Shown here: one piece after another, positions 1-64,000 of the stretch
Numbering within the stretch: position 1 is the stretch's first letter
Layout: each line of letters begins with the position of its first letter
IMG/VR virus record: IMGVR_UViG_3300048861_000081
Span: 3,689 to 67,688 of that record
Strand: one strand, 5' to 3'
Source of the DNA: a virus
Lineage: Duplodnaviria > Caudoviricetes
Length of the DNA: 64,000 bases
The notes under the pieces: generated by a model
Database searches by the model: none
Told to the model about the DNA's origin: nothing
Seen by the model: the letters and a program-made list of their open reading frames with translations, nothing else
Program-made: the position numbers and the translations under genes

Positions 1-116
1 CGAGGCGCTTGATCATCCACGGTCGCGACATGGCACTCGTCACATTCGAGCGTGTGAAGCCAAGGCGTCTGACGGAAGTGGCCGCTATTGCAGAGGGGGC
101 AAAGACGATCAGACAT
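1..116 (-). CDS. Small Zn-ribbon protein, truncated by window edge
   Basis: Manual translation MSDRLCPLCNSGHF...LECDECH; start overlaps the stop of the upstream ORF. Confidence 0.45.
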   Translation of the reverse strand, partial: MSDRLCPLCNSGHFRQTPWLHTLECDECHVATVDDQAP

Positions 117-426
117 CGCCGCCCCCGATCTTGTTCAGGCGGTAGCCTTCGAACCGCTGGCAATCGATAGTCCAGCCGATCGGCTTCAGCCGCGCACGAA
201 GCTTGCTGATGTGCGCGAGGATGGTAGGTCCGTCAGGACCGCCATTGATTTCCCCGCTGTACATCTCCCATTCGATCTTTTCGCGCGGAGCGTACCGACC
301 TTTCGATGCGATCAGCGCGTTCAGGATTTGGCGCTCGCGGCGCGGCATCTTGATTGCCTCGGGATCGATATCGAACGCGCTGACAGGGGCCGATCGCCCG
401 CATGTAGGGCAGATATGATCAAGCAT
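109..426 (-). CDS. OmpR/PhoB-type winged-helix DNA-binding protein without receiver domain
   Basis: RERQILNALIASKGRYAPREKI...TILAHISKLRARL...GYRL matches the trans_reg_C pattern; N-terminal CPTC; start moved to ATG 426. Confidence 0.75.
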   Translation of the reverse strand: MLDHICPTCGRSAPVSAFDIDPEAIKMPRRERQILNALIASKGRYAPREKIEWEMYSGEINGGPDGPTILAHISKLRARLKPIGWTIDCQRFEGYRLNKIGGGDV

Positions 427-955
427 AGGGCGGCTCCTTCCATGCAACCGGTTGCTGGCCGCGAGGGATACGATGCGAGCCCCGCGCCATGGGATGCTTA
501 GGAGCGCCGCTCTGCGTCGTCCCGAGGCAATCAAGGCCGACGCCCTGCGCTTCTGCCCATCGGGCAAACCATCGCGCCCGCTCGTTGCCGTCGTTGCCCC
601 AGGCAACAAGCATTCTGCCGGTCGTCGACTTCGCATAGGCTACGGCTGCGGCAAGATGCTTTTCGTTTTCCGGCCCCATCGCGGCAACGCCGGCGGCGAA
701 CATTTCCTTCGGGTGCGATGCCCGGAACGCATACAGGTTGACGACGATCAGTCCGCCATAGCCCCAAAGCTTGGCGAAGTGGATCAGGGTCAAGACGGTC
801 GGATCGTTGAAGCGATGGTCGGCCGTCGAAGGATTGAGCATACAGACGACAAGAAGCGGCAGTCGGTCGTCCCAAACCCGTCGAAGTTCATATCGATAGC
901 AATCGATGATGATCGCGGTACTCGACATGAAGAGATCGAAAGCGGCGGCGGTCAT
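419..955 (-). CDS. DUF1643-family protein
   Basis: YRYELRRVW...CMLNPSTAD...DPT...GYGGLIVVNLYAFRAS signature. Confidence 0.85.
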   Translation of the reverse strand: MTAAAFDLFMSSTAIIIDCYRYELRRVWDDRLPLLVVCMLNPSTADHRFNDPTVLTLIHFAKLWGYGGLIVVNLYAFRASHPKEMFAAGVAAMGPENEKHLAAAVAYAKSTTGRMLVAWGNDGNERARWFARWAEAQGVGLDCLGTTQSGAPKHPMARGSHRIPRGQQPVAWKEPPYA

Positions 956-1386
956 ACGCCACCGCCTTTCAGTTCAGAGATCGGCATCGTCAGATAGGCG
1001 CCGATGTCAGCGAAGCCGCAGGTCTTCGCGAGCGACATCATGTCGTAGTTTTTGAAGGGAACGCCCAGGCCGATGCGAACACGGCCATCGTCTTGCCCGG
1101 CCTGCGCAGTCAGGCGGATAAGCTCGCTCGCTATCCCCTGACGGCGATAGGCCGGCTCAACGTAAAGAAGATGAAGCCATGTAAGAGCGTTGTCGGCCGG
1201 GTAATAGAAAACCGACATGCCGACCGTGTAGTTAAATTGGTTGACCGCGAAGATCGCCCGCTCGCCGGCGGTCGGAGGGTCGGGATCTTCGGCGATCCGA
1301 CCTTCAAAAATCATCAGCGAGAACAACTTGTCAGCCGCAGCTTTCCATTTCGGCACTTCAAGGTGCGTTTGGATGTATCGAACCAT
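952..1386 (-). CDS. GNAT-family N-acetyltransferase
   Basis: LYVEPAYRRQGIASELI acetyl-CoA-binding motif A; start MVRY at 1386 overlaps upstream stop. Confidence 0.8.
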   Translation of the reverse strand: MVRYIQTHLEVPKWKAAADKLFSLMIFEGRIAEDPDPPTAGERAIFAVNQFNYTVGMSVFYYPADNALTWLHLLYVEPAYRRQGIASELIRLTAQAGQDDGRVRIGLGVPFKNYDMMSLAKTCGFADIGAYLTMPISELKGGGV

Positions 1387-1622
1387 CACGCGCCACCCCG
1401 CGTAACCTTGCCGGGCGCCGGCTGATGTTGAACGTCGACCGGGCGCGTCGTATTCGGGACGCGCCATTGATCCTTGCGAACTGCCTGGCGCCGGCCGCCG
1501 GCGTACGCGACGCCGATATGGTCGTCGGCGACGTAAACGACGGTCGCCGGGTTCCATATCGTGCCGTCATGGGTGATGAAGCAGACCTCGATCGGGTCGC
1601 CGATTTTTAAGCCGTCAGTCAT
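1386..1622 (-). CDS. Hypothetical protein (possible SH3/Tudor-like beta barrel)
   Basis: Coupled stop/start overlaps; LKIGDPIEV...WNPATVV pattern. Confidence 0.55.
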   Translation of the reverse strand: MTDGLKIGDPIEVCFITHDGTIWNPATVVYVADDHIGVAYAGGRRQAVRKDQWRVPNTTRPVDVQHQPAPGKVTRGGA

Positions 1623-1797
1623 CGGCAAGAACCCCCGCGATCCTTGCAAGCTGCATGGCGATTGGCACTTCATCAAAGGTCAGCGTCTTGAAGTGTTCGG
1701 TTGCAAGAGCCCAATCGATCTGATCTTGACCGTTGAGATTTGGCGGCATCGCTTCGATTTCGGCCGCCGCGCGGAGAAGCTTTTCTGTCCGTGTCAT
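1615..1797 (-). CDS. Hypothetical protein
   Basis: ATGA overlap with upstream gene; operon continuity. Confidence 0.55.
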   Translation of the reverse strand: MTRTEKLLRAAAEIEAMPPNLNGQDQIDWALATEHFKTLTFDEVPIAMQLARIAGVLADD

Positions 1798-2258
1798 GCG
1801 CACCCCTCCGTTTTGATCTCAGAAAGGCGGATCTCTGCGAGCCGCTCTTTGGCCCGACCGAACATGAGGTCGAGGACCTTCTCGTCGCCGCCGAACTTGA
1901 TGCAGGCGAGGGCAACGCCGACGAGGACGCTTTCAGTTAAGATCATGACGTCGGTGGTTGACCCGCCTGCTGACAGGACCGGCTTGACGATACCGGTGAC
2001 GATCTTGCCAACTTGATCGTTGTGGACGGCTGGCGCATCGAAAGCGCGGTCGGTCTGAGGGATGCGCGCAGAGTTCGAGAACGCGGGGGAGCGCATCCAC
2101 GCGACAGTCTCGCGCTTGATTATCCCAAGAGCAGCGACGATGTTCGCGACCGGCTCGGTTGGGAATGTTTTCAAGGCGAATTCGGTAAGCTTATCCTCGT
2201 CGCATCCGTCCGGGGCATAGGTCCGAATATGCTTCGCCATTTCTTCAGGCGTTTTCAT
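1794..2258 (-). CDS. Hypothetical protein
   Basis: 154-aa ORF in a tightly packed operon. Confidence 0.7.
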   Translation of the reverse strand: MKTPEEMAKHIRTYAPDGCDEDKLTEFALKTFPTEPVANIVAALGIIKRETVAWMRSPAFSNSARIPQTDRAFDAPAVHNDQVGKIVTGIVKPVLSAGGSTTDVMILTESVLVGVALACIKFGGDEKVLDLMFGRAKERLAEIRLSEIKTEGCA

Positions 2259-2691
2259 TGGACTTCTTCTTTCCTTCTAGTTCAGGGAAGATCGCGTGCA
2301 ATCGATGATGGCAACGGGCGCAAAGCCAAACGACTTCCAAAGGTTTCGAGTAGTCTTTGTGATGGGCGTGGACTTTCGAAGCCGCACAAATGGCGCACGG
2401 CTCCTTCTTCAATTTTCCATCGCGGACGGCATTGTTGACGGCGTTCTGCGCGCGGTAGGCGGCAGGGTTCTTCACCCTCCAAGCCTTTGTTACCCGCGTT
2501 GCTTTGGCTATGCGTTCCGGACTTGAGGCCCTTTCCCGGTCCCTCATGCGAACGTCAGGGTTCCTTAGTCGATTGAGCTTCATTCGTTGCTTGTGGCAGT
2601 CTTTGCAGATTGCCATTCTTCCGGTTGACGCCCCAGGATCATTGTAGTAATCGTCGGGCAACTTCTGAGTATTGCAATCAAAACAAAACAC
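2245..2691 (-). CDS. HNH (His-Me finger) endonuclease-like protein
   Basis: CxxC pairs; CAICAASKVHAHHKDYSKPLEVVWLCARCHHRLH; AAGGAGGT RBS 5 nt before GTG. Confidence 0.75.
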   Translation of the reverse strand: MFCFDCNTQKLPDDYYNDPGASTGRMAICKDCHKQRMKLNRLRNPDVRMRDRERASSPERIAKATRVTKAWRVKNPAAYRAQNAVNNAVRDGKLKKEPCAICAASKVHAHHKDYSKPLEVVWLCARCHHRLHAIFPELEGKKKSNENA

Positions 2692-2702
2692 GACATACCT
2701 CC

Positions 2703-3206
2703 TTAAAAAGGTATATCGTCGTCTAGGTCGCGGCTATAGTTGCCTGACCCCGAGTTAGACTTGGAAGAATTGCCGCCACCGTTACCGCCACTGTTCGACC
2801 TGCTGCTTCCCCGGTCGTCATCGCGCCCGCGCGATCCGCGATCGCCGCCGCCGTCGTTCTTGTCGCCGAGCAGGTAAAGGGTCCCTCGGAAAGCAGTAAC
2901 GACGACCTTCGTCGCGTAATTCTTCTTTCCGTCCTTCTCCCATTCCTCCGTTTGAAGCTCGCCTTCGATACCGATCAGCGACCCTTTGTTGACGAATGGG
3001 CGGATAACGTTCTTGACCAAGCCGTCATTGAGAACCTTGATCCGGTGCCAGTGCGTCTTTTCCTTCCGCTCGCCGGTCTGCTTGTCCCGCCACTGCTCGG
3101 ACGTGGCGATCGAGAATTCCGCCATCTCGTCGCCGCTATTGAAGCGGCGCGTTTCCGGGTCGTTGCCTACGCGGCCGACGATGATGACCTTGTTGATGCC
3201 TGCCAT
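2703..3206 (-). CDS. ssb: Single-stranded DNA-binding protein
   Basis: INKVIIVGRVGNDPE, THWHRI, KGSLIGIEGELQT; acidic C-terminal DDDIPF. Confidence 0.97.
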   Translation of the reverse strand: MAGINKVIIVGRVGNDPETRRFNSGDEMAEFSIATSEQWRDKQTGERKEKTHWHRIKVLNDGLVKNVIRPFVNKGSLIGIEGELQTEEWEKDGKKNYATKVVVTAFRGTLYLLGDKNDGGGDRGSRGRDDDRGSSRSNSGGNGGGNSSKSNSGSGNYSRDLDDDIPF

Positions 3207-3225
3207 TTTCGGTTCCTCCCTTTTC

Positions 3226-3915
3226 TTAGATCGCTTGGCCGAAGACGGCGGCTGCCATTGCTTCGCACTTGGCCCGGTCGAGCCAATTATCGTCGGTCCT
3301 GATCCCGCTTTCGCAATCGATCCAGAAGTTCAGGCCGCCGGCTGACGCCTTCATATTGGCGATGGCATCGGCAACATTGTCCGGGGTAAGGCCTCCCGCG
3401 TAGCCGAAGTATTGGCCGGCGTTGCGCGCGAGCGTTTCCGGCTTCGACCATAGCCCGTCAAATTTCCCGGTCCCGCCGCTACGGTCCTGAAGGACATGGA
3501 CGTCTTTGATGAAGGGGATGAATGGGCCGCGCCACTGCATAATCACGGGCTTGCCGATTGCGGCGCTAAACCGTTGCAGCATGAGAATTGCTTCAGCATC
3601 GGCCTTCTGAGAATTCACCTGAACACGCGACACGAGGTTGAAGTCGATGATGTCGCAAAGTTCCTGCCATTCGTTGGCGAAGACCATTTCGGCATAGCGA
3701 CCGCAAAGGTGGAAGGCCAGGCGCCTCTGATAAACGCCGTCAGTGATCCGTTTGATTGCCTCGCGCGTCGGGTAGCGCGGCGACTGCCCGACCTTTGGCG
3801 ATCGAAGGATCGCGAATTCAATACGGTCTCGGGAATAATGGCTATATCTGTCGCAGATATCGTTGATAAAGTCTGCGCTTGTGCGTTCATCGACGCCGGT
3901 CATTGTGAGTTTCAT
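3226..3915 (-). CDS. Phosphoribosylanthranilate isomerase (TrpF)-like TIM-barrel protein
   Basis: LQDRSGGTG, GYAGGLTPDNV and IDCESGIR resemble TrpF motifs; start set at MKLT. Confidence 0.65.
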   Translation of the reverse strand: MKLTMTGVDERTSADFINDICDRYSHYSRDRIEFAILRSPKVGQSPRYPTREAIKRITDGVYQRRLAFHLCGRYAEMVFANEWQELCDIIDFNLVSRVQVNSQKADAEAILMLQRFSAAIGKPVIMQWRGPFIPFIKDVHVLQDRSGGTGKFDGLWSKPETLARNAGQYFGYAGGLTPDNVADAIANMKASAGGLNFWIDCESGIRTDDNWLDRAKCEAMAAAVFGQAI

Positions 3916-3937
3916 TATCGGTATCCTGGGAAAGAGG

Positions 3938-4090
3938 TTACTTCGACCGGCGGCGCATCCGCCGGCTGTAATCTTTGAAATTGAGGATCTTGCCGACCTG
4001 ACGGTCGGTTTCGTGGACATCGCCGGTCGCGGCGTAGATGCCGAAAAGCGTTCCGATCGCGATACCGAGAAGAAGCCAAAGCAACCACAT
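3938..4090 (-). CDS. Small single-pass membrane protein (50 aa)
   Basis: Manual translation MWLLWLLLGIAIGTLFGIYAATG...RRMRRRSK; TGATG overlap with upstream gene. Confidence 0.6.
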   Translation of the reverse strand: MWLLWLLLGIAIGTLFGIYAATGDVHETDRQVGKILNFKDYSRRMRRRSK

Positions 4091-4677
4091 CAGCCGATCT
4101 CCCGAAGCGCTTCGTCGCGGGCGCGGTTCAACTCGGCCATCGCCTCGTGCGAACCCGTCGCCGTATCGGGGTGGCAGGTCTTAGCCATAAGGCGATAAGC
4201 GCCTTCGATACGGTCCTTTGTAATGACGCCCGGCTTGTCGGCGTTGAAGCCGAGAATTTCCCGCCAAGGCCGCTTGCGATCGCCCGCCGGCGGCAATGCC
4301 AGGAACCCTGTGAACGTCGCCCTGACAAGCGCAAGCGTCCCATGTCGGAGCTCGACGCGGCGCGCTTCGATAATGTGATGGATCGCCTGAAGGTTGGCTT
4401 CGACGGTCTGATACCGATCGACAGGGATACAGACTTGCAGGCCGTCCCATGTGAACCAGATCGCAACGCCGGGGTCGGCCGGCCTGTTTTCGCCAAGGGT
4501 TACATTCGACGAAATCACGAGGTTGCTGATGGCCTTCCCGCTATCGCGGCCGAAAAGGTTCATCGAGTTTTTGACGTTCGCCAGGGCGCCGCTAAGCGCC
4601 GTTTTGAACTGTCCTTTCTCGCGAACCTTCTGACGCGGGATGTTGCTCGGCCATGTCAAAGGATATGCGACGGTCAT
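4090..4677 (-). CDS. Phage J-domain protein (C-terminal DnaJ domain)
   Basis: PWREILG...IEGAYRLMAKTCHPD...MAELNRARDEAL with intact HPD. Confidence 0.85.
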   Translation of the reverse strand: MTVAYPLTWPSNIPRQKVREKGQFKTALSGALANVKNSMNLFGRDSGKAISNLVISSNVTLGENRPADPGVAIWFTWDGLQVCIPVDRYQTVEANLQAIHHIIEARRVELRHGTLALVRATFTGFLALPPAGDRKRPWREILGFNADKPGVITKDRIEGAYRLMAKTCHPDTATGSHEAMAELNRARDEALREIG

Positions 4678-4681
4678 CGCG

Positions 4682-5305
4682 TCAGTCCTCCCATCCATCG
4701 ATACGGCAGTCGCCGATCCGGGTTGCTCTGAAGGTCCCGTCAGCCCGGCGGTCCAAAATCGTCCGGGTCATCGATCCCGCGAACTTCGCGCACTCGAACC
4801 CGCCGGCGCCTGCTACAAGGAAGATGCAAGTCGCGTCCGGGCCTTTGCCCAGGCCGCAACGATCGGCGGGGACATCGTCCGGCAACGGGATGATGTTGCC
4901 GCCTTCCTTCTTGCGTTTGAGCGCCGGGACTTGCGGGCCGTGGGGATTTGCGAAGACAGAAAAGCTATTGTCTTCGATCGAGGCGATGACTTCCCGGCCG
5001 TTCAGATTGCAAAGGATTGCTTCGCAGTAGGACAGGACATTCGTGAAGCCGAAAGCATGCCCGCGCCGCGCGAGGATGATGCCGGACCCGACCTCATCGA
5101 ATTCAACATTCCAGTTCGACGCGACGTCAGCCTTCAGAACGAATTCGTCGGGCTTGCAGGGCATCGACGCAGCCGCATCTTTCAGGCGCCCGGCGACGGT
5201 CCAGAAGTCGCGCGACAGATCAAAGACCTTGTCGCCTCGTTCGATATTCCACGGCCGGCGCCAGCCCAAATATTCGAGGCGGCCTTCAATGACGATCTGC
5301 GTCAT
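4682..5305 (-). CDS. Hypothetical protein, Cys-containing C-terminus
   Basis: ATGA overlap with helicase stop. Confidence 0.65.
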   Translation of the reverse strand: MTQIVIEGRLEYLGWRRPWNIERGDKVFDLSRDFWTVAGRLKDAAASMPCKPDEFVLKADVASNWNVEFDEVGSGIILARRGHAFGFTNVLSYCEAILCNLNGREVIASIEDNSFSVFANPHGPQVPALKRKKEGGNIIPLPDDVPADRCGLGKGPDATCIFLVAGAGGFECAKFAGSMTRTILDRRADGTFRATRIGDCRIDGWED

Positions 5306-6396
5306 AGGATGACCGTCACTTTCTCCGCTGCGCGGGTGACGGCGGTATATAGCCAACGCCTTGCGTCTTCGCGGGCGATGTAGCTTTCGTCAAAGACGCA
5401 GACGTTGTTCCATTGGCTACCCTGGGCCTTATGGACGGTGATGGCGTACGCAAAATCGAAAGGCTGGTATTTCTTCTTCTCGCGCCAATCGAGATTATTT
5501 TCTTCGCCCTTCAGCCATGCGTGGTGCGTTGAAACCAGCTGCGGAACCTTGACCATGCCGGCATCGAGAGGCGAAACCTCCATGACGGTTTCGTCGTCCG
5601 TCTGCTTTCTAATCTTGTCAGTCCGCCAGATGCTCCCGTTGAGGAGGCCCTTTTCTTTGTCATTCTTCAGGCAGATGACCCGGTCATTCAGCATGAAATG
5701 CGGCTCGGTAAAGCCGAGCAGCGACCGAAGCCGACCGTTGTATTTCCGCCGGGTCTGGTTCTTCCCGACAAGGACCTGATCAGCGTCAAGGACGGTTTGC
5801 GCAGTCATGCCTTCGCGGGTCCTGACGACGCTTTCTCCGTACGTCCCGCGATCGAGGCGACCATCTTCGCGGACCATCATCGATAGGCGTATGATCGGGT
5901 TGTCCGCCGCCTGACGGTGGATTTCCGTCAGCATGAAGTCGGGCTCGCCTGACGTGAAATAGCCTGGGCCCTCGATCGGCGGCAACTGTTCGGGGTCGCC
6001 CAGGACGAGGATCTTCCGGCCGAACGACATCAGATCGCGGCCGAGTTCTTCGCCGACCATAGACACCTCGTCGATGACGATCAGGTCGGCGTCAGCGGCA
6101 GGGCTTTCGGGGTTGATGACGAAGCGCGGGACCGGCGAGTTCGGGTTGTCGATCTTGTAGATCAGCGAATGAATGGTGCTTGCGCCGTCGCAGCCCTTCG
6201 ATTGAAGAACGAGCGCAGCCTTGCCGGTGAACGTTGCAAAACAGACGTCGCCGACGCTTTCGGCGAGCCACTTTGCAATGGTCGTCTTGCCGGTTCCGGC
6301 ATATCCGGCGAGGTAGAAGAACTGCTTACCGCCGGGGTCTTTCCGCCATGCGTCGACCGCCTTGGCGGCCTGATCTTGTTGTGGGGCGAGCTTCAT
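5302..6396 (-). CDS. RecD/Dda-like superfamily 1B DNA helicase
   Basis: GYAGTGKTT Walker A, IVIDEVSMV, LGDPEQLPP, TVHKAQGSQW, LYTAVTRA. Confidence 0.92.
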   Translation of the reverse strand: MKLAPQQDQAAKAVDAWRKDPGGKQFFYLAGYAGTGKTTIAKWLAESVGDVCFATFTGKAALVLQSKGCDGASTIHSLIYKIDNPNSPVPRFVINPESPAADADLIVIDEVSMVGEELGRDLMSFGRKILVLGDPEQLPPIEGPGYFTSGEPDFMLTEIHRQAADNPIIRLSMMVREDGRLDRGTYGESVVRTREGMTAQTVLDADQVLVGKNQTRRKYNGRLRSLLGFTEPHFMLNDRVICLKNDKEKGLLNGSIWRTDKIRKQTDDETVMEVSPLDAGMVKVPQLVSTHHAWLKGEENNLDWREKKKYQPFDFAYAITVHKAQGSQWNNVCVFDESYIAREDARRWLYTAVTRAAEKVTVIL

Positions 6397-6513
6397 CGGC
6401 GGCGCCTTTCCAACTCATTTCCAACTCTGTGGACGTGCGAAATCATCTTCAAGGAGAATTCCTCGGTTTAATCAGGGGATAGCAACGCCGCGCACTTGAC
6501 GCGGCGCGGCTGC

Positions 6514-6849
6514 TTAATCGCAGGGAACGCCGTCAGGATCGTCCGGGTCGATACCGAGGAACATCGCGGCTCGACGGGCTTCAGCGCTTTCGATCGGCGG
6601 GGTTGGGGACGGCGGCGGGGGCGGTTCACAGGCGACCGCGTCGGAGGCGGGCCAGCTAAGATAGACTTTCTCTGTCCTGGGAACCGACCGGAAGGCTTCC
6701 TTCGGTTCAAACACAATGACTGTATGGCCGAGATTATCCTCGGCCCACGCGCGGGCCTTTACGATCGCTTCGTCTTCGCGTTCAGCCAGGCCAACCGAGC
6801 GAACATCGTCGGCATCCCAAACCAGATAAAAGCGTGCTTTCTCAGCCAT
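6514..6849 (-). CDS. Hypothetical protein with Pro-rich linker
   Basis: RBS AGGAG before ATG 6849. Confidence 0.6.
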   Translation of the reverse strand: MAEKARFYLVWDADDVRSVGLAEREDEAIVKARAWAEDNLGHTVIVFEPKEAFRSVPRTEKVYLSWPASDAVACEPPPPPSPTPPIESAEARRAAMFLGIDPDDPDGVPCD

Positions 6850-7093
6850 TGATCGGCTCCTTCTGATTGGCCGGGACGTCGCCAACGACTACGCTGACAA
6901 GGACGCCGAGCGCCTGGGCGATCCGCACAAGCTGCGCAGCCGACAGGGTCGATGAACTGTTCTCGATCCGGCTGATGAAATGACTTGTCAAACTGGTCGC
7001 CTTGGCGAGCGCTTCGACGTCCATCTTCTTCGACAGGCGCAGCGCGCGAACGCGTACTGCGATGGTCTTGTTGATATCGCCGTCAGCCTGCAT
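6842..7093 (-). CDS. XRE-family HTH regulator
   Basis: VRALRLSKKMDVEALAKATSLTSHFISRIENS...LVRIAQALGV. Confidence 0.88.
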   Translation of the reverse strand: MQADGDINKTIAVRVRALRLSKKMDVEALAKATSLTSHFISRIENSSSTLSAAQLVRIAQALGVLVSVVVGDVPANQKEPING

Positions 7094-7812
7094 CAGAGGG
7101 CGCCCCGCTTATCGAGATGGAACTTGGCAGAGTGGCGCGTGTCCCGATCGAGATCAGCATTGTCGACCATCCATCGGAGGTAATCGGTCGGGACCTCTTC
7201 GTAAGTCTTGCCACGATGCTTGTTGCCGAAGCGCAAGACTTTTTGCAGGATCGGGCCGTTCGTCCATTCGATCATGTCGGATAGCGAGGCGCCTTCGTTG
7301 ATGATCGTTGCGAGCAGATGCGCGGTCACATAGCTATCCGGCCCGGCTTCATGCGCCGGTGTCGCTAGATCGCGGTCGACCGGCAGCTTCAGCAAGTAGC
7401 GAAGGAACTGGTTACTATGGCGCTCCGCGTCCGGCCAAACGACTTTCGCGGCCTTCAAGGTGCATATGAACGGCTTCCCGTAACCGGTGAAGTAATGGCC
7501 GTCATGCTCCTTGTTATGGCAGGCGAAGGCGTCGGCGCCATCGACAAGAAGCATCAGCGCCGCGTCAGGCGACATAGCATCCTTGACGTCGTCCTCTTCG
7601 ATGTGATGGGTCGCCTTGGCGCCGATATCGATCCGCAGCTTCGGGTTAGCCCGGAACGGATTGCAGAAGACCTGCATCGGGTCTTTGATGACGGTCGCGG
7701 TCCCCGCACGGTCGTTGTATTCAACATCGGTCCAGCCGAGTTGAATGATGGCGGATGGCTTCCCCTCTTCGGGGAAGCCGGTCGTCTCTACGTCGAATGT
7801 TCTAATGATCAT
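7093..7812 (-). CDS. DEDDh 3'-5' exonuclease (ExoX-like) with C-terminal DUF3820-like domain
   Basis: FDVETTG, ACHN...D, HEAGPD; LRFGNKHRGKTYEEVPTDYLRWM. Confidence 0.85.
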   Translation of the reverse strand: MIIRTFDVETTGFPEEGKPSAIIQLGWTDVEYNDRAGTATVIKDPMQVFCNPFRANPKLRIDIGAKATHHIEEDDVKDAMSPDAALMLLVDGADAFACHNKEHDGHYFTGYGKPFICTLKAAKVVWPDAERHSNQFLRYLLKLPVDRDLATPAHEAGPDSYVTAHLLATIINEGASLSDMIEWTNGPILQKVLRFGNKHRGKTYEEVPTDYLRWMVDNADLDRDTRHSAKFHLDKRGAL

Positions 7813-8132
7813 AGCAAAACCCGTCCTATACTGGCGGACTGATCGGCATCCGGCGTGAACATGTCGGCGGCGGCGATCTCGACGAGTTTCGTCTTGGCGT
7901 CAGCCGCTTTCTTGCGGGCGCTTGTCAGCGCCGAGCGGATGACGAGCTCATAACCGCGCGTCCCCATTTCTTCGTCGATTAGCGCCGGGATGACGACATC
8001 GCCGGCGTCTGTCGACATGCGCAGCCGGAAGGACCCGCCGTTCTTTTCGAACGCTTCCAGAGCCGCGACGCGGGTTTCGGCTGCTCGCCATTCGTTCAGG
8101 GCGCTTTCGTAGGTTGCGAAGACGGCGGTCAT
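7809..8132 (-). CDS. Hypothetical protein
   Basis: Overlapping stop/start with neighbours. Confidence 0.65.
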   Translation of the reverse strand: MTAVFATYESALNEWRAAETRVAALEAFEKNGGSFRLRMSTDAGDVVIPALIDEEMGTRGYELVIRSALTSARKKAADAKTKLVEIAAADMFTPDADQSASIGRVLL

Positions 8133-9331
8133 GCTTCACCGCCTTTCTCTTCCTCGGCCTTTGTCGCGTCGTAAGCGGCAAGCCAAGCATTAGCGAGGGC
8201 GGGAACGTCGCGGTATTCGCCGGGGACAGCTTTGCGGCTCATGCCGCGATGGTAGGCTTCGCCGCCGCGATCCTTGGCGGCTTCGATCTCGTCACCGGAC
8301 GGTTCGCGCGGGGCGTCAATCTTGCCCTTTCCTTCGGCGGGCTTCTTGTCGCCGCCGGACTGCGAGGGAAGATCGCCGGGGAAGGGGGCGTCGTCCTGGC
8401 TATCCGTTGGACCCGGCGCGGCGTCGCCCTTCGGCTGATCTGCTTCCTTCCCCTTGGTGTTGCCACCCTTTTTCCCGTCGCCTTCCTTTGGCTTGTCGCC
8501 CCCGTCAGCAACATCGTTAAGCTTGCCTTTCAGGTCCTTCTTCTCGCCGCCGGCATTGCCCGTCACAGCGCCGCCGAACATTTCTTCGACCGTAGCTTCG
8601 CCAGACTTCAGGGCGGCGTGCATGCCGATCAGGACGGGCATGTGTTCGATCATGATATCGTCGATGCCGCCTAGGTCGATCGATGCGACAACCTGATCGG
8701 GCTTCACGCCAAAGGCGGCAAAGGCTTTCAAGATATTGTCGCGGCGTTCTCGGAGGGTCTTAACATCGCCCTTGATCGTGGCGAGCGCGGCGTCGTGCGC
8801 CTTGCGCCAGACCGCTTTCGGAACGCCGCCAAGGATCGCGTTGCGCTTGGCGATCGAACACGCGGCGTTGCCGGTGACGATGATCATATCGTCGTCGTAG
8901 AGCTTGCCATTCGATTTCACGATCCGGCGGCGAACTCGCGCCGTTGTGGCGGTGTTCGTCTCAAGATCATGGAAAACGCCTTCGGCTTCGACGTACTTCT
9001 CGGCACGGTCGACATGCACGACGCGGGCGCCGACGCGGCAATTTCCCCATTGCCCGGCAACGATCTCGGCCAGACGGATCGACGGGCCGGTGATCGACTT
9101 TCCCCCTCGGGGTAGGGCGTAGTTGCATTCTTCGGCTGACTGCTCATCAAGCGTGACAAGTGAAAGGACGTTCTTCGTCGCCTTACTTATCGAGCGCGGG
9201 AAGGCATGCGCCGTCGAGATCTGCTGGTCGATCTCGGCCTTCGTCAGGCCGATCGCAAGCGACATCTGTTCAGTGGTAAGAGCGGTTCCGGTCTCTACGA
9301 TCTCGCCGTCTTCTGTGATTGTTTCAGGCAT
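8129..9331 (-). CDS. Putative single-strand annealing/recombination protein with disordered charged tail
   Basis: EIDQQISTAHAFPRS...GPSIRLAEI phage motif; in an operon with YqaJ nuclease and SSB; function inferred from context. Confidence 0.55.
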   Translation of the reverse strand: MPETITEDGEIVETGTALTTEQMSLAIGLTKAEIDQQISTAHAFPRSISKATKNVLSLVTLDEQSAEECNYALPRGGKSITGPSIRLAEIVAGQWGNCRVGARVVHVDRAEKYVEAEGVFHDLETNTATTARVRRRIVKSNGKLYDDDMIIVTGNAACSIAKRNAILGGVPKAVWRKAHDAALATIKGDVKTLRERRDNILKAFAAFGVKPDQVVASIDLGGIDDIMIEHMPVLIGMHAALKSGEATVEEMFGGAVTGNAGGEKKDLKGKLNDVADGGDKPKEGDGKKGGNTKGKEADQPKGDAAPGPTDSQDDAPFPGDLPSQSGGDKKPAEGKGKIDAPREPSGDEIEAAKDRGGEAYHRGMSRKAVPGEYRDVPALANAWLAAYDATKAEEEKGGEA

Positions 9332-9447
9332 TTCGGTTTCCTGTTTGTTGACGTTGAAAGGGGGGCCGGGGGTTCGCTGCGGCAGGCTGATCCGCTGCTA
9401 CCGCCCCGGCCGTCCGACGCCGGCCGTTGGCCGTGGGGTTCGCCGGA

Positions 9448-10131
9448 CTAGAAGCTTTCAGGCCAGGCGCCGGCGGGCGCCGGTTCCAGGCGCTTCTTGG
9501 CCGGCTTTCCTTCCGGCTTTTCCTTCGCGTAGTGGACGGCGGCTTCCGGCAGCATCCCGATCCGATGAAGCTCGCGCATGATCAGCAGCGCGCCGTGGGC
9601 GTCGTCGACGGCGCCGTGGGCCTTGAATTGGGCTGGCTTGACCTTGAAGTAATCGAGCGCTTCGGTCAGGTTCGGGAACTTCAGGCCCTTGCCGTTCGGA
9701 CGCGGTATGCGGCAAATTCCGGTCAGCGGGCGCATGACGCAGATGTTTTTCGTCCGATCAAACAGATCGTCGCGGCCGGCACGTCGAAGCTCGCCGCGCA
9801 TGATCTTGCAATCATACTGCGCATTGAAGGCAACTACGATCAGGCCGCGCTCGATCTCGTCGACATAGGCGTCAAGCGCGACGCTGATATCGGCGCCGTT
9901 CGCACGAAGGAAGTCATCGGTCAGGCCGTTGACAGCGCCGGCGCTATTCGGCCCCTGCGGCATCGACCAGCCATCGGGGCGAACGTAGACGTCCTGGCGA
10001 TCGACTTCCTTCAGATCCTCGTCAGCCCAAATCATGGACAGGTGCGCAAGGCGCGGCTGACCCGGCGCGTCAGCGGGCAAACTGAAGTCATGGAGGCCGG
10101 TCGTTTCGGTATCGATGACAAGATACTTCAT
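9448..10131 (-). CDS. DEDDh 3'-5' exonuclease (DnaQ/epsilon-like)
   Basis: IDTETTG, VAFNAQYD, AHGAVDDA. Confidence 0.9.
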   Translation of the reverse strand: MKYLVIDTETTGLHDFSLPADAPGQPRLAHLSMIWADEDLKEVDRQDVYVRPDGWSMPQGPNSAGAVNGLTDDFLRANGADISVALDAYVDEIERGLIVVAFNAQYDCKIMRGELRRAGRDDLFDRTKNICVMRPLTGICRIPRPNGKGLKFPNLTEALDYFKVKPAQFKAHGAVDDAHGALLIMRELHRIGMLPEAAVHYAKEKPEGKPAKKRLEPAPAGAWPESF

Positions 10132-10169
10132 GTCAGATTTCCTTTTAATCGTTGGAAATTGTTAGGAAA

Positions 10170-10186
10170 GTTGGAATAAAACCAAC
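10170..10186. promoter_or_regulatory. Putative repressor operator
   Basis: GTTGGA-ATAAA-ACCAAC, intergenic; matches shared 17-bp palindrome. Confidence 0.7.
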
Positions 10187-10204
10187 TTTGAAGGCAAAAA
10201 AATA

Positions 10205-10975
10205 TCAGCGCCGGAAGGTCGCTTTGACTTCCTCCTTGAAATGAACGCCCGGAAGTTGCGAAGCGCCTTTGTGGATCTTGACGTAAGCCTTGAGGGCGGT
10301 TTCAACCTCGGCGCGTTTGAAGTAGGGCCGCAAGCGATCGAGAGGAATATTCTCGTAATCGGTGATGTCGAAGGTCCAATCCTTCTTTGCGCCGGCGGTT
10401 ACGCCGGTCTCGGTCTTGACCTTCGAAAAGTCGTTCGCCGCTACGCTTGCCCGCGCTTCGGCTTCGTCTGCCTTAGCGGCGATCTCATCGGCCGCGTCTT
10501 CCTTTTTCGCGGCTGTCGCAGGGCGTTTAGCTGCTTCCGCCTGCTGGCGAAGACGCTCTTCTTCCGCTCGAAGGGCCGCCGCTTCTTCGGCGGCTGCCCG
10601 CGCTGCGTCTGCCGCCTTCTTGCGTTGGAACGCGGAGGCGAGGTCGGTAAAGACGGAAGTGATCCGGTCGAGCCGCTCGGTGTACTGCTTAAAGAAGCCG
10701 TCGACCTTCCGGCCGCCGGTCAGGTAAGGTTCCTTTTCTTCGACCCGCTTCGCGTCCAGGCGCTTCGAAAGCCCCATCACGTCGGTGACAAGTTCGCCGA
10801 CCTTTCCGAGGTCATCGTCGTCTTTGATCTCGCGCGGCGTACCGTTCGCGCGAATGATCATCTTGTCGAATTCCGAAACGATGTCCTTGTGGGTGTCGCC
10901 GAGGACTTCTTCCAAGGGCGGATTATTGCCGCCGATGACGGCGCGTTCGTTTATATCTTCCGTCGCTTCCATCAA
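10205..10975 (-). CDS. Coiled-coil phage protein (Gp157/Gam-like architecture, uncertain)
   Basis: Long Ala/Glu/Lys heptad region; located between YqaJ nuclease and exonuclease. Confidence 0.55.
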   Translation of the reverse strand: MMEATEDINERAVIGGNNPPLEEVLGDTHKDIVSEFDKMIIRANGTPREIKDDDDLGKVGELVTDVMGLSKRLDAKRVEEKEPYLTGGRKVDGFFKQYTERLDRITSVFTDLASAFQRKKAADAARAAAEEAAALRAEEERLRQQAEAAKRPATAAKKEDAADEIAAKADEAEARASVAANDFSKVKTETGVTAGAKKDWTFDITDYENIPLDRLRPYFKRAEVETALKAYVKIHKGASQLPGVHFKEEVKATFRR

Positions 10976-11021
10976 AATTCCTTCCCGAACGGAGCTCTAG
11001 TTTCACGGCGCTGCAACCGGC

Positions 11022-11951
11022 CTATTCCGGCTGCGGCACCCGTAGGACGCGGAAGGACGTTGCCCGTCCGTCAGGTCCAAATTTCCGTTGCGTCTTCCAT
11101 GTGATCCGCTCGCCGCCCTTCAGGTAGGCGATCGTCGCGCCCTTCATCAGCGCCTTTATTTCCGCGTCGGTTTTGGCAAGCGTCTTCTCGTCTTCGCCGA
11201 TCCGCGTCTTCAGCATCCACCGCGCCCCGATCAGATCGGGGATGCGGTCATTCTGCGACAGGTCGATTTCTTCGCCTTGGTCGACAGCATAGACCGCGTC
11301 TATCGCGTCGGCGTCGCGGGCGAAGTCAGGCGCCGGTTCTTCGCCGCGCTCGATCATGTCCCAAAAGGCGAGGCTTTCGCGCTTTATCCGATCGACGACG
11401 CCGGGGATCAGCGGCACGTTGATGATCGGCAAGTCGATCCCATGCCCGACGACAAGCGGCGCGACAGCGGCCCAGGATGACCCCGTCATGTAGGCTTCAA
11501 GGATCGCCTGGATCGCGATCCATAGCGGCGGTTCCGGCAGGTCGCCATCACCGAGCCACTTGCGCCGATACGCCGACCGCTCGACGCTCTTGATCTGAAC
11601 GATCCCTGGGCCGCGATCGGGGTCTTCGGCGAAGACGTCAGGCGTCGCGCCGATGCGGAATTCAGGATCTCGAAGATAGATCGTGCCGCGCCCGGTATTA
11701 TGATGGATCGACCAAGTCGGCCGAAGTTCCCGAAGCAATTGGACAGCGACAGGTTCAAGGAGCCGGCCCCGCTTGATCGCGGGGCTTTCTTCTACATCGT
11801 CCACAAGACGACCGGATTTCGCCGCCCACAGTTCGAAGCGCGTCGTAAACTCGTGAACGCCGATCAGGGCGCCGGCAACTGACGCGGTGATGTCCCGCGC
11901 CCTGAGTTTATGCCATGCCGCATTATTGCGGGGGTTGAACCGGTCGATCAT
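11022..11951 (-). CDS. YqaJ/lambda-exonuclease-family viral recombinase nuclease
   Basis: WHKLRARDITAS, KRGRLLEP, IGATPD, IVQIKS, IQAILEAY. Confidence 0.9.
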   Translation of the reverse strand: MIDRFNPRNNAAWHKLRARDITASVAGALIGVHEFTTRFELWAAKSGRLVDDVEESPAIKRGRLLEPVAVQLLRELRPTWSIHHNTGRGTIYLRDPEFRIGATPDVFAEDPDRGPGIVQIKSVERSAYRRKWLGDGDLPEPPLWIAIQAILEAYMTGSSWAAVAPLVVGHGIDLPIINVPLIPGVVDRIKRESLAFWDMIERGEEPAPDFARDADAIDAVYAVDQGEEIDLSQNDRIPDLIGARWMLKTRIGEDEKTLAKTDAEIKALMKGATIAYLKGGERITWKTQRKFGPDGRATSFRVLRVPQPE

Positions 11952-12301
11952 GCGCGCACCTTGCATATGCCGCACTCGCCGGGGACATACATCGACCTGA
12001 TAGCGTGGACGGCAGCGATCCTCGTTTCGCCCCCGACGCCTCCCACGTGACAGATGCCGATCGCAACCGTACAGGCGATCAAAAATTTACTGGCTACGGT
12101 TGTTGTTTTCGCTAACACAATCGCGCAAGTCATGAGGTGGGCGACCGAAGATGCTCCAAAACGGAGCGATAAAAGGGTTGAGGCGACGGCGTTGCTGTCG
12201 TTCAAATTAACGTTTTTTTCGAGAAGTCCCTCTGCCATCTGATGAACGATGACAGACTTCACGTGTTTTGCCGTATCCTCATCGGCGTATTCAATTTCCA
12301 T
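11948..12301 (-). CDS. Hypothetical protein (lower GC)
   Basis: ATGA overlap with yqaJ-like gene. Confidence 0.55.
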   Translation of the reverse strand: MEIEYADEDTAKHVKSVIVHQMAEGLLEKNVNLNDSNAVASTLLSLRFGASSVAHLMTCAIVLAKTTTVASKFLIACTVAIGICHVGGVGGETRIAAVHAIRSMYVPGECGICKVRA

Positions 12302-12417
12302 TTTTTTAGGCCCCGACAGTACTTAGTTGTGAAGTTACGCCGTTATATTTGACCATCGGATGCCGGCAAACGCATCGATGTTTACGGCCGGGTCAGTATT
12401 CCCGGCCGAATGGTAGA

Positions 12418-13599
12418 TCAGACGATAACCTTATCGAGGATACGCCGCGCCTCTTGTTCCATTTCGACACGCGTGTCGCTGTTGGCTTCCTTTTGCGAGA
12501 CGCGGGTAATTCCCTGCGCGAAGTCCCAGGCAGTCCTCGCCGGACGGCCTTCATGTTCTTCGACGCTTTCGAAGATCTCCAAAGCCTTCTTGCGGCTGAA
12601 GTTTCGGCCTGCGAGGAATTCGAGCGCTTCATCCTGATCGCTTGCGAGCTTTGCGGCCTTGGCCCGCTCAACGCCATCGATCAGCTTTGTCGTACTGCCC
12701 TCGGCGAAAGATCGAAGTGCCGGGCGGGCTTCTTCGATGAAACGGCTCGGGGCGTATTTGCTGTGGCGCATCGTGATTTCTTGGAAACATTCGACGCCCC
12801 ACATGATGCGGTTGCAGCAAACGGCGCGAAGATAGAAGGCCGCAAGGCGCAGCGAACCCGACCCAACTTCTGAGTTGCTGATGTAGAAGCCCCGAAACAT
12901 CAGGTCTGGGTTGCCGTCCGGCAGCTTCCCGATTTCGATCGGGTTAAGATCATCGACGAGAAAGATGAAGACGTCCCGGTCGCTTGCATAGAGGGAGGTC
13001 GTATCGGCAGTAACCGGCGCAAGGGGGTCGTATTCCATCGTCCGCCAATCGAGAACACCGGGAACCTTCCAGCGCGTGTCGCCGACACCATTCCCGGCGA
13101 CTTGCTGAACAGCCGCAACGACTTCCTTGTCGAAAATTCGGCCATAGTCGGGGCCGGTCGCGGCGAGAAGACTGCCGCCGTCCGCGTAAAGCTTTACCTG
13201 TTCGCCTTCCCGATTGTAGCGAAGCCCGTAGGACAGCGCGTCGGATACGATCTGAGAAGGCAAGGTCCGGTAGTGGCCGGCCGGCGCCTTTGCGAGACCG
13301 CAAATCTGCCCAAACGACCAATGGCTCGGGGATGCCGTCGACCCATCCGGCAGGCCGACCCAAAGATCATGAGTTTCGGCCATCGTCTTAGGCTGTTCGG
13401 GCGCGAAGAATTCGATCTTTTTCGTGTTGACGATGTCTTCGCGGCAGCGGTCAGCGCGGGTAGAGACAGCGTCATGAAGTTCATTCAGGGATAGAAATTT
13501 CTGATCTGCGGGGCGCGAAAGCCACTGGCGGCTTAGGTCAGTGCGGGTTTCGCCGCGTTCAAAATTTCCAACTTTGCGGGCGGCGGCGGGGGAATTCAT
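12418..13599 (-). CDS. DUF932-family protein
   Basis: SRQWLSRP...HWSFGQ...LYASDRDVFIFLVD...RGFYISNSEVG...RAVCCNRIMWG signature. Confidence 0.8.
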   Translation of the reverse strand: MNSPAAARKVGNFERGETRTDLSRQWLSRPADQKFLSLNELHDAVSTRADRCREDIVNTKKIEFFAPEQPKTMAETHDLWVGLPDGSTASPSHWSFGQICGLAKAPAGHYRTLPSQIVSDALSYGLRYNREGEQVKLYADGGSLLAATGPDYGRIFDKEVVAAVQQVAGNGVGDTRWKVPGVLDWRTMEYDPLAPVTADTTSLYASDRDVFIFLVDDLNPIEIGKLPDGNPDLMFRGFYISNSEVGSGSLRLAAFYLRAVCCNRIMWGVECFQEITMRHSKYAPSRFIEEARPALRSFAEGSTTKLIDGVERAKAAKLASDQDEALEFLAGRNFSRKKALEIFESVEEHEGRPARTAWDFAQGITRVSQKEANSDTRVEMEQEARRILDKVIV

Positions 13600-13654
13600 A
13601 CTATCTCCGATCGATAATTATTGAGGCATCATCAAAGTTGATTAACTGTACGTA

Positions 13655-13671
13655 GTAGGATTTAATCCAAC
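13655..13671. promoter_or_regulatory. Putative repressor operator (leftward, OL-like)
   Basis: GTAGGA-TTTAA-TCCAAC upstream of the DUF932 gene. Confidence 0.75.
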
Positions 13672-13888
13672 AGCGTTAACGCGTCAATCCAACTTTTTCA
13701 GAATATTTTTGCGATCTGGATGGGAAATAGTGGGAAATCCGGGCACAAAAATGCGCGCTCTCGGGCGCGCTCGCGGATCATATTAGGAAAACAAGGGGAT
13801 AGGCTTACCCCAAAAGGGTAAGCCGTATATCCCCGTTAAGGATTAATTATTTTAATCCCCGTGCGCGTACGCACGAAAGGTTCCCCGA

Positions 13889-14572
13889 TCATACCGGGAG
13901 ACCGAAGACGCGTATCGAGCGGAGGATCAAGCCGACGATGACGATGTCGTCAGCCACAGCAAGCGGCGCCATTTCCCCGCGAGCCGGCTTTGCGCTAAGG
14001 CGCAAGCCCTCGCGGCTCTCTTCGACTATCCGCGCCGTCAGTTCATAGAGCCCGGATCCGCTATCATGGCGGACGAGAACAACGTCGCCGTCGTGGATCA
14101 CCCGACCGGCCTGTTCTAATGCTTCCAATTTGACGATGCATATTAGAGACCCGTCGTTGATACCTATGCCCGCCGCGTGATCGCCGCGAACGACGTATGC
14201 CTCTTGATCGTCGGCCGGATACCGGGGATCAGGATTGAGAGGGAGGGGACCAAAGTCGGGAAGCGCGTAATCGACCGGACGCCACGCGTCGGCCTCGCAG
14301 ACACCAGCCAATCGCAAATTGTGCTCCAATCTATCTGGATATTCCCGTCCAATCAGACGCGGTTTGTCCTGGCGGCCCAGCAAATAATCGGGGTCGCATT
14401 GCAGAGCGCGCGCCGCGTCCTGCAATTTGCTTTCGCGGATGGTATGTTTTTTCTCGATTAATAAATCATTGAAATAGGAACGCTCGAACCCTGCGATCCG
14501 AGCCGCTTCAAATGGATTAAGTCCGAGGTCATCGAGCCGTGCTCGAACTCGGTTTCTGATCAAATCGCCCAT
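13889..14572 (-). CDS. CI-like repressor: N-terminal HTH plus degenerate S24-like C-terminal domain
   Basis: HTH-like N-terminus; PDPRYP...YVVRGD and GDVVLVR S24-like scaffold; divergent from cro-like gene. Confidence 0.85.
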   Translation of the reverse strand: MGDLIRNRVRARLDDLGLNPFEAARIAGFERSYFNDLLIEKKHTIRESKLQDAARALQCDPDYLLGRQDKPRLIGREYPDRLEHNLRLAGVCEADAWRPVDYALPDFGPLPLNPDPRYPADDQEAYVVRGDHAAGIGINDGSLICIVKLEALEQAGRVIHDGDVVLVRHDSGSGLYELTARIVEESREGLRLSAKPARGEMAPLAVADDIVIVGLILRSIRVFGLPV

Positions 14573-14671
14573 TATTTACCCCATACAGTTTGGCGGCGAA
14601 AAGTTGAGTACAATAGAAATATATCCAACTTTTTGAAAAGTTCCAGCGTAATAAAATTTTACACACTCCCC

Positions 14672-14700
14672 TTGCCGTTGGAAATAATCCAACTTAGGTT
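14672..14700 (+). promoter_or_regulatory. Putative PR-like sigma70 promoter
   Basis: TTGCCG-N17-TAGGTT ending 9 nt before the cro-like ATG. Confidence 0.55.
14677..14693. promoter_or_regulatory. Putative repressor operator (OR-like), perfect palindrome
   Basis: GTTGGA-AATAA-TCCAAC filling the PR spacer; degenerate copy ATAGAA-ATATA-TCCAAC at 14613-14629. Confidence 0.8.
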
Positions 14701-14709
14701 AGCGGGGCT

Positions 14710-15087
14710 ATGACATACCTATCGTTATTCCGAAAAAACCTTGCGGCCCTCAGTTCCGCCCTTGCCGATGCAGCGAACGTTTCGCCAAGCTCGATAGGGA
14801 AGTACGTGGCCCGCGATCCGAAATTTTTCGCCAGTTGCCAGGAAAAGGATATCCGGGCGGGGACCTATGATTTTATCCTCGCTCGCTTTTCCGCGCTTTG
14901 GCCCGATCATCTGCCGTGGCCTGACGGCGTCGACCGTCCGGCCGCGTCCCCCATCGAACCCGAAACACTCGACTGGTTCTTGCCGAGGCTGAAGCCGCGC
15001 GAGAAGGCCGACCAACTGCCGAGCGATTGGCCGAAGGGACAGCCGTGGCCGGACGACATCGAAATACCGGAGAATGCCAATGGCTAA
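14710..15087 (+). CDS. Cro-like regulator
   Basis: Divergent from repressor; SPSSIGKYVARDPKFF...FSALWPDHLPWP motif typical of alphaproteobacterial phage Cro-like proteins. Confidence 0.7.
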   Translation: MTYLSLFRKNLAALSSALADAANVSPSSIGKYVARDPKFFASCQEKDIRAGTYDFILARFSALWPDHLPWPDGVDRPAASPIEPETLDWFLPRLKPREKADQLPSDWPKGQPWPDDIEIPENANG

Positions 15088-15472
15088 GAAGATCAAGCAG
15101 ACGGCGTCAGCCGCATCCGGCGGCGTCCCCGCTGAAGACCTAAAGCGCGTGGTCAAGGAATTTCATCGCCAGACCGCACAGGCTGCCGAATACAACGGTC
15201 GCGCCGGTCAGGCGATCAAGACCATCATCGACAATCACAATCTCGATCGGAAGGCGTTCCGTTTCGCCCTCGGCCTTTCCAAGATGGAAGAGACGAAGCG
15301 TCAGGCAACCTTGCGCGCGCTGATCGACTACGCCCACAAGCTCGAAATGTTCGATGCTGTAGACGCATTCGACGACATCGTTTCGCGGATGGAGCAAATC
15401 TCCGAAGAAATCCGCTCGCGTTCCGACAAGCCCGGCAAGACCGACAGCGTCGTTTCCGCCGTTCTCAACTAG
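15080..15472 (+). CDS. GapR/DUF2312-like nucleoid-associated protein
   Basis: DLKRVVKEF...LDRKAFRFALGLSKMEETKRQ...LIDYAHKLEM parallels the GapR consensus. Confidence 0.6.
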   Translation: MAKKIKQTASAASGGVPAEDLKRVVKEFHRQTAQAAEYNGRAGQAIKTIIDNHNLDRKAFRFALGLSKMEETKRQATLRALIDYAHKLEMFDAVDAFDDIVSRMEQISEEIRSRSDKPGKTDSVVSAVLN

Positions 15473-15484
15473 TCGTTTCAGCCG

Positions 15485-15515
15485 CCGGGCGCCGCGATAG
15501 GCGCCCGGTTTTTTT
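15485..15515 (+). terminator. Intrinsic terminator
   Basis: CCGGGCGCC-6nt-GGCGCCCGG followed by T7. Confidence 0.85.
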
Positions 15516-15675
15516 ACCGATCGGCGCAACCGGGTTTTGCTTCGCGCCATCAGGGGCCGGTCCTCAAATCAAGCGATAAAGCAAGAAGAGTACCGCTCCC
15601 CACATCGTTCATAGGGGACCTATAATGCTGCGCTTAGCTATTACGACCACCATCCCGTCGAAAAAAGGGACCGGG

Positions 15676-15888
15676 ATGATTTGGTTCGTTCTCGAAACTG
15701 ATCTCAATGACATGGTCGACGTCCACAACCGTCTTGTAACGGACGGCTGCATTCGCGGCACCAAAGTTATGACGGCGGACGGCGTCGACGGCGATCGCGT
15801 TGTTACCGCTCGCGAGCCGTTCATCATTGGCAAGGGCGCCGTTGGAACGATCGCGCCTTGTCATTTCAATTACCGCGAGGTCGCGTAA
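15676..15888 (+). CDS. Hypothetical protein
   Basis: AAAGGGA RBS-like sequence before ATG 15676. Confidence 0.55.
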   Translation: MIWFVLETDLNDMVDVHNRLVTDGCIRGTKVMTADGVDGDRVVTAREPFIIGKGAVGTIAPCHFNYREVA

Positions 15889-15889
15889 C

Positions 15890-16450
15890 GTGGCCGGATC
15901 TATCCTTTTCCTTGACCTTGCAACTAAGTCCGGCTTCGCCGATGGCGAGCCAGGCAAGAAGCCGTACTTCGGATCGATGCGCTTCGCCCCCGAAGGGGCG
16001 GGCAGCGGCGCCATCTTCGGCGGCTGCTTCAAATGGATCGCCGAGCGGTGCCAAACCTTCAAGCCGAAGACGATCGTCTATGAGGCGCCGCTTGACCCGC
16101 GCCACGTGGGGCCGAAGACGACGCGCGACACGGCTATGCGCCTGATAGGGCTGCCGGCCGTCGTCGAAGCTGCCGCTTATCTCTGCGGCGTGTGGGATGT
16201 TCGCGAAGCCCGCGCCGACGATGTCCGTCTATTCCTGCTTGGGATGCGCCCGAAGAAGGACGAGGCGAAGCGCCTGGTCATGGCGAAGCTACGCGCGCTT
16301 GGCTACGACGTCGACGGCCCCGACGCCGCAGATGCCCTTGCTGGTTGGCTTTACGCTTGCAGCATCATCGCGCCCGGCGTTGCCCGCGATACGACGTCGC
16401 TGTTCGGCGAGATCCGCACCGAAGCAATGAAGTCGGGGGCGCCGTTCTGA
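15890..16450 (+). CDS. RuvC-like Holliday junction resolvase
   Basis: ILFLDLATKSG, IVYEAP, DAADALA acidic RNase H-fold motifs; GTG start. Confidence 0.7.
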   Translation: MAGSILFLDLATKSGFADGEPGKKPYFGSMRFAPEGAGSGAIFGGCFKWIAERCQTFKPKTIVYEAPLDPRHVGPKTTRDTAMRLIGLPAVVEAAAYLCGVWDVREARADDVRLFLLGMRPKKDEAKRLVMAKLRALGYDVDGPDAADALAGWLYACSIIAPGVARDTTSLFGEIRTEAMKSGAPF

Positions 16451-16716
16451 TGCGCGTTTCCGACGTTCAAAGGCGCCTTCGCCAGCTATCCGACGACCGA
16501 AATATTCCTGAACTTTCCGAGCTTGCTGACCATCTATCGCGCCGCCGCCCTGATCGGGTGGCGCCGATCAAGTCCGCAACCATGACGGACAGCTTGCGGC
16601 GGGACATCCGGGCCTATGCGGCGGCGAACCCGACCGCGTCGCAGATGGAAATCGGCCGGAAATTCAACGTCAATCCGGGGCGCATCTCGGAAGCGCTGCG
16701 CGGCGTACGGCAATGA
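16450..16716 (+). CDS. HTH DNA-binding protein
   Basis: SQMEIGRKFNVNPGRISEALRG; TGATG overlap. Confidence 0.7.
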   Translation: MRVSDVQRRLRQLSDDRNIPELSELADHLSRRRPDRVAPIKSATMTDSLRRDIRAYAAANPTASQMEIGRKFNVNPGRISEALRGVRQ

Positions 16717-17030
16717 CGGGTCAGCGGAAGCGCGCCGGCCTCATGGAGATGGCCGTCCTTATCGGCGACGAAGCCCGGCGCATCCGCTTCACCCAAAATG
16801 CGCTTGTAAAGGCTGGCATCAACAAAGCGCCGACGCCTAGCGAAATCCGCCGCGCCGAAGTTTTCGAAGATGCCGAACGACTGATCTACGCGATCCAACC
16901 GGTTCGCGATCAGGTCCACAAAATCCTTGCCCCCGTCATCGCCGCCATGGCCACGGCCGACAATTTCCCAAGAACGGAACCGGAGCCGCCCGCCCCGGAG
17001 CCAGACGACGCAGAACAATCAATTGACTGA
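16713..17030 (+). CDS. Hypothetical protein
   Basis: ATGA overlap. Confidence 0.65.
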   Translation: MTGQRKRAGLMEMAVLIGDEARRIRFTQNALVKAGINKAPTPSEIRRAEVFEDAERLIYAIQPVRDQVHKILAPVIAAMATADNFPRTEPEPPAPEPDDAEQSID

Positions 17031-17038
17031 GGATATCT

Positions 17039-19291
17039 ATGACATCGACCGGGGGCGGCGACCAATTCGCAAGCATGGCGGGCGCGGTTGCGCAGGAACT
17101 TCTAGGGGAACCTAACAGGAAGCTATCGTCGAATGCCGAGCTCCGCTTTGGTAACAAGGGTTCGATATCGGTCGACTTAGTCAAGGGTACTTGGTTCGAG
17201 CACGGAACTGATGTCGGCGGCGGCGTTCTCGCCCTGATCGAGCGCGAGACGGGACGCAAGGGCCGTGATGCGGTCGAGTGGCTGCGCGATCATGGTTTCC
17301 ATGTCGAAGACGACGGGCGCAGCCAGCGGCCGGCGCAACGCGACAGCAATCGCAACTATCGCCCGGACAATGACGGCAGCGATCGTCAGGACAACGGCGA
17401 CGGCCCTCCCTTCCGCGAAACGAAGACCTGGGATTATCACGACGAAGCCGGCAAGCTTCTGTTTCAGGTCGTTCGCATGGAGAACGGCCTTATCGGCAAG
17501 GACGGCAAGCCGGAAAAGACCTATCGCCAGCGGCAACCCGATCAATCGAAGCCCGGCGGATGGAATTGGTCGACGAAGGGCGTTCGCCAAGTCCCCTACC
17601 GCCTTGCCGATCTTATCGAGGCAGTCGGTCAGGATCTCGTCGTTTTCGTCGTCGAAGGGGAGAAAGCGGCCGATCGGTTGCTTGATGAAGGCGTCCCCGC
17701 GACGACCAATGCGCGCGGCGCCGGCAAATGGGTCGAAGAACTGAACGCGTTCTTCAAGGGCGCCCGCGTCGTTGTCCTGGCCGATGACGACCCGCAGGCG
17801 AAGAATGCTAAGACCAACGAATTGAAGTTCCACGACGACGGGCGGCCGGTCTTCGTCGGTATCGACCACGCGAACGACGTCGCCCGGAACATAGACGGCA
17901 TCGCCAAGGATGTTCGCGTCGTCCAACTGACCGACGTCAAAAAGAAAGAAGACGTCGTCGACTGGCTCGATCAAGGCGGTACGGTCGAGAAGCTTTATGA
18001 GATCGCCGCCAAGGCGCCGCGTTACGAGAAGGAGCCATATCGATCGAAGTTCAGGGCCGTCACATGGTCCAATCTCGACGCGCCTGGCCCGGAGCATGAA
18101 TGGCTGATCAAAGGCATCCTGACGCGTGGCGAAATGGGCATGACGGCCGGGCCAAGCCAAAGCGGGAAATCTTTCCTTGTTCTCGACATGGCCCTTGCGA
18201 TTGCTCGCGGGAACGACTGGTTCGGCCGTCGCGTCCGTCACGGCGGCGTCGTTTATCAAGCCGGCGAAGGTCAGAAGGGATTGAAGAAGCGGATAAGGGC
18301 TTACCGCAACTTTAATAGCCTGACGACCGAAGACGATCTTCCGTTCGTTCTCCTGCCATCGCGCATTGATCTCTACAGCAACAACGATCTAACCGAAGAA
18401 TTCATCGCTGAAGTCAATCATTGGGCTTCAACCTTCCCAGTCCCGCTCGAACTGGTCGTAATCGATACCTGGGCGACGGCGACGACCGGCGCTAACGAGA
18501 ACGACGGCAAGGACGTTTCCGTCATCCTTGAACGCTGCGCCCGCATATCGCAGGCGACGAAGGCGGCGGTTCTTCTTGTCCACCACATGAACGCCGAGGG
18601 CGCCAAGGTTCGCGGTCATACATCGATACTTGCGAACCTCGAAAACGTTCTGCTCGTCCGTCAGGTCGATGGGCTGCATGACGGCGACAACCGGCAGATA
18701 CGCGAGGCGGTCGTCAGTAAGAACAAGGACGGTGAAGGCGGTCAATCATTCCGTTTCGTCCTGAAGTCCGTAAAGATCGGGGTCGACGAAGATCTCGAAC
18801 CTGTCACGTCCTGCGTCGTGGCCAGGACGAACGGCGACGGCAGCGACGCACCGGTCCCCGAGCGGGCTCAGATCAGCGACGCCGACGCCATGCTGATCCG
18901 CGCGATCGAGAAGGCGGTAACAGACGGCGGGACGAAGCCGCCGGCCGGGACCGGCCTTCCGCAACACTTGCGCGTCGTTGAATGGAAACAGGTCATGAAG
19001 GCGTACGACAGCATCGCTTTCGACGCCGACGAGACGGAAAACGAAACACCCGAAGCCCGAGAAAAGCGCCTGGCTGCCCGCCGGCAAGCGCTGAAGCGCA
19101 GCGGCGAACGTCTTGTCCGCAAGGGTCTTATTGCCCGCGAAAACCCCTGGGTATGGCTGACCGGCAAAGCGATCAAAGGCTACAGGCGCCAGACCGATAA
19201 CCCACCCCCTGACGATCCGCCTGAAGACAATCGGCCGGCAAGCGCCGCGCTGAATGACGGATTGCCGGAAATGTGGGGGGATGACGAATGA
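17039..19291 (+). CDS. DNA primase-helicase (TOPRIM plus RepA/AAA_25-like helicase)
   Basis: VFVVEGEKAAD and VVLADDD (TOPRIM); GPSQSGKS Walker A; VVIDT Walker B; VHHMNAEG. Confidence 0.92.
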   Translation: MTSTGGGDQFASMAGAVAQELLGEPNRKLSSNAELRFGNKGSISVDLVKGTWFEHGTDVGGGVLALIERETGRKGRDAVEWLRDHGFHVEDDGRSQRPAQRDSNRNYRPDNDGSDRQDNGDGPPFRETKTWDYHDEAGKLLFQVVRMENGLIGKDGKPEKTYRQRQPDQSKPGGWNWSTKGVRQVPYRLADLIEAVGQDLVVFVVEGEKAADRLLDEGVPATTNARGAGKWVEELNAFFKGARVVVLADDDPQAKNAKTNELKFHDDGRPVFVGIDHANDVARNIDGIAKDVRVVQLTDVKKKEDVVDWLDQGGTVEKLYEIAAKAPRYEKEPYRSKFRAVTWSNLDAPGPEHEWLIKGILTRGEMGMTAGPSQSGKSFLVLDMALAIARGNDWFGRRVRHGGVVYQAGEGQKGLKKRIRAYRNFNSLTTEDDLPFVLLPSRIDLYSNNDLTEEFIAEVNHWASTFPVPLELVVIDTWATATTGANENDGKDVSVILERCARISQATKAAVLLVHHMNAEGAKVRGHTSILANLENVLLVRQVDGLHDGDNRQIREAVVSKNKDGEGGQSFRFVLKSVKIGVDEDLEPVTSCVVARTNGDGSDAPVPERAQISDADAMLIRAIEKAVTDGGTKPPAGTGLPQHLRVVEWKQVMKAYDSIAFDADETENETPEAREKRLAARRQALKRSGERLVRKGLIARENPWVWLTGKAIKGYRRQTDNPPPDDPPEDNRPASAALNDGLPEMWGDDE

Positions 19292-19779
19292 TGCATCAAA
19301 TCGAGGATGATGTCTGGACGCCGAAGATTGTCGGCGACTGCCTGATCGATGCGATCAAATGGGCGCAGCACGCCGCAGGTCGGACAGGGCCGGCCGGGGT
19401 CAGATCAGGCATGCCAAGCCTCGCGCTGTCGTCTGACGAACGGGCGTTTGAAGAATGGCCGTCGCTCGCCGAGATTGAAGAATTCGAAGAACCGAAGGTC
19501 ACGCGACGATCGCTGTCGCCCGCCAAGGTCTCGCAGATGGAGCGTATCCTTGCGTGGCCGTCGCAATACCTCGTCGACTTCAACAAAGACGACAATCCGG
19601 TTTCCTGGGCGGTCTTCCGCGCGTGGGTCCGCTGCAAGCTGACCAAAGGCGTCAGCTTTGAAGAATGCTGCAAGGTCAACGGGTGGAGCCGGGCTTCTGC
19701 CTATCGGTTGCGCGATCACGTGCTTTCGAAGATCGCGATCGGCCTGACGAACGATGGAATTTATAGGGGCAAGCATTGA
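19288..19779 (+). CDS. DUF6362-like protein, candidate late-gene regulator
   Basis: WTPKIVGDCLIDAI start and C-terminal HTH-like GWSRASAYRLRD; position after replication genes (Q-like). Confidence 0.55.
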   Translation: MMHQIEDDVWTPKIVGDCLIDAIKWAQHAAGRTGPAGVRSGMPSLALSSDERAFEEWPSLAEIEEFEEPKVTRRSLSPAKVSQMERILAWPSQYLVDFNKDDNPVSWAVFRAWVRCKLTKGVSFEECCKVNGWSRASAYRLRDHVLSKIAIGLTNDGIYRGKH

Positions 19780-19979
19780 GCAATACATCGATTTTCATTC
19801 GACGCGCCGGCATGTCGACGATGCAAGTCCGCGTCTTTCGCCGCCGGCCTTGGCAGATGCGGGCAGCGCGGGGGATGCGCCGGGCCGGCCATCCCGTCCA
19901 TGTCGTTTGCTACTCGCTTGGCATCAAGCGCGATCGCCTGACGGCAGCGATCGGTCCGCACGCGTTCTTCAAGTTCTAG
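19776..19979 (+). CDS. Hypothetical protein
   Basis: Fills the gap in the operon; start uncertain. Confidence 0.4.
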   Translation: MSNTSIFIRRAGMSTMQVRVFRRRPWQMRAARGMRRAGHPVHVVCYSLGIKRDRLTAAIGPHAFFKF

Positions 19980-19989
19980 GGCAGCGACC

Positions 19990-20652
19990 ATGTTGCGCGA
20001 AAACGAAGTAATGCGGGTTCTGGTCGCATGCGAAAAGTCTGGCATCGTCCGCAGGGCGTTCGCCGCTCTTGGTCATGATGCCTGGTCTTGTGACATTCTG
20101 CCGAGCGAGGACAGAAGCAACAAACATATCGTCGGCGACGCCCGCGATTACCTATCTGACGGATGGGATTTGCTGATCGTCGCCCATCCGCCTTGCACGC
20201 GCCTATGCAATTCCGGTGTGCGCTGGCTATCGGTTCCGCCGCCGGGGAAGACGTCCGACCAGATGCATGCCGAGTTGCGCGAAGGCGCTGCGCTGTTTTC
20301 TGCGTTCTGGAACGCGCCGATCATGCGCATCTGTGTCGAAAACCCGGTCATGCATCGTCACGCGAAGGCGCTGATCAAGAACTATCGAGAGCCGACGCAG
20401 TCGGTTCAGCCGTGGCAGTTCGGGCACGGGGAAACGAAACGCACTTGCCTGTGGCTGAAGAACCTCCCGCCATTGGCGCCGACGAAGATCGTCGAAGGCC
20501 GCGAAGCCAAGGTTCACCGTCATAGCGGGTGGGGGAAGGCGGCCAAAGAGCGGGCAGTGAACCGTTCGCGGTTCTATCCAGGCATCGCCGATGCAATGGC
20601 CGAACAATGGGGACGGCATCATCAGCCGGACCTTTTCGAGAAGATTGCCTGA
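19990..20652 (+). CDS. Short C5 DNA cytosine methyltransferase-like protein
   Basis: VLVACEKSG (motif I-like), HPPC (IV), VENP (VI), QPWQFGH..KRT (VIII). Confidence 0.75.
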   Translation: MLRENEVMRVLVACEKSGIVRRAFAALGHDAWSCDILPSEDRSNKHIVGDARDYLSDGWDLLIVAHPPCTRLCNSGVRWLSVPPPGKTSDQMHAELREGAALFSAFWNAPIMRICVENPVMHRHAKALIKNYREPTQSVQPWQFGHGETKRTCLWLKNLPPLAPTKIVEGREAKVHRHSGWGKAAKERAVNRSRFYPGIADAMAEQWGRHHQPDLFEKIA

Positions 20653-20708
20653 TGCGGTCAGGGCGGCCGCATTCATTTTTCAAGTTGTAAGTATGGAGAC
20701 ATCGAGCA

Positions 20709-21020
20709 ATGGTCGACCCAGCAGGCATCGAACATATCGAGACGTTCGGAGAAGGGGACATTGTGCCGGAGTGGTTAATCACCATCGACCCGGCCAAGGC
20801 GCAGACCGAAAAACTTGAACTGCGGTTCTCATGCGCAATTGCAGTAGTAAAAGCTTGGGGTGAATTCTGGTTGATCCCTGCGGAAACCGCGACGCGAAGC
20901 TTAATAAAGGGGAATGGATATGGCGGGGATTACAGTATCCGGGCGACGGAAATCCCGCTTGTTATGCCATTGAGATTTCAAATTATGGGGCGCCCTGGCG
21001 GCGTAACAATGACCCTTTGA
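20709..21020 (+). CDS. Hypothetical protein (lower GC)
   Basis: GGAG upstream; 103-aa ORF. Confidence 0.5.
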   Translation: MVDPAGIEHIETFGEGDIVPEWLITIDPAKAQTEKLELRFSCAIAVVKAWGEFWLIPAETATRSLIKGNGYGGDYSIRATEIPLVMPLRFQIMGRPGGVTMTL

Positions 21021-21080
21021 GCGAGTGTCAGATCGTATGAAATAGTATCTTCTTTGAGGGTTAGATGATTTAATTGCAGC

Positions 21081-22142
21081 ATGGCCAAAGCCCCGCGAAA
21101 GACTTCAAAACCGCTGCTTCAGGACGACAAGCCGTTGCGCGGCGCCGTCCGAAAGCCGCGCGACCCACATCAACCGAGACTTCCTTTCGATCCCATGCCC
21201 GCCCGGATCGATCCTTGCCTTGCTGCGCTTGCAGCAAAGCCGCCGAAGGGCGATCAGTGGTCGTTCGAAGTAAAATGGGATGGCTACCGCCTGGCTGTTC
21301 ACATCGAGCCTACAGGCGTTCACATCCTGACGAGGGGCGGTCATGATTGGACAGACCGTTTCCCGGCGATTGCCAGATCGGCCCGAGCCATCGGCGGCAC
21401 AGCGATCATTGACGGCGAAGCGGTAGTCCTCGACGAGCAGGGCCGGCCAGATTTCGGCGCGTTACAGCAAGCCCTCGGCGGTCGCGGCGGAAAGCGAAGC
21501 GCGGACTTTGCGGTCCTATATGCCTTCGACCTTCTTTATTTCGACGGTCATGACCTGCGAAACATGGAGCTCCATGAACGCCGGGAACTTCTTGCGGCTG
21601 TCATTAAGGCCGGGGATGAAGCCATACGCCTATCGGAAGATGTCGACGCCGATGGCGACCTTCTTCTCGCGGCGGCTTGCGAGCATGGTCTTGAAGGCAT
21701 CATCGCAAAGCGCAAAGACAGACCGTATCGATCCGGTCGCCTGGGCGATTGGTTGAAAATCAAATGCATCCAAAGCGACAGTTTCTTCATCGTCGGATAT
21801 GAGCCGTCGTCGGCCGGCTTCGGCGGGGTCGGTCGGCTATTGCTCGCGGCTCGAAAGGGCGATGATCTTGTTTACGTCGGCGGCGTCGGTACGGGGCTAA
21901 ATGAGCGGTCGGCGGCTGAACTGCGCGACATGATGTCGAGGCTGATAATAAAGAAGCCGTCGATCGGGATTAAGCGGTCAGGTGCGGTCTTCATCCAGCC
22001 GACGTTGATAGCCGAAATCAAATATCGGGGTTGGACGAACGACGGGAAGCTTCGCCATTCGTCCTATAAGGGGCTTCGCGAAGCCCAGGACAATGCAGCG
22101 GTTCTTGACGTCGACAGCATCGAAGACTTCAGGAAAAAATGA
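21081..22142 (+). CDS. ATP-dependent DNA ligase, LigD-type ligase domain
   Basis: FEVKWDGYR (KxDG), IIDGEAV, YAFDLLY, LEGIIAK, WLKIK, C-terminal OB fold with LRHSSYKGLR. Confidence 0.93.
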   Translation: MAKAPRKTSKPLLQDDKPLRGAVRKPRDPHQPRLPFDPMPARIDPCLAALAAKPPKGDQWSFEVKWDGYRLAVHIEPTGVHILTRGGHDWTDRFPAIARSARAIGGTAIIDGEAVVLDEQGRPDFGALQQALGGRGGKRSADFAVLYAFDLLYFDGHDLRNMELHERRELLAAVIKAGDEAIRLSEDVDADGDLLLAAACEHGLEGIIAKRKDRPYRSGRLGDWLKIKCIQSDSFFIVGYEPSSAGFGGVGRLLLAARKGDDLVYVGGVGTGLNERSAAELRDMMSRLIIKKPSIGIKRSGAVFIQPTLIAEIKYRGWTNDGKLRHSSYKGLREAQDNAAVLDVDSIEDFRKK

Positions 22143-22167
22143 AGAGCCCGCCTATTTGGCGGGCTCT
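22143..22167. terminator. Hairpin between convergent genes
   Basis: AGAGCCCGCC-TATTT-GGCGGGCTCT. Confidence 0.6.
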
Positions 22168-22415
22168 GTAACTTCTACGACGATCTTGCATCCGATCGCC
22201 TGGGCTAAAAAGACGACGTCAAGCATCGTCGGCAAATGTCGCCCGCTCTTCCAACGCGACACGCAAACATCTGTCCTGTCGACCCGGCGGGCTAATTCGT
22301 TCATTGCGATGCCCTTTTGATGGGCGATCGTGAAGAGTTCCCGCAGGATAGGGTCGGCGGTTCTAATGGCGTTGCGGCCGCGCGGTTCCGGCCCGCGCGC
22401 TCTAGAACGTGGCAT
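22152..22415 (-). CDS. XRE-family HTH regulator
   Basis: AMNELARRVDRTDVCVSRWKSGRHLPT...LAQAIGC. Confidence 0.85.
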   Translation of the reverse strand: MPRSRARGPEPRGRNAIRTADPILRELFTIAHQKGIAMNELARRVDRTDVCVSRWKSGRHLPTMLDVVFLAQAIGCKIVVEVTEPAK

Positions 22416-22419
22416 CAGG

Positions 22420-23298
22420 CTATTCCTTGTTGGGCTCGCCTGGTATGGAGGCTAGAAGCTTCGGGTGCCAATGATTGCGCTCTTTGGCGTTCCAGACGCG
22501 AGGCGCGCTGCAACTGCCGCCAGCAGATAGATAGGCCGGAGAGCAAGGCTCCCACTGATCAGGATCTATCACGCGCATTGCGTCGGCATCCGGCTCGGCC
22601 ACCGGCTCTTGCACTGCTGCGGGTTGTGGGGAGGCGTAGACAAGAGCGGAGCGGTCTTCGTCCGTGACCCTCGTCACCGTTTTCCCTTCAGCTTCCCACC
22701 TTTCCTTGTTGAAATAGCTGGACGTATACGCGGGAACGCCCTTGATCTCCGTGCGCCACCAAGTGCTTTTGTTGTGAGCCGCCACCGGCTCCTGCGCCAC
22801 CGTACCGGCTGGGCCTATGGCTTCGGCCGCTTCCGCAATCGTCCCGAACCTGCCATCTTCGAATTCGTCGGGGAAACGCCCGTAAAGCTTTCCGCCGTCC
22901 TCGGCTTGATAGACCGTGATCTTTGTCCCTTCGAAGATCCGAGAATACGGCCATTGTTGGAGGACATCATGGTCGGGCTTGGCAAGCTGAAATTCAAGTT
23001 CGCCGAGAACCTTGTAGAACGTGCCGCGCTTCAGATGCTTGACGCGCCGGAAGCTATCGAGCTTGGCGACTAGTTCTCGTTCGCGGCCGACGAGATAGTC
23101 GACCCGATCACGAAGGGCTCGGTTCTCGATGGTCAATTCATCGACTTCGTCCTGGCGAAAGCGATGGCTTTCGGATTTAGCGAAGACGGCTTCGACGCCT
23201 GCGACGATCAATGTTGTTTCTTCATGCGGCGATCGCGCCCTATTCCGCGCGTCGACGACGGCTTGCATAAGCCGCGCCGAGATATCATGTGTCTGCAT
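22420..23298 (-). CDS. Mosaic phage protein with DUF1653-like segment and QEPVA repeats
   Basis: VKHLKRGTFYKVLG...VYQAEDGGKLYGRFPDEFEDGRF; two QEPVA motifs. Confidence 0.6.
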   Translation of the reverse strand: MQTHDISARLMQAVVDARNRARSPHEETTLIVAGVEAVFAKSESHRFRQDEVDELTIENRALRDRVDYLVGRERELVAKLDSFRRVKHLKRGTFYKVLGELEFQLAKPDHDVLQQWPYSRIFEGTKITVYQAEDGGKLYGRFPDEFEDGRFGTIAEAAEAIGPAGTVAQEPVAAHNKSTWWRTEIKGVPAYTSSYFNKERWEAEGKTVTRVTDEDRSALVYASPQPAAVQEPVAEPDADAMRVIDPDQWEPCSPAYLSAGGSCSAPRVWNAKERNHWHPKLLASIPGEPNKE

Positions 23299-23439
23299 AG
23301 TCCGTTCCTACGGGCGGGATTGCCCGCCTATGCGGCCCACAGGCGGCCGAATAGGTTGACAATCTATGCGAATGGGGGCGTTCCCCGTCTGCGGATCTCG
23401 CGCTAGGGTGACGGCCACTAAAAGATAACGGGGGTTTGA

Positions 23440-23745
23440 ATGCGCCTGATCTATATCGCGGCTTTCGCCGCCGTCGTCGCAACGCCGGCGATCGCACAGG
23501 ACATGGATGCTTTCCAGCAAGCGGCGACGATGCTTGTCGCCAACGAACGATGCGGCGACGTCTTCCCGAAAGACATCGCGAACGGCCTGATCCTGACGAC
23601 GTCGATGAAAACGGGGACGAACCTTTACGAGAATAGCGAAAAGGTTTCGAAGATCGCCGACAACATCCGCGCGCATCTGACGGCAGAACGTCAGCAAGAA
23701 TTCTGCGATTGGACGAAGGCGGCAGCCGCGACGATGGGGAAGTGA
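23440..23745 (+). CDS. Exported protein with Sec signal peptide (moron-like)
   Basis: MRLIYIAAFAAVVATPAIA|QD; two Cys; opposite orientation to flanking operon. Confidence 0.7.
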   Translation: MRLIYIAAFAAVVATPAIAQDMDAFQQAATMLVANERCGDVFPKDIANGLILTTSMKTGTNLYENSEKVSKIADNIRAHLTAERQQEFCDWTKAAAATMGK

Positions 23746-23750
23746 CCAAG

Positions 23751-24023
23751 TCAATTCTTCGCCTCCGCAAGCTGCGCATGCCATTCGATCATGCGGGCGA
23801 CACACGGGTCGCCGGGCGCGAAGCTTTCCAGCAGGACGGCTTGCCTATGGAGGATATCGATCTGCGCCGAGCGATCGCGCTGGCGGCGCACAACCATTGC
23901 AAGGAAGGTCATATGATCGTCGTCCTTCGGCCCGCATGAACCGCCCGGCGGGATGACCGGCCGATCTTGCGCGGCCGGGTCGTTCAAGTAATCGACGATC
24001 GTCGGGTACATCGGCCGGGTCAC
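23751..24023 (-). CDS. Hypothetical protein
   Basis: GTGA overlap with upstream stop. Confidence 0.55.
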   Translation of the reverse strand: MTRPMYPTIVDYLNDPAAQDRPVIPPGGSCGPKDDDHMTFLAMVVRRQRDRSAQIDILHRQAVLLESFAPGDPCVARMIEWHAQLAEAKN

Positions 24024-24244
24024 GAGGCGACCTCGTCCTGATCTTGAAGCGCCTTCAGGAAGAGGGGGCAAGTTTCCTCGACCTGACGGCCCTTGCTGAT
24101 TGATAACCCCGTTTCCTCGTTCAGGATGGCAAGGGCATCGATCAGGCGCGCGCCATTTATCCGCGCATACAGAGCAGGGCGCTTCTTCTCGATATAACTC
24201 TTAAGGGCGGTTAGGTTCGGGCCATGAATTGTCTTGTTTGTCAT
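24020..24244 (-). CDS. Hypothetical protein
   Basis: AGGAG RBS before MTNK. Confidence 0.65.
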   Translation of the reverse strand: MTNKTIHGPNLTALKSYIEKKRPALYARINGARLIDALAILNEETGLSISKGRQVEETCPLFLKALQDQDEVAS

Positions 24245-24381
24245 TGAATAGCTCCTAATAAATCCCGCCAAATCCAGACGGAATACGGTTCCCCAACTGT
24301 CGCCAGCGCAAAGCTGATGTAGGCGACAAGAACAAAGGTGGCGGACAGCCCGACCACCAAATCTAAGGCGCTTCTGCTCAT
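24241..24381 (-). CDS. Small membrane protein (46 aa)
   Basis: Manual translation MSRSALDLVVGLSATFVLVAYISFALATVG...; ATGA overlaps at both ends. Confidence 0.6.
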   Translation of the reverse strand: MSRSALDLVVGLSATFVLVAYISFALATVGEPYSVWIWRDLLGAIQ

Positions 24382-24545
24382 TGCAGCGCCGCCCAAATAA
24401 TCAGACAGGCGCCGCCGAGAAATGCGATCGCCCCCGCGATTTCAACCACCGTCCGCGCGAAGATCTCGGCGGGCGTCTCTTTCAGTTCAGCCGGCGTTAT
24501 GAGCTTCCGCCGGGCGCGCAAAATGTCATTATCGATCATGGTCAT
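24378..24545 (-). CDS. Small membrane protein (~55 aa)
   Basis: Manual translation ending EIAGAIAFLGGACLIIWAALQ; ATGA overlap downstream. Confidence 0.55.
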   Translation of the reverse strand: MTMIDNDILRARRKLITPAELKETPAEIFARTVVEIAGAIAFLGGACLIIWAALQ

Positions 24546-24609
24546 CCCCATCCGTTGAAGCCCCTCGGGGCTGATGGTCGATTTGAAAAGCCGGAAAAGT
24601 TCGGAAAAT

Positions 24610-25968
24610 TCAGCGGGCGGCGCGGATCCTCAAAAGACCTGTCGGAACGTTCGTCCCGGCATCGGAAAAGCTCCCGACCGGCAGGTCGCGCCATTCGCCT
24701 TGCAGTTCCTTGTGGTCGTACCAAGCGGTAGCGGGCAGGATTGAAACCAGAACGCCGCCCGGTTTCAGGAACTTCATTGCGTGCAAGACATGCTTGACGT
24801 AGTGCCGGCCGTAGAACGGCGGGTTCATCACGACGAAGTCAAAATCCGGTCTTGGTGCGCACTCAAGAAAGTTGGCGGTCAGTACAGCATGGCCCTTTGC
24901 GCGAGCTTCCGCTGCTCGCCCGGCGTGGTATTCGATCCCGAACGACCTACACCCGCGTTCCTTCACCGCGTCCATGATGCGACCGTCCCCGCAAGACGGT
25001 TCAAGGATGTAGCGAGCGGGCGGCGAAGATCCGTAAGCATAGTCATTCGGCTTGTAGATGCCGGCGAATTCAAGCGCGGCATCAACTACGGGGGCGGGCG
25101 ACCAGTAGAATTGCAGGTCTTTTGCAACATCGGTGCCGGGTCGCAACTGAACGTCGTCATCCTCGGCGTCAGGCAAGACGTCCCCGTAAAATTCAGCCAA
25201 GGCGCGGTTGACGTCGAGAAGTGTATCTTTGTCGAAAAAGACGTGAGCGTTACCGTTCCCGAACTTTCGAACAGTCATCCCGCGCTTCGGCGGAATGAAT
25301 TCTTCATTCTTGCCGTTGCGATAGGCCGTTATTGGGCCGCCATCGAGAACAGCATCCGCGCCGGAATTGTGGGCATCGTTGATAGCGTTCAATTCCGCCT
25401 GATCCATAAGCGGTTGACCGCGATAGGCAGCCAGCGCGTTGACAATGTCCCGAAACTTGTCCCGGCCGTAACTGCCGTATCCATTGAAGCTGCTTAGGAT
25501 TACGCGTTTCGGCAGCCCTTTGACGCCGATTTTCACTTTCGAGTGTGACTTATACGCCGGGTCGAGATCGGCGAATGTCTCGGCCAAACCCCGGAGAATA
25601 TGATAGCGGGGACGGATCAGAAAATCGCCGAATGTAGCCTTCGCATTGTCAAAGGTCAGAGGCGGGGGATTGGCGATCGTCTGATCGAAAAAGCGCTTGT
25701 CCTTCGCGCTAGCGATGCGGTCAATCTGCAAACGGTCATAGATCGCTGTCCATGCTGATCGAAGCAAATTGCTTCGCAGCTCCGTTGCATAGACATACGG
25801 GCGATGACGCGTGATTGGGCCGATGAACCGGCCCTGAACCGTCGCGGCCATTTCAAGGCGCCGATAGGCAGCTTCGAAAGCGCCGATCTCGTCTTCTATC
25901 GCTGCGTTTTTCTGGTCGTATTCGTCGATCATATCGAGAACGGTTCGCTGTGCGACGGGCAGGTTCAT
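24610..25968 (-). CDS. DUF4942-domain class I SAM-dependent (amino, probably N6-adenine) DNA methyltransferase
   Basis: ILEPSCGDG (motif I), VVMNPPF (motif IV); N-terminal region with FGNGNAHVFF resembles DUF4942. Confidence 0.85.
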   Translation of the reverse strand: MNLPVAQRTVLDMIDEYDQKNAAIEDEIGAFEAAYRRLEMAATVQGRFIGPITRHRPYVYATELRSNLLRSAWTAIYDRLQIDRIASAKDKRFFDQTIANPPPLTFDNAKATFGDFLIRPRYHILRGLAETFADLDPAYKSHSKVKIGVKGLPKRVILSSFNGYGSYGRDKFRDIVNALAAYRGQPLMDQAELNAINDAHNSGADAVLDGGPITAYRNGKNEEFIPPKRGMTVRKFGNGNAHVFFDKDTLLDVNRALAEFYGDVLPDAEDDDVQLRPGTDVAKDLQFYWSPAPVVDAALEFAGIYKPNDYAYGSSPPARYILEPSCGDGRIMDAVKERGCRSFGIEYHAGRAAEARAKGHAVLTANFLECAPRPDFDFVVMNPPFYGRHYVKHVLHAMKFLKPGGVLVSILPATAWYDHKELQGEWRDLPVGSFSDAGTNVPTGLLRIRAAR

Positions 25969-26420
25969 TTGTCGCCGCCTTCCATGCCGAAGCCGTCGAT
26001 ATCCCCGACCGGCGGGACGGCGTCGAACATCGCCCTTAAGCCGCTGTCGACGATCGCAGGGCGCGAAAGATTAACGGCGATGCCTGCCCCCGTGGTCATC
26101 TCGGCGATCTTAGCGAGAGCAGCCTGGGCAACCGCTTCGTCGACCGCGAACCCTGCTGCCTTTTGATGAAGCGGCAGTTCCGCCTTGATCGCAGCGTCAA
26201 TCGCGGCCTTGATCGTCGGTATCAGCTTACGGCCGACGTTCTTCGATATCGGCCGGCGCTTCGCCCCGGTCGTCACATAAACAAGGTCGCTGTTCGGGTA
26301 GGTCGTCGCCCAATAGGTGGCGCCGTCCTTCTTCGGGGTCGACGGGAAATTGATCCGCCATGACGTCCATGATGGATATTGCGACACGCGGGTCGCGGTC
26401 GGGTTCTTCTTCTTGGTCAC
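25965..26420 (-). CDS. Hypothetical protein
   Basis: GTGA/ATGA overlaps. Confidence 0.6.
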   Translation of the reverse strand: MTKKKNPTATRVSQYPSWTSWRINFPSTPKKDGATYWATTYPNSDLVYVTTGAKRRPISKNVGRKLIPTIKAAIDAAIKAELPLHQKAAGFAVDEAVAQAALAKIAEMTTGAGIAVNLSRPAIVDSGLRAMFDAVPPVGDIDGFGMEGGDK

Positions 26421-26794
26421 AGCCCGCCCCCGATCTTGCCGAAGGGCAGGAAGACGGCTTCGACATTGTTGTATCCCGGCCCGTCATCAGCGTTCATGCG
26501 CTTGGCTTCAGCGCGGGCGCTGGCTCCATCGGGGAAGCAATTGACGATATGGCTATCGCCAGGATTGGTGTGGCGCTCGACGATCCAAACGCCGGGCTTG
26601 CCGTCTTCGCCTTCTGCCGGCGGTTCCTGATCGAGCCAGAAATCATAGTGGCGCCAATAGATACGCGGAGCATGAAAAGCCTGATCCTTCGTATCCGACT
26701 TCTTCGTCTCGATGTACTTCTCGGCCTCTGCTTCGGTCGAGCAGATGCCGGCGGGGTAGTCGTTCCCCATGATGACAAACATCTTCTGAGCCAT
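26417..26794 (-). CDS. Hypothetical protein
   Basis: Operon continuity; start set at MAQK. Confidence 0.6.
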   Translation of the reverse strand: MAQKMFVIMGNDYPAGICSTEAEAEKYIETKKSDTKDQAFHAPRIYWRHYDFWLDQEPPAEGEDGKPGVWIVERHTNPGDSHIVNCFPDGASARAEAKRMNADDGPGYNNVEAVFLPFGKIGGGL

Positions 26795-26796
26795 GA

Positions 26797-27024
26797 TCAG
26801 CGCCCCACACCAAAGGCGGCGGCGACCCAAGCCTGATAGGCGCTGTGGCGCGCATCGGCCGCAGCGCGAAGCGTCGTCCCCGGCTGACCTTTACCGCGCT
26901 GTTCGTAGCGCGCTTGGCCGGCGTCGTTACCGAATTCGAGCTCTAAGGCGGATTGCCAGAAGTCGTCGCTTTCCTGAAACGCCCGGACGATCGCGGGCGT
27001 CATATGCGCAATGGTGTTGTTCAT
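26797..27024 (-). CDS. Hypothetical protein
   Basis: 75-aa ORF with RBS-like AAGG. Confidence 0.6.
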   Translation of the reverse strand: MNNTIAHMTPAIVRAFQESDDFWQSALELEFGNDAGQARYEQRGKGQPGTTLRAAADARHSAYQAWVAAAFGVGR

Positions 27025-27089
27025 AGTTCATTGCCTTGCTGGTTGATTTAGATGACCGGCGGCAAGCGCCGGTCGCCGAAATCCGCCGG

Positions 27090-27584
27090 TCAGGATTTGC
27101 CGATCTGCTTTTGAAGACGGGTTTGGATTTCTTCGGCGTCCTGGCCTTGGATCATCGGGAAGACCTGATCTGCCTTCAGATCAGAGCAGCACCCGGATAC
27201 GTCCCAAGTTACCTCGACTTCGTCCCGCCAACGCGCGGTTATGGTGCCGGTGAAGCCGGCAGCGTCCTGAACGCGGTCGTCGACTTGCCAGATACGCAGT
27301 TCAGCCTTCGCGATTACCTGTCTGGCTTTCTGAATTGGACCAAAACTCGTAGCATCGGGGAAAGCTGTGGTGATGCGATCAACGCAATCCTTTAGCGCCG
27401 CCAGCAATTCGGGCGCTGACCTAACAAGCTTGGCATTCGCTTGCGCTTCTTCACGGGCGTCCTCGCCGCTGTGACGAATGTCGGCGAAGACCTCAATAAA
27501 AATGCCTGTCCCTTCGGCTGAAATGCCGATGTCACCGTTTGCCGCCGTCTTTAGCGACCATTCTCCTGCTGTATGTGTTTTCAA
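27090..27584 (-). CDS. Hypothetical phage protein (ANAxL..APELL motif)
   Basis: AAGGAG RBS before TTG; QANAKLVRSAPELLAALK is a common phage motif. Confidence 0.65.
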   Translation of the reverse strand: MKTHTAGEWSLKTAANGDIGISAEGTGIFIEVFADIRHSGEDAREEAQANAKLVRSAPELLAALKDCVDRITTAFPDATSFGPIQKARQVIAKAELRIWQVDDRVQDAAGFTGTITARWRDEVEVTWDVSGCCSDLKADQVFPMIQGQDAEEIQTRLQKQIGKS

Positions 27585-27764
27585 GATTATCTCCTTCGAT
27601 GCGATTGGATGGCCGTCGATATGACGGTCACCGAATGGCATCTGGGGCTTCGGGGCTGTTCGCGGCGCGGTCCCGAAGCCATGTCCGCGCGGTGGGCTAC
27701 ATGGCTGCCCCCTTTGCTGGCGGGCGGGATAGCCGCGCCGCTGTGGCGTTCGCCTGAGGCTTCA

Positions 27765-28619
27765 TCAGAAGCCCCACTTCGTTGCGCAGACCGGGCCAAT
27801 GCCGGCGGCGATGCTTGCGGGATCGGTCAGTTCCCGACCGCAGCAAGAGCATTCGCCGGTGGTCTTGCCGTAGCGCTCGGCGGCTTCGGCCGGGTTGTCG
27901 GCGATGATGCGGAGGGCGGTCTTGTCGTCGTCGGTCGCATCCTGGCCGGCGCTGAACGTCTGGCCGACGACCTTGCCGAGATAGGTCCCGTTCTTGCGCT
28001 TGACGTAGATCGCGCCGGGGTTCGCCGAATTCGGCTTTGCAAGCGAAAGGACAAGACCTTCAGCGCGATATTGCAGCTTGGAAAGACCGGCTGACTTCGC
28101 CTTGTCGAACATCGCGTGGATCGGCGACAGGTCGACCGGCGTCTGCGCTGCGGCCTTGCGGACGTCTCGTTCCGATCGGCGCTGCTCGTCCCGCGCTGCG
28201 ACCTTCGCCTGCGTCGACCGAACCGCGCGAAGCTGTCCTTCGGTCAGGGCGCCTTTCTCGCGATACGCGGTCAGCATGTCGCGCAGGAATTCCGACCAAT
28301 GGGCGTTTGCAGCCAAGAAGTCGGCGACGCCGTGGTTCTCGGCGCTGAACAATTCCTGCGCGGTTTCGAGCTTCGATTGCTTGCGCTTCGCGGCCTGGGC
28401 GCGCGCCTTCATGCGGTCGCCGTGCGACTGGTAGAAGAAGCCGCGGCCACCACAGGGGAAGCATTTATCGTCGGGCTGATGAACGCGGGCGCCGCGATAC
28501 TTGCCGGAACCGCCGCATGACTGGCAGGGGAACGTGGGGCGATCTTCCTTCGCCTTGGCGGCGGCGTTTCCACCCACCGCGGGCAGTTCGTCGAGATCGG
28601 AAAAGTCAGAAAAGGTCAT
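27765..28619 (-). CDS. DUF6011-domain protein with N-terminal CxxCxGxG zinc finger
   Basis: CQSCGGSG and CFPCGGRG; C-terminal CSCCGRELTDPASIAAGIGPVC. Confidence 0.8.
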   Translation of the reverse strand: MTFSDFSDLDELPAVGGNAAAKAKEDRPTFPCQSCGGSGKYRGARVHQPDDKCFPCGGRGFFYQSHGDRMKARAQAAKRKQSKLETAQELFSAENHGVADFLAANAHWSEFLRDMLTAYREKGALTEGQLRAVRSTQAKVAARDEQRRSERDVRKAAAQTPVDLSPIHAMFDKAKSAGLSKLQYRAEGLVLSLAKPNSANPGAIYVKRKNGTYLGKVVGQTFSAGQDATDDDKTALRIIADNPAEAAERYGKTTGECSCCGRELTDPASIAAGIGPVCATKWGF

Positions 28620-28682
28620 CAGGTCTTTCCTCTTTGAGGTGCAGTTGGATGATCCCCGAAGGGGATCGCCGAACGGCACCGG

Positions 28683-28916
28683 TCAGGCGTAGTTGTTGCG
28701 GATAAGGAAGGAGATCAGCTCGGCGCGCGTGCCTTCGCGGTAGTGGCCACCGACCGGGAAAATGTAAAAGACGGTTTTCCCTTCCCGGCAAAGTTCCCCG
28801 ACCATGGCGTAGGCGGCAGTTTCGAGTTTCTCGATGCGACCGAGGAACCGGTCTTCGGCGGCCATGCGGCGCGACTGGCGGGCTTCAAGGTGGCGTTCGT
28901 AGTCAAAGCTAGGCAT
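28683..28916 (-). CDS. Hypothetical protein, first gene of the second leftward operon
   Basis: GGGGA RBS before MPSF. Confidence 0.6.
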   Translation of the reverse strand: MPSFDYERHLEARQSRRMAAEDRFLGRIEKLETAAYAMVGELCREGKTVFYIFPVGGHYREGTRAELISFLIRNNYA

Positions 28917-28988
28917 TGGATTGTGTCCCCATAGATGCAAAATCAATGTGGATGTTATGGCGCCTTTTCCAACGAAACTCAATAGCTA

Positions 28989-29005
28989 GTAGGAATAAAA
29001 CCAAC
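28989..29005. promoter_or_regulatory. Putative repressor operator
   Basis: GTAGGA-ATAAA-ACCAAC. Confidence 0.75.
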
Positions 29006-29056
29006 TAAAAGCGCAAATCAGCGGTAAACTCGCTTCTTGTCCCCAACTCGACCAGC

Positions 29057-29115
29057 GTGACGCAACGCAGTGACAACCACTCTTTTTAGCGTGACTATCC
29101 GTGACGTAGCGTGAC
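29057..29115. repeat. Five GTGAC direct repeats, three at exact 10-bp spacing
   Basis: GTGAC at 29057, 29070, 29091, 29101, 29111. Confidence 0.75.
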
Positions 29116-29188
29116 AGTTCGCCGAAAATACTAATGATTTCAGCGTCAAGACAAATCGACCCGGAAAGGCTTATCCGCAAAATATTTT

Positions 29189-29205
29189 GTTGGATGTCAT
29201 CCAAT
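29189..29205. promoter_or_regulatory. Putative repressor operator
   Basis: GTTGGA-TGTCA-TCCAAT. Confidence 0.7.
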
Positions 29206-29471
29206 TGAATTTCCTCATTATTCCCCCTCGCGCCGATCCTTCTCCAAAAAATAGTTGGAAAATGCCGCTTGACGGCTGAGACAAAATCGATGTTTCTTCG
29301 CGCTTATCAGCCTCGCACCGCGCGCAGTTGAAAGAGACCAGCGAAGGCGACGGCGAGGCGGCGACAAGCCGCAACGAGCCGTCTGCCGGTTCGGTCTTCT
29401 CTTCTTCTTCTATTCATCAATCGATCTTCCATCCTAATCAGGATGAAGAAGACGCACGCGAGGTTCGCCCG

Positions 29472-30059
29472 ATGGCAAGGACGCCGATCGTTACGATCAC
29501 GCTGACCGACGACATCCTTCGCAACTACGGCAACCAGCTCGGGGCGCTTGGGGAAGCCGAAGGGTTCAAGGCTCTCGCCCGCGCAGTCAACCGCGTAACG
29601 AACACCGTCTATGGTCGCGTCATCAGACAGGTCGCTAAGCAATCGTCGATCCCGACCGCCGTTGTTCGCCGCTCGATCAAGAAGCAATTGGTCAGCCCGA
29701 ACATCAACCATGGCGGCGCGCTTGAAGGTGTCATCACGGCGACCGGCAATCCGCTATCGCTTCGGGTCTTCAATCCCAAGCAATTCTCCTGGGGTGTCCG
29801 CGTCAAGGTATGGGGCAGGGTTCAGCGCTTCCCCGGTACGTTCATCTACGCCGGCACGTACAGGTCAGGGCAGTATGTCGGCAGCGGTCATGTGTTCCAT
29901 CGCCTGACCCGCGAAAGCAAACCGATTGAGGAACTGTTCGGTCCATCAGTACCGGAGGAAATGGTACGCGATGAAAGCGCCAAGTTATTCGACGCAACGG
30001 TGCAACTGATGTTGCCCGTTCGCGTCGCCCATGAGATCGGGCGTCTCCTCCCTGCCTGA
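29472..30059 (+). CDS. Minor tail protein Z-like (tail completion) protein
   Basis: KALARAVNRVTNTV...VAKQSSIPTAVVRRSIK and EELFGPSVPE resemble the gpZ family; GAGG RBS before ATG 29472. Confidence 0.6.
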   Translation: MARTPIVTITLTDDILRNYGNQLGALGEAEGFKALARAVNRVTNTVYGRVIRQVAKQSSIPTAVVRRSIKKQLVSPNINHGGALEGVITATGNPLSLRVFNPKQFSWGVRVKVWGRVQRFPGTFIYAGTYRSGQYVGSGHVFHRLTRESKPIEELFGPSVPEEMVRDESAKLFDATVQLMLPVRVAHEIGRLLPA

Positions 30060-30065
30060 TCCCAA

Positions 30066-30097
30066 GACGCCCCGCCTTCCTCCTCAGGCGGGGCGTC
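30066..30097 (+). terminator. GC-rich hairpin, probable terminator (weak U tract)
   Basis: GACGCCCCGCC-10nt-GGCGGGGCGTC. Confidence 0.55.
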
Positions 30098-30250
30098 GTT
30101 CTATTGCGCAGCCGCGCAACATTATTGCGCGAACGATAGTATCACCACGACGCAACAATCGTTCGCGAGGCGTTGGGTCAACGAAAGAATGTTGCGCAAT
30201 AAAATTACACCGCCGCGAAACAATGTTGCACCTCCCCCTCGGTAGGGACC

Positions 30251-30300
30251 GATCCTTACGGGGGTAACCGGGCGGGACCGCCGCCCCCCGACTTTTGCGC
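30251..30300 (+). other. Candidate cos (packaging/cohesive end) site
   Basis: GATCCTT (cosQ-like) followed by GGGCGGGACCGC (compare lambda GGGCGGCGACCT); upstream of packaging genes with a GpA-type terminase. Confidence 0.5.
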
Positions 30301-30377
30301 ATGTTTCAATTTTTCGAATTTTCGGTTGGGTTGGGATCAGGGATTTTGATCCTCCCGCCGGCCATCAGGACGCCGCG

Positions 30378-31964
30378 ATGAAGAAAGAAATTGAGGATCA
30401 AGGGGTTAAGGTCTTCCTCGCGAACCTGACAGAGCTAACGCCGAACCCGAAAAACGCGCGCACCCATCCGGTTTCGCAAGTCCAGCAAATCAAGGCGTCG
30501 ATCCGCGAGTTCGGATGGACAAACCCGATGCTTGCGGACATGGATGACGCCGGAATGATCGTCGCCGGCCATGGTCGGCGGCTCGCCGCGATCGAGCTCT
30601 ACGACGCCGGCGAAACGATCCGGCTGCCGAACGGTCGCGCCCTTCCGCCTTGGACGGTGCCGGCGATCGACTGCGCCGGATGGACGGCAAAGCAACGGCG
30701 CGCTTATACGCTTGCCGACAACCGCTTAGCCGAAACGTCCGAATGGGATGAAGAACTCTTGAGCGCGGAACTTGTCTTCCTGCGCGAAGAGAAATTTGAC
30801 CTTGGCCTGACCGGCTTCGACGACAAGTTCCTCGACAAGCTGATCGACGCGGCTGCCGGCGGCGACGATCCGGCGGCGGCGCGGGCGACCTTGGCCGAGC
30901 GCTTCGGCATCCCGCCGTTTTCTGTCCTTAACGCCCGCGAGGGATGGTGGCAGGATCGCAAGCGCGCCTGGATCGGCCTCGGCATCCAGTCCGAACTTGG
31001 TCGCGGCGAAGGTTTGAACGACGCGGCGCCGAGCGGTTCAGCCCGGCCGTCGACGACCTATTCAGTCGACAAGGCGCGCGGCGACGGCAAAGGCCGCGCC
31101 GCCAACGGCAAGCGCAAGGCGGCGACGTTCGGCCAGGATCTTATGCGCGGCGAGCATGTCGTCGGCGATCGCGACGCCATCCCGAAGGGGTTGCTTTACG
31201 GCGAGATGCAGAACTTCGACGGGGCGGGCCGTCAGATAACGGGGACATCGATCTTCGACCCGGTCGTCTGCGAACTTGCTTATCGCTGGTTTTGCCCGCC
31301 GGGCGGGACGATCCTTGATCCGTTCGCCGGCGGTTCGGTTCGCGGTATCGTCGCGTCAGTCCTTGGCCGTCAGTATGTCGGCTGCGACCTTCGCGCCGAG
31401 CAGGTTGACGCAAACCGGGTTCAGGGTAGAAAGATTTGTTCCGACCCACGGCCGGTTTGGATTACCGGCGACAGCCGGGCCATTGCCGACCATGCGGCCG
31501 GAACCGAAGCGGACTTCGTCTTTAGCTGCCCGCCATACGCGGACCTCGAAATTTACAGCGACGACCCGGCGGACCTGTCGACGCTTGCCTATTCCGAATT
31601 TCGGAAGGCGTATTTCGAGATCATCGCCGCTACGTGCGGCATGCTGAAGGAAGACCGCTTCGCCTGTTTCGTCGTCGGCGAGGTGCGCGACAAGCGTGGC
31701 AACTATTACGGCTTTGTGCCGGATACGATCGCCGCCTTCGACGCGGCCGGGCTGCGCTTCTATAATGAAGCGATCCTCGTTACAGCCGCCGGGTCGTTGC
31801 CGATCCGAGCCGGGAAGCAGTTCGGGGCAACCCGGAAGCTCGGAAAAACTCACCAGAACATACTGGTATTCGTGAAGGGCGACGCCAAGCGCGCGACCGA
31901 AGCGATCGGCGAAGTAGAATTCGGCGAGATCGTCGCCGATGAAAACGAAGGAGAAAACGCATGA
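30378..31964 (+). CDS. ParB-like domain fused to amino-DNA methyltransferase
   Basis: LTPNPKNARTH...FGWTNPML...IVAGHGRRLAA (ParB-like); LDPFAGGS, GCDL, FSCPPY. Confidence 0.85.
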   Translation: MKKEIEDQGVKVFLANLTELTPNPKNARTHPVSQVQQIKASIREFGWTNPMLADMDDAGMIVAGHGRRLAAIELYDAGETIRLPNGRALPPWTVPAIDCAGWTAKQRRAYTLADNRLAETSEWDEELLSAELVFLREEKFDLGLTGFDDKFLDKLIDAAAGGDDPAAARATLAERFGIPPFSVLNAREGWWQDRKRAWIGLGIQSELGRGEGLNDAAPSGSARPSTTYSVDKARGDGKGRAANGKRKAATFGQDLMRGEHVVGDRDAIPKGLLYGEMQNFDGAGRQITGTSIFDPVVCELAYRWFCPPGGTILDPFAGGSVRGIVASVLGRQYVGCDLRAEQVDANRVQGRKICSDPRPVWITGDSRAIADHAAGTEADFVFSCPPYADLEIYSDDPADLSTLAYSEFRKAYFEIIAATCGMLKEDRFACFVVGEVRDKRGNYYGFVPDTIAAFDAAGLRFYNEAILVTAAGSLPIRAGKQFGATRKLGKTHQNILVFVKGDAKRATEAIGEVEFGEIVADENEGENA

Positions 31965-32188
31965 CGACGACGATTGTCGTAAAGGCAAATCACGGCTGGC
32001 CTGTCGATGTTACCGGCATCGATCCGAAGACAGGCGAACCGGTCGATTGGTATGGCGGGCGCGTTGCTGCCGGCGATACCCGCGAATTCTACTGCCATTC
32101 GTCGCTTGATCTTCGCATTCACGAAGTCCAGCCGGACGAAATCGCGGAACCGGCGCCGGCCGCTGATACGCCTGAACCGGCTTCCTGA
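31961..32188 (+). CDS. Hypothetical protein
   Basis: GGAG RBS, ATGA overlap. Confidence 0.65.
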   Translation: MTTTIVVKANHGWPVDVTGIDPKTGEPVDWYGGRVAAGDTREFYCHSSLDLRIHEVQPDEIAEPAPAADTPEPAS

Positions 32189-32365
32189 AATCCACCGGGC
32201 CGCGCCGCGCGGCGCCCATTGCAAGGTGCATGGGATAAGGTTTCGCGGCATACCCGCGCCGGGGTTCCAAATTATCCGGGTGGGAAGGCGTGCACAATTT
32301 GGCGGGGATACGGCGTTGCTAATTGTTGCAGCCGCGAGCCCCGATAATTCGCCCGAATGGGCAAA

Positions 32366-32396
32366 GCAAAAGGCCCGGATCACTCCGGGCCTTTTG
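32366..32396. terminator. Bidirectional intrinsic terminator
   Basis: GCAAAAGGCCCGGA-TCAC-TCCGGGCCTTTTG between convergent units. Confidence 0.85.
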
Positions 32397-32574
32397 TTGC
32401 TTCCTTTTCCTCGCGGTCGATTTCTTCGATCCATTCGAGCGCTCGCGTTCGCGTTGGGAACCCCTTGCTGCGGTCCTTCGAAGCGTAAGCGACCCATCTG
32501 GTTTTGGGCGGCTCGCCCATAACCTTCATGATCGTGCCGATGCGCTTCCCGTTGTTGTCGTGGACAGCGTACAT
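32380..32574 (-). CDS. Hypothetical protein
   Basis: AGGAGG RBS; TAATG overlap. Confidence 0.65.
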   Translation of the reverse strand: MYAVHDNNGKRIGTIMKVMGEPPKTRWVAYASKDRSKGFPTRTRALEWIEEIDREEKEATKGPE

Positions 32575-33431
32575 TAAGCCTCCTTTTGATCTTGGCGCGC
32601 TTCCAACGCGACGACGCACAGGTTGCGGTAACGGTTCATTGCTTGCGGGCTGCTCGAAATCGGGTTGATCGGGTACGCCCTAAGATCCTCGATTTTACCT
32701 GCTTCGGCCAGGGCGACAAGTTCGGCGAGCTTGGCGCGGTAACGGCGATGGGTTTCGGCGCTGAAGTCCGGCGCCGCCGGCAGTTCGCCGCGTTCGGCCG
32801 CCTCAAGCATCGCAGCCTTCTTGCTTGCCGGCTTGGCAACCTTCGCGGGCTTTTCGGCCGGCGCCGGGTAGTCGTCGGCCTTGGCCGGGGCAAGGGCATC
32901 GATCGCGGCCTTACGTGCTGCGGCGTTGCCGATTTCCGGGGCGGCTTCCGCCTTTGGCGCCAAGCGATCGCGAAGGCGACCGGCGACGTCGGCGAACGGG
33001 CCGGCAAGGAAATCATGGGGATTGTCGACCCCCTTTTCGGCCGCAAGGTTCAGGAAGCGATTGACCGCTGCGTCCTTTGTATTGGCGCGCTTCTTATCGC
33101 CGCCGGACAGGATCGCGGAAAGCTGCTCGATTTCGCTGCGGCTGATTTGGACTTCCGACTGCGGCGCGGGTTCGCCCGCCGCCTTCGCGGCTTCGACCAT
33201 GTCCTGCGGGACCATGACAGCCGAGTTGTTCGGCAGGATGCCGTAGACGAGGCAAGGTTTGCCGCCGGCTCCGGCGCTGATGCGCTCGGCGATGTCGGCG
33301 GCTTCAAAAAGGGTCGCCGCCGGCTCATTGATCTTCGTATGCGGACCGCGACGCTGATGGACGTTGAAGCGGACTGCTGATGCAATCCGCTCGCGATCGC
33401 GGATGTCGACGGGGTGCAGGGGCTTAGACAT
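32574..33431 (-). CDS. Hypothetical two-domain protein with Ala/Lys/Pro linker
   Basis: 285-aa ORF; C-terminal PDFSAETH...INPISSSP..MNRYRNL segment recalled from alphaproteobacterial mobile elements. Confidence 0.75.
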   Translation of the reverse strand: MSKPLHPVDIRDRERIASAVRFNVHQRRGPHTKINEPAATLFEAADIAERISAGAGGKPCLVYGILPNNSAVMVPQDMVEAAKAAGEPAPQSEVQISRSEIEQLSAILSGGDKKRANTKDAAVNRFLNLAAEKGVDNPHDFLAGPFADVAGRLRDRLAPKAEAAPEIGNAAARKAAIDALAPAKADDYPAPAEKPAKVAKPASKKAAMLEAAERGELPAAPDFSAETHRRYRAKLAELVALAEAGKIEDLRAYPINPISSSPQAMNRYRNLCVVALEARQDQKEA

Positions 33432-33523
33432 TTACTTGCTCCAAGTTGTGGCTAACTGATGTCTCTCTCATACCGCGAGAACATAAAAGAGCAACTGGCA
33501 CACCGCCGGTTGTGCGTAATTTA

Positions 33524-33540
33524 GTGGGATTTTTTCCAAT
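33524..33540. promoter_or_regulatory. Putative repressor operator overlapping the terS start codon
   Basis: GTGGGA-TTTTT-TCCAAT; last two bases are the AT of ATG 33539. Confidence 0.65.
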
Positions 33541-34051
33541 GCCGGAAAAAGCAGAGAGCAAAACGGAAGCCGGGACCATCGGGACCGAGCAGACCGCAAA
33601 GCTACTCGACATCACGGCCGAATGGCTGCGCCGCCTAACGGTGCAAGGGTACATCCCGAAGGCCAAGCGCGGTCGGTACAACCTCGTCGAAGCCGTTCAA
33701 GGCTACATCCGGTTTCTTCGCGACGAAGGGAAGCGGACGTCGAAGAGCGCGCAACTGACGCGGATGCAGGACGCCAAGGCCGAAGAAATCATGATGCGCG
33801 TCGCCGAGAAGCGGCGCGAACTGATCCCGGTCGAAGATGCCCAGGCGGCGCTTGATATCGCCATGGCGAAATTGCGGGAGGAACTGGCGGGGCTTCCTGC
33901 GCGGATGACGCGCGATATGGACCTGCGCCGCAGGTTGGAAGCGGAAACGAATGCAAGCCTCAACCGGATCGCGGACGCCTTCGTCGCATCTGCCAAATAT
34001 TTTAGAGAGGGCGGCGACCTTCCTTCGGGTAGCGGAAGCGACGACGCCTGA
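33539..34051 (+). CDS. Terminase small subunit (Nu1-like)
   Basis: wHTH GTEQTAKLLDITAEWLRRL...GRYNLVEAVQGYIRFLR, then coiled coil; directly upstream of terL. Confidence 0.85.
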   Translation: MPEKAESKTEAGTIGTEQTAKLLDITAEWLRRLTVQGYIPKAKRGRYNLVEAVQGYIRFLRDEGKRTSKSAQLTRMQDAKAEEIMMRVAEKRRELIPVEDAQAALDIAMAKLREELAGLPARMTRDMDLRRRLEAETNASLNRIADAFVASAKYFREGGDLPSGSGSDDA

Positions 34052-35990
34052 CGAATGGGGCGCGCAGCACCGCATCTATCCGCCGACGACCGGCGTTCCT
34101 GGGCCGCGTAACCCGCGCCTTACGCCTTACATGATCCCGCTCGGCCGGGCCGCTGTTTCCGGCAGGTTCCGTCGCGTCGTCGGCGTTACCGCCGCGCAGT
34201 CAGGCAAGACCGAAACGATCCTCGACATCATCGGCGAGCGTCTCGATACGCGGCCGAAGCCGATCATCTATGTCGGCCCGTCGAAGGAGTTCAACACCGA
34301 CCAATTCGAGCCGCGCCTGATGGGCTTGCTCGATGAGGCGGCGACGCTCGCGCGCAAGGTCGTTCGTGGGCGCCGCATGAAGAAGACGTTGAAGATCGTC
34401 GCCGGCGTTCGCGTACGCCTTGCGCATGCCGGGTCATCGACCGCCCTGAAGTCTGATCCCGCCGCGCTGGCGCTCGTTGACGAGTACGACGAAATGAAGG
34501 CCAACATCAAAGGTCAGGGCGACCCGCTCGGTCTCGTCGAAGCACGCGGCGACACGCACGCCGATTTCGTCACGCTGATCGTCTCGACGCCGTCGTCCGG
34601 TTTTCTTGAAACCGAGATCGACCCGGTATCGGAGCTTGAATTCTTCAAGCTTGGCGACGAAGACGAAATCACAAGCCCGATTTGGCGGCTTTTTCAGGAA
34701 GGCACCCGGCATCATTTCGCCTGGGCCTGTCCGCATTGCGGCGAGTACTTCATTCCAATGATGAAGTATTTGCGCTGGCCGAAGGATGCGACGCCGGCGC
34801 AAGCGCGGCGATCTGCTTACGTTCAATGCCCTTATGGATGCGTCGACCCTATCCTCGACGAGCACAAAGAGCAAATGAACGAAACCGGCGTCATGATTGC
34901 GCCTGGCCAAACGATCGAAGACGCCTTCGCCGACCGGAACCTGCCGGACACGAACACCTATTCGCAATGGTCGTCCGGCCTTTGCTCGCCGTTCAAGACG
35001 TTCGGCGAGCGCGCCGAGCGCCTGGTCGAAGCCGAACAATCCGGCGAGATGGACAAGCGGCAGACCGCCGTCAACGCCGGTTTCGGCGAATTGTTCGCGC
35101 CGATCGGCGGCGACGTTCCAGAATGGGAAGCGATCAAGGCGCTCGCGCTGCCGTACAAGGAGCATGACATCCCTGACGGGGTCTTAGTCCTGACCTGCGG
35201 TGTCGACGTTCAGAAAAACCGCCTTGTTTATGTCGTCCGAGGATGGGGCGTCAGGCAGGAAAGCTGGCTGATCACGCGCGGCCAAATCTACGGCCCGACC
35301 GAAGAAGACGGCGTGTGGGTTGATCTTGCGGATATGCTTGCGACGAACTTCGGCGGGAAGCACATCATTCGGACGTTCATCGACGCTGGCTTCCGTCCGG
35401 GTAAGAAAGACATCGTCCCCGAACATCGGGTCTATGAATTCGCCCGGCGCCATAGCCGGACGGTCTACGCGACGAAAGGCTTCGATACGCGGCCGACGCC
35501 CCTGTCGGTCAATAAGATCGAAGTCAACCCGAAGGGCGGCGGCAAGACCAAGTACGGCTTGGACCTTGTCCGACTGTCAACCGACTTCTTCAAGTCATGG
35601 GTGCATGAGCGCATACGCTGGCCGGAAGGTCAGCCGGGCGGATGGCATCTCTTCGAAAATATCGAAGAAGACTTCTGCCGCCAGATCGTCTCGGAAGCGC
35701 GGGCGAAGAAGCCGGGCGGCGCGGGTTTTACCTGGGTCGTCAAGTCGAAGAACAACCACTTCCTTGACTGTGAGGCATTGGCGTATGCGGCGGCTTACAT
35801 GCTCGGTATCCAACGTGTCCGCGACGATACGCAGCCGCCGGCGGGAACGCCGAACCCGCCCGACAACCGAACAGAGCCCGAAAGCAGAGACGACGAGGGA
35901 TCGCCGCCAGCGCCGCCGCCAAGACCGGCGGTTGCGCGACGCGAAGGATATCTCGGAGGTCGACGACCGGGCGGATACTTAGGAGGATAG
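33951..35990 (+). CDS. Terminase large subunit, lambda GpA family
   Basis: AAQSGKTE Walker A, LVDEYD Walker B, CPHCGE, LTCGVDVQ nuclease motif, NHFLDC. Confidence 0.95.
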   Translation: MQASTGSRTPSSHLPNILERAATFLRVAEATTPDEWGAQHRIYPPTTGVPGPRNPRLTPYMIPLGRAAVSGRFRRVVGVTAAQSGKTETILDIIGERLDTRPKPIIYVGPSKEFNTDQFEPRLMGLLDEAATLARKVVRGRRMKKTLKIVAGVRVRLAHAGSSTALKSDPAALALVDEYDEMKANIKGQGDPLGLVEARGDTHADFVTLIVSTPSSGFLETEIDPVSELEFFKLGDEDEITSPIWRLFQEGTRHHFAWACPHCGEYFIPMMKYLRWPKDATPAQARRSAYVQCPYGCVDPILDEHKEQMNETGVMIAPGQTIEDAFADRNLPDTNTYSQWSSGLCSPFKTFGERAERLVEAEQSGEMDKRQTAVNAGFGELFAPIGGDVPEWEAIKALALPYKEHDIPDGVLVLTCGVDVQKNRLVYVVRGWGVRQESWLITRGQIYGPTEEDGVWVDLADMLATNFGGKHIIRTFIDAGFRPGKKDIVPEHRVYEFARRHSRTVYATKGFDTRPTPLSVNKIEVNPKGGGKTKYGLDLVRLSTDFFKSWVHERIRWPEGQPGGWHLFENIEEDFCRQIVSEARAKKPGGAGFTWVVKSKNNHFLDCEALAYAAAYMLGIQRVRDDTQPPAGTPNPPDNRTEPESRDDEGSPPAPPPRPAVARREGYLGGRRPGGYLGG

Positions 35991-35992
35991 GA

Positions 35993-36199
35993 ATGGCTTT
36001 GCCACCCGACATCGACGATGAGATCGCGGCCCTTCACGCGGCGATTTCATCCGGCGTCAAGCGCGTCGTGACGCAGACCAACGGCGTCCGAAAGGAGGTC
36101 GAGTACCCGTCCTTCGCTGACCTGAAGGCCCGTTATGACTGGCTCCTTCGTCAGAAGGCAGGGGCCGGTCGCCGCCGCATTACGCTCGCTTCATTTTAG
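35993..36199 (+). CDS. Head-tail joining protein gpW-like
   Basis: 68 aa between terL and portal; VEYPSFADLK. Confidence 0.8.
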   Translation: MALPPDIDDEIAALHAAISSGVKRVVTQTNGVRKEVEYPSFADLKARYDWLLRQKAGAGRRRITLASF

Positions 36200-36207
36200 G
36201 AGTTCCG

Positions 36208-37743
36208 ATGAAACCGAACCTGCTTGACCGGGCGATCGGATATTTTGCGCCCGGCGCAGCGGCTCGGCGGATCAAGAACCGGGCTGCCTTCGATATTCTC
36301 GCGCGGCACTATGACGGCGCCGATAAGGGCCGTCTCAACAATAGTTGGCGATCCAGTTCATCGTCGGCGAATACGGAAATTGATCGCGCCGGCCCTCTTC
36401 TTCGTAACCGCATGCGCGACCTCGTCCGCAACAACCCGCATGCAGCCAATGCCGTCGAAGTCCTTGTCAATCACGTCATCGGGTCCGGCATCATGCCGCG
36501 CGCGAATACTGGCAATCCGCGCAAGGACAAAAAGATCAACGATTTGTTCGAGAAATTCTCGAAGAAATGCGACGCGGACGGTCAGCTTGATTTTTACGGC
36601 CTGCAAACGCTCGCCTTCCGCGAAATGGTCGAAAGCGGGGACGGTGTCGTTCGCCGCCGCCGGCGCCGTCTGACGGACGGCCTGCCTGTCCCGGTTCAGT
36701 TTCAAGTCGTCGAAACGGACCTGATCGACGGCTATCGGCAAGGCCCGACGCTCGAAAATCGGTTCGCGATCCAGGGCATCGAATTCGATTTACTTGGCAA
36801 CCGCACAGCCTACTGGATGTTTTCGACCCACCCGGGCGAAACCTATGTCGGGGCCCCGCTCGATCTGGTTTCGAAGCCGATACCGGCATCGGAAATCGCG
36901 CATCTCTACAAGAAGGATCGGACGCAAGTCCGGGGCGTTCCGTGGGGGTCGGCAGTCCTGACGACGTTTCGCGACCTCGGGACGTATGAAGAAGCGGAAC
37001 TTCTTCGCAAGAAGCTCGAAAGCTGCATGGTCGGCGTCGTCGTCAACGGCGATGAAGGCGACAGCGCTCTCGGCTTGGCGCTTGCCGGCAATCCAAACGC
37101 TGCGCTTAATCGCCCCGGCGTCTACGACAGCCAGGGCGTCGCGGTTGAAGGCTTTGAACCGGGAATGTTCGTCCACCTTGAGGGCGGGAAGGACATCAAG
37201 TTCAATCAGCCGGCGGCGACGGGGTCGTACGAGGGATATAAGAAGGCAAGCCTGCACACGGTCGCGTCCGGCTTCCATATCCCTTACTTGCTTTTGTCGC
37301 ATGATCTTTCCGGCGCGAATTACGCGTCGTCAAAGATGGGGCTTGAGCCATTTAAGCGCCTGATCGAAGCGGTTCAGTGGAACTTCGTTATCCCGATGCT
37401 TTGTCAGCCGTTGTGGGACTGGTTTGCGGAAGCCGCTTTTCTCGGCGGCTTGGTCGACAGCGCGGACATTCCCGTCAAATGGGGAACGCCGCGTATGTAT
37501 TCGGCTGACCCTGAAAAGGACGCACGCGCGACGGTTCTGGAAATTCGTTCGGGTCTCAAGACCTTGCCGCAAGCGATCAGCGAGCGCGGCGAAGATCCTG
37601 ATACGCAACTCGACGAAATCCAAGCGTCCAACACGAAGCTCGATGATCGTAAGCTGATCCTTGATAGCGATCCGCGACGCATGTCGATCAACGGGCAGAC
37701 ACAAGTCCCGGCGGACGAGAAACCAACGCCGCCGGCCGATTAG
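36208..37743 (+). CDS. Portal protein, lambda family
   Basis: LRNRMRDLVRNNPHA, RGVPW, DLSGANYASS, DPEKDA. Confidence 0.95.
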   Translation: MKPNLLDRAIGYFAPGAAARRIKNRAAFDILARHYDGADKGRLNNSWRSSSSSANTEIDRAGPLLRNRMRDLVRNNPHAANAVEVLVNHVIGSGIMPRANTGNPRKDKKINDLFEKFSKKCDADGQLDFYGLQTLAFREMVESGDGVVRRRRRRLTDGLPVPVQFQVVETDLIDGYRQGPTLENRFAIQGIEFDLLGNRTAYWMFSTHPGETYVGAPLDLVSKPIPASEIAHLYKKDRTQVRGVPWGSAVLTTFRDLGTYEEAELLRKKLESCMVGVVVNGDEGDSALGLALAGNPNAALNRPGVYDSQGVAVEGFEPGMFVHLEGGKDIKFNQPAATGSYEGYKKASLHTVASGFHIPYLLLSHDLSGANYASSKMGLEPFKRLIEAVQWNFVIPMLCQPLWDWFAEAAFLGGLVDSADIPVKWGTPRMYSADPEKDARATVLEIRSGLKTLPQAISERGEDPDTQLDEIQASNTKLDDRKLILDSDPRRMSINGQTQVPADEKPTPPAD

Positions 37744-37772
37744 GGCCGCAGCCAAAAATAGGAGATTTCCCC

Positions 37773-38408
37773 ATGGCGGGAAAAGTTATCGAGCTCCCGC
37801 CATTCGGCCGGGACGTTGAAGTTCGCGCGTCGTCCTACCGCGAAGAAGACAATTCGATCGAGGTCATTTGGACGACCGGCGCGTCAGTGCGCCGGTATGA
37901 CTGGCGGTCCGGTTCCTACTATGACGAGGAACTTGTCGTCGCCCCAGGCAACGTCCGCCTTGACCGCTTGAATGCGGGGGCGCCGTTCCTTGATACCCAC
38001 GACGACTGGTCGCTTGCATCAGTCATCGGGTCGGTCATCCCTGGCACCGCAGAAGTTCGCGGCGGCAAAGGTTACGCCCGCGTTCAGCTTTCGGTAGCCC
38101 CGGAACACACCGGGATCGTCGCGAACATCCGCGCCGGCGTGATCTCGAACATCAGCGTCGGTTATCGCTACTACGAAGTCGAAAAGACCGAGGGCGAAGA
38201 AGGCACCATCGCCGTTTGGCGCGTCACGGATTGGGAGCCGCTCGAATTGTCGGCGGTCCCTGTCCCGGCTGATGCCGGATCGGTCATCCGATCCGAAGGC
38301 AAGGACAAGAACAACAAGCGCCTCGCCCCCTGCACGATCGTCGAAAAATTCAGCAATGCCGCCGCCGCTGTGGCGCGGATGCGGATGCTTTCGGCGGCCG
38401 GCCGCTAA
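37773..38408 (+). CDS. Prohead protease (HK97/U35-like)
   Basis: APFLDTH, ISVGY, WEPLELSAVPVPAD. Confidence 0.88.
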   Translation: MAGKVIELPPFGRDVEVRASSYREEDNSIEVIWTTGASVRRYDWRSGSYYDEELVVAPGNVRLDRLNAGAPFLDTHDDWSLASVIGSVIPGTAEVRGGKGYARVQLSVAPEHTGIVANIRAGVISNISVGYRYYEVEKTEGEEGTIAVWRVTDWEPLELSAVPVPADAGSVIRSEGKDKNNKRLAPCTIVEKFSNAAAAVARMRMLSAAGR

Positions 38409-38491
38409 CCCATCACCACTACCGCCTGTGCCATTCGGGGCCGCAGGGAGACGGTCAGTTGCCCCGAGAACAACCCACCGGAGAACGGTTT

Positions 38492-40243
38492 ATGATAAAG
38501 AAGACCTCCTTCCTGGCGGTAGCCTGCACGATGGCCGTCGCCCTGATCGCTTGCCTCGGTTTTGCATCCGAAGCATTTGCGGCAGTACCGCACATGACGC
38601 CCCATGGCATCGGCACCGTGGCTGACGTCCTCATCAACCATGCCCATCTCGCCGCCATCCCGCTCGCGACGATGCGCTCGAACCTTTCCGACCTGACAAA
38701 GCGGGCCGCCGACAAGCGGGCCGAAGTCAGGGCCGGTTTGAGCGACGAAGAACTGCGCAAGATCGAAGACGACCACGCTGAACTTGTGCGTCAGATCGAC
38801 AAGCTGAAGGAAGACATCGTTACCGAAGAGCGCCGCGAGGCTGACGCTTTGCGCAACAACACGTCGCTTACCCCGGCGGCTGGCGCTTCTGCTGAAGAGA
38901 TCCGCACCGCTGCGGAAACCGCAGTCCGCGCGGAACGCAACCGCACCGCGACGATCCGCTCGCTTGCTGAAAAGGCCGGCGCGCGCGAACTCGGCGAAAC
39001 GCATGCGGGGCAGGACACTTCGGTCGAAGCATTCCGCTCGCTGCTTCTCGACCACCTCGTAACTGAAGAAGGAGCGCGCGGCTTGCAGACGTCCCACATC
39101 CCCGCCCGCGTCGGCGAAAGCGATCAGGAGAAGCGTGCTGCCGCGATCGAAACGGCGCTTTTGCATCGCCATGCTCCCGACCGCTATGAGCTGACGAACG
39201 AAGCCCGCAATTTCCGTGGCATGTCGCTGCTCGAAATCGCCCGCGACGTTCTGGAAGCGCGCGGCATCAGCACTCGGGGCGTTGCCAAAATGGAACTGGC
39301 CCGCATGGCGCTTGAACAGCGTTCGGGCGGCCTGATGGCAACCGGCGACTTCCCGCTCATCCTGGCGAATGTGGTCAACAAGACGCTGCGCGCTGGCTAT
39401 GCTGTCATGCCGCAGACCTTCCGCCCGCTTATCCGCACCGCGTCCGTTCCCGACTTCAAACCGGTCAGCCGCGTTCAGCTTGGCGAAGCGCCGCAATTCG
39501 AGAAGGTCAACGAACACGGCGAGTTCAAGCGCGGTTCGATGAAGGAAGGCGCGGAAAGCTACGCCGTAGCCACGTACGGCAAGGTCGTCGGCATCACGCG
39601 CCAGGTCATCATCAATGATGACTTGAACGCGTTCTCGCGCATCCCGGCATCCTTCGGCGTTCAGGCAGCGCAGCTTGAAAGCGATCTCGTGTGGGGCATC
39701 ATCCTCGTCAACGCCGCCATGGGCGACGGCGTTGCGTTGTTCCATGCAACCCACAAAAACCTTGCTGCTTCGGGTGGCGCCATCTCGGTTTCGACGGTTT
39801 CTGACGGTCGTACGGCGATGGCGAAGCAGACCGGCCTTGATGGCAAGACCGTTCTCGGCCTGATGCCGTCGTACATGGTTGTTCCGGTCGCCTTGCAGAC
39901 CGTCGCCGAGCAGTTCCGAGGCCAGATTTATCCGGCCAAGAATGTCGACGCTGTGCCGGATAGTCTGAAGACCCTCGGCATCATTGCCGAGCCGCGTCTT
40001 GACAGTGGCGTCCACAATGCCGGTATCGGTATCGATGTGGCCGGTTCTGCGACCGCTTGGTATCTCGCGGGCAATCCGGGCATCGTCGATCTGATCGAGC
40101 TTGCCTATCTCGACGGCAACGAGGGCGTCTACACCGAAACCCGCACCGGCTTCGATGTCGACGGCGTTGAAGTCAAGGTCCGTATGGACGTTGGTGCGAA
40201 GGCGCTCGACTGGCGCAACGTCTACAAGAACGCCGGCGCCTGA
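38492..40243 (+). CDS. Major capsid protein with N-terminal scaffold and signal-peptide-like extension
   Basis: TGDFPLILANVVNK, VPDFK, TYGKVVGITRQVIINDDL, IELAYLDG, FDVDGVEVKVRMD; GGAGA RBS before ATG 38492. Confidence 0.9.
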   Translation: MIKKTSFLAVACTMAVALIACLGFASEAFAAVPHMTPHGIGTVADVLINHAHLAAIPLATMRSNLSDLTKRAADKRAEVRAGLSDEELRKIEDDHAELVRQIDKLKEDIVTEERREADALRNNTSLTPAAGASAEEIRTAAETAVRAERNRTATIRSLAEKAGARELGETHAGQDTSVEAFRSLLLDHLVTEEGARGLQTSHIPARVGESDQEKRAAAIETALLHRHAPDRYELTNEARNFRGMSLLEIARDVLEARGISTRGVAKMELARMALEQRSGGLMATGDFPLILANVVNKTLRAGYAVMPQTFRPLIRTASVPDFKPVSRVQLGEAPQFEKVNEHGEFKRGSMKEGAESYAVATYGKVVGITRQVIINDDLNAFSRIPASFGVQAAQLESDLVWGIILVNAAMGDGVALFHATHKNLAASGGAISVSTVSDGRTAMAKQTGLDGKTVLGLMPSYMVVPVALQTVAEQFRGQIYPAKNVDAVPDSLKTLGIIAEPRLDSGVHNAGIGIDVAGSATAWYLAGNPGIVDLIELAYLDGNEGVYTETRTGFDVDGVEVKVRMDVGAKALDWRNVYKNAGA

Positions 40244-40270
40244 TCGTCTGATCTGACGTAAGCGGAGATT

Positions 40271-40302
40271 AAAGGCCGGTCGAGGGACCGGCCTTTTCTT
40301 TT
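40271..40302 (+). terminator. Intrinsic terminator after capsid gene
   Basis: AAAGGCCGGTC-GAGG-GACCGGCCTTT followed by T-rich tract. Confidence 0.85.
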
Positions 40303-40341
40303 GCCCCTCAACTTCCCTTCAACGAACTGCGGAGCGCAGAC

Positions 40342-40674
40342 ATGAAGAATTTCGTTCAGCCAGGGGATATCGTCACTGTGACGGCCCCCTACGATGTCAA
40401 TTCCGGCGACGGCCTGAAGGTCGGCTCGCTTGTAGGCATCGCCACCAACAAGGCTCTTTCCGGCTCCCTCGCCGAAGCCAAGCTTTGCGGCGTCCATGAC
40501 GTCACGAAGGCAGCCGGCGCGGCATGGGCCGAAGGCGCCATCATCTATTGGGATGACACCGCCAAGAACTTCACGACGACCGCGACCAGCAATACGAAGG
40601 TCGGCGTCGCTGTCCTTCCGGCCGCCGCGTCCGCCGACGTGATCGGCCGCGTCCGTCTCAACGGGAGCTTCTGA
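40342..40674 (+). CDS. DUF2190-family capsid cement/decoration protein
   Basis: MKNFVQPGDIVTVTAPYDVNSGD...GAIIYWD. Confidence 0.88.
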   Translation: MKNFVQPGDIVTVTAPYDVNSGDGLKVGSLVGIATNKALSGSLAEAKLCGVHDVTKAAGAAWAEGAIIYWDDTAKNFTTTATSNTKVGVAVLPAAASADVIGRVRLNGSF

Positions 40675-40675
40675 A

Positions 40676-41089
40676 ATGACTAACTGGCAACGCCTCGACG
40701 CCATCGCCGGCGCAGCGGTCAACAGCGTGTTTTCGGAACAAGTCCGCATCACGCCTCGAACCGCCGCAAGCGAGTATCTCGCGGCGTTGCCAGACCCCGA
40801 CCGCGCCGTCGTAGTGGTCAAAGCTGTCTTCGCGCTCGGCCCTGAGATCGACGATCTTCGCGGCTCGCGCCTGTCCGGCGAAACTCGCGGCGTTGCCCGC
40901 GCGGTCTTTGCCGATGCATCCATTCAAATCACATCGGCGATAGCCGCAACCATCGGGTACGAGCCGAAAAAAGGCGATCTCATTGAATTGATCGAGCGCC
41001 CCGGTTCACCGTCCTACTGCATTGAACACGTCGATCCGCTGGATTGCGACGACCTTGTCGTCTGGCTGACGAAGGAGAAGCAACATTGA
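40676..41089 (+). CDS. Head-tail connector/closure protein
   Basis: Position; PKKGDLIEL...YCIEHVDP pattern. Confidence 0.6.
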   Translation: MTNWQRLDAIAGAAVNSVFSEQVRITPRTAASEYLAALPDPDRAVVVVKAVFALGPEIDDLRGSRLSGETRGVARAVFADASIQITSAIAATIGYEPKKGDLIELIERPGSPSYCIEHVDPLDCDDLVVWLTKEKQH

Positions 41090-41886
41090 TCGTTCCGCTC
41101 GCACTTCGGGTGTCCGCCTGCCGCGCGCTTGATGGCGCGACGATCGCCGGGGCGGCCGTGCATGACAGCGCGATTACCGCGCTTGACGAAATGGTCAGCG
41201 GTCAGCCGCAGCCGTTTATCGTCGTATCTGTCGACGAGCAAACCTACAACGTGACAGTGCTTGACGTCTTCCAGGGCAGCCGAAGCGTCGATCTCGTCAT
41301 CGATATCGCTGTCGGTTCGGCGGTCACGTTGGAAGACGGAACCACAGGCATTGTCATTCCGCATACGGACGCGGGGACGGAATTTTCCGTCAACCTGATC
41401 ACGCGTCAGGTCATGAAGACGCTATTCGAGCCGAATAGCGGCGGCGATTGGGGGAAGATATTCCGCCGGATCGCAATGTCGGTTTCTCGGATCATGGTCC
41501 GGCGCGGCGCCGGCGCTCAGAAAGGTGTCAAGTTCGCGGCGGCGCAGCTTATCATTTCGCTTTCGCCGCTCGCCGACCCCGAATTCGGGTCGGCACCCGC
41601 GTTCGTTTGGGCCGACTTCCTCACGGTCATGAGAGCGGATGTGAAGATCGGGCCGCTCGCTGAAGCCGTCGAAAAGGCGATCGTCGGCGACGTTCTGCCG
41701 GACTGGCGCCTGCTTGCTTCTGCGGTCGGCTTGAATGATGAAACAGCCGACGCGATCGGCATTCTTCCGCTCGGGGGCGGTGACAGCCAGCCAGTCTCGC
41801 AGGCGATCGTCCTTCCTGACGGTTGGGTTCTCGATCAAAACGCAGTCGACGAGAACCTGCCGGGAGCCCCGGAGGAAGGCGGATGA
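41086..41886 (+). CDS. Putative tail terminator/completion protein
   Basis: AAGGAG RBS, TTG start overlapping upstream stop; position before the spike gene. Confidence 0.55.
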   Translation: MIVPLALRVSACRALDGATIAGAAVHDSAITALDEMVSGQPQPFIVVSVDEQTYNVTVLDVFQGSRSVDLVIDIAVGSAVTLEDGTTGIVIPHTDAGTEFSVNLITRQVMKTLFEPNSGGDWGKIFRRIAMSVSRIMVRRGAGAQKGVKFAAAQLIISLSPLADPEFGSAPAFVWADFLTVMRADVKIGPLAEAVEKAIVGDVLPDWRLLASAVGLNDETADAIGILPLGGGDSQPVSQAIVLPDGWVLDQNAVDENLPGAPEEGG

Positions 41887-42458
41887 TCAACGAATTTGTC
41901 TCGCTATTTCGTCGCGTCAGCGCGCTTGAAAAGCGCGTTTCTTCAATGGTCCGCCACGGACCCGTCGAAGAAGTAAACGCTTCTGAAGGATGGGTCCGCA
42001 TCAACCTCGGGCAAGGCGACGACGGCCCGCTTCTGTCGCCGAAAATACCCTATGCGCAGATGGCCGGCGCGCTGAAGGTTCATGCCCCGCCAAGCGAGGG
42101 GCAGAACATGACCATCATTTCGCCCGCCGGCGACATGCGGCAGGCTTTCGCGCTGCCGATGACATGGAGCGACCAGAACGTAAGCCCGAGCAATAGCACG
42201 GATGAAAATGTTCTGACGTTCGGGAGCGTCCGCATCGAGGTCAAGGGCGACCAGATCAAGGCGATGATTGGCGGGTTTTCGCTGACGCTGACGACTAGCG
42301 CCGCGACTTTCGCGGTCGACGGCGTCGAACACAAGATCTCGGGCGATGGCTTACGGACGACCGGCGGTGCAATCGAGCATAACGATCATGACATCGGCTC
42401 GACCCACAAGCATGGCGGGGTTGTGCACGGCGGCGAACTGACAGACCCGCCCGTCTAA
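41883..42458 (+). CDS. Baseplate central spike gpV-like
   Basis: OB-fold VRHGPVEEV...PPSEGQNMTIISPAGD; C-terminal THKHGGV metal-binding tip. Confidence 0.9.
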   Translation: MINEFVSLFRRVSALEKRVSSMVRHGPVEEVNASEGWVRINLGQGDDGPLLSPKIPYAQMAGALKVHAPPSEGQNMTIISPAGDMRQAFALPMTWSDQNVSPSNSTDENVLTFGSVRIEVKGDQIKAMIGGFSLTLTTSAATFAVDGVEHKISGDGLRTTGGAIEHNDHDIGSTHKHGGVVHGGELTDPPV

Positions 42459-42479
42459 ACATCGAAAGGAAGTGATCAA

Positions 42480-42851
42480 ATGCGAACGCTGCAAGACATC
42501 TTGCAGGCGCGACTTGCGTCTGACCCCCGGCTGCATATCGGCGCCATAGAGAAGACGAAGGCCGGCGATCTGCGTATCGCCTTCGGCGGGATCGGCGATC
42601 ATTGCCGCGTTGTCCTGGCTGTGACCGGCAATGACGTTGCAATCGTCACGCCGGAAGTCGCCGGCGTCCCGATCCAAGCCGGCGATGAACCGGACGCGCC
42701 GATATACGAACTCCCGATCGACCCGACTGATCACACGAAAGATGTCTTGATCCAGATCGCGGCCGAGCGCGGCGTCGGCGCCGTGCCGAGTGACACGAAG
42801 GCGGAAATAGCCGAAGCCATCAACTCCAATGCGGGCTTCGCCGCAGAATAG
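42480..42851 (+). CDS. Hypothetical protein with C-terminal HeH/LEM-like motif
   Basis: TKDVLIQIAAERGV...DTKAEIAEAI. Confidence 0.6.
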   Translation: MRTLQDILQARLASDPRLHIGAIEKTKAGDLRIAFGGIGDHCRVVLAVTGNDVAIVTPEVAGVPIQAGDEPDAPIYELPIDPTDHTKDVLIQIAAERGVGAVPSDTKAEIAEAINSNAGFAAE

Positions 42852-42862
42852 GGCGGCGTCAA

Positions 42863-43273
42863 ATGGCGGTCGATCCGAGCATCGATATGGACGTTCAGAC
42901 AGGGGCCGACGTTTCAGGCTGGCCCCATGTCCTGAACTGCATCCAGGACTTCTTTACGACCAATTTCGGCGAGCGCGTGATGCGCGAATGGTACGGGACA
43001 GCCGTCCCGCGCTTCCTCGGCGAAAACATGAATACGCAGACGATAGTCCCGTTCTTCGCCGCGATCGCGAGCGCGATTGAGCAGTGGGAACCGCGTTTCC
43101 GACTGACGCGGGTCACGCCGCAAAGCGTCGGCCGCGACGGGCGGCTCGTCGTCGTCATGGAAGGCGAGTATCGCCCGCGCGCCCTTCTTGGTGACTTCAC
43201 GCCGGAAGGCGCGCGTCGCGTAACGATATCAGGCGGCAGCGGGTCCGCGACAGAGGTTACAAATGGCAACTGA
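42863..43273 (+). CDS. Baseplate wedge gpW/gp25-like
   Basis: HVLNCIQDFFTTNFGERVMREWYG...AIEQWEPRFRL. Confidence 0.88.
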   Translation: MAVDPSIDMDVQTGADVSGWPHVLNCIQDFFTTNFGERVMREWYGTAVPRFLGENMNTQTIVPFFAAIASAIEQWEPRFRLTRVTPQSVGRDGRLVVVMEGEYRPRALLGDFTPEGARRVTISGGSGSATEVTNGN

Positions 43274-44117
43274 CCCTTTCCTTGCGGGATTGCCGGACCC
43301 CACGGTCATTGAGGAAGTCGATTTCACATCGATCCTCGCGGACATGGAGACGGACATAATCGGGCGTTATCCGCCGGTTGCCCCCGTCTTGGCGCTGGAA
43401 AGCAGCGCAACCAAGAAGAACCTTGAGACCGTTTCCTATCGCGAGACGATCATCCGCGCGCGCGTCAACGACGCGGCTCGCGCGAACCTTGTCGCTTTCG
43501 CTGAGAAGGGGGATCTTGACCATGTCGGCGCCAATGCCAGCCCGCCCGTTCAGCGCATGGCCGGGGAAGGCGACGAGCGCTTCCGGGTTCGCATTCTGCT
43601 TGCCGTCAGGTCCCGCAACGTCGGGTCCGTCTATCGTTACAGATTTGTAGCGCTTTCGACGTCGCTTCTAGTCAAAGACGCTATCGCTTACCGCGTCGGC
43701 CGCGATCCGACCGTCTATGTCGCTTTGCTTTCAACGGCTCCTGACGGCGTCGCAGAGCCAAGCCTGATCGCGCAGGTTCAGGCGCAATTCGACATCGACG
43801 AAAACCGACTTCTGAACAGCCCTGTCGTTGTTGTCTCGGCCGTTTCTAGCGTCGTCAACATCGTTGCCGCGCTGACGCTGATCCCCGGAACGCCGACGAC
43901 CATCATCGCCAACGCCGAGGCGGCATTGCGGGCCGCCTGGGCGATCGAAGGCGGGCTCGGCCGGGACATGACACGTCAGTGGATCGCCTCGCGCCTGCAA
44001 GTCGCCGGCGTCTACTCGGTCAATGTGACCTCGCCGGCGGAAGACGTAATCAAGCCGTCCGAAAAGGCGGCGTCTATCGGGACGGTAACGCTGACCGTCG
44101 TCGGGGAGAACACTTAA
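43263..44117 (+). CDS. Baseplate J-like protein
   Basis: PTVIEEVDF, FAEKGDLDH, GEGDERFRVRI. Confidence 0.9.
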   Translation: MATDPFLAGLPDPTVIEEVDFTSILADMETDIIGRYPPVAPVLALESSATKKNLETVSYRETIIRARVNDAARANLVAFAEKGDLDHVGANASPPVQRMAGEGDERFRVRILLAVRSRNVGSVYRYRFVALSTSLLVKDAIAYRVGRDPTVYVALLSTAPDGVAEPSLIAQVQAQFDIDENRLLNSPVVVVSAVSSVVNIVAALTLIPGTPTTIIANAEAALRAAWAIEGGLGRDMTRQWIASRLQVAGVYSVNVTSPAEDVIKPSEKAASIGTVTLTVVGENT

Positions 44118-44118
44118 A

Positions 44119-46044
44119 ATGACCGTTCCGTCGCTTCTGCCGCCGTACAATGCTACCGCATTTATGCGCGCGCTTGAGCAGGCGGTTGCCTATGAAGGCC
44201 GGGTTTCGGACAGCGTCGCGTTGATCCGAGACATCAAGGGTCGTCAGCTTCCGAGCTTCATCCCTTTTCTGCTCTACGAATACGGCCTGATCGAACTGAC
44301 GCCGTATGTCCCTAACTACTACACCCTCCTTCTTGAAGGAAGGATGTGGCAGATCGAACGCGATACACTCGCCGCCATTCATCGCGGCCTTGGATGGGTT
44401 AACGCGCCGGCGACGATCGAGGAAGCGCCGACCCGGCGCATATGGTGGAATAGCTTTCAGCTTCGGTTCGAAACCTTGCCGCCTGACGATACCCCGTCGC
44501 TCGACCGGATCGATAGGATAACGCAGCTAGGCAAACCGTTCCGGTCCGACTTCCGTCGCGGCGTTTTCGAATACGACGCGCCGGCGATGGAGCTCGACGG
44601 TAGGCGGCTTGATAGCTGCCTTCTCGATCGGGAAAGCGGCGTCCTTCTTCGTCAGAATGGACCGCTGTGGTCGTTCGGCCGGACGACTGAGTTAGAGCAT
44701 GTACTTACGCAAGCGGAAGGGACGGCAATCGGCAACTGGTTGCCGCCCGTTACTCATTCGGCCTATTCGGTCGATCTGATCAATCTGACGGCTGTCATTG
44801 ATGACGATGGCGTTCCGATCGACGATGCTATTACTTTCGCGCGTGCAACGACGAAATGGCATAGCAATCTCGCCGGGTTGTGGACGGAATTTGGCGTCGA
44901 CGTGATCGCGACGACCGATCGCGGAACGCTAATCGAAGCTGATGGCGATCGGCTTTCTCAGTTCGCCCTTGACTTCAACCCGCTTGAAGATGTTGCGGCT
45001 GCCGTCGTTGACGAAATCGGCATCGACGACCCGTTCGGCGGTATCGGCGCGATCAGGGTAACGTTCACGGCCGATGCTGGCCGAACGTTCCTTGTGCCCG
45101 CGTCCGGGCTTGAACCGAATACGGTCTATTCCGTTTCATTCTTCGCTAGGCTGATGTCGTCTACCGGCGTAACCGCCGGCGGCGGCGATGCCGGCTTTGA
45201 TGACTTGTTTGGTCAACTTGTCACGGGCGAGTACGTCCGTGTTGAGGGCGTATCGTTCGAAACCGGCGAAATCGCCGGCGAATGGATGGACTTGACCCTT
45301 AACAATCCCGGCGCTGTGCTGACGGTCGACCTGTATGGCTTCCAAATCGAAGCTGGCGATTTGGTTACATCCCCGATCGCCGGCCCGGACATTACGGGCC
45401 ATCGCGCCGAGGACGAACTGACGCTGAACATCCCTGACGGACTGAACAACGTCGTCGCCCGTTTTGATGACGGCAGCGCCCAGGCGTTTCTAGGCGTCAT
45501 CGGGCCGTTCTCGATCGTCCCTTCCGAACTTTTTCGGCCTTTGATCGTGTCCATCGCCAACGCGTCGGCCAGCAGATGGGCTGAGATGCCTTACCCATGG
45601 ACGCAAGCGACGTTCCCGTGGGCATCTGACGCCGAAGCGCAGCGCCAGATCGTTCTAGCCGAGTGGTTCAATGGGAAGGTCGCCCACGTCGCGTTGAAGG
45701 ATGCGGACGGCGCCGTCATTGGCTACAGGCGGACACGCGCCGTCCGCCAAGTGAACCCCTCTTTCATAGGCGATTACGTCTTCGACGGCGTGACTTACGG
45801 TTCCGATGTCGGCGGCCAATATGCCTACATCGAAGCTATGACCGACGCCGACAACGGCGCCGGCATTCAGGCGAAAAGCTTTGAAGTCATCATCGATGCA
45901 ACGGTCGCTGATGGCGTTAAACCGGGTAAGCTTTGGCTGACCCCCGGCCAACTTTCGGGCGGGCATGCAATCGCGGCAACGCCGATTGATGTTCCGCTTC
46001 GCGCGACGGTGCGCGAACGTCTCAAACTCCTATTGAGGTTCTAA
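44119..46044 (+). CDS. Baseplate gpI-like tail protein with internal jelly-roll/CBM-like insertion
   Basis: LLPPYNAT.FMRALE...PFLLYEYGL N-terminus after gpJ; internal FARATT and FQIEAG..TSPI motifs. Confidence 0.7.
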   Translation: MTVPSLLPPYNATAFMRALEQAVAYEGRVSDSVALIRDIKGRQLPSFIPFLLYEYGLIELTPYVPNYYTLLLEGRMWQIERDTLAAIHRGLGWVNAPATIEEAPTRRIWWNSFQLRFETLPPDDTPSLDRIDRITQLGKPFRSDFRRGVFEYDAPAMELDGRRLDSCLLDRESGVLLRQNGPLWSFGRTTELEHVLTQAEGTAIGNWLPPVTHSAYSVDLINLTAVIDDDGVPIDDAITFARATTKWHSNLAGLWTEFGVDVIATTDRGTLIEADGDRLSQFALDFNPLEDVAAAVVDEIGIDDPFGGIGAIRVTFTADAGRTFLVPASGLEPNTVYSVSFFARLMSSTGVTAGGGDAGFDDLFGQLVTGEYVRVEGVSFETGEIAGEWMDLTLNNPGAVLTVDLYGFQIEAGDLVTSPIAGPDITGHRAEDELTLNIPDGLNNVVARFDDGSAQAFLGVIGPFSIVPSELFRPLIVSIANASASRWAEMPYPWTQATFPWASDAEAQRQIVLAEWFNGKVAHVALKDADGAVIGYRRTRAVRQVNPSFIGDYVFDGVTYGSDVGGQYAYIEAMTDADNGAGIQAKSFEVIIDATVADGVKPGKLWLTPGQLSGGHAIAATPIDVPLRATVRERLKLLLRF

Positions 46045-49000
46045 ATGGCTTTCGAACACAAGAGCGGCCTGCCGGACGCGTATGACCGCGCGGATGGTCA
46101 CAACGACGTGCAGGGTGTCGTCTTCTATGGCGATGAACGGTTCTTGCAGTCGGCAGAACTGAACGAGGCGCAAACGATCGAGCGTCAGCGCGCCCGCCGC
46201 GTCTCGCGCCTCATCGCCAAAGATGGGGATCGGGTAGAAGGCGCCGCGATCGTTCTGATTGATGCGGATGCCGGGGAGTTTGCGACGACCGCTGGCCGCG
46301 TCTACTTCGACGGGGACATCTTCCCGATCGATCAGGCGGTTCTCGACGGCGTTCCCATGACGGGCAGGGTCGTCGTCGGGGCGACTGTTACCCGGACGTG
46401 GGTGACGTCGGACGATGACCCGACATTGCTCGGACTTGTCGAAGGATCGCTTGCCGAAGGCGAGCCGGGCGCGGCACGCGAGAAAGTGACATTGTCGTGG
46501 GCTGTTGAAGCTGATCAGGACGAATTCGTTCCGATCTACATCATCCAGGACGGCACCGTCATTGATCAATCGCCGCCGCCGGCCTTGTCCGGCATCAATC
46601 AGGCGATATCGATCTACGACAGCGACGCGAACGGCAACTATATCGTTCGCGGCTGCCGCGTTACCGCGCTTGGCAAGACAGACGGTAATCAGGTCTTTTC
46701 GATCGAGGAAGGCACCGCAAATATCAATGGCTTCAAGCGCGTCCGGCAGGCCGCGCTACGCCATGAAGAGCTTGAAGATTGGGATACCGAGGAAGTCCCC
46801 GGCGAACCGCATACCTACCCAGGCGGCGCAAGCGCGACGATCCCGACGAATTTTTCGCCGATTTCCGCGATCAACTCGGTCCTTGTGACAAAGCAGGTCA
46901 CAGAGAATGTCACGCGCGGAGCGGTTGCCGGAACCGCTGATCTTCTGTCGAACAACAGCGTTACAGCGATCCTTTTGGTCAAGCAGGGCGCGACGACGTA
47001 CGCCGTTACGACTGACTACATCAAAACGGGCGATAGCGTTGACTGGTCGCCCGGCGGGACGGAACCGGCGACGGGGTCGACCTATCAGGTCACCTATCAG
47101 TACCTTGCATCTGTTACCCCTGATGCGGCCGACGATACTTCGATTACCGTCTCTGGCGGCGTTTCGGGTACGACGGTCATCTTCGGGTACGACTACAAGC
47201 TGCCGCGCATCGATCTGCTTTGTCTCGATCAAGATGGCTTGCCAGCCTACGTCAAGGGGAATTCCGCAAGGAAGAACCCGCTTCAACCGCTGCCGCCGGC
47301 GAACTTGCTGAAGCTCTGCTACATCACCAATAGTTGGCTGACGACGCCGGGCGTAGTGAACGACGGAACGCGGTCTGTCCCATATGATCAGGCTTGGCGC
47401 TTCTATAATCGCGTCATAGACCTCGATCGTTTGATGCAGATCGAGCGTATCAATCGCGGCATTGACAGCCGGGAACCGGTTGCGAAACTCGGCTCGTTTG
47501 CCGACCCCCTGACGACGGATGAATTCCGCGACCTTGGGGCGGCACAAACGGCGTCGGTTGGTCTCGGTACGATCGAGCTCGCTATTGCGCCGACATTCTT
47601 CGAGGCGACACTGAACTCGCCCGTCATGCTCGACTATACGGAAGAAATCATCATCCAGCAGCTTCTTGAAACGGGCTGCACGAAGATCAACCCGTATCAG
47701 AACTTCACGCCTTTGCCGGCCGGGTTGAAGATGAGCCCGGCGGCAGATTTTTGGACGGTCCAGCAGACAGTATGGGCTAGCCCTCAGACGATCGAGTTCA
47801 ATCGCGGCATTCGTCGCGACAATGGCCCGCTCGTCGTTTCGACCGATAGCACTGAAGTTGTCGATCAACGGCAACAACAAGCTGACTTCCTTCGCCAGAT
47901 CACCGTCGCTTATACGATCCAAGGGTTCGGCGCCGGCGAGATCCTGAAGACGCTGACGTTCGACGGCGTCAACATCAAACCGCCGGGCACGACGACAGCG
48001 GACGGATCGGGGAACATCGCCGGGTCTTTCGTGATCCCTGCGAACATCCCGGCCGGAACGAAGGAAATGTTCGCCGAGGGTATGGGCGGGTCGTTCGCCT
48101 CCGCGCCATTTGTGGGGCAGGGGACAATTACGATCACAACGATGCGGACGGTTACGACCATCGACAGATGGACGAACCCGCCGACTGTCGTTCAGCAACC
48201 CGTTCAAACGCCTAAGCCGCCAACGCCTCAATCAGGGGATGGGGGCCACGCGGGAAATCATGGCGGCGGTCGTGCTGACCCGGTTGCACAGACGTTCACT
48301 GTGTCGGAAGCGCGGCAACTGGTCGGCGTTGACGTGAAGCTTTGCGCGATCGGCAACACGGCAAACAACATCCAGGTCGATCAGGTCTCCGTTCAGACCG
48401 GGTTCCCAACGACGGATGTTGAAGCGTCCGCTTTCGTCCCGATGGCCGGGAAAACGGTAGGATGGATTTCCGCCCGGTATAATTTCCCGGTTCTGACGAC
48501 ACCGGATCGAGAAGAGGCTTTCGTCGTCAAGACGAACGATGCAAACCATTCGGTTTCATTCGCTCGCCTTGGCGCATTCGACACGACGCTGCAAAAGTTC
48601 GTTACCTCGCAGCCTTATACGGTCGGCGTTATGCTGACGTCGTCGAATGCAAGCACATGGACGCCGAGCCAAGACGACGACCTGACCTTCCGTCTCGTTG
48701 CCGCCAAGTTCGGCCCCCTGACGAAGACCGTCCCGCTCGGAAGCTTCGATCTTGTCCACTGTAGCGACCTTCAGGTCCGCGCCGTCGTCGATCTGCCGTC
48801 GACGGATTGCAGCGTCATTTTCGAGATCGTCCGGGCCGATGCATCGGTTCTGCGCGTACAGCCCTATCAGGTTGTGCAGCTAACCGAGTACATCACGGAA
48901 ACGGTTCAGCTTCGCGCCATCCTTACAGGGACCGAGAAGCTATCCCCGATCCTTTACAACCCGGTCGTATTGATCGCTGGCGAGATCGCCACTGAAGGGA

Positions 49001-49287
49001 CGTACATTTGCCGGGCGTTCGACCTGGGTACTGACGTCGACCTGACGTCCTACTTCAAAGCATCGCTTCCGTTCGGTTCGACGGTCACCGCCGAGTACGA
49101 CAAGGCCGACGACACATGGCTAAGCCTGCCGCTGATATCGACCGAAGTCCTGTCCGATCCCGCATGGGTCGAGCAGAAACGGTCAGCGACCGGCATCAAC
49201 GCAACTGAGGGGCGTATCAAGATCACGATCACCGGCGGGCCTTCTGCCCGGCCGCGCATCGGCGACCTTGGCGCGGCTATCATGTAG
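46045..49287 (+). CDS. DUF4815-like large baseplate/tail protein
   Basis: FLQSAELNEAQ N-terminus; YKLPRIDLLCLD; FADPLTTDEFRD; position. Confidence 0.65.
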   Translation: MAFEHKSGLPDAYDRADGHNDVQGVVFYGDERFLQSAELNEAQTIERQRARRVSRLIAKDGDRVEGAAIVLIDADAGEFATTAGRVYFDGDIFPIDQAVLDGVPMTGRVVVGATVTRTWVTSDDDPTLLGLVEGSLAEGEPGAAREKVTLSWAVEADQDEFVPIYIIQDGTVIDQSPPPALSGINQAISIYDSDANGNYIVRGCRVTALGKTDGNQVFSIEEGTANINGFKRVRQAALRHEELEDWDTEEVPGEPHTYPGGASATIPTNFSPISAINSVLVTKQVTENVTRGAVAGTADLLSNNSVTAILLVKQGATTYAVTTDYIKTGDSVDWSPGGTEPATGSTYQVTYQYLASVTPDAADDTSITVSGGVSGTTVIFGYDYKLPRIDLLCLDQDGLPAYVKGNSARKNPLQPLPPANLLKLCYITNSWLTTPGVVNDGTRSVPYDQAWRFYNRVIDLDRLMQIERINRGIDSREPVAKLGSFADPLTTDEFRDLGAAQTASVGLGTIELAIAPTFFEATLNSPVMLDYTEEIIIQQLLETGCTKINPYQNFTPLPAGLKMSPAADFWTVQQTVWASPQTIEFNRGIRRDNGPLVVSTDSTEVVDQRQQQADFLRQITVAYTIQGFGAGEILKTLTFDGVNIKPPGTTTADGSGNIAGSFVIPANIPAGTKEMFAEGMGGSFASAPFVGQGTITITTMRTVTTIDRWTNPPTVVQQPVQTPKPPTPQSGDGGHAGNHGGGRADPVAQTFTVSEARQLVGVDVKLCAIGNTANNIQVDQVSVQTGFPTTDVEASAFVPMAGKTVGWISARYNFPVLTTPDREEAFVVKTNDANHSVSFARLGAFDTTLQKFVTSQPYTVGVMLTSSNASTWTPSQDDDLTFRLVAAKFGPLTKTVPLGSFDLVHCSDLQVRAVVDLPSTDCSVIFEIVRADASVLRVQPYQVVQLTEYITETVQLRAILTGTEKLSPILYNPVVLIAGEIATEGTYICRAFDLGTDVDLTSYFKASLPFGSTVTAEYDKADDTWLSLPLISTEVLSDPAWVEQKRSATGINATEGRIKITITGGPSARPRIGDLGAAIM

Positions 49288-49301
49288 AAAGGGCCGCGAT
49301 A

Positions 49302-50081
49302 ATGTCGGACACTATCAATCGCGGTTACCCGAAGCCGGTTAGCACAAACTTAGTCAGCGAAGACGTTCTAAAGCTGATGCAGGCTTTCGATATGATCGAC
49401 GCTGACGTTGAGGCGCTCTTGTTAGCCCTCAACGGCAAGTCGCCTGTCGGGCATACCCACTCGATCAGCGATGTGGCAGGGCTAACCGCAGCCCTGTCAA
49501 GCAAGTCGGACGTGGGCCACACCCATGCTTTCGACGACATCACAGGCGTAAGCGGCACCGCCGCTGCGCCGGCTGGCTACGTGCTTTACAAGACGGCGGT
49601 CGGATGGGTTCCCGGCGCCCCGGCTGCGGTCCTCGGCGCCCATACGCATCAGATCAGTGACATCATCAACCTTCAATCGGTTCTCGATACGAAGCTTGAT
49701 GATGCTGCACTCGCGGAGGCGGCATTAAAGCCCGTTCCTGTCGATGCCGACACGATCCTGATCCTTGACAGCGCCGTCTCTAACGGGCGCAAGCGTCTGT
49801 CATGGTCATCACTGAAATCGGCGCTGAAGACTTACTTTGATACGCTTTACGCGGTCGCAGGACGCGGGATTGTGACCGGGACGATAATCGACTACGCGGG
49901 ACCGTCTGTCCCGGCCGGCTACCTCGCGGCAAGCGGCCAGGCCGTTTCGCGAACAGCGGCGGAAACAGCGACCCTCTTTGCGCTATTCGGGACAACTTAC
50001 GGATCAGGGAACGGGACGACGACATTCAACCTCCCGAACCCGCCGCCGACGTCACCAATGATCAAGATAATCAAGACCTAA
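49302..50081 (+). CDS. Short tail fibre with HxH repeats and terminal collar domain
   Basis: Three HTH(S/A/Q) repeats; GTIIDYAG...PAGYLAASGQAVSRT...LFALFGTTYGSGNGTTTFNLP. Confidence 0.8.
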   Translation: MSDTINRGYPKPVSTNLVSEDVLKLMQAFDMIDADVEALLLALNGKSPVGHTHSISDVAGLTAALSSKSDVGHTHAFDDITGVSGTAAAPAGYVLYKTAVGWVPGAPAAVLGAHTHQISDIINLQSVLDTKLDDAALAEAALKPVPVDADTILILDSAVSNGRKRLSWSSLKSALKTYFDTLYAVAGRGIVTGTIIDYAGPSVPAGYLAASGQAVSRTAAETATLFALFGTTYGSGNGTTTFNLPNPPPTSPMIKIIKT

Positions 50082-50107
50082 AGGGCGCCTTACCGAGGCG
50101 CCCTTTT
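50080..50107 (+). terminator. Intrinsic terminator
   Basis: AAAGGGCGCCT-TACCG-AGGCGCCCTTTT. Confidence 0.8.
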
Positions 50108-50138
50108 CATTTCCAGCCCACAAAAAGGAGAATACCTA

Positions 50139-51620
50139 ATGTCCGATCCTGTTTTCGGCATTGGCATTACGCGCCAAGACGACGAGCCGCGCTCGGCGGT
50201 CAAGACCGACATGTCGGTCATTGGTCTTGTCGGAACGGCCCCCGATGCCGACGTCGACAAATTCCCCGTTAACGATCCTGTCCTTTTCTTTTCGGACGAC
50301 GCCGCAGCGGTAACGGCCCTTGGCCTTACCGGTTCGCTGCCCGGCGCCCTCGAACTGATCAATTCGCAGCTTGACGATTTTCAGGCGGCGGCGCAGGTCA
50401 TTTTCGTCCGCGTCGAAGAAGGCGCAGACGAAAATGAGACGATTACGAACCTCGTCGGAAATTCTTCGCTCAAGACCGGCATCCACGCGTTGCGCATCGC
50501 CGGCCCGAAGCTCGGCATTGTTCCGCGTCTGGTCGGCGTCCCCGGCTTCACGCATCAGCGCGACACCGGCGTAACGGCCATCGCTGTTACCGCAGGCGGC
50601 ACCGGATATACATCGGCGCCGACCATCGCGTTTACCGGCGGCGACGGATCGGGCGCGGCCGGAACGGCAGTCCTCGGCACTGGCGCCGACGCCGGCAAGG
50701 TCATGAGCGTCACGATCACCAATCCCGGCACAGGTTACACGTCCGCGCCGACTATCGCCTTCACGGGCGGGGCTGGTTCCGGCGCAGCCGCGACCGCAAC
50801 CGTCAACGACCTGGCTAACGCCGTCTGCGCGGCCCTGCCGTCGCTACTGTCGGCCCTTCTTGCGCATGCCGTCGTATCCGGCCCGCATTCTACCTTGCAG
50901 GCATTCACGGATTGGCGCGAGGCGCTTGCTAGCGATCGCCTGATCCCGGTTGAAACGTGGGTCAAGGTCGGGGTCGACGGAACCGTCGTCGATAGCGTTC
51001 CCGCGATCCTTGGCCTCGGCGTCCGCCGCGATCATGAGAACGGCGGAACGCCATTCCTGTCGTGGGCAAACCAGCCTATCAGTGGGATCGTCGGGCCGAA
51101 CCGCCTGATCGAGTTTTCGCTGACTGATGGCGCGACCGAAGGTCAGCAGATCCTCTTGCAGAACGGCGGCGTCATCCTTCGTGGCGAAGCCGGCGTCGAA
51201 ACTGCGATCGCCGCGTCCGGCTTCATCTTTGTCGGCACTGACAATGCCGGCGCCGATGACCTTTGGCGCTTCTATAACGTCACGCGCGGGCGCGATTACA
51301 TCAACCTTCTGATGCTGAAGACGCTGCGGTTCTATCTCGGCCGCTTCAACATCACCGGGCAGACGATTGAAGCCATCGTTCAGACGATTAAGTCGGCGCT
51401 GCGTGATTTGCAGGCAGACGGGAGCATCCTCGGTTCGAACGTCAGTTTCACGCGCGACCAAAACACCCCGGAAAATCTTCGCCTTGGTCGTTTCAATATG
51501 ACCTTCGCGGCTGAAGAAGCCCCGGTCCTGCGGTTCCTCGGGCTGAATTCCACCCGCTATCGTCCGGCGCTCGATGCGCTGCTCGACGATCTGCTTGTTC
51601 AACTTGACACCGCCGTCTAA
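50139..51620 (+). CDS. Contractile tail sheath protein
   Basis: SVIGLVGTAPDAD, SWANQPISGIVG, FYNVTRGRD, NTPENLRLG. Confidence 0.93.
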   Translation: MSDPVFGIGITRQDDEPRSAVKTDMSVIGLVGTAPDADVDKFPVNDPVLFFSDDAAAVTALGLTGSLPGALELINSQLDDFQAAAQVIFVRVEEGADENETITNLVGNSSLKTGIHALRIAGPKLGIVPRLVGVPGFTHQRDTGVTAIAVTAGGTGYTSAPTIAFTGGDGSGAAGTAVLGTGADAGKVMSVTITNPGTGYTSAPTIAFTGGAGSGAAATATVNDLANAVCAALPSLLSALLAHAVVSGPHSTLQAFTDWREALASDRLIPVETWVKVGVDGTVVDSVPAILGLGVRRDHENGGTPFLSWANQPISGIVGPNRLIEFSLTDGATEGQQILLQNGGVILRGEAGVETAIAASGFIFVGTDNAGADDLWRFYNVTRGRDYINLLMLKTLRFYLGRFNITGQTIEAIVQTIKSALRDLQADGSILGSNVSFTRDQNTPENLRLGRFNMTFAAEEAPVLRFLGLNSTRYRPALDALLDDLLVQLDTAV

Positions 51621-51647
51621 CCCCGCATCAGAAAAGGGCAATATCCA

Positions 51648-52181
51648 ATGAGCGGAACCTTTTACCTCATGGAAGCCGTGAACCTGTTTTGCGGCAATGA
51701 CGATCCGACCGATAGCAAGCATCTGACGCTATCGGAACTGAAGCTTCCCGACCTTCAAGCAATCTACGCCGACCATCACGCCGGCGGCGCCTTGGTCGCG
51801 ATCGAAGTCGAAGTCGGCATCCAGAAGCTTGAGCCCACCTTCAAGCTGAACGGCTTCGACCCGACATTGCTCGCGCAATTCGGTCTCGGATCGCGTTTCC
51901 GCCAGAACTTCACGGCTTACGGCGCCGTTCGAGATCAGCGGACGGGACAGGCTATCGAAGCGAAGGCGATCATCGAAGCGCGCCTCGGCAAGGTTGCGCC
52001 GGATGGCTTCCAGCGCGGCGAAATGCACAGCCATGAATACGCGATGAATTCGGTCGTTCATTACGAACTGTGGTTCGACAACAAAGAAAAGATCGTTTGG
52101 GACTTCTTCACGTCGGTTTGGCGTGTCGATGGCGTCGACCAGAATTCGAACGAGAACCGCATCCTTCGGATCAACGGCTAA
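51648..52181 (+). CDS. Tail tube protein (P2 FII-like)
   Basis: ELKLPDL, GIQKLEPTFKLNG, VWRVDGVDQ; follows sheath. Confidence 0.9.
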   Translation: MSGTFYLMEAVNLFCGNDDPTDSKHLTLSELKLPDLQAIYADHHAGGALVAIEVEVGIQKLEPTFKLNGFDPTLLAQFGLGSRFRQNFTAYGAVRDQRTGQAIEAKAIIEARLGKVAPDGFQRGEMHSHEYAMNSVVHYELWFDNKEKIVWDFFTSVWRVDGVDQNSNENRILRING

Positions 52182-52209
52182 TCGCATCGATCGATCTTCG
52201 ACCAACTAC

Positions 52210-52243
52210 GGCCCGCCGGGACATCCCGGCGGGCCTTTTCTTT
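52210..52243 (+). terminator. Intrinsic terminator
   Basis: GGCCCGCCGGG-ACAT-CCCGGCGGGCC followed by TTTTCTTT. Confidence 0.85.
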
Positions 52244-52262
52244 GCAACAAGGAAACGCCGAA

Positions 52263-52565
52263 ATGAACGCCGAAACAGACAAGCCCGACGTTTGGGCTGA
52301 AACCACATACTTTCTTCTCTTCCCCGTCACGGTGGAAGGCGCTGACAAAGTTGCATCGCTGACCTTCAGCGAGCCGAACGGCGAGCAACTGGAAGCGATC
52401 GACGACATCGGCCTTGAAGAAGGCGCGAACCCGAAGATCGGCCAGATCATGACCATGATCTCGATAATGTCGGGAACGCCGATCGAGACTGTCCGCAAGA
52501 TGCACGCCAAGGACATCAAGGGCGCGGCCGAAGCCTTTTCCCCTTTGCTGGAAGGGGTGATCTAA
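52263..52565 (+). CDS. Tail assembly chaperone gpE-like
   Basis: YFLLFPVTVEG...LTFSEPNGEQL...ISIMSG...RKMHAKD; between tube and tape measure. Confidence 0.85.
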   Translation: MNAETDKPDVWAETTYFLLFPVTVEGADKVASLTFSEPNGEQLEAIDDIGLEEGANPKIGQIMTMISIMSGTPIETVRKMHAKDIKGAAEAFSPLLEGVI

Positions 52566-52747
52566 GGGGCTTTATCGCGGTCGTTTTTGCGGCCCGCGAA
52601 TGGCGCCTTAACGGCGACCGTATCGTCGCCGACGTCGCCTCAACCCTCAGCACCCCCTTCAACGAATGCCGGAAGACGCCGATCTCGTTGCTCCTTCGCA
52701 TGAATGAGCAAGCGCAGCGGATCATCCGCGCCCGGAGCAAAAGATAA
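52541..52747 (+). CDS. gpE'-like extension reached by predicted -1 frameshift
   Basis: C CCT TTG (X XXY YYZ) at 52541-52547; -1 frame encodes WRLNGDRIVADVASTLSTPFNE...; its TAA overlaps the tape-measure ATG. Confidence 0.7.
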   Translation, partial: PFAGRGDLRGFIAVVFAAREWRLNGDRIVADVASTLSTPFNECRKTPISLLLRMNEQAQRIIRARSKR

Positions 52748-55098
52748 TGGCAGCGACCCTTACTTCATCGCTGATTGTCAGGCTTATCGATCAGGTCACG
52801 AGCCCCGCCCGAAAGGTCGGGGCGGCCTTGGTCGGGCTGAACCGCACCGCGAACGGCGTATCCGGCAGCTTCGGCGCCCGGCTTGGCGCCGCGATCGAGC
52901 GGAATAACGCCGCGCTCGACAAGTCGCGCGGTCGGATGGTCGACGCGATCGCCGGCTTCTACGCGCTTAAGGAAGCGATCGGCGGCCCGGTAAGGGCTGC
53001 GACCGAATTCGAAAGCGCAATGTCCGACGTCCGCAAGGTCGTCGACTTCCCGACGCCGGAAGCGTTCAAGGACTTTCAGGCGCAGCTTATCGCGCTGTCG
53101 AAGCAAGTACCGCTGTCGGTCAACGGGTTGGCGCAGATTGCAGCCGCCGCCGGTCAAGCCGGTATCGCCGGCCCTGATCTGATCAAGTTCACTGAAGCCG
53201 CCGCAAAGGTCGGCGTTGCCTTTGACATCAGCGCCGACCAAGCCGGCGACGCAATGGCGAAGCTGATGACGGGCCTCGGCCTGACGATTGATCAGACCGT
53301 CTCGCTGTCCGATGCGATGAACTATCTGTCGAACGCGCAGGCATCGAGCGCGGCCGAGATCCTTGACGTGGTCCGCCGCGTTGGCGCCCAGGCGAAACAG
53401 TTCGGCTTTACCGCCGAACAGGTTGCCGCCTTCGGTTCTGCCATGGTGTCGGCCGGCGCCGAAACCGACGTCGCGGCTACATCCTTCCGCAACATGGGTC
53501 TTGCTTTGACCCATGGCGAGGCCGCGACGAAATCGCAGCGCAAGGCTTATGCAGCTCTTGGCATGGATGCCAAGAAGGTCGCGAAGGACATGCAGAAGGA
53601 CGCGGTCGGAACCACGCTTAAGGTCATGGAAGCGATCGCGAAGCTTCCAAAGGATCAGCAGGCGTCAGTTTCGTCCGAACTGTTCGGCAACGAAGCGCGC
53701 GCCCTTCCGATCCTTCTGACGAACCTTAAGCTTCTGAAAGACAGCCTCGGTCTTATTTCGGATCAATCGAAATATGCGGGGTCGTCGTTCAAAGAATACG
53801 ATGTCCGCGCCAAGACCTTCGCGAACGCTGTGCAGCTATTCCAAAACCGGCTTACGGCGCTGAAGATCGTCATCGGCGCCGCCTTGATCCCGGCGCTGAA
53901 TGACCTGATCCAGGCGATATCGCCGGTCATCGACCGGCTGACGACGTTCGCGCAAGCGCACCCGGAATTGACCCGGAATGTCCTTGCAGCGGCCGGGGCG
54001 TTGATCGCCTTCAAGATTGCAACGACGGCGCTGACTTTCGCCGGCCTACTTGGTCGCGGCGGCGCGCTGACGATGCTATCGATCGGCTTCAACACGGTCG
54101 GCCGCGCCGCTATCGGCGCATCGACTGCGGTTCGCGAGGCGGTCGGCCTTCAGATGGCCCTCGGCGCCATGTCGGGGCAGAAGCTTACCGGTCTGCAAAC
54201 GCTTGCCATATCCCTCCGCGCTATGGTCTTCGCCGTCCCCGGCGTCTCGGCTATCGCGTCCGCTCTTGGCGCTATAGGTGGCGCGCTTGCTGCTATCTCT
54301 GCCCCGGTATGGGGTTTGATCGCTCTCGGCGTTGCCGCCGTCGCGGCGGCCGGCGCGCTCTTGTGGAAATATTGGGACCGCGTTTCTTCCGTAGTTAGCG
54401 GTTTCGCTTCCCGTATCGGGCAGGAACTAGCGCCGGCGATCAAGTTGATACAGCCGGCGATCGATGCTCTGACACCCGCAGTCAGGGCCATCGGCGACGG
54501 CTTCGCATGGGCTCAACAGAAACTATCCGACTTTGCCGGATGGCTCGGGTCGTTCTTCAATCGCGAAGTCCTGTCGGACGACCAGAAGGCCGCCTATGCG
54601 CAAGCGGGGGCTGACCTTGCCGACAGCATGATCAACGCGGTCAAGTCGGCGTTCGACGGCTTGGTCGAATGGTTTAGGTCATTGCCCGGTCGGATCTTGA
54701 GCGCGATCGGTAGCATCGACCTGACGAGCCTCATTCATTGGCCGTCGCCGCCGGGATGGTGGACGCGGTTGATGGGCGGCGATGTCCCGGCCCCGAGCGC
54801 ACAGCCGGCGGCAACCGATACGGCCACGACGGGCCACCGCGCGAAAGGCGGCCCCGTATGGCCTGGGTCTTCCTTCCTTGTTGGCGAGAACGGCCCCGAG
54901 CGGTTTACGCCTTCAACGCAAGGCACGGTTTCTCCGGGCGGCGGCGGTATGCGAGGGCCGATATCAGTCGGGCCGTTTCATTTCCATGGCATTGCCGGCA
55001 GCCCTGCGGAACTTGAAAGGGCTGTCCGCAAAGGGACGGCTGATGCCCTTAACCAGGCGCTTCGCGGCGCCCATTCGGACAGCGGAGCGTGGGACTGA
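52747..55098 (+). CDS. Tape measure protein (TP901 family)
   Basis: FESAMSDVRKVVDF, LAQIAAAAGQAG, ELFGNEA; C-terminal RAKGGPV...VGENGPE. Confidence 0.95.
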   Translation: MAATLTSSLIVRLIDQVTSPARKVGAALVGLNRTANGVSGSFGARLGAAIERNNAALDKSRGRMVDAIAGFYALKEAIGGPVRAATEFESAMSDVRKVVDFPTPEAFKDFQAQLIALSKQVPLSVNGLAQIAAAAGQAGIAGPDLIKFTEAAAKVGVAFDISADQAGDAMAKLMTGLGLTIDQTVSLSDAMNYLSNAQASSAAEILDVVRRVGAQAKQFGFTAEQVAAFGSAMVSAGAETDVAATSFRNMGLALTHGEAATKSQRKAYAALGMDAKKVAKDMQKDAVGTTLKVMEAIAKLPKDQQASVSSELFGNEARALPILLTNLKLLKDSLGLISDQSKYAGSSFKEYDVRAKTFANAVQLFQNRLTALKIVIGAALIPALNDLIQAISPVIDRLTTFAQAHPELTRNVLAAAGALIAFKIATTALTFAGLLGRGGALTMLSIGFNTVGRAAIGASTAVREAVGLQMALGAMSGQKLTGLQTLAISLRAMVFAVPGVSAIASALGAIGGALAAISAPVWGLIALGVAAVAAAGALLWKYWDRVSSVVSGFASRIGQELAPAIKLIQPAIDALTPAVRAIGDGFAWAQQKLSDFAGWLGSFFNREVLSDDQKAAYAQAGADLADSMINAVKSAFDGLVEWFRSLPGRILSAIGSIDLTSLIHWPSPPGWWTRLMGGDVPAPSAQPAATDTATTGHRAKGGPVWPGSSFLVGENGPERFTPSTQGTVSPGGGGMRGPISVGPFHFHGIAGSPAELERAVRKGTADALNQALRGAHSDSGAWD

Positions 55099-55520
55099 TG
55101 CTTTATACCCTTGGCGCCCTTTCGATCGATGTCGCCCCGTTCAACGTTCATGATGTTTCTGAGAACGGGGCGACAGAATACGCAAGCAAGGCCGTCGTCG
55201 GAACGGAGCCGTTGCTTGAATTCGTCGGGGAGGGAGCGAATGACATGTCGCTTAGCGGGCGACTTTTCCCGCGCGCGATCGGCGGCCTGGACGAGCTCGA
55301 AATCCTTCGACAAATGCGGGTCAGCGGCAAGCCGCAATACATGATGCGCGGCGATGGCAAGCCGATGGGATGGTACGCCATCACAAGCGTCTCCACCCGA
55401 TCTAGCTATCTCGACGGCAACGGCATCGGCAAGCAGATCGAAGTGTCGATCAGCATGACGCGGGCGCAAACGCCGGCGGCCGCATCATTCTTCTCATTGA
55501 TATCCGGGCTTCTCGGGTGA
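55098..55520 (+). CDS. Tail protein gpU-like
   Basis: EPLLEFVGEG...MSLSGRLFP...LMRGDG-like YMMRGDG; TGATG overlap. Confidence 0.85.
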   Translation: MLYTLGALSIDVAPFNVHDVSENGATEYASKAVVGTEPLLEFVGEGANDMSLSGRLFPRAIGGLDELEILRQMRVSGKPQYMMRGDGKPMGWYAITSVSTRSSYLDGNGIGKQIEVSISMTRAQTPAAASFFSLISGLLG

Positions 55521-55547
55521 CGAAAAGCCTAACGGGGGTCTGCATCC

Positions 55548-55784
55548 ATGGCGGATGAAACAATCGAGACCGTCACCGTCCAGACGGACGGGATGACGGC
55601 GTCGCTGATCGTTTGGCGCCGCTTTCGGCGGGCGATGCCCGGCGTTGTCGAGCGCTTATACGAACTGAACCCCGGCCTTGCTGATGCCGGGGTAATCCTT
55701 CCCATCGGCGCCGTCATAAAGTTGCCAATCCCGGCCGGGGGAACGAACCCGGCGGACGTTACGCCAGTCAGGCTTTGGAGCTAA
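55548..55784 (+). CDS. Tail protein X (LysM-like)
   Basis: VERLYELNPGLAD.GVILPIGAVIKLP. Confidence 0.9.
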   Translation: MADETIETVTVQTDGMTASLIVWRRFRRAMPGVVERLYELNPGLADAGVILPIGAVIKLPIPAGGTNPADVTPVRLWS

Positions 55785-55787
55785 GCG

Positions 55788-56804
55788 ATGCAGGCGATCT
55801 ATTCTGTCGTCGTGGCAGGGCAAGATATTTCGACGGCCCTGAACCCGATCTTGCTCAACCTGTCTGTATCGCTGAAGTCTGGCGGCTCTAGCGATACTGC
55901 GTCGCTTACGATCGACGACACTGGCGGCCGGGTCATTTTGCCGGGCAAGGGCGACCCGATCACTATCAAGCTTGGATGGCAAGATAAGGGGATCGGGACC
56001 GTCTTCGCCGGGACGGTCGATGAAGTTAACGCCGAGGGCGGCCGGTCAGGTCGGACGCTGTCAATCAGCGCCAAGGGCGTAGATACGAACGGCAAGGCGA
56101 AGCAGGGTCAGCGTCGGCATTTCGATAACGCCACCGTCAAGGACGCGCTTTCCGCCGCCGGGCAGACGGCAGGGGTTGACGTCAAGGTGGACCCGTCCTT
56201 CGCGTCCATCACGCGCCCCTACATCGCCCTCGACGATGAAAGCTTTCTCGCCTTCGGTGAACGGCTGGCGCGCGAACTTGGCGGAACCTTCAAGATCGTC
56301 GGGACGACGGCGGTCCTTGCAAAGCGGAATGGGGGCGTAGCGCCGTCAGGCGCCGCCCTGCCGACTATAACGGCGGCATGGGGCGACAACCTCCATGAAT
56401 ATTCGATCAAGCCGCTGCTAGGCCGCCCGGTCGAGAAGACGACCCTTAGCCGCTGGTACGATAGCAAGTCGGCGGCTTGGAAATCAAAGACCGCCGAAAC
56501 GGGGACAGACGGCGCGACGACGACGAAGCCGTCGATCTTTACCGAGGCTGATGAAGACCGCGCGACCGAGCAATCGTCTTCAGACGCGGTCGAAAGCGAC
56601 CGCAAGAGCGGCGAAGGCAGCGCCACGATCGAAGGCGACATCAACGCACAGCCGGAAGGGAACTGCATCGTCTCGAATTGCCGGGACGGCGTCGATGGAA
56701 CCTACCGGATTGACAGCGTCGATCACTCCTACTCGCGCAGCGGCTTCACGACATCCCTTCAACTGCGGCAGCCGAAAGGCAGTGCCGGCAAGGACAGTAG
56801 ATAG
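55788..56804 (+). CDS. Baseplate hub / late control gene D-like protein
   Basis: SDTASLTIDD, LGWQDKG, DESFLAFGERLARELG, GTYRIDSVDHSYSRSGFTT. Confidence 0.9.
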   Translation: MQAIYSVVVAGQDISTALNPILLNLSVSLKSGGSSDTASLTIDDTGGRVILPGKGDPITIKLGWQDKGIGTVFAGTVDEVNAEGGRSGRTLSISAKGVDTNGKAKQGQRRHFDNATVKDALSAAGQTAGVDVKVDPSFASITRPYIALDDESFLAFGERLARELGGTFKIVGTTAVLAKRNGGVAPSGAALPTITAAWGDNLHEYSIKPLLGRPVEKTTLSRWYDSKSAAWKSKTAETGTDGATTTKPSIFTEADEDRATEQSSSDAVESDRKSGEGSATIEGDINAQPEGNCIVSNCRDGVDGTYRIDSVDHSYSRSGFTTSLQLRQPKGSAGKDSR

Positions 56805-56819
56805 AAAAGGACTTTTCAG

Positions 56820-59366
56820 ATGTCATTTGGTTTTGGAGTTGGCATACAGCGGCTCGGCAGCGTTGGTGTCGATACGCAGAGCGCGCTTCTTGCCCTCCCA
56901 TCGCCGGGGGCCGCGTTGCGCCCGACCGGCTTCGTCTTTGCCGATCCTGACCCCACGAAGAATGGCGTCTATACTTGGACTGGATCGTCCTGGCAGCGCG
57001 ATCGCGGCCTTCCCGAGCAAATCGCCACCCTGGACGTTACTGGCGGCGATGAAAACGACATCATCGCTACCGTTCAGGCTGGCGTTGATCTCGCGCAGAT
57101 ATCGCTTGTTCGGATCACGCCGGCAGGGACCAATACCGGTCCGGTATCAATCAATACTAAGCCGGTTCTCGATGCGGCGGGTAACGCCCTTGACGCTGAC
57201 CAGTTCGTCGGCGGTCAGACCTACATTCTCGTCGCCAACGCCGACAACTATCAATCTATAATCGGCTCGTTTGCTTCGGCGGCGCAGGGGGCAAAGGCCG
57301 ACAGCGCATTGCAGCAGACTTCTCCGATCTTCGTCCCGTCTTATCTTGTTCCCGCTATTCCCGTTGCGCCTCCGATCATCAAGGCGAACGGGGATGAATG
57401 GTCTATTTTTGCTTTCAAAGGCGGAGAGACAGAACGAGCAAAAGATACCTCGATTGCTGACTATCAGGAGACTTTCTCGACCGCTGTGGCGACAGGGGAA
57501 AAGATTAAAGTTCCTCGTTGGGAGTTTCCTGTCCGGTCGCTCAGCCTCACCGGAGAAATCAACGCCGGCGTCAACGTCCAGGCGGATACCCCGATCGACG
57601 TTGTTTGTGCTTCGGGCGCCAAGTTCATCGCCGGCGAATGTTTCGTCGGCCTCGTGTCGTCAATGATCCGTTTTGTTGGCGATACCACTCCGACCGACAG
57701 CACGAACAGCATTCTGACGCCGTTCAGTTGGCGTGGCGGCATCATGTCCGGCGAAGCGCTGACGGCAGCGCATGGGGCAGGCTCGGGCTTTGGCGTCGGT
57801 CTGATGGATGTTAGCCAGTACTTCAATCCGCTGATCGAAGGCGTTCTGTTCGACGCCGGCGTAACGACGCCGGCATTAAATTCGATCGGGTGCGGCTACA
57901 TTGATACTGGCCTCGGGATGCATGGCAACATCGGGTCGCAAGTTATCGGGAACGGGTTCCGTGGTCTCTTCGATGCCGGCGTTTATGACAACGGTATCCG
58001 GCAGGTTGTTACCCTTGGCACCAACCCCCTTAATACAACTAGCGGATCACCTATCGTAGGAGTTCACCAGCCAGCACATGGGCTTACAACAGGCGAACGC
58101 CCCGGCATTGCCGGCACGTCGGCACTTCCGATCATTGCGCTGGGCGGCCTTTCGCTGTTCGGCGAATACGCGGTGACTGTCGTTGACCCTGACAACTATA
58201 CGATCACGGCAGCCGCGAACGCTACATCCACGACGTCAGGCGGGACCGGCGCCCGCGTAACAATGCCGATCAGCCAGACCGAGTACATGTCGATCGGCGG
58301 CGAGCAATCCGTCTACCAGCGAAATTACTTCCTTCGGGTCGGGAACACCTGTCTTGCTGTGAAGCGCAACCTTCGGCATGTCGATATCAGCCATAACAGG
58401 TTCCGCGAAACATCCAACGCGGTCGCCCTAGCCCCGATCGACGTTGCCATGGCGGAAGGGCACAAAGCTCTTATCACGCACAACACGCTGACGCGCATCA
58501 CCGGGCACGGCCTTCGGGTCATTGGCGGCGGCATGTTCGTTACCATCGCCGACAATCACATCGAGAACTTCGGCAAGCAGCTTTTCGACGAAACGGTCTA
58601 CACCAATTTTTCGACCGATTTCCCGCCAACGGCGATCTGGCTTCAAAGCGTCCTCGGTGCGAACGTTCATGACAACACGATCGCTCAAACGGGCAAATAT
58701 AAGGACTTGACTGGCATCATCGCTGGCGAAGAACCTTGCGCTATCCGCCTATCCAAAAACCCGAACATGATCGATGGTTCGAAGAACTGCAAGGTTCACG
58801 ATAACAACATCATCGATGTGCCCCGCCCGTTCCTCGATCAGACAGGCAATAGCGCAAACCGTTGGGAGAACAATCCCTATAGTGGCAATTCTGTCCCGGC
58901 GATTATCACGCCAACTGATAGCATTCTGATTGAACCGGACAGCAAAGGGTCAGGAACGTGCCTTCTCAAAGGAACGGTCGGCGACTTTAGCAGCTATGAC
59001 TTGCACACCTACCATTGGTATAAGCATGGCGATGTGGTCACCCTGGCAGTCTACATTGACTTGGCGGCGACAACGGGCGGATCTGGAAACATCACGATCG
59101 GTGGGTACACCCCATTGATAGGCGGGGCTCCCCCTGCAGCTCGGACAACTGCGCCTGCGTCCCAGGCGCTCGGGTTCGCTGTAAAAACCTCAGGTCAGCT
59201 AACGCACTCTGCCGCTGGCTTCACCGAGTTCCAGGCCGACATTTCAGCGGGCGGGAATATCATCAATCTGTTCGAGGTCGGGAACAACGTGATCCTTCCT
59301 TTGACAGAAGCGAGGTTCGGCGGTGGGACGCGTATGGCCATTACAGGCTCATATATCGCGAACTAG
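56820..59366 (+). CDS. Tailspike / putative polysaccharide depolymerase with right-handed beta-helix
   Basis: Phage anchor-like N-terminus; repeated I.hN.f/I.DN.I beta-helix turns (ISHNRF, ITHNTL, IADNHI, VHDNTI, VHDNNI). Confidence 0.75.
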   Translation: MSFGFGVGIQRLGSVGVDTQSALLALPSPGAALRPTGFVFADPDPTKNGVYTWTGSSWQRDRGLPEQIATLDVTGGDENDIIATVQAGVDLAQISLVRITPAGTNTGPVSINTKPVLDAAGNALDADQFVGGQTYILVANADNYQSIIGSFASAAQGAKADSALQQTSPIFVPSYLVPAIPVAPPIIKANGDEWSIFAFKGGETERAKDTSIADYQETFSTAVATGEKIKVPRWEFPVRSLSLTGEINAGVNVQADTPIDVVCASGAKFIAGECFVGLVSSMIRFVGDTTPTDSTNSILTPFSWRGGIMSGEALTAAHGAGSGFGVGLMDVSQYFNPLIEGVLFDAGVTTPALNSIGCGYIDTGLGMHGNIGSQVIGNGFRGLFDAGVYDNGIRQVVTLGTNPLNTTSGSPIVGVHQPAHGLTTGERPGIAGTSALPIIALGGLSLFGEYAVTVVDPDNYTITAAANATSTTSGGTGARVTMPISQTEYMSIGGEQSVYQRNYFLRVGNTCLAVKRNLRHVDISHNRFRETSNAVALAPIDVAMAEGHKALITHNTLTRITGHGLRVIGGGMFVTIADNHIENFGKQLFDETVYTNFSTDFPPTAIWLQSVLGANVHDNTIAQTGKYKDLTGIIAGEEPCAIRLSKNPNMIDGSKNCKVHDNNIIDVPRPFLDQTGNSANRWENNPYSGNSVPAIITPTDSILIEPDSKGSGTCLLKGTVGDFSSYDLHTYHWYKHGDVVTLAVYIDLAATTGGSGNITIGGYTPLIGGAPPAARTTAPASQALGFAVKTSGQLTHSAAGFTEFQADISAGGNIINLFEVGNNVILPLTEARFGGGTRMAITGSYIAN

Positions 59367-59394
59367 CGCGCCGATGCGGGATGAAGCGCTATAG

Positions 59395-59425
59395 GTCGAG
59401 AGGAAGGCTTTGCTTTCCTCTCGAC
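59395..59425. terminator. Strong hairpin between convergent tailspike and moron
   Basis: GTCGAGAGGAAGGC-TTT-GCTTTCCTCTCGAC. Confidence 0.65.
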
Positions 59426-59449
59426 GTCGGCGGCGTTCGATAGTTGTTG

Positions 59450-60346
59450 TTATGCCAGGCTGAACTTGACCCTGACGGATTGAATTGCATCATTCGACCC
59501 AAATACACAGGGGATCGGCTGCTGAACGTACGTTTCCCCGGCCACTTTTTTTCTTCCCATTTCGCGAAGAACTAGCGCCGAGTTATGCCGGGGGAGGACG
59601 TCATAGGTAACGTCTGGCCAAGTAGCGTCGATCGCTCTCGGGCTGTCAAGAATAGACAGGTCGGCTCCTGCTGCAACCAAGAGAGACGGGAACAAAAACT
59701 CGAAAAAGTACCTGTTGAAACCGAGCGAATGCAGGCTTGAAGTGATCAGTTCTTCGGGCATTTGCTGAAGTGCAGAAGAGAGAAACGCCGCAGATACCGA
59801 GAACATCGTATATGGGACGGTGAAGCAGACCTGAGGGCCGGATATGCCGCACATGTCTAGCAAACGATGGAACTGCTTAATGTGGACCATGGTGTTCGGC
59901 ATAGATGCGTTTCGAGCATAGATAGCATTCCGATTTATTCGAAAGGCTTCCTCGATGCGGTCTATATTCAGGCACCCGTCGATCTGATCGTTTGCAATGA
60001 ATTCGAAGTCCTTGAAGGCATGGCTTGATCCCTTGCAGTGACCGAACATGGCAACGTCGTAGCCCGGTAGACGTAATTGGGCGTTCCAAAGCCCGAGCTG
60101 GTATCCTGCTGCGTCCGAACGGCTATTATTCTCAGGCGCGACATGCTCAAGCGCGACGACATTCGGAATGTTTTCCAGCGCCGCCGCAAAAGTCGGATCG
60201 CAGCCAGGGTTGACGGAAACGACCTTATCGATCGAACCGAACCGATCGCTTAACAGCGACAGGTAATAATTGCGCCAAATGGCAGTATCCGGTTTGTCGG
60301 GGGCGACCCAAGCAGCGAAAATCAAAAGTGGTTTGAAGGACAGCAT
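59450..60346 (-). CDS. Putative glycan-synthesis/modifying protein (RgpF/glycosyltransferase-like)
   Basis: SDAAGYQLGL...YDVAMFGHCKGSSH...RYFFEFLFP resembles rhamnan-synthesis-F-like motifs; lower GC. Confidence 0.45.
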   Translation of the reverse strand: MLSFKPLLIFAAWVAPDKPDTAIWRNYYLSLLSDRFGSIDKVVSVNPGCDPTFAAALENIPNVVALEHVAPENNSRSDAAGYQLGLWNAQLRLPGYDVAMFGHCKGSSHAFKDFEFIANDQIDGCLNIDRIEEAFRINRNAIYARNASMPNTMVHIKQFHRLLDMCGISGPQVCFTVPYTMFSVSAAFLSSALQQMPEELITSSLHSLGFNRYFFEFLFPSLLVAAGADLSILDSPRAIDATWPDVTYDVLPRHNSALVLREMGRKKVAGETYVQQPIPCVFGSNDAIQSVRVKFSLA

Positions 60347-60369
60347 GAATTTTCCCAATCGGTTTTTTG

Positions 60370-61179
60370 TTAGCCTTCGAGAAGGCGTCTTCGCATAAAT
60401 CTCTCGATGGCGAGCCCTAGAAACAAGCAAGTCATACCGCAAGCCAGAATGTAGGGCTTGTCGAGCAACTTATCGGAATAGCCTTCGTAATAGGCGGTTC
60501 GCATCCATTCGACACACTGGAATACCGGACTGAAGGACATCGGGTAAGAGATCTGTGCGGGTAGCGATGTAACGGGGATCATCGTCCCTGACGATGCGTA
60601 GAAGAGGATCAGCATCAGCGCCCAAATCGTGTTTGCCAAGGGAAACATCACGATCAGAATTCCGACTAGCGTGCCGACGCCAACCGACAAAAAGATTGTC
60701 GCGAGATAGGCCGCGACCGCTGTGTCCAAATCGATTGGGAATGGATCGTCGCCCATTGCCCAAAGTGCGAATAGCATCAGCGTTAGGGACATGAACGCGC
60801 CAATGATTTCCAGCGCAGCGCGACCGAACATGACATCGAGCATCTTCACAACCGGGAAATTTATCATCGGGCGATTGATGACGATCGAAAACCCCATGAA
60901 GCGGGTTATGTACATGAATGCAACTGTCGGGATTAGCCCGGTCGCGATGTAGACGGGGAGGCTTGTCCCGTATGCGACGACCGGATGAATGACGGCGTGA
61001 ATGACGATGATGATCGTCATGTGCACGAAAGGCCAAAGGGGCACCATGACAAAGCCGAGGCCATGATTGAAAAACCGCGTCCGCATGTCGCGGAGCATAA
61101 CAGCTTTCATGACATTGAATTTGGATTGTATCGCCTCGATCATCGGCCGCCGGGGCCGGCGTCGGTCTGTTCTGGCCAT
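60370..61179 (-). CDS. ABC-2 capsular polysaccharide export permease, KpsM/RkpT-like (no ATPase partner)
   Basis: AVMLRDMRTRFFNHGLGFVMVPLWP, ~6 hydrophobic segments, VKMLDVMFGRA, FYASG, PVFQCVEWMRTAYY. Confidence 0.85.
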   Translation of the reverse strand: MARTDRRRPRRPMIEAIQSKFNVMKAVMLRDMRTRFFNHGLGFVMVPLWPFVHMTIIIVIHAVIHPVVAYGTSLPVYIATGLIPTVAFMYITRFMGFSIVINRPMINFPVVKMLDVMFGRAALEIIGAFMSLTLMLFALWAMGDDPFPIDLDTAVAAYLATIFLSVGVGTLVGILIVMFPLANTIWALMLILFYASSGTMIPVTSLPAQISYPMSFSPVFQCVEWMRTAYYEGYSDKLLDKPYILACGMTCLFLGLAIERFMRRRLLEG

Positions 61180-61288
61180 GCTGAATATCCCAAAATAAAA
61201 ATCGATTTGTTTATATCGCCGATCCACTAGCGGGACAGTGATAAGCCGAAATTGCGATGAGTTGCAACGGCAGTAGAAGCGTTTTCGC

Positions 61289-61319
61289 AAGGCCCGCGTG
61301 AGTGGGCCTTTTTTCTTTT
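61289..61319 (+). terminator. Intrinsic terminator immediately upstream of the lysis cassette
   Basis: AAGGCCCGC-GTGA-GTGGGCCTT followed by T-rich tract. Confidence 0.8.
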
Positions 61320-61339
61320 CCAACTTTTAGGGGGAAGTC

Positions 61340-61690
61340 ATGAATACTCTTCCGGCCGCATTGCGGCGGAAGATCAAGGAGACGTTTGTCTCCGCGATCT
61401 CGGTCTTCGGCTTAGAGCCGGTCGAAGGCTTCAACCACATTTTTGCGCGCGCTTGGAGCATTCGGCTCGCGATCCTTGCCGGCTTCCTTTCAATGCTTGA
61501 AGTCGGCCTTCCGTTGATCGCGGACATCCGGCCATTCCCGCCGCTTCTATACGCTGTCCTGATGATGGCTATCACCTGGGCCGCCTGTATCGCGCGTCTT
61601 GTCGCGCAGCCGGCCATTCAATCGAAAATCGAACAAACGTCGCAGCCGGCCGCAACGGACCCGGCGCGTCAGCCATGGGGAGATGCATGA
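61340..61690 (+). CDS. Putative holin (two TM segments)
   Basis: WSIRLAILAGFLSMLEV...LLYAVLMMAITWAACIARLVAQP; directly before endolysin. Confidence 0.75.
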   Translation: MNTLPAALRRKIKETFVSAISVFGLEPVEGFNHIFARAWSIRLAILAGFLSMLEVGLPLIADIRPFPPLLYAVLMMAITWAACIARLVAQPAIQSKIEQTSQPAATDPARQPWGDA

Positions 61691-62175
61691 TCAGCCGGAT
61701 CAGACAGAACGGAAAAGCAACCGCCGTGGGCGTTGCGTTGATCGCGATGGTCGGCAGCTTCGAAGGCGTTAAGACAATCGCCTATCGCGATCCGGTCGGC
61801 GTCCCGACCATCTGCTTCGGCGAAACGCGCGGCGTCAAGATGGGCGACCGCGCCACGCTGGCCGAATGTCGGAACATGCTCGCCGATCGACTTGTCGAAT
61901 TCGAGACGGGTATGCGGAAATGCCTTAAGGCGCCGGACAGCATTCCGGACGGGCCTTATCAAAGTTTCCTGTCGTTCTCCTACAACGCCGGGACTTCCGC
62001 ATTCTGCTCGTCGACTATGGCGCGTAGGGTGAATGACGGCGACCTTCGCGGCGCTTGCAATGAGTTCCCGAAGTGGACAAAAGCGAGCGGTCCTTTCGGG
62101 ACAAAGGTCACCTTGCCGGGTCTTGTAAAGCGTCGCAAGGAAGAGCAGGCGCTTTGCCTGACGGGGGTCAAATGA
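61687..62175 (+). CDS. Endolysin, GH24 phage lysozyme with SAR-like N-terminus
   Basis: E-X8-D-X5-T triad (FEGVKTIAYRDPVGVPT), SFSYNAG, GLVKRRKEE; weakly hydrophobic ATAVGVALIAMVG. Confidence 0.93.
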   Translation: MISRIRQNGKATAVGVALIAMVGSFEGVKTIAYRDPVGVPTICFGETRGVKMGDRATLAECRNMLADRLVEFETGMRKCLKAPDSIPDGPYQSFLSFSYNAGTSAFCSSTMARRVNDGDLRGACNEFPKWTKASGPFGTKVTLPGLVKRRKEEQALCLTGVK

Positions 62176-62176
62176 C

Positions 62177-62614
62177 ATGACCGCCGTCGCCCTATGGGTC
62201 ATCAAACAGATCGGGATCGCCGGCTGCGTCCTGATCGGCCTGCTTGCCTACTATGAGGGGCTTCCGTTCCTGAACTCATACCCGCTCCTTCTTAAGCTGC
62301 CGCTCGTCGGTCAGCTTGCGGTCGGGCATGTCGAGGAGGAACGGCAGCGGGCGGCGAAGGATGCGACGGCCGGTCTTGTCGCCTCCTACGATCTTGATCT
62401 TGCCAACGCCAAGCTCGCCACCCTGCAAGCGGAACTTACCCGCTATGCCCAATTAGTCGACGCCGCCCGGAAACAGACCGACGCGGCGACTGTAGCGGCG
62501 CAGCAAGCGAAAGATGATTTGGAGAAAAGAATTGCCAAGGAAACAGACGACAATGCTTGCAGCGGCTGGTCTCAGTCTGACGGCGATCATCTTGAGCGGG
62601 TGCGCAAGCGATAA
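62177..62614 (+). CDS. i-spanin (Rz-like)
   Basis: N-terminal TM, coiled coil, C-terminal Cys. Confidence 0.75.
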   Translation: MTAVALWVIKQIGIAGCVLIGLLAYYEGLPFLNSYPLLLKLPLVGQLAVGHVEEERQRAAKDATAGLVASYDLDLANAKLATLQAELTRYAQLVDAARKQTDAATVAAQQAKDDLEKRIAKETDDNACSGWSQSDGDHLERVRKR

Positions 62615-62885
62615 CGCAAAAGCCAAACAAGAATTGACGACGATCGCCATACAGCGGGCGGCGGTCGAAACACGGGCGCCTTTGCCGCCTTGGCCGGAAT
62701 ACTGCTCGACCCCCATGGCAGGGGTGAAGCCAAAGAACGGAGAGAAATATTGGGCGATCCAGGCGCGATGGGAAGTGGTGCAGGGCAACGAAAACACGCG
62801 CATCGAGTGGTGCGCAAATCATTACGGCGAGATAGCAGCGACGAGCACGCCGCCGCCGGCAGCGACGGGGACGACGAAGAAATGA
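62553..62885 (+). CDS. o-spanin (Rz1-like lipoprotein), overlapping the i-spanin
   Basis: MLAAAGLSLTAIILSG|C lipobox; Pro-rich mature part. Confidence 0.8.
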   Translation: MLAAAGLSLTAIILSGCASDNAKAKQELTTIAIQRAAVETRAPLPPWPEYCSTPMAGVKPKNGEKYWAIQARWEVVQGNENTRIEWCANHYGEIAATSTPPPAATGTTKK

Positions 62886-63121
62886 CGGCCAAGGACGAAG
62901 AGGGGGCCGAAACCGGCGACGAAGTCATCGTCGTCAGGCTGACGCGGCGTGAATTCAAGAAATGGCAGAACGCGATCGATCTTGTCGACCGCGTCGGATG
63001 GGTATTGAGCGGCCTAGAGCGCTTTGCGAAATGGGCCGCGATCATGGCGGGCGGGGCGTACGTCATCAAGGGCATGTTTCCACACTGGTTCGGCGGTCCA
63101 CCGCCCGGAGGAAATCCATGA
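62882..63121 (+). CDS. Small membrane protein (holin-like?)
   Basis: ATGA overlap; C-terminal hydrophobic WAAIMAGGAYVIKGMF. Confidence 0.65.
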   Translation: MTAKDEEGAETGDEVIVVRLTRREFKKWQNAIDLVDRVGWVLSGLERFAKWAAIMAGGAYVIKGMFPHWFGGPPPGGNP

Positions 63122-63729
63122 AAAACGCTCTGGCTTGGCTTAAAGACGAATGGTTTGCGATCTTGTTTTCGGCAGTCATTGTGCTGCCGAATGCATTCTG
63201 GTGGTTTGATAATTCGCCGCCGACCGATCTCATCAGCGCTACGATATCGACGCCGACTGTTGAAGCCGGCGGGACGATTGTCATCGACTATAAGGTCAAT
63301 CGCTTCCGCGCTTGCTCGGGCGATATACAGCGCGTCATTACCGACAGCCAGGGCGTCACCCATCTGATTGCCCCCTATAGCTTCCTGCGATCTGACATCA
63401 AGCCAGATCAGGGCGTCGGGATCACAAACAGGATTGCGGCGCCGGTTCCGGTCGGCGCCGCATCCGGCAAGGCGACGTACCATGCTGAAATCGACTACTA
63501 CTGCAATCCGCAGCAACGGGTCCTCGGGACGCCTATCAAGGTGACGACGCCCGAAATTGACTTCGATATCATCGATGATCCAAAGACGTCCGGGGAGGAC
63601 CAACCGAGGCCCATTCCGCAATCAGATGACGTCATGGCAAATCAGCCGCGTCGGACCGATCTCGGGCCGTCGTACGATCCAATTATCAAGACGGATTTCG
63701 GGTCGATCGTAGCGGTCGCCAGAACTTGA
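63118..63729 (+). CDS. N-terminally anchored membrane protein with beta-rich periplasmic domain
   Basis: WFAILFSAVIVLPNAFWWF TM; two Cys; ATGA overlap. Confidence 0.7.
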   Translation: MKNALAWLKDEWFAILFSAVIVLPNAFWWFDNSPPTDLISATISTPTVEAGGTIVIDYKVNRFRACSGDIQRVITDSQGVTHLIAPYSFLRSDIKPDQGVGITNRIAAPVPVGAASGKATYHAEIDYYCNPQQRVLGTPIKVTTPEIDFDIIDDPKTSGEDQPRPIPQSDDVMANQPRRTDLGPSYDPIIKTDFGSIVAVART

Positions 63730-63846
63730 ATAGCGCTCCCCGATGGATCGGCGTCCGGTCGGGTTGATGCGCAGCGGGGGCCGGTGTTTTCCTTGGCCCG
63801 GCCCCCGCATTCCTATAAGCTGCACATTGCTGTGAATGATTAGATT

Positions 63847-63888
63847 TGCCCCTGTATCCGCTTCGGCGGGTGCAGGGGCATTTTTTTT
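63847..63888 (+). terminator. Intrinsic terminator at end of the late operon
   Basis: 15-bp stem with C(TTCG)G loop and T8. Confidence 0.92.
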
Positions 63889-63988
63889 GTGCCTATATTC
63901 CGGTGCTCGATCGGGTATCCTCTACGGAGCAAGACGTAAAACCTTGAAATTGTTACGCTGTCATTTTGGCTATTCCGCTTGATACGCC

Positions 63989-64000
63989 CCTCCGCTACCA
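63989..64000 (+). other. Candidate attR core: duplicated tRNA 3' end
   Basis: CCTCCGCTACCA = acceptor-stem 3' strand + discriminator + CCA, as recalled for rhizobial elongator tRNA-Met; no intact tRNA body upstream. Confidence 0.5.

Follow-up and report, generated by a model that had tools for sequence, protein, structure and literature searches.

Genes and Features at the Locus

The window, by which is meant the whole 64,000-nucleotide stretch that was analysed, belongs to IMGVR_UViG_3300048861_000081, a complete phage genome of 67,688 bp. The locus under study has two co-oriented genes on the minus strand, spaced as in an operon. Gene 1 (60370-61179; ATG at 61179, stop at 60370) encodes, by homology, a KpsM-family ABC-2 (type-5) capsule-export permease of 269 amino acids; this start is preferred over the 257-amino acid database call because the N-terminus is conserved in homologues. 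A 23-bp gap, read directly from the sequence (60347-60369, minus strand), separates it from gene 2 (59450-60346; ATG at 60346, stop at 59450), which encodes a 298-amino acid, soluble, putative glycosyltransferase with a predicted GT-A fold and a remote likeness to RgpF, as judged from an AF2 model and from structure and profile comparison.

The two genes run antisense to their neighbours. The plus-strand gene at 56820-59366 encodes, by homology, an 848-amino acid tail fibre or tailspike-like protein with a conserved N-terminal anchor and a variable β-helix C-terminal part. Residues 1-149 have 46% identity to a Microcystis phage tail-fibre protein, only residues 1-148 are common to this tailspike and that of the related phage L074, the Pfam Beta_helix match is weak (E 2.4e-5, just under the cut-off), and the protein has no sequence match in PDB. 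Holin and endolysin genes (61340-62175, plus strand; phrog_1356 holin, E 7e-7; DUF7940; phrog_7 endolysin, E 1.6e-50) bound the slot on its right. Where the tailspike gene and gene 2 converge, folding predicts a strong hairpin (59395-59425; minus strand, -23.2 kcal/mol with z -4.6; plus strand, -40.2 kcal/mol with z -3.8) that is likely to be a bidirectional terminator without a U-run. A canonical intrinsic terminator with a 9-bp GC stem and a U-run (61289-61320, plus strand; -17 kcal/mol, z -3.4) lies between the start of the moron and that of the holin gene. The moron promoter would be expected in the upstream region (61180-61288, minus strand), which has no sigma-70 consensus match; a promoter scan of 59200-61500 found no such consensus on the minus strand.

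The GC content of the cassette is 52-53%, against 59.5%, and the cassette is absent from L074, the tail genes of which have 66-71% amino acid identity to those of this phage. As a discrete insert with deviant GC, flanking hairpins, and no counterpart in a relative, the pair is, on sequence grounds, an accessory (moron) cassette. The earlier note had described a two-gene antisense operon with the anatomy of a moron between tailspike and holin, and the coordinates, strands, and composition given above bear this out. Its label of prophage does not apply, however, as the record is a free circular phage assembly with a 127-bp terminal overlap (CheckV 100%) and is not integrated. The carrier phage is nevertheless probably temperate, because a large serine recombinase is encoded just outside the window (a 576-amino acid open frame, G000:C1:1272-1691). 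It is probably a myovirus of Rhizobiaceae, with the host deduced solely from the relatives of its KpsM.

The Permease

In NCBIfam, gene 1 matches KpsM (NF050053) with an E-value of 1e-23 and 84.7 bits, against an equivalog cut-off of 300 bits, and VexB with an E-value of 7e-10. In PDB, KpsM (8tsh_C) is the sole sequence match (neither Wzm nor TarG appears at E≤0.01), and the alignment is full length (E 1e-27; residues 19-267 against 22-270). The hydropathy profile is compatible with a six-helix permease and there is a basic N-terminal interface-helix region. When family-conserved positions are taken as those at least 90% conserved among 53 relatives, 66 of 76 (87%) are kept. On these comparisons gene 1 is a homologue of KpsM and not an equivalog, and the full-length match and conserved positions support the earlier description of an intact KpsM-type permease of ~269 amino acids. 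Its likeness to rhizobial RkpT is one of analogy only.

In the solved KpsM, the electropositive canyon residues Arg35, Arg89, Arg94, and Trp45 are needed for export, and Arg187 makes a contact (PMC11041684). In the HMMER alignment, R35 and R93 of gene 1 are the counterparts of Arg35 and Arg94, while M89, M45, and A187 stand in place of Arg89, Trp45, and Arg187; one helical turn past M45 there is an invariant W49. The counterparts of Arg89 and Trp45 are unconserved in host relatives too, and the position aligned to Arg187 is Q in those relatives. The changes specific to the phage clade are A187 and, after TM5, F201I/V202P.

No ABC ATPase (PF00005), Poly_export/KpsD (PF02563), or KpsE-like gene was found across the whole 67,688-bp genome, so the orphan status that had been claimed for the permease in the window extends to the entire phage. 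Compared with KpsM of the KpsMT-KpsE-KpsD group-2 capsule exporter (8TSH etc., PMC11041684), gene 1 has the full-length homology, the compatible hydropathy, the counterparts of Arg35 and Arg94, and bacterial relatives that cluster with KpsT and KpsE homologues, but it lacks KpsT, KpsE, and KpsD, falls far below the equivalog cut-off, and differs at the Arg89, Trp45, and Arg187 positions; in bacteria, too, genes of its subfamily are often not linked to kpsT.

Bacterial Relatives and Host KpsT/KpsE

The bacterial kpsM relatives of this subfamily are found in loci rich in glycosyltransferases, and RgpF-domain proteins adjoin kpsM in six of 55 loci. Where the relatives are clustered, their neighbours are KpsT and KpsE homologues, with best PDB matches to 8tsi_A (E 4e-61) and 8tsh_E (E 1.5e-38). 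Five host genomes each have one KpsT orthologue; kpsM is unlinked to it in four and 12.6 kb away in one, beyond the 8-kb neighbourhoods scanned. Because kpsM is commonly far from the single kpsT in Rhizobiaceae genomes, permeases of this subfamily would seem to act in trans as a rule, and the paradox of an orphan permease is weakened. The idea that bacterial "orphan" kpsM genes are mostly prophage-borne was rejected: glycosyltransferases and transposases predominate among the 127 proteins encoded around them, and a tail fibre, an endolysin, and an integrase occur just once each.

In Rhizobium sp. SYY.PMSO, the only KpsM of the subfamily found in the genome is encoded by an integrated prophage, where the gene lies between tail fibre/spike and endolysin genes, beside those of an RgpF-domain protein and a GT61-like protein. 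The KpsE-KpsT-KpsE core of this genome has no kpsM and lies 1.45 Mb from the prophage gene.

The Glycosyltransferase-Like Partner

Gene 2 has no match in Pfam, NCBIfam, or PHROG. The AF2 model (pLDDT 94.4, pTM 0.92) has VIA Z 12-12.7 to the GT-A glycosyltransferases mannosylglycerate synthase, TarS, ArnC, WrtF, and hyaluronan synthases, and a Foldseek match to C2GnT-L (E 6e-5); as modelled, the protein is of the GT-A (Rossmann-like) fold. The DxD metal-binding motif is missing from the family alignment, which instead has H103-x-K105-G106 after strand 4. This motif would seem to resemble that of the metal-independent GT14 enzymes, which head the Foldseek list.

The top BFVD match is annotated as "Rhamnan synthesis protein F" (E 8.7e-6, TM 0.53), and comparison with RgpF clusters in the Atlas gives TM 0.60-0.62. 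Alignment with RgpF domains by hhalign spans 192 columns (E 1.9e-4, with a probability of only 47.8%) and places three pairs of motifs in register: SDAxGYQ/NxGRD, FxHxKGxS/HTKxSxH, and RxFFE/HAxER. Gene 2 (P0002) does not reach the gathering score of PF05045 (RgpF), and two relatives have faint matches (E 0.076 and 0.049). The remote likeness to RgpF consists of a GT-A fold without DxD, the motifs, and the top viral structural match, and RgpF enzymes also work with ABC-2 exporters; the difference, besides the missing Pfam match and the low profile probability, is that gene 2 encodes a single domain, whereas the bacterial neighbours are multidomain proteins of 743-1204 amino acids. The earlier suggestion of motifs like those of glycan synthesis thus agrees with a fold and profile that are remotely RgpF-like.

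Conservation among Phages

Neither protein has a homologue among GenBank phages or a family in PHROGs. A related pair on another contig (P0003 with P0006) is 78-80% identical to the phage pair, and the phage permease clade forms a long, fully supported branch with at most 57% identity to any bacterial copy. A further one of the closest relatives, P0005, is on a different contig; the contigs with P0003/P0006 and P0005 are 15.3 and 18.4 kb long. Besides the SYY.PMSO prophage, several proviruses and another complete phage have KpsM genes next to those for tail fibres or spikes, and the same slot is occupied in at least three verified phages. The other complete phage, L001, is a DTR phage with GT61 and KpsM and no ATPase. 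For gene 2, scans of metagenomes and IMG/VR found no close relatives, a sample of 401 Rhizobiales genomes yielded no member of the family, and the nearest Atlas clusters are viral; the distant relatives that occur in large phages (L062-L073) are not accompanied by a neighbouring permease gene. A decaying host fragment that is not conserved in phages, the outcome that the earlier note had said would count against it, is not what the 78-80% identical pair and the recurrence of KpsM beside tail-fibre genes indicate.

Proposed Role and Alternatives

Because similar cassettes occupy the same slot in unrelated phages, and because a phage permease without an ATPase partner adjoins a sugar transferase gene, the host's surface sugar coat is probably reworked through the host's own export machine. 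The best explanation, to which we give about an even chance, is that the cassette converts the surface polysaccharide by working with host KpsT/KpsE. Its target would be the host's ABC-transporter-dependent surface polysaccharide of the K-antigen or capsule type. In the cytoplasm, the sole compartment where polymers of an ABC-dependent pathway can be modified, the lipid-linked polymer would be acted on by the soluble RgpF-like GT-A enzyme, and the product would leave through an exporter that phage KpsM would form with the host KpsT ATPase and KpsE/KpsD. The surface glycan would be changed or newly exported, the receptor for glycan-specific tailspikes altered, and superinfecting phages excluded, possibly with side effects on host ecology. 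What we infer is the physical pairing of the permease with KpsT of the host, along with the substrate, the time of expression, and the phenotype. Against this explanation, the upstream region has no promoter consensus and the counterparts of Arg89, Trp45, and Arg187 are unconserved. The KpsMT of the E. coli type also has limited polymer specificity (PMC11041684), so the need for the phage's own permease is hard to see.

An orphan permease encoded beside a receptor-binding protein gene, in a phage without the ATPase, might instead act as a dominant-negative poison, joining host KpsT/KpsE or mixing with host KpsM to form dead complexes, so that capsule export is turned off and the receptor for capsule-dependent phages is gone. 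The phage-clade changes A187 and F201I/V202P could be read in this way, but such an action is unlikely given that 87% of the family-conserved positions are kept, including two essential canyon arginines. A poison would also make the co-conserved glycosyltransferase superfluous, KpsM is paired with further glycosyltransferases in other phages, and in SYY.PMSO, where the prophage copy is the only one of the subfamily found, there is no host KpsM to poison. We consider it similarly improbable that the host ATPase is borrowed for a glycan other than a K-antigen capsule, such as an ABC-dependent O-antigen, a rhamnan-like polymer, or another glycolipid. The bit score far under the KpsM equivalog cut-off and the three of five canyon residues unlike those of the solved KpsM favour this, as does the place of RgpF enzymes in ABC-dependent rhamnan pathways (PMC9574508); however, KpsM rather than Wzm or TarG is the sequence match in PDB, and the clustered bacterial relatives adjoin KpsT and KpsE homologues.

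Two further explanations have still less probability. The cassette could be a neutral passenger, acquired recently from a host polysaccharide locus and of no use to the phage, which is very unlikely although its GC is low, as in host glycan loci, its bacterial relatives are mostly in host loci with many transposases, and L074 does without it. Neither open reading frame is disrupted, the pair exists in a second copy, the phage clade is distant from bacterial copies on its long branch, the gene 2 family was not found among the sampled Rhizobiales genomes and is closest to viral clusters, and the slot is used repeatedly by verified phages. The position between late genes and the failure of the scan to find an independent promoter would suit a function in the lytic cycle, for example a late glycan change by which progeny escape trapping on debris or infected siblings; there is little chance of this, as the antisense orientation and flanking terminators isolate the cassette from late transcription, a serine recombinase is present, and the prophage with the SYY.PMSO copy is integrated.

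A broader form of the conversion-cassette explanation is doubtful. In this Rhizobiaceae lineage, KpsM would move between genomes as the type-determining subunit and join a conserved host KpsT-KpsE core in trans, phages would spread minimal "capsule-type cassettes" (a glycosyltransferase with a matched permease) beside tailspike genes, and capsule export in some lysogens, such as SYY.PMSO, would depend on the prophage permease.

Comparison with Known Systems and Significance

Wzy-dependent O-antigens are well-known targets of serotype conversion by phages. The gtrABC and oac genes of Shigella and Salmonella phages resemble the present cassette as temperate-phage accessory genes, near tailspike or integrase, that alter a receptor polysaccharide. 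The O-acetyltransferase of E. coli K1 prophage CUS-3 is another example of this kind. So is Pseudomonas phage D3, which converts serotype with Iap and Wzy-beta (PMC4815439) and is further similar in that a host assembly component is replaced by a phage version. All of these either modify Wzy-dependent O-antigens within the periplasm or do no more than acetylate a capsule, and none is known to supply an ABC-transporter permease; for the phage pair described here, in contrast, modification would have to be cytoplasmic and the phage would supply an export subunit. Searches of GenBank phages, PHROGs, and the literature covered found no subunit of an ABC-type capsule exporter encoded by a phage.

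Rhizobial rkp (K-antigen) products are implicated in adsorption of phage 16-3 and in symbiosis, and the cassette may be linked to that system by analogy. If the permease pairs with host KpsT, then subunits of ABC exporters would be exchangeable in trans between virus and host, and phages would have a route to switch or restore ABC-dependent capsules. Such pairing would also give a handle on the diversity of rhizobial K-antigens, which matters for sensitivity to phages and may matter for legume symbiosis.

Genome and setting of the gene pair

The gene pair lies in an IMG/VR virus record of 67,688 bp, of which the window covers bases 3689-67688; the record carries direct terminal repeats, and CheckV rates it 100% complete. 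The terminal repeat is a 127-bp overlap, indicating a circular assembly, and together these features identify a complete phage genome rather than the integrated prophage proposed in an earlier note. No tyrosine integrase was found in the phage genome, where the sole integrase-like gene found is a 576-aa open frame with a serine recombinase domain (G000:C1:1272-1691 of the whole record, minus strand, just outside the window); because this recombinase is present, the phage is probably temperate. Early genes encode a Dda-like helicase, RecE-like exonuclease, primase-helicase, ligase, and methyltransferases, and late genes on the plus strand encode terminase, portal, a capsid-protease fusion, sheath, tube, and tape measure. 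A 528-aa fusion of a ParB-like nuclease domain with a DNA methyltransferase (30378-31964, plus strand) is located just 5' of the terminase region, and a 1080-aa DUF4815 protein (46045-49287, plus strand; phrog_877, E 2e-255) is encoded before the sheath gene, among the tail-fibre genes.

Two minus-strand ORFs in the same orientation, 23 bp apart, fill positions 59450-61179: gene 1 (61179 to 60370) encodes a 269-aa KpsM-family permease and gene 2 (60346 to 59450) a 298-aa putative glycosyltransferase. The N-terminal 12 residues of gene 1 are kept across homologues, which favours the 269-aa start over the 257-aa database call. GC content is 0.52-0.53 in the pair, versus 0.595 in the genome and 0.61-0.63 in adjoining late genes. 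To the left, on the plus strand, are genes for a gpD-like tail protein (55788-56804) and an 848-aa protein (56820-59366) with a weak beta-helix match, whose N-terminal 149 aa have 46% identity to a tail-fibre protein; it is probably a tailspike-type receptor-binding protein. To the right, also on the plus strand, are holin (61340-61690) and endolysin (61675-62175) genes. A strong hairpin (59395-59425) lies between gene 2 and the tailspike gene that converges on it, and a canonical intrinsic terminator (61289-61320, plus strand) lies between the start of the pair and holin. The terminator lies about 20 bp 5' of the holin start, leaving no space for a promoter; expression of holin and endolysin may require antitermination, or the terminator may block antisense read-through across the pair. 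A promoter scan of the region found no sigma-70-like promoter on the minus strand.

A related phage fragment (L074), with tape measure and tail proteins at 66-71% amino acid identity, lacks both genes. With its deviant GC content, its flanking hairpins, and its absence from this relative, the pair has the build of a phage moron. The tailspike and the 234-aa protein at L074:10658-11362 have only the N-terminal 148 aa in common, a pattern of classic receptor-binding-module swapping beside the pair. The GC profile and the L074 comparison also agree in part with a view of tailspike and pair as a single cassette.

The permease

Gene 1 matches the NCBIfam KpsM model with E 1e-23, although its 84.7 bits are far below the equivalog cut-off of 300 bits, and also matches VexB (E 7e-10). 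When PDB was searched with a profile of gene 1 and its relatives, the sole match was 8tsh_C (E 1e-27, full length), the KpsM chain in the solved structure of KpsMT-KpsE. No ABC ATPase, Poly_export (KpsD), or KpsE-like gene was found in the whole phage genome, so gene 1 is indeed an orphan, as the earlier note described it. All three phage-clade members retain 66 of the 76 positions that are at least 90% conserved among 53 relatives, and the ten substitutions are mostly conservative. Arg35, Arg89, Arg94, and Trp45 are essential in the solved KpsM (PMC11041684). In the HMMER alignment, R35 and R93 of gene 1 correspond to Arg35 and Arg94, while Arg89 and Trp45 are unmatched in gene 1 and likewise in host relatives; at the position aligned with Arg187 the phage clade has Ala and host relatives have Gln. 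From its sequence, gene 1 looks like a functioning permease of a divergent subfamily, not a degenerate one.

The putative glycosyltransferase

The gene 2 protein has no match in Pfam, NCBIfam, or PHROG, and exhaustive phmmer searching recovered 39 relatives, of which about 17 are full length with 29-35% identity; the family alignment conserves three motifs: SDAxGYQ, YDxxxFxHxKG, and RxFFExxFPS. An AlphaFold model built from the family alignment (pLDDT 94.4, pTM 0.92) resembles GT-A glycosyltransferases: mannosylglycerate synthase, TarS, ArnC, WrtF, and hyaluronan synthases with Z 12-12.7, and, by Foldseek, the metal-independent C2GnT-L (E 6e-5). The DxD motif is absent from gene 2. The RgpF-like label of the earlier note survives as remote homology and fails as Pfam membership. 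It is backed by several independent lines: the best viral structural match (in BFVD) is annotated "Rhamnan synthesis protein F", RgpF clusters in the ESM Atlas have TM 0.60-0.62 (the nearest clusters being viral), two gene 2 relatives have faint RgpF matches, and hhalign against RgpF domains from the neighbouring genes of bacterial loci gave E 1.9e-4 with motifs in register, at a probability of only 48%. Together, model and sequence comparisons point to a putative GT-A glycosyltransferase, remotely RgpF-like. More distant relatives (21-29% identity; L062-L073) occur in long runs of genes that share one orientation and encode soluble 200-280-aa proteins, in viral records that are mostly 11-30 kb fragments, several being 54-174 kb; no permease was found near them.

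Relatives in bacteria and other phages

Relatives of the permease number more than 300, almost all of them in Rhizobiaceae with 50-57% identity, while two reach 80%; from these relatives only we infer the host of the phage. P0006, one of the two at 80%, is encoded on the same 15.3-kb contig as P0003 (78%), the sole close relative of gene 2. In a tree, the three phage-clade permeases group together with full support on a long branch, inside a set of 24 viral and "ATPase-less" bacterial copies, and the tree requires at least five switches between viral and bacterial labels, counted on branches with SH-aLRT support of at least 95%.

A KpsT-like ATPase lies within 8 kb of kpsM in only 11-12 of 47 bacterial loci, where the order is KpsE, KpsT, KpsE', a 366-aa protein, and KpsM. 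The remaining copies adjoin mostly glycosyltransferases (GT1, GT2, WsaF, RgpF), pyruvyl- and methyltransferases, and transposases, and rarely phage genes; an RgpF-domain protein adjoins kpsM in six loci. All five genomes examined have one KpsT orthologue each. The distance from kpsM to kpsT is 12.6 kb in Ensifer sesbaniae, with a variable glycosyltransferase region between, and 1.45 Mb in Rhizobium sp. SYY.PMSO; in the other three genomes the two genes are 223 kb apart or on separate contigs. Within 10 kb of the SYY.PMSO core cluster (KpsE, KpsT, KpsE'; G010:C1:921000-940999) there is neither a kpsM nor a gene for any other multi-helix permease, and at E<=1e-10 the sole match to the subfamily in this genome is a prophage kpsM. 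By these gene locations, kpsM acting in trans with a distant kpsT looks normal in this Rhizobiaceae lineage. The subfamily is patchy, matching 12 of 121 sampled Rhizobiaceae genomes (including one unpublished genome, G490), five strongly. In Rhizobiaceae capsule core clusters (L006, L036, L075, L076), kpsT is flanked by a pair of KpsE-like paralogues with about 30% identity. The KpsM encoded on a contig binned as "Candidatus Melainabacteria" (L045, L046) is identical to the Rhizobium tropici PTD1 protein, and the contig is probably mis-binned or contaminating.

Eight further IMG/VR records carry a permease of the gene 1 type. One (L001) is a complete 45-kb genome with direct terminal repeats, internal-virion-protein genes, a methyltransferase, and no ATPase found, in which a GT61 glycosyltransferase gene overlaps the kpsM start. 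In two proviruses (L009, L007) and the SYY.PMSO chromosome (L017), kpsM directly adjoins tail-fibre or spike genes (phrog_5616 at E 5e-150; phrog_31). The SYY.PMSO region is by its gene content a real prophage: its capsid gene shows 60% identity to the phage PAJU2 counterpart, and its endolysin shows 61% identity to Rhizobium phage endolysins. Its genes run from tail fibre and spike-like protein through antisense kpsM, an RgpF-domain protein (743 aa), a 289-aa protein, and a GT61-like protein to the lysis genes, which places them, in an unrelated phage, in the slot that the pair occupies in the window.

Interpretation

Polymers of the ABC-dependent pathway are assembled in the cytoplasm and are open to modification only there, before KpsMT, KpsE, and KpsD export them, so a soluble glycosyltransferase with a permease makes sense as the smallest set of genes by which a phage could change such a polymer. 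We give an even chance that the pair is a conversion cassette using host KpsT and KpsE, through which the gene 2 glycosyltransferase and the phage permease would change an ABC-dependent host polymer. A problem for this reading is why the phage would need its own permease, since KpsMT of the E. coli type has limited polymer specificity (PMC11041684). Poisoning of the host exporter by the permease is unlikely, fitting poorly with the strong conservation of the permease, with its glycosyltransferase partner, and with SYY.PMSO, where the prophage copy is the sole subfamily match found. It is similarly improbable that the target is a glycan other than the K-antigen capsule, and we consider it quite improbable that the pair is neutral passenger DNA or, to the same degree, that its role is purely in the lytic cycle.

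Products of rhizobial rkp genes are implicated in phage 16-3 adsorption. Searches of 50,697 GenBank phage records and of PHROGs gave no homologue of the permease or of the gene 2 protein, and we found no published description of a phage-encoded capsule ABC permease. Read as a conversion cassette, the pair is a new form of phage surface-glycan conversion.
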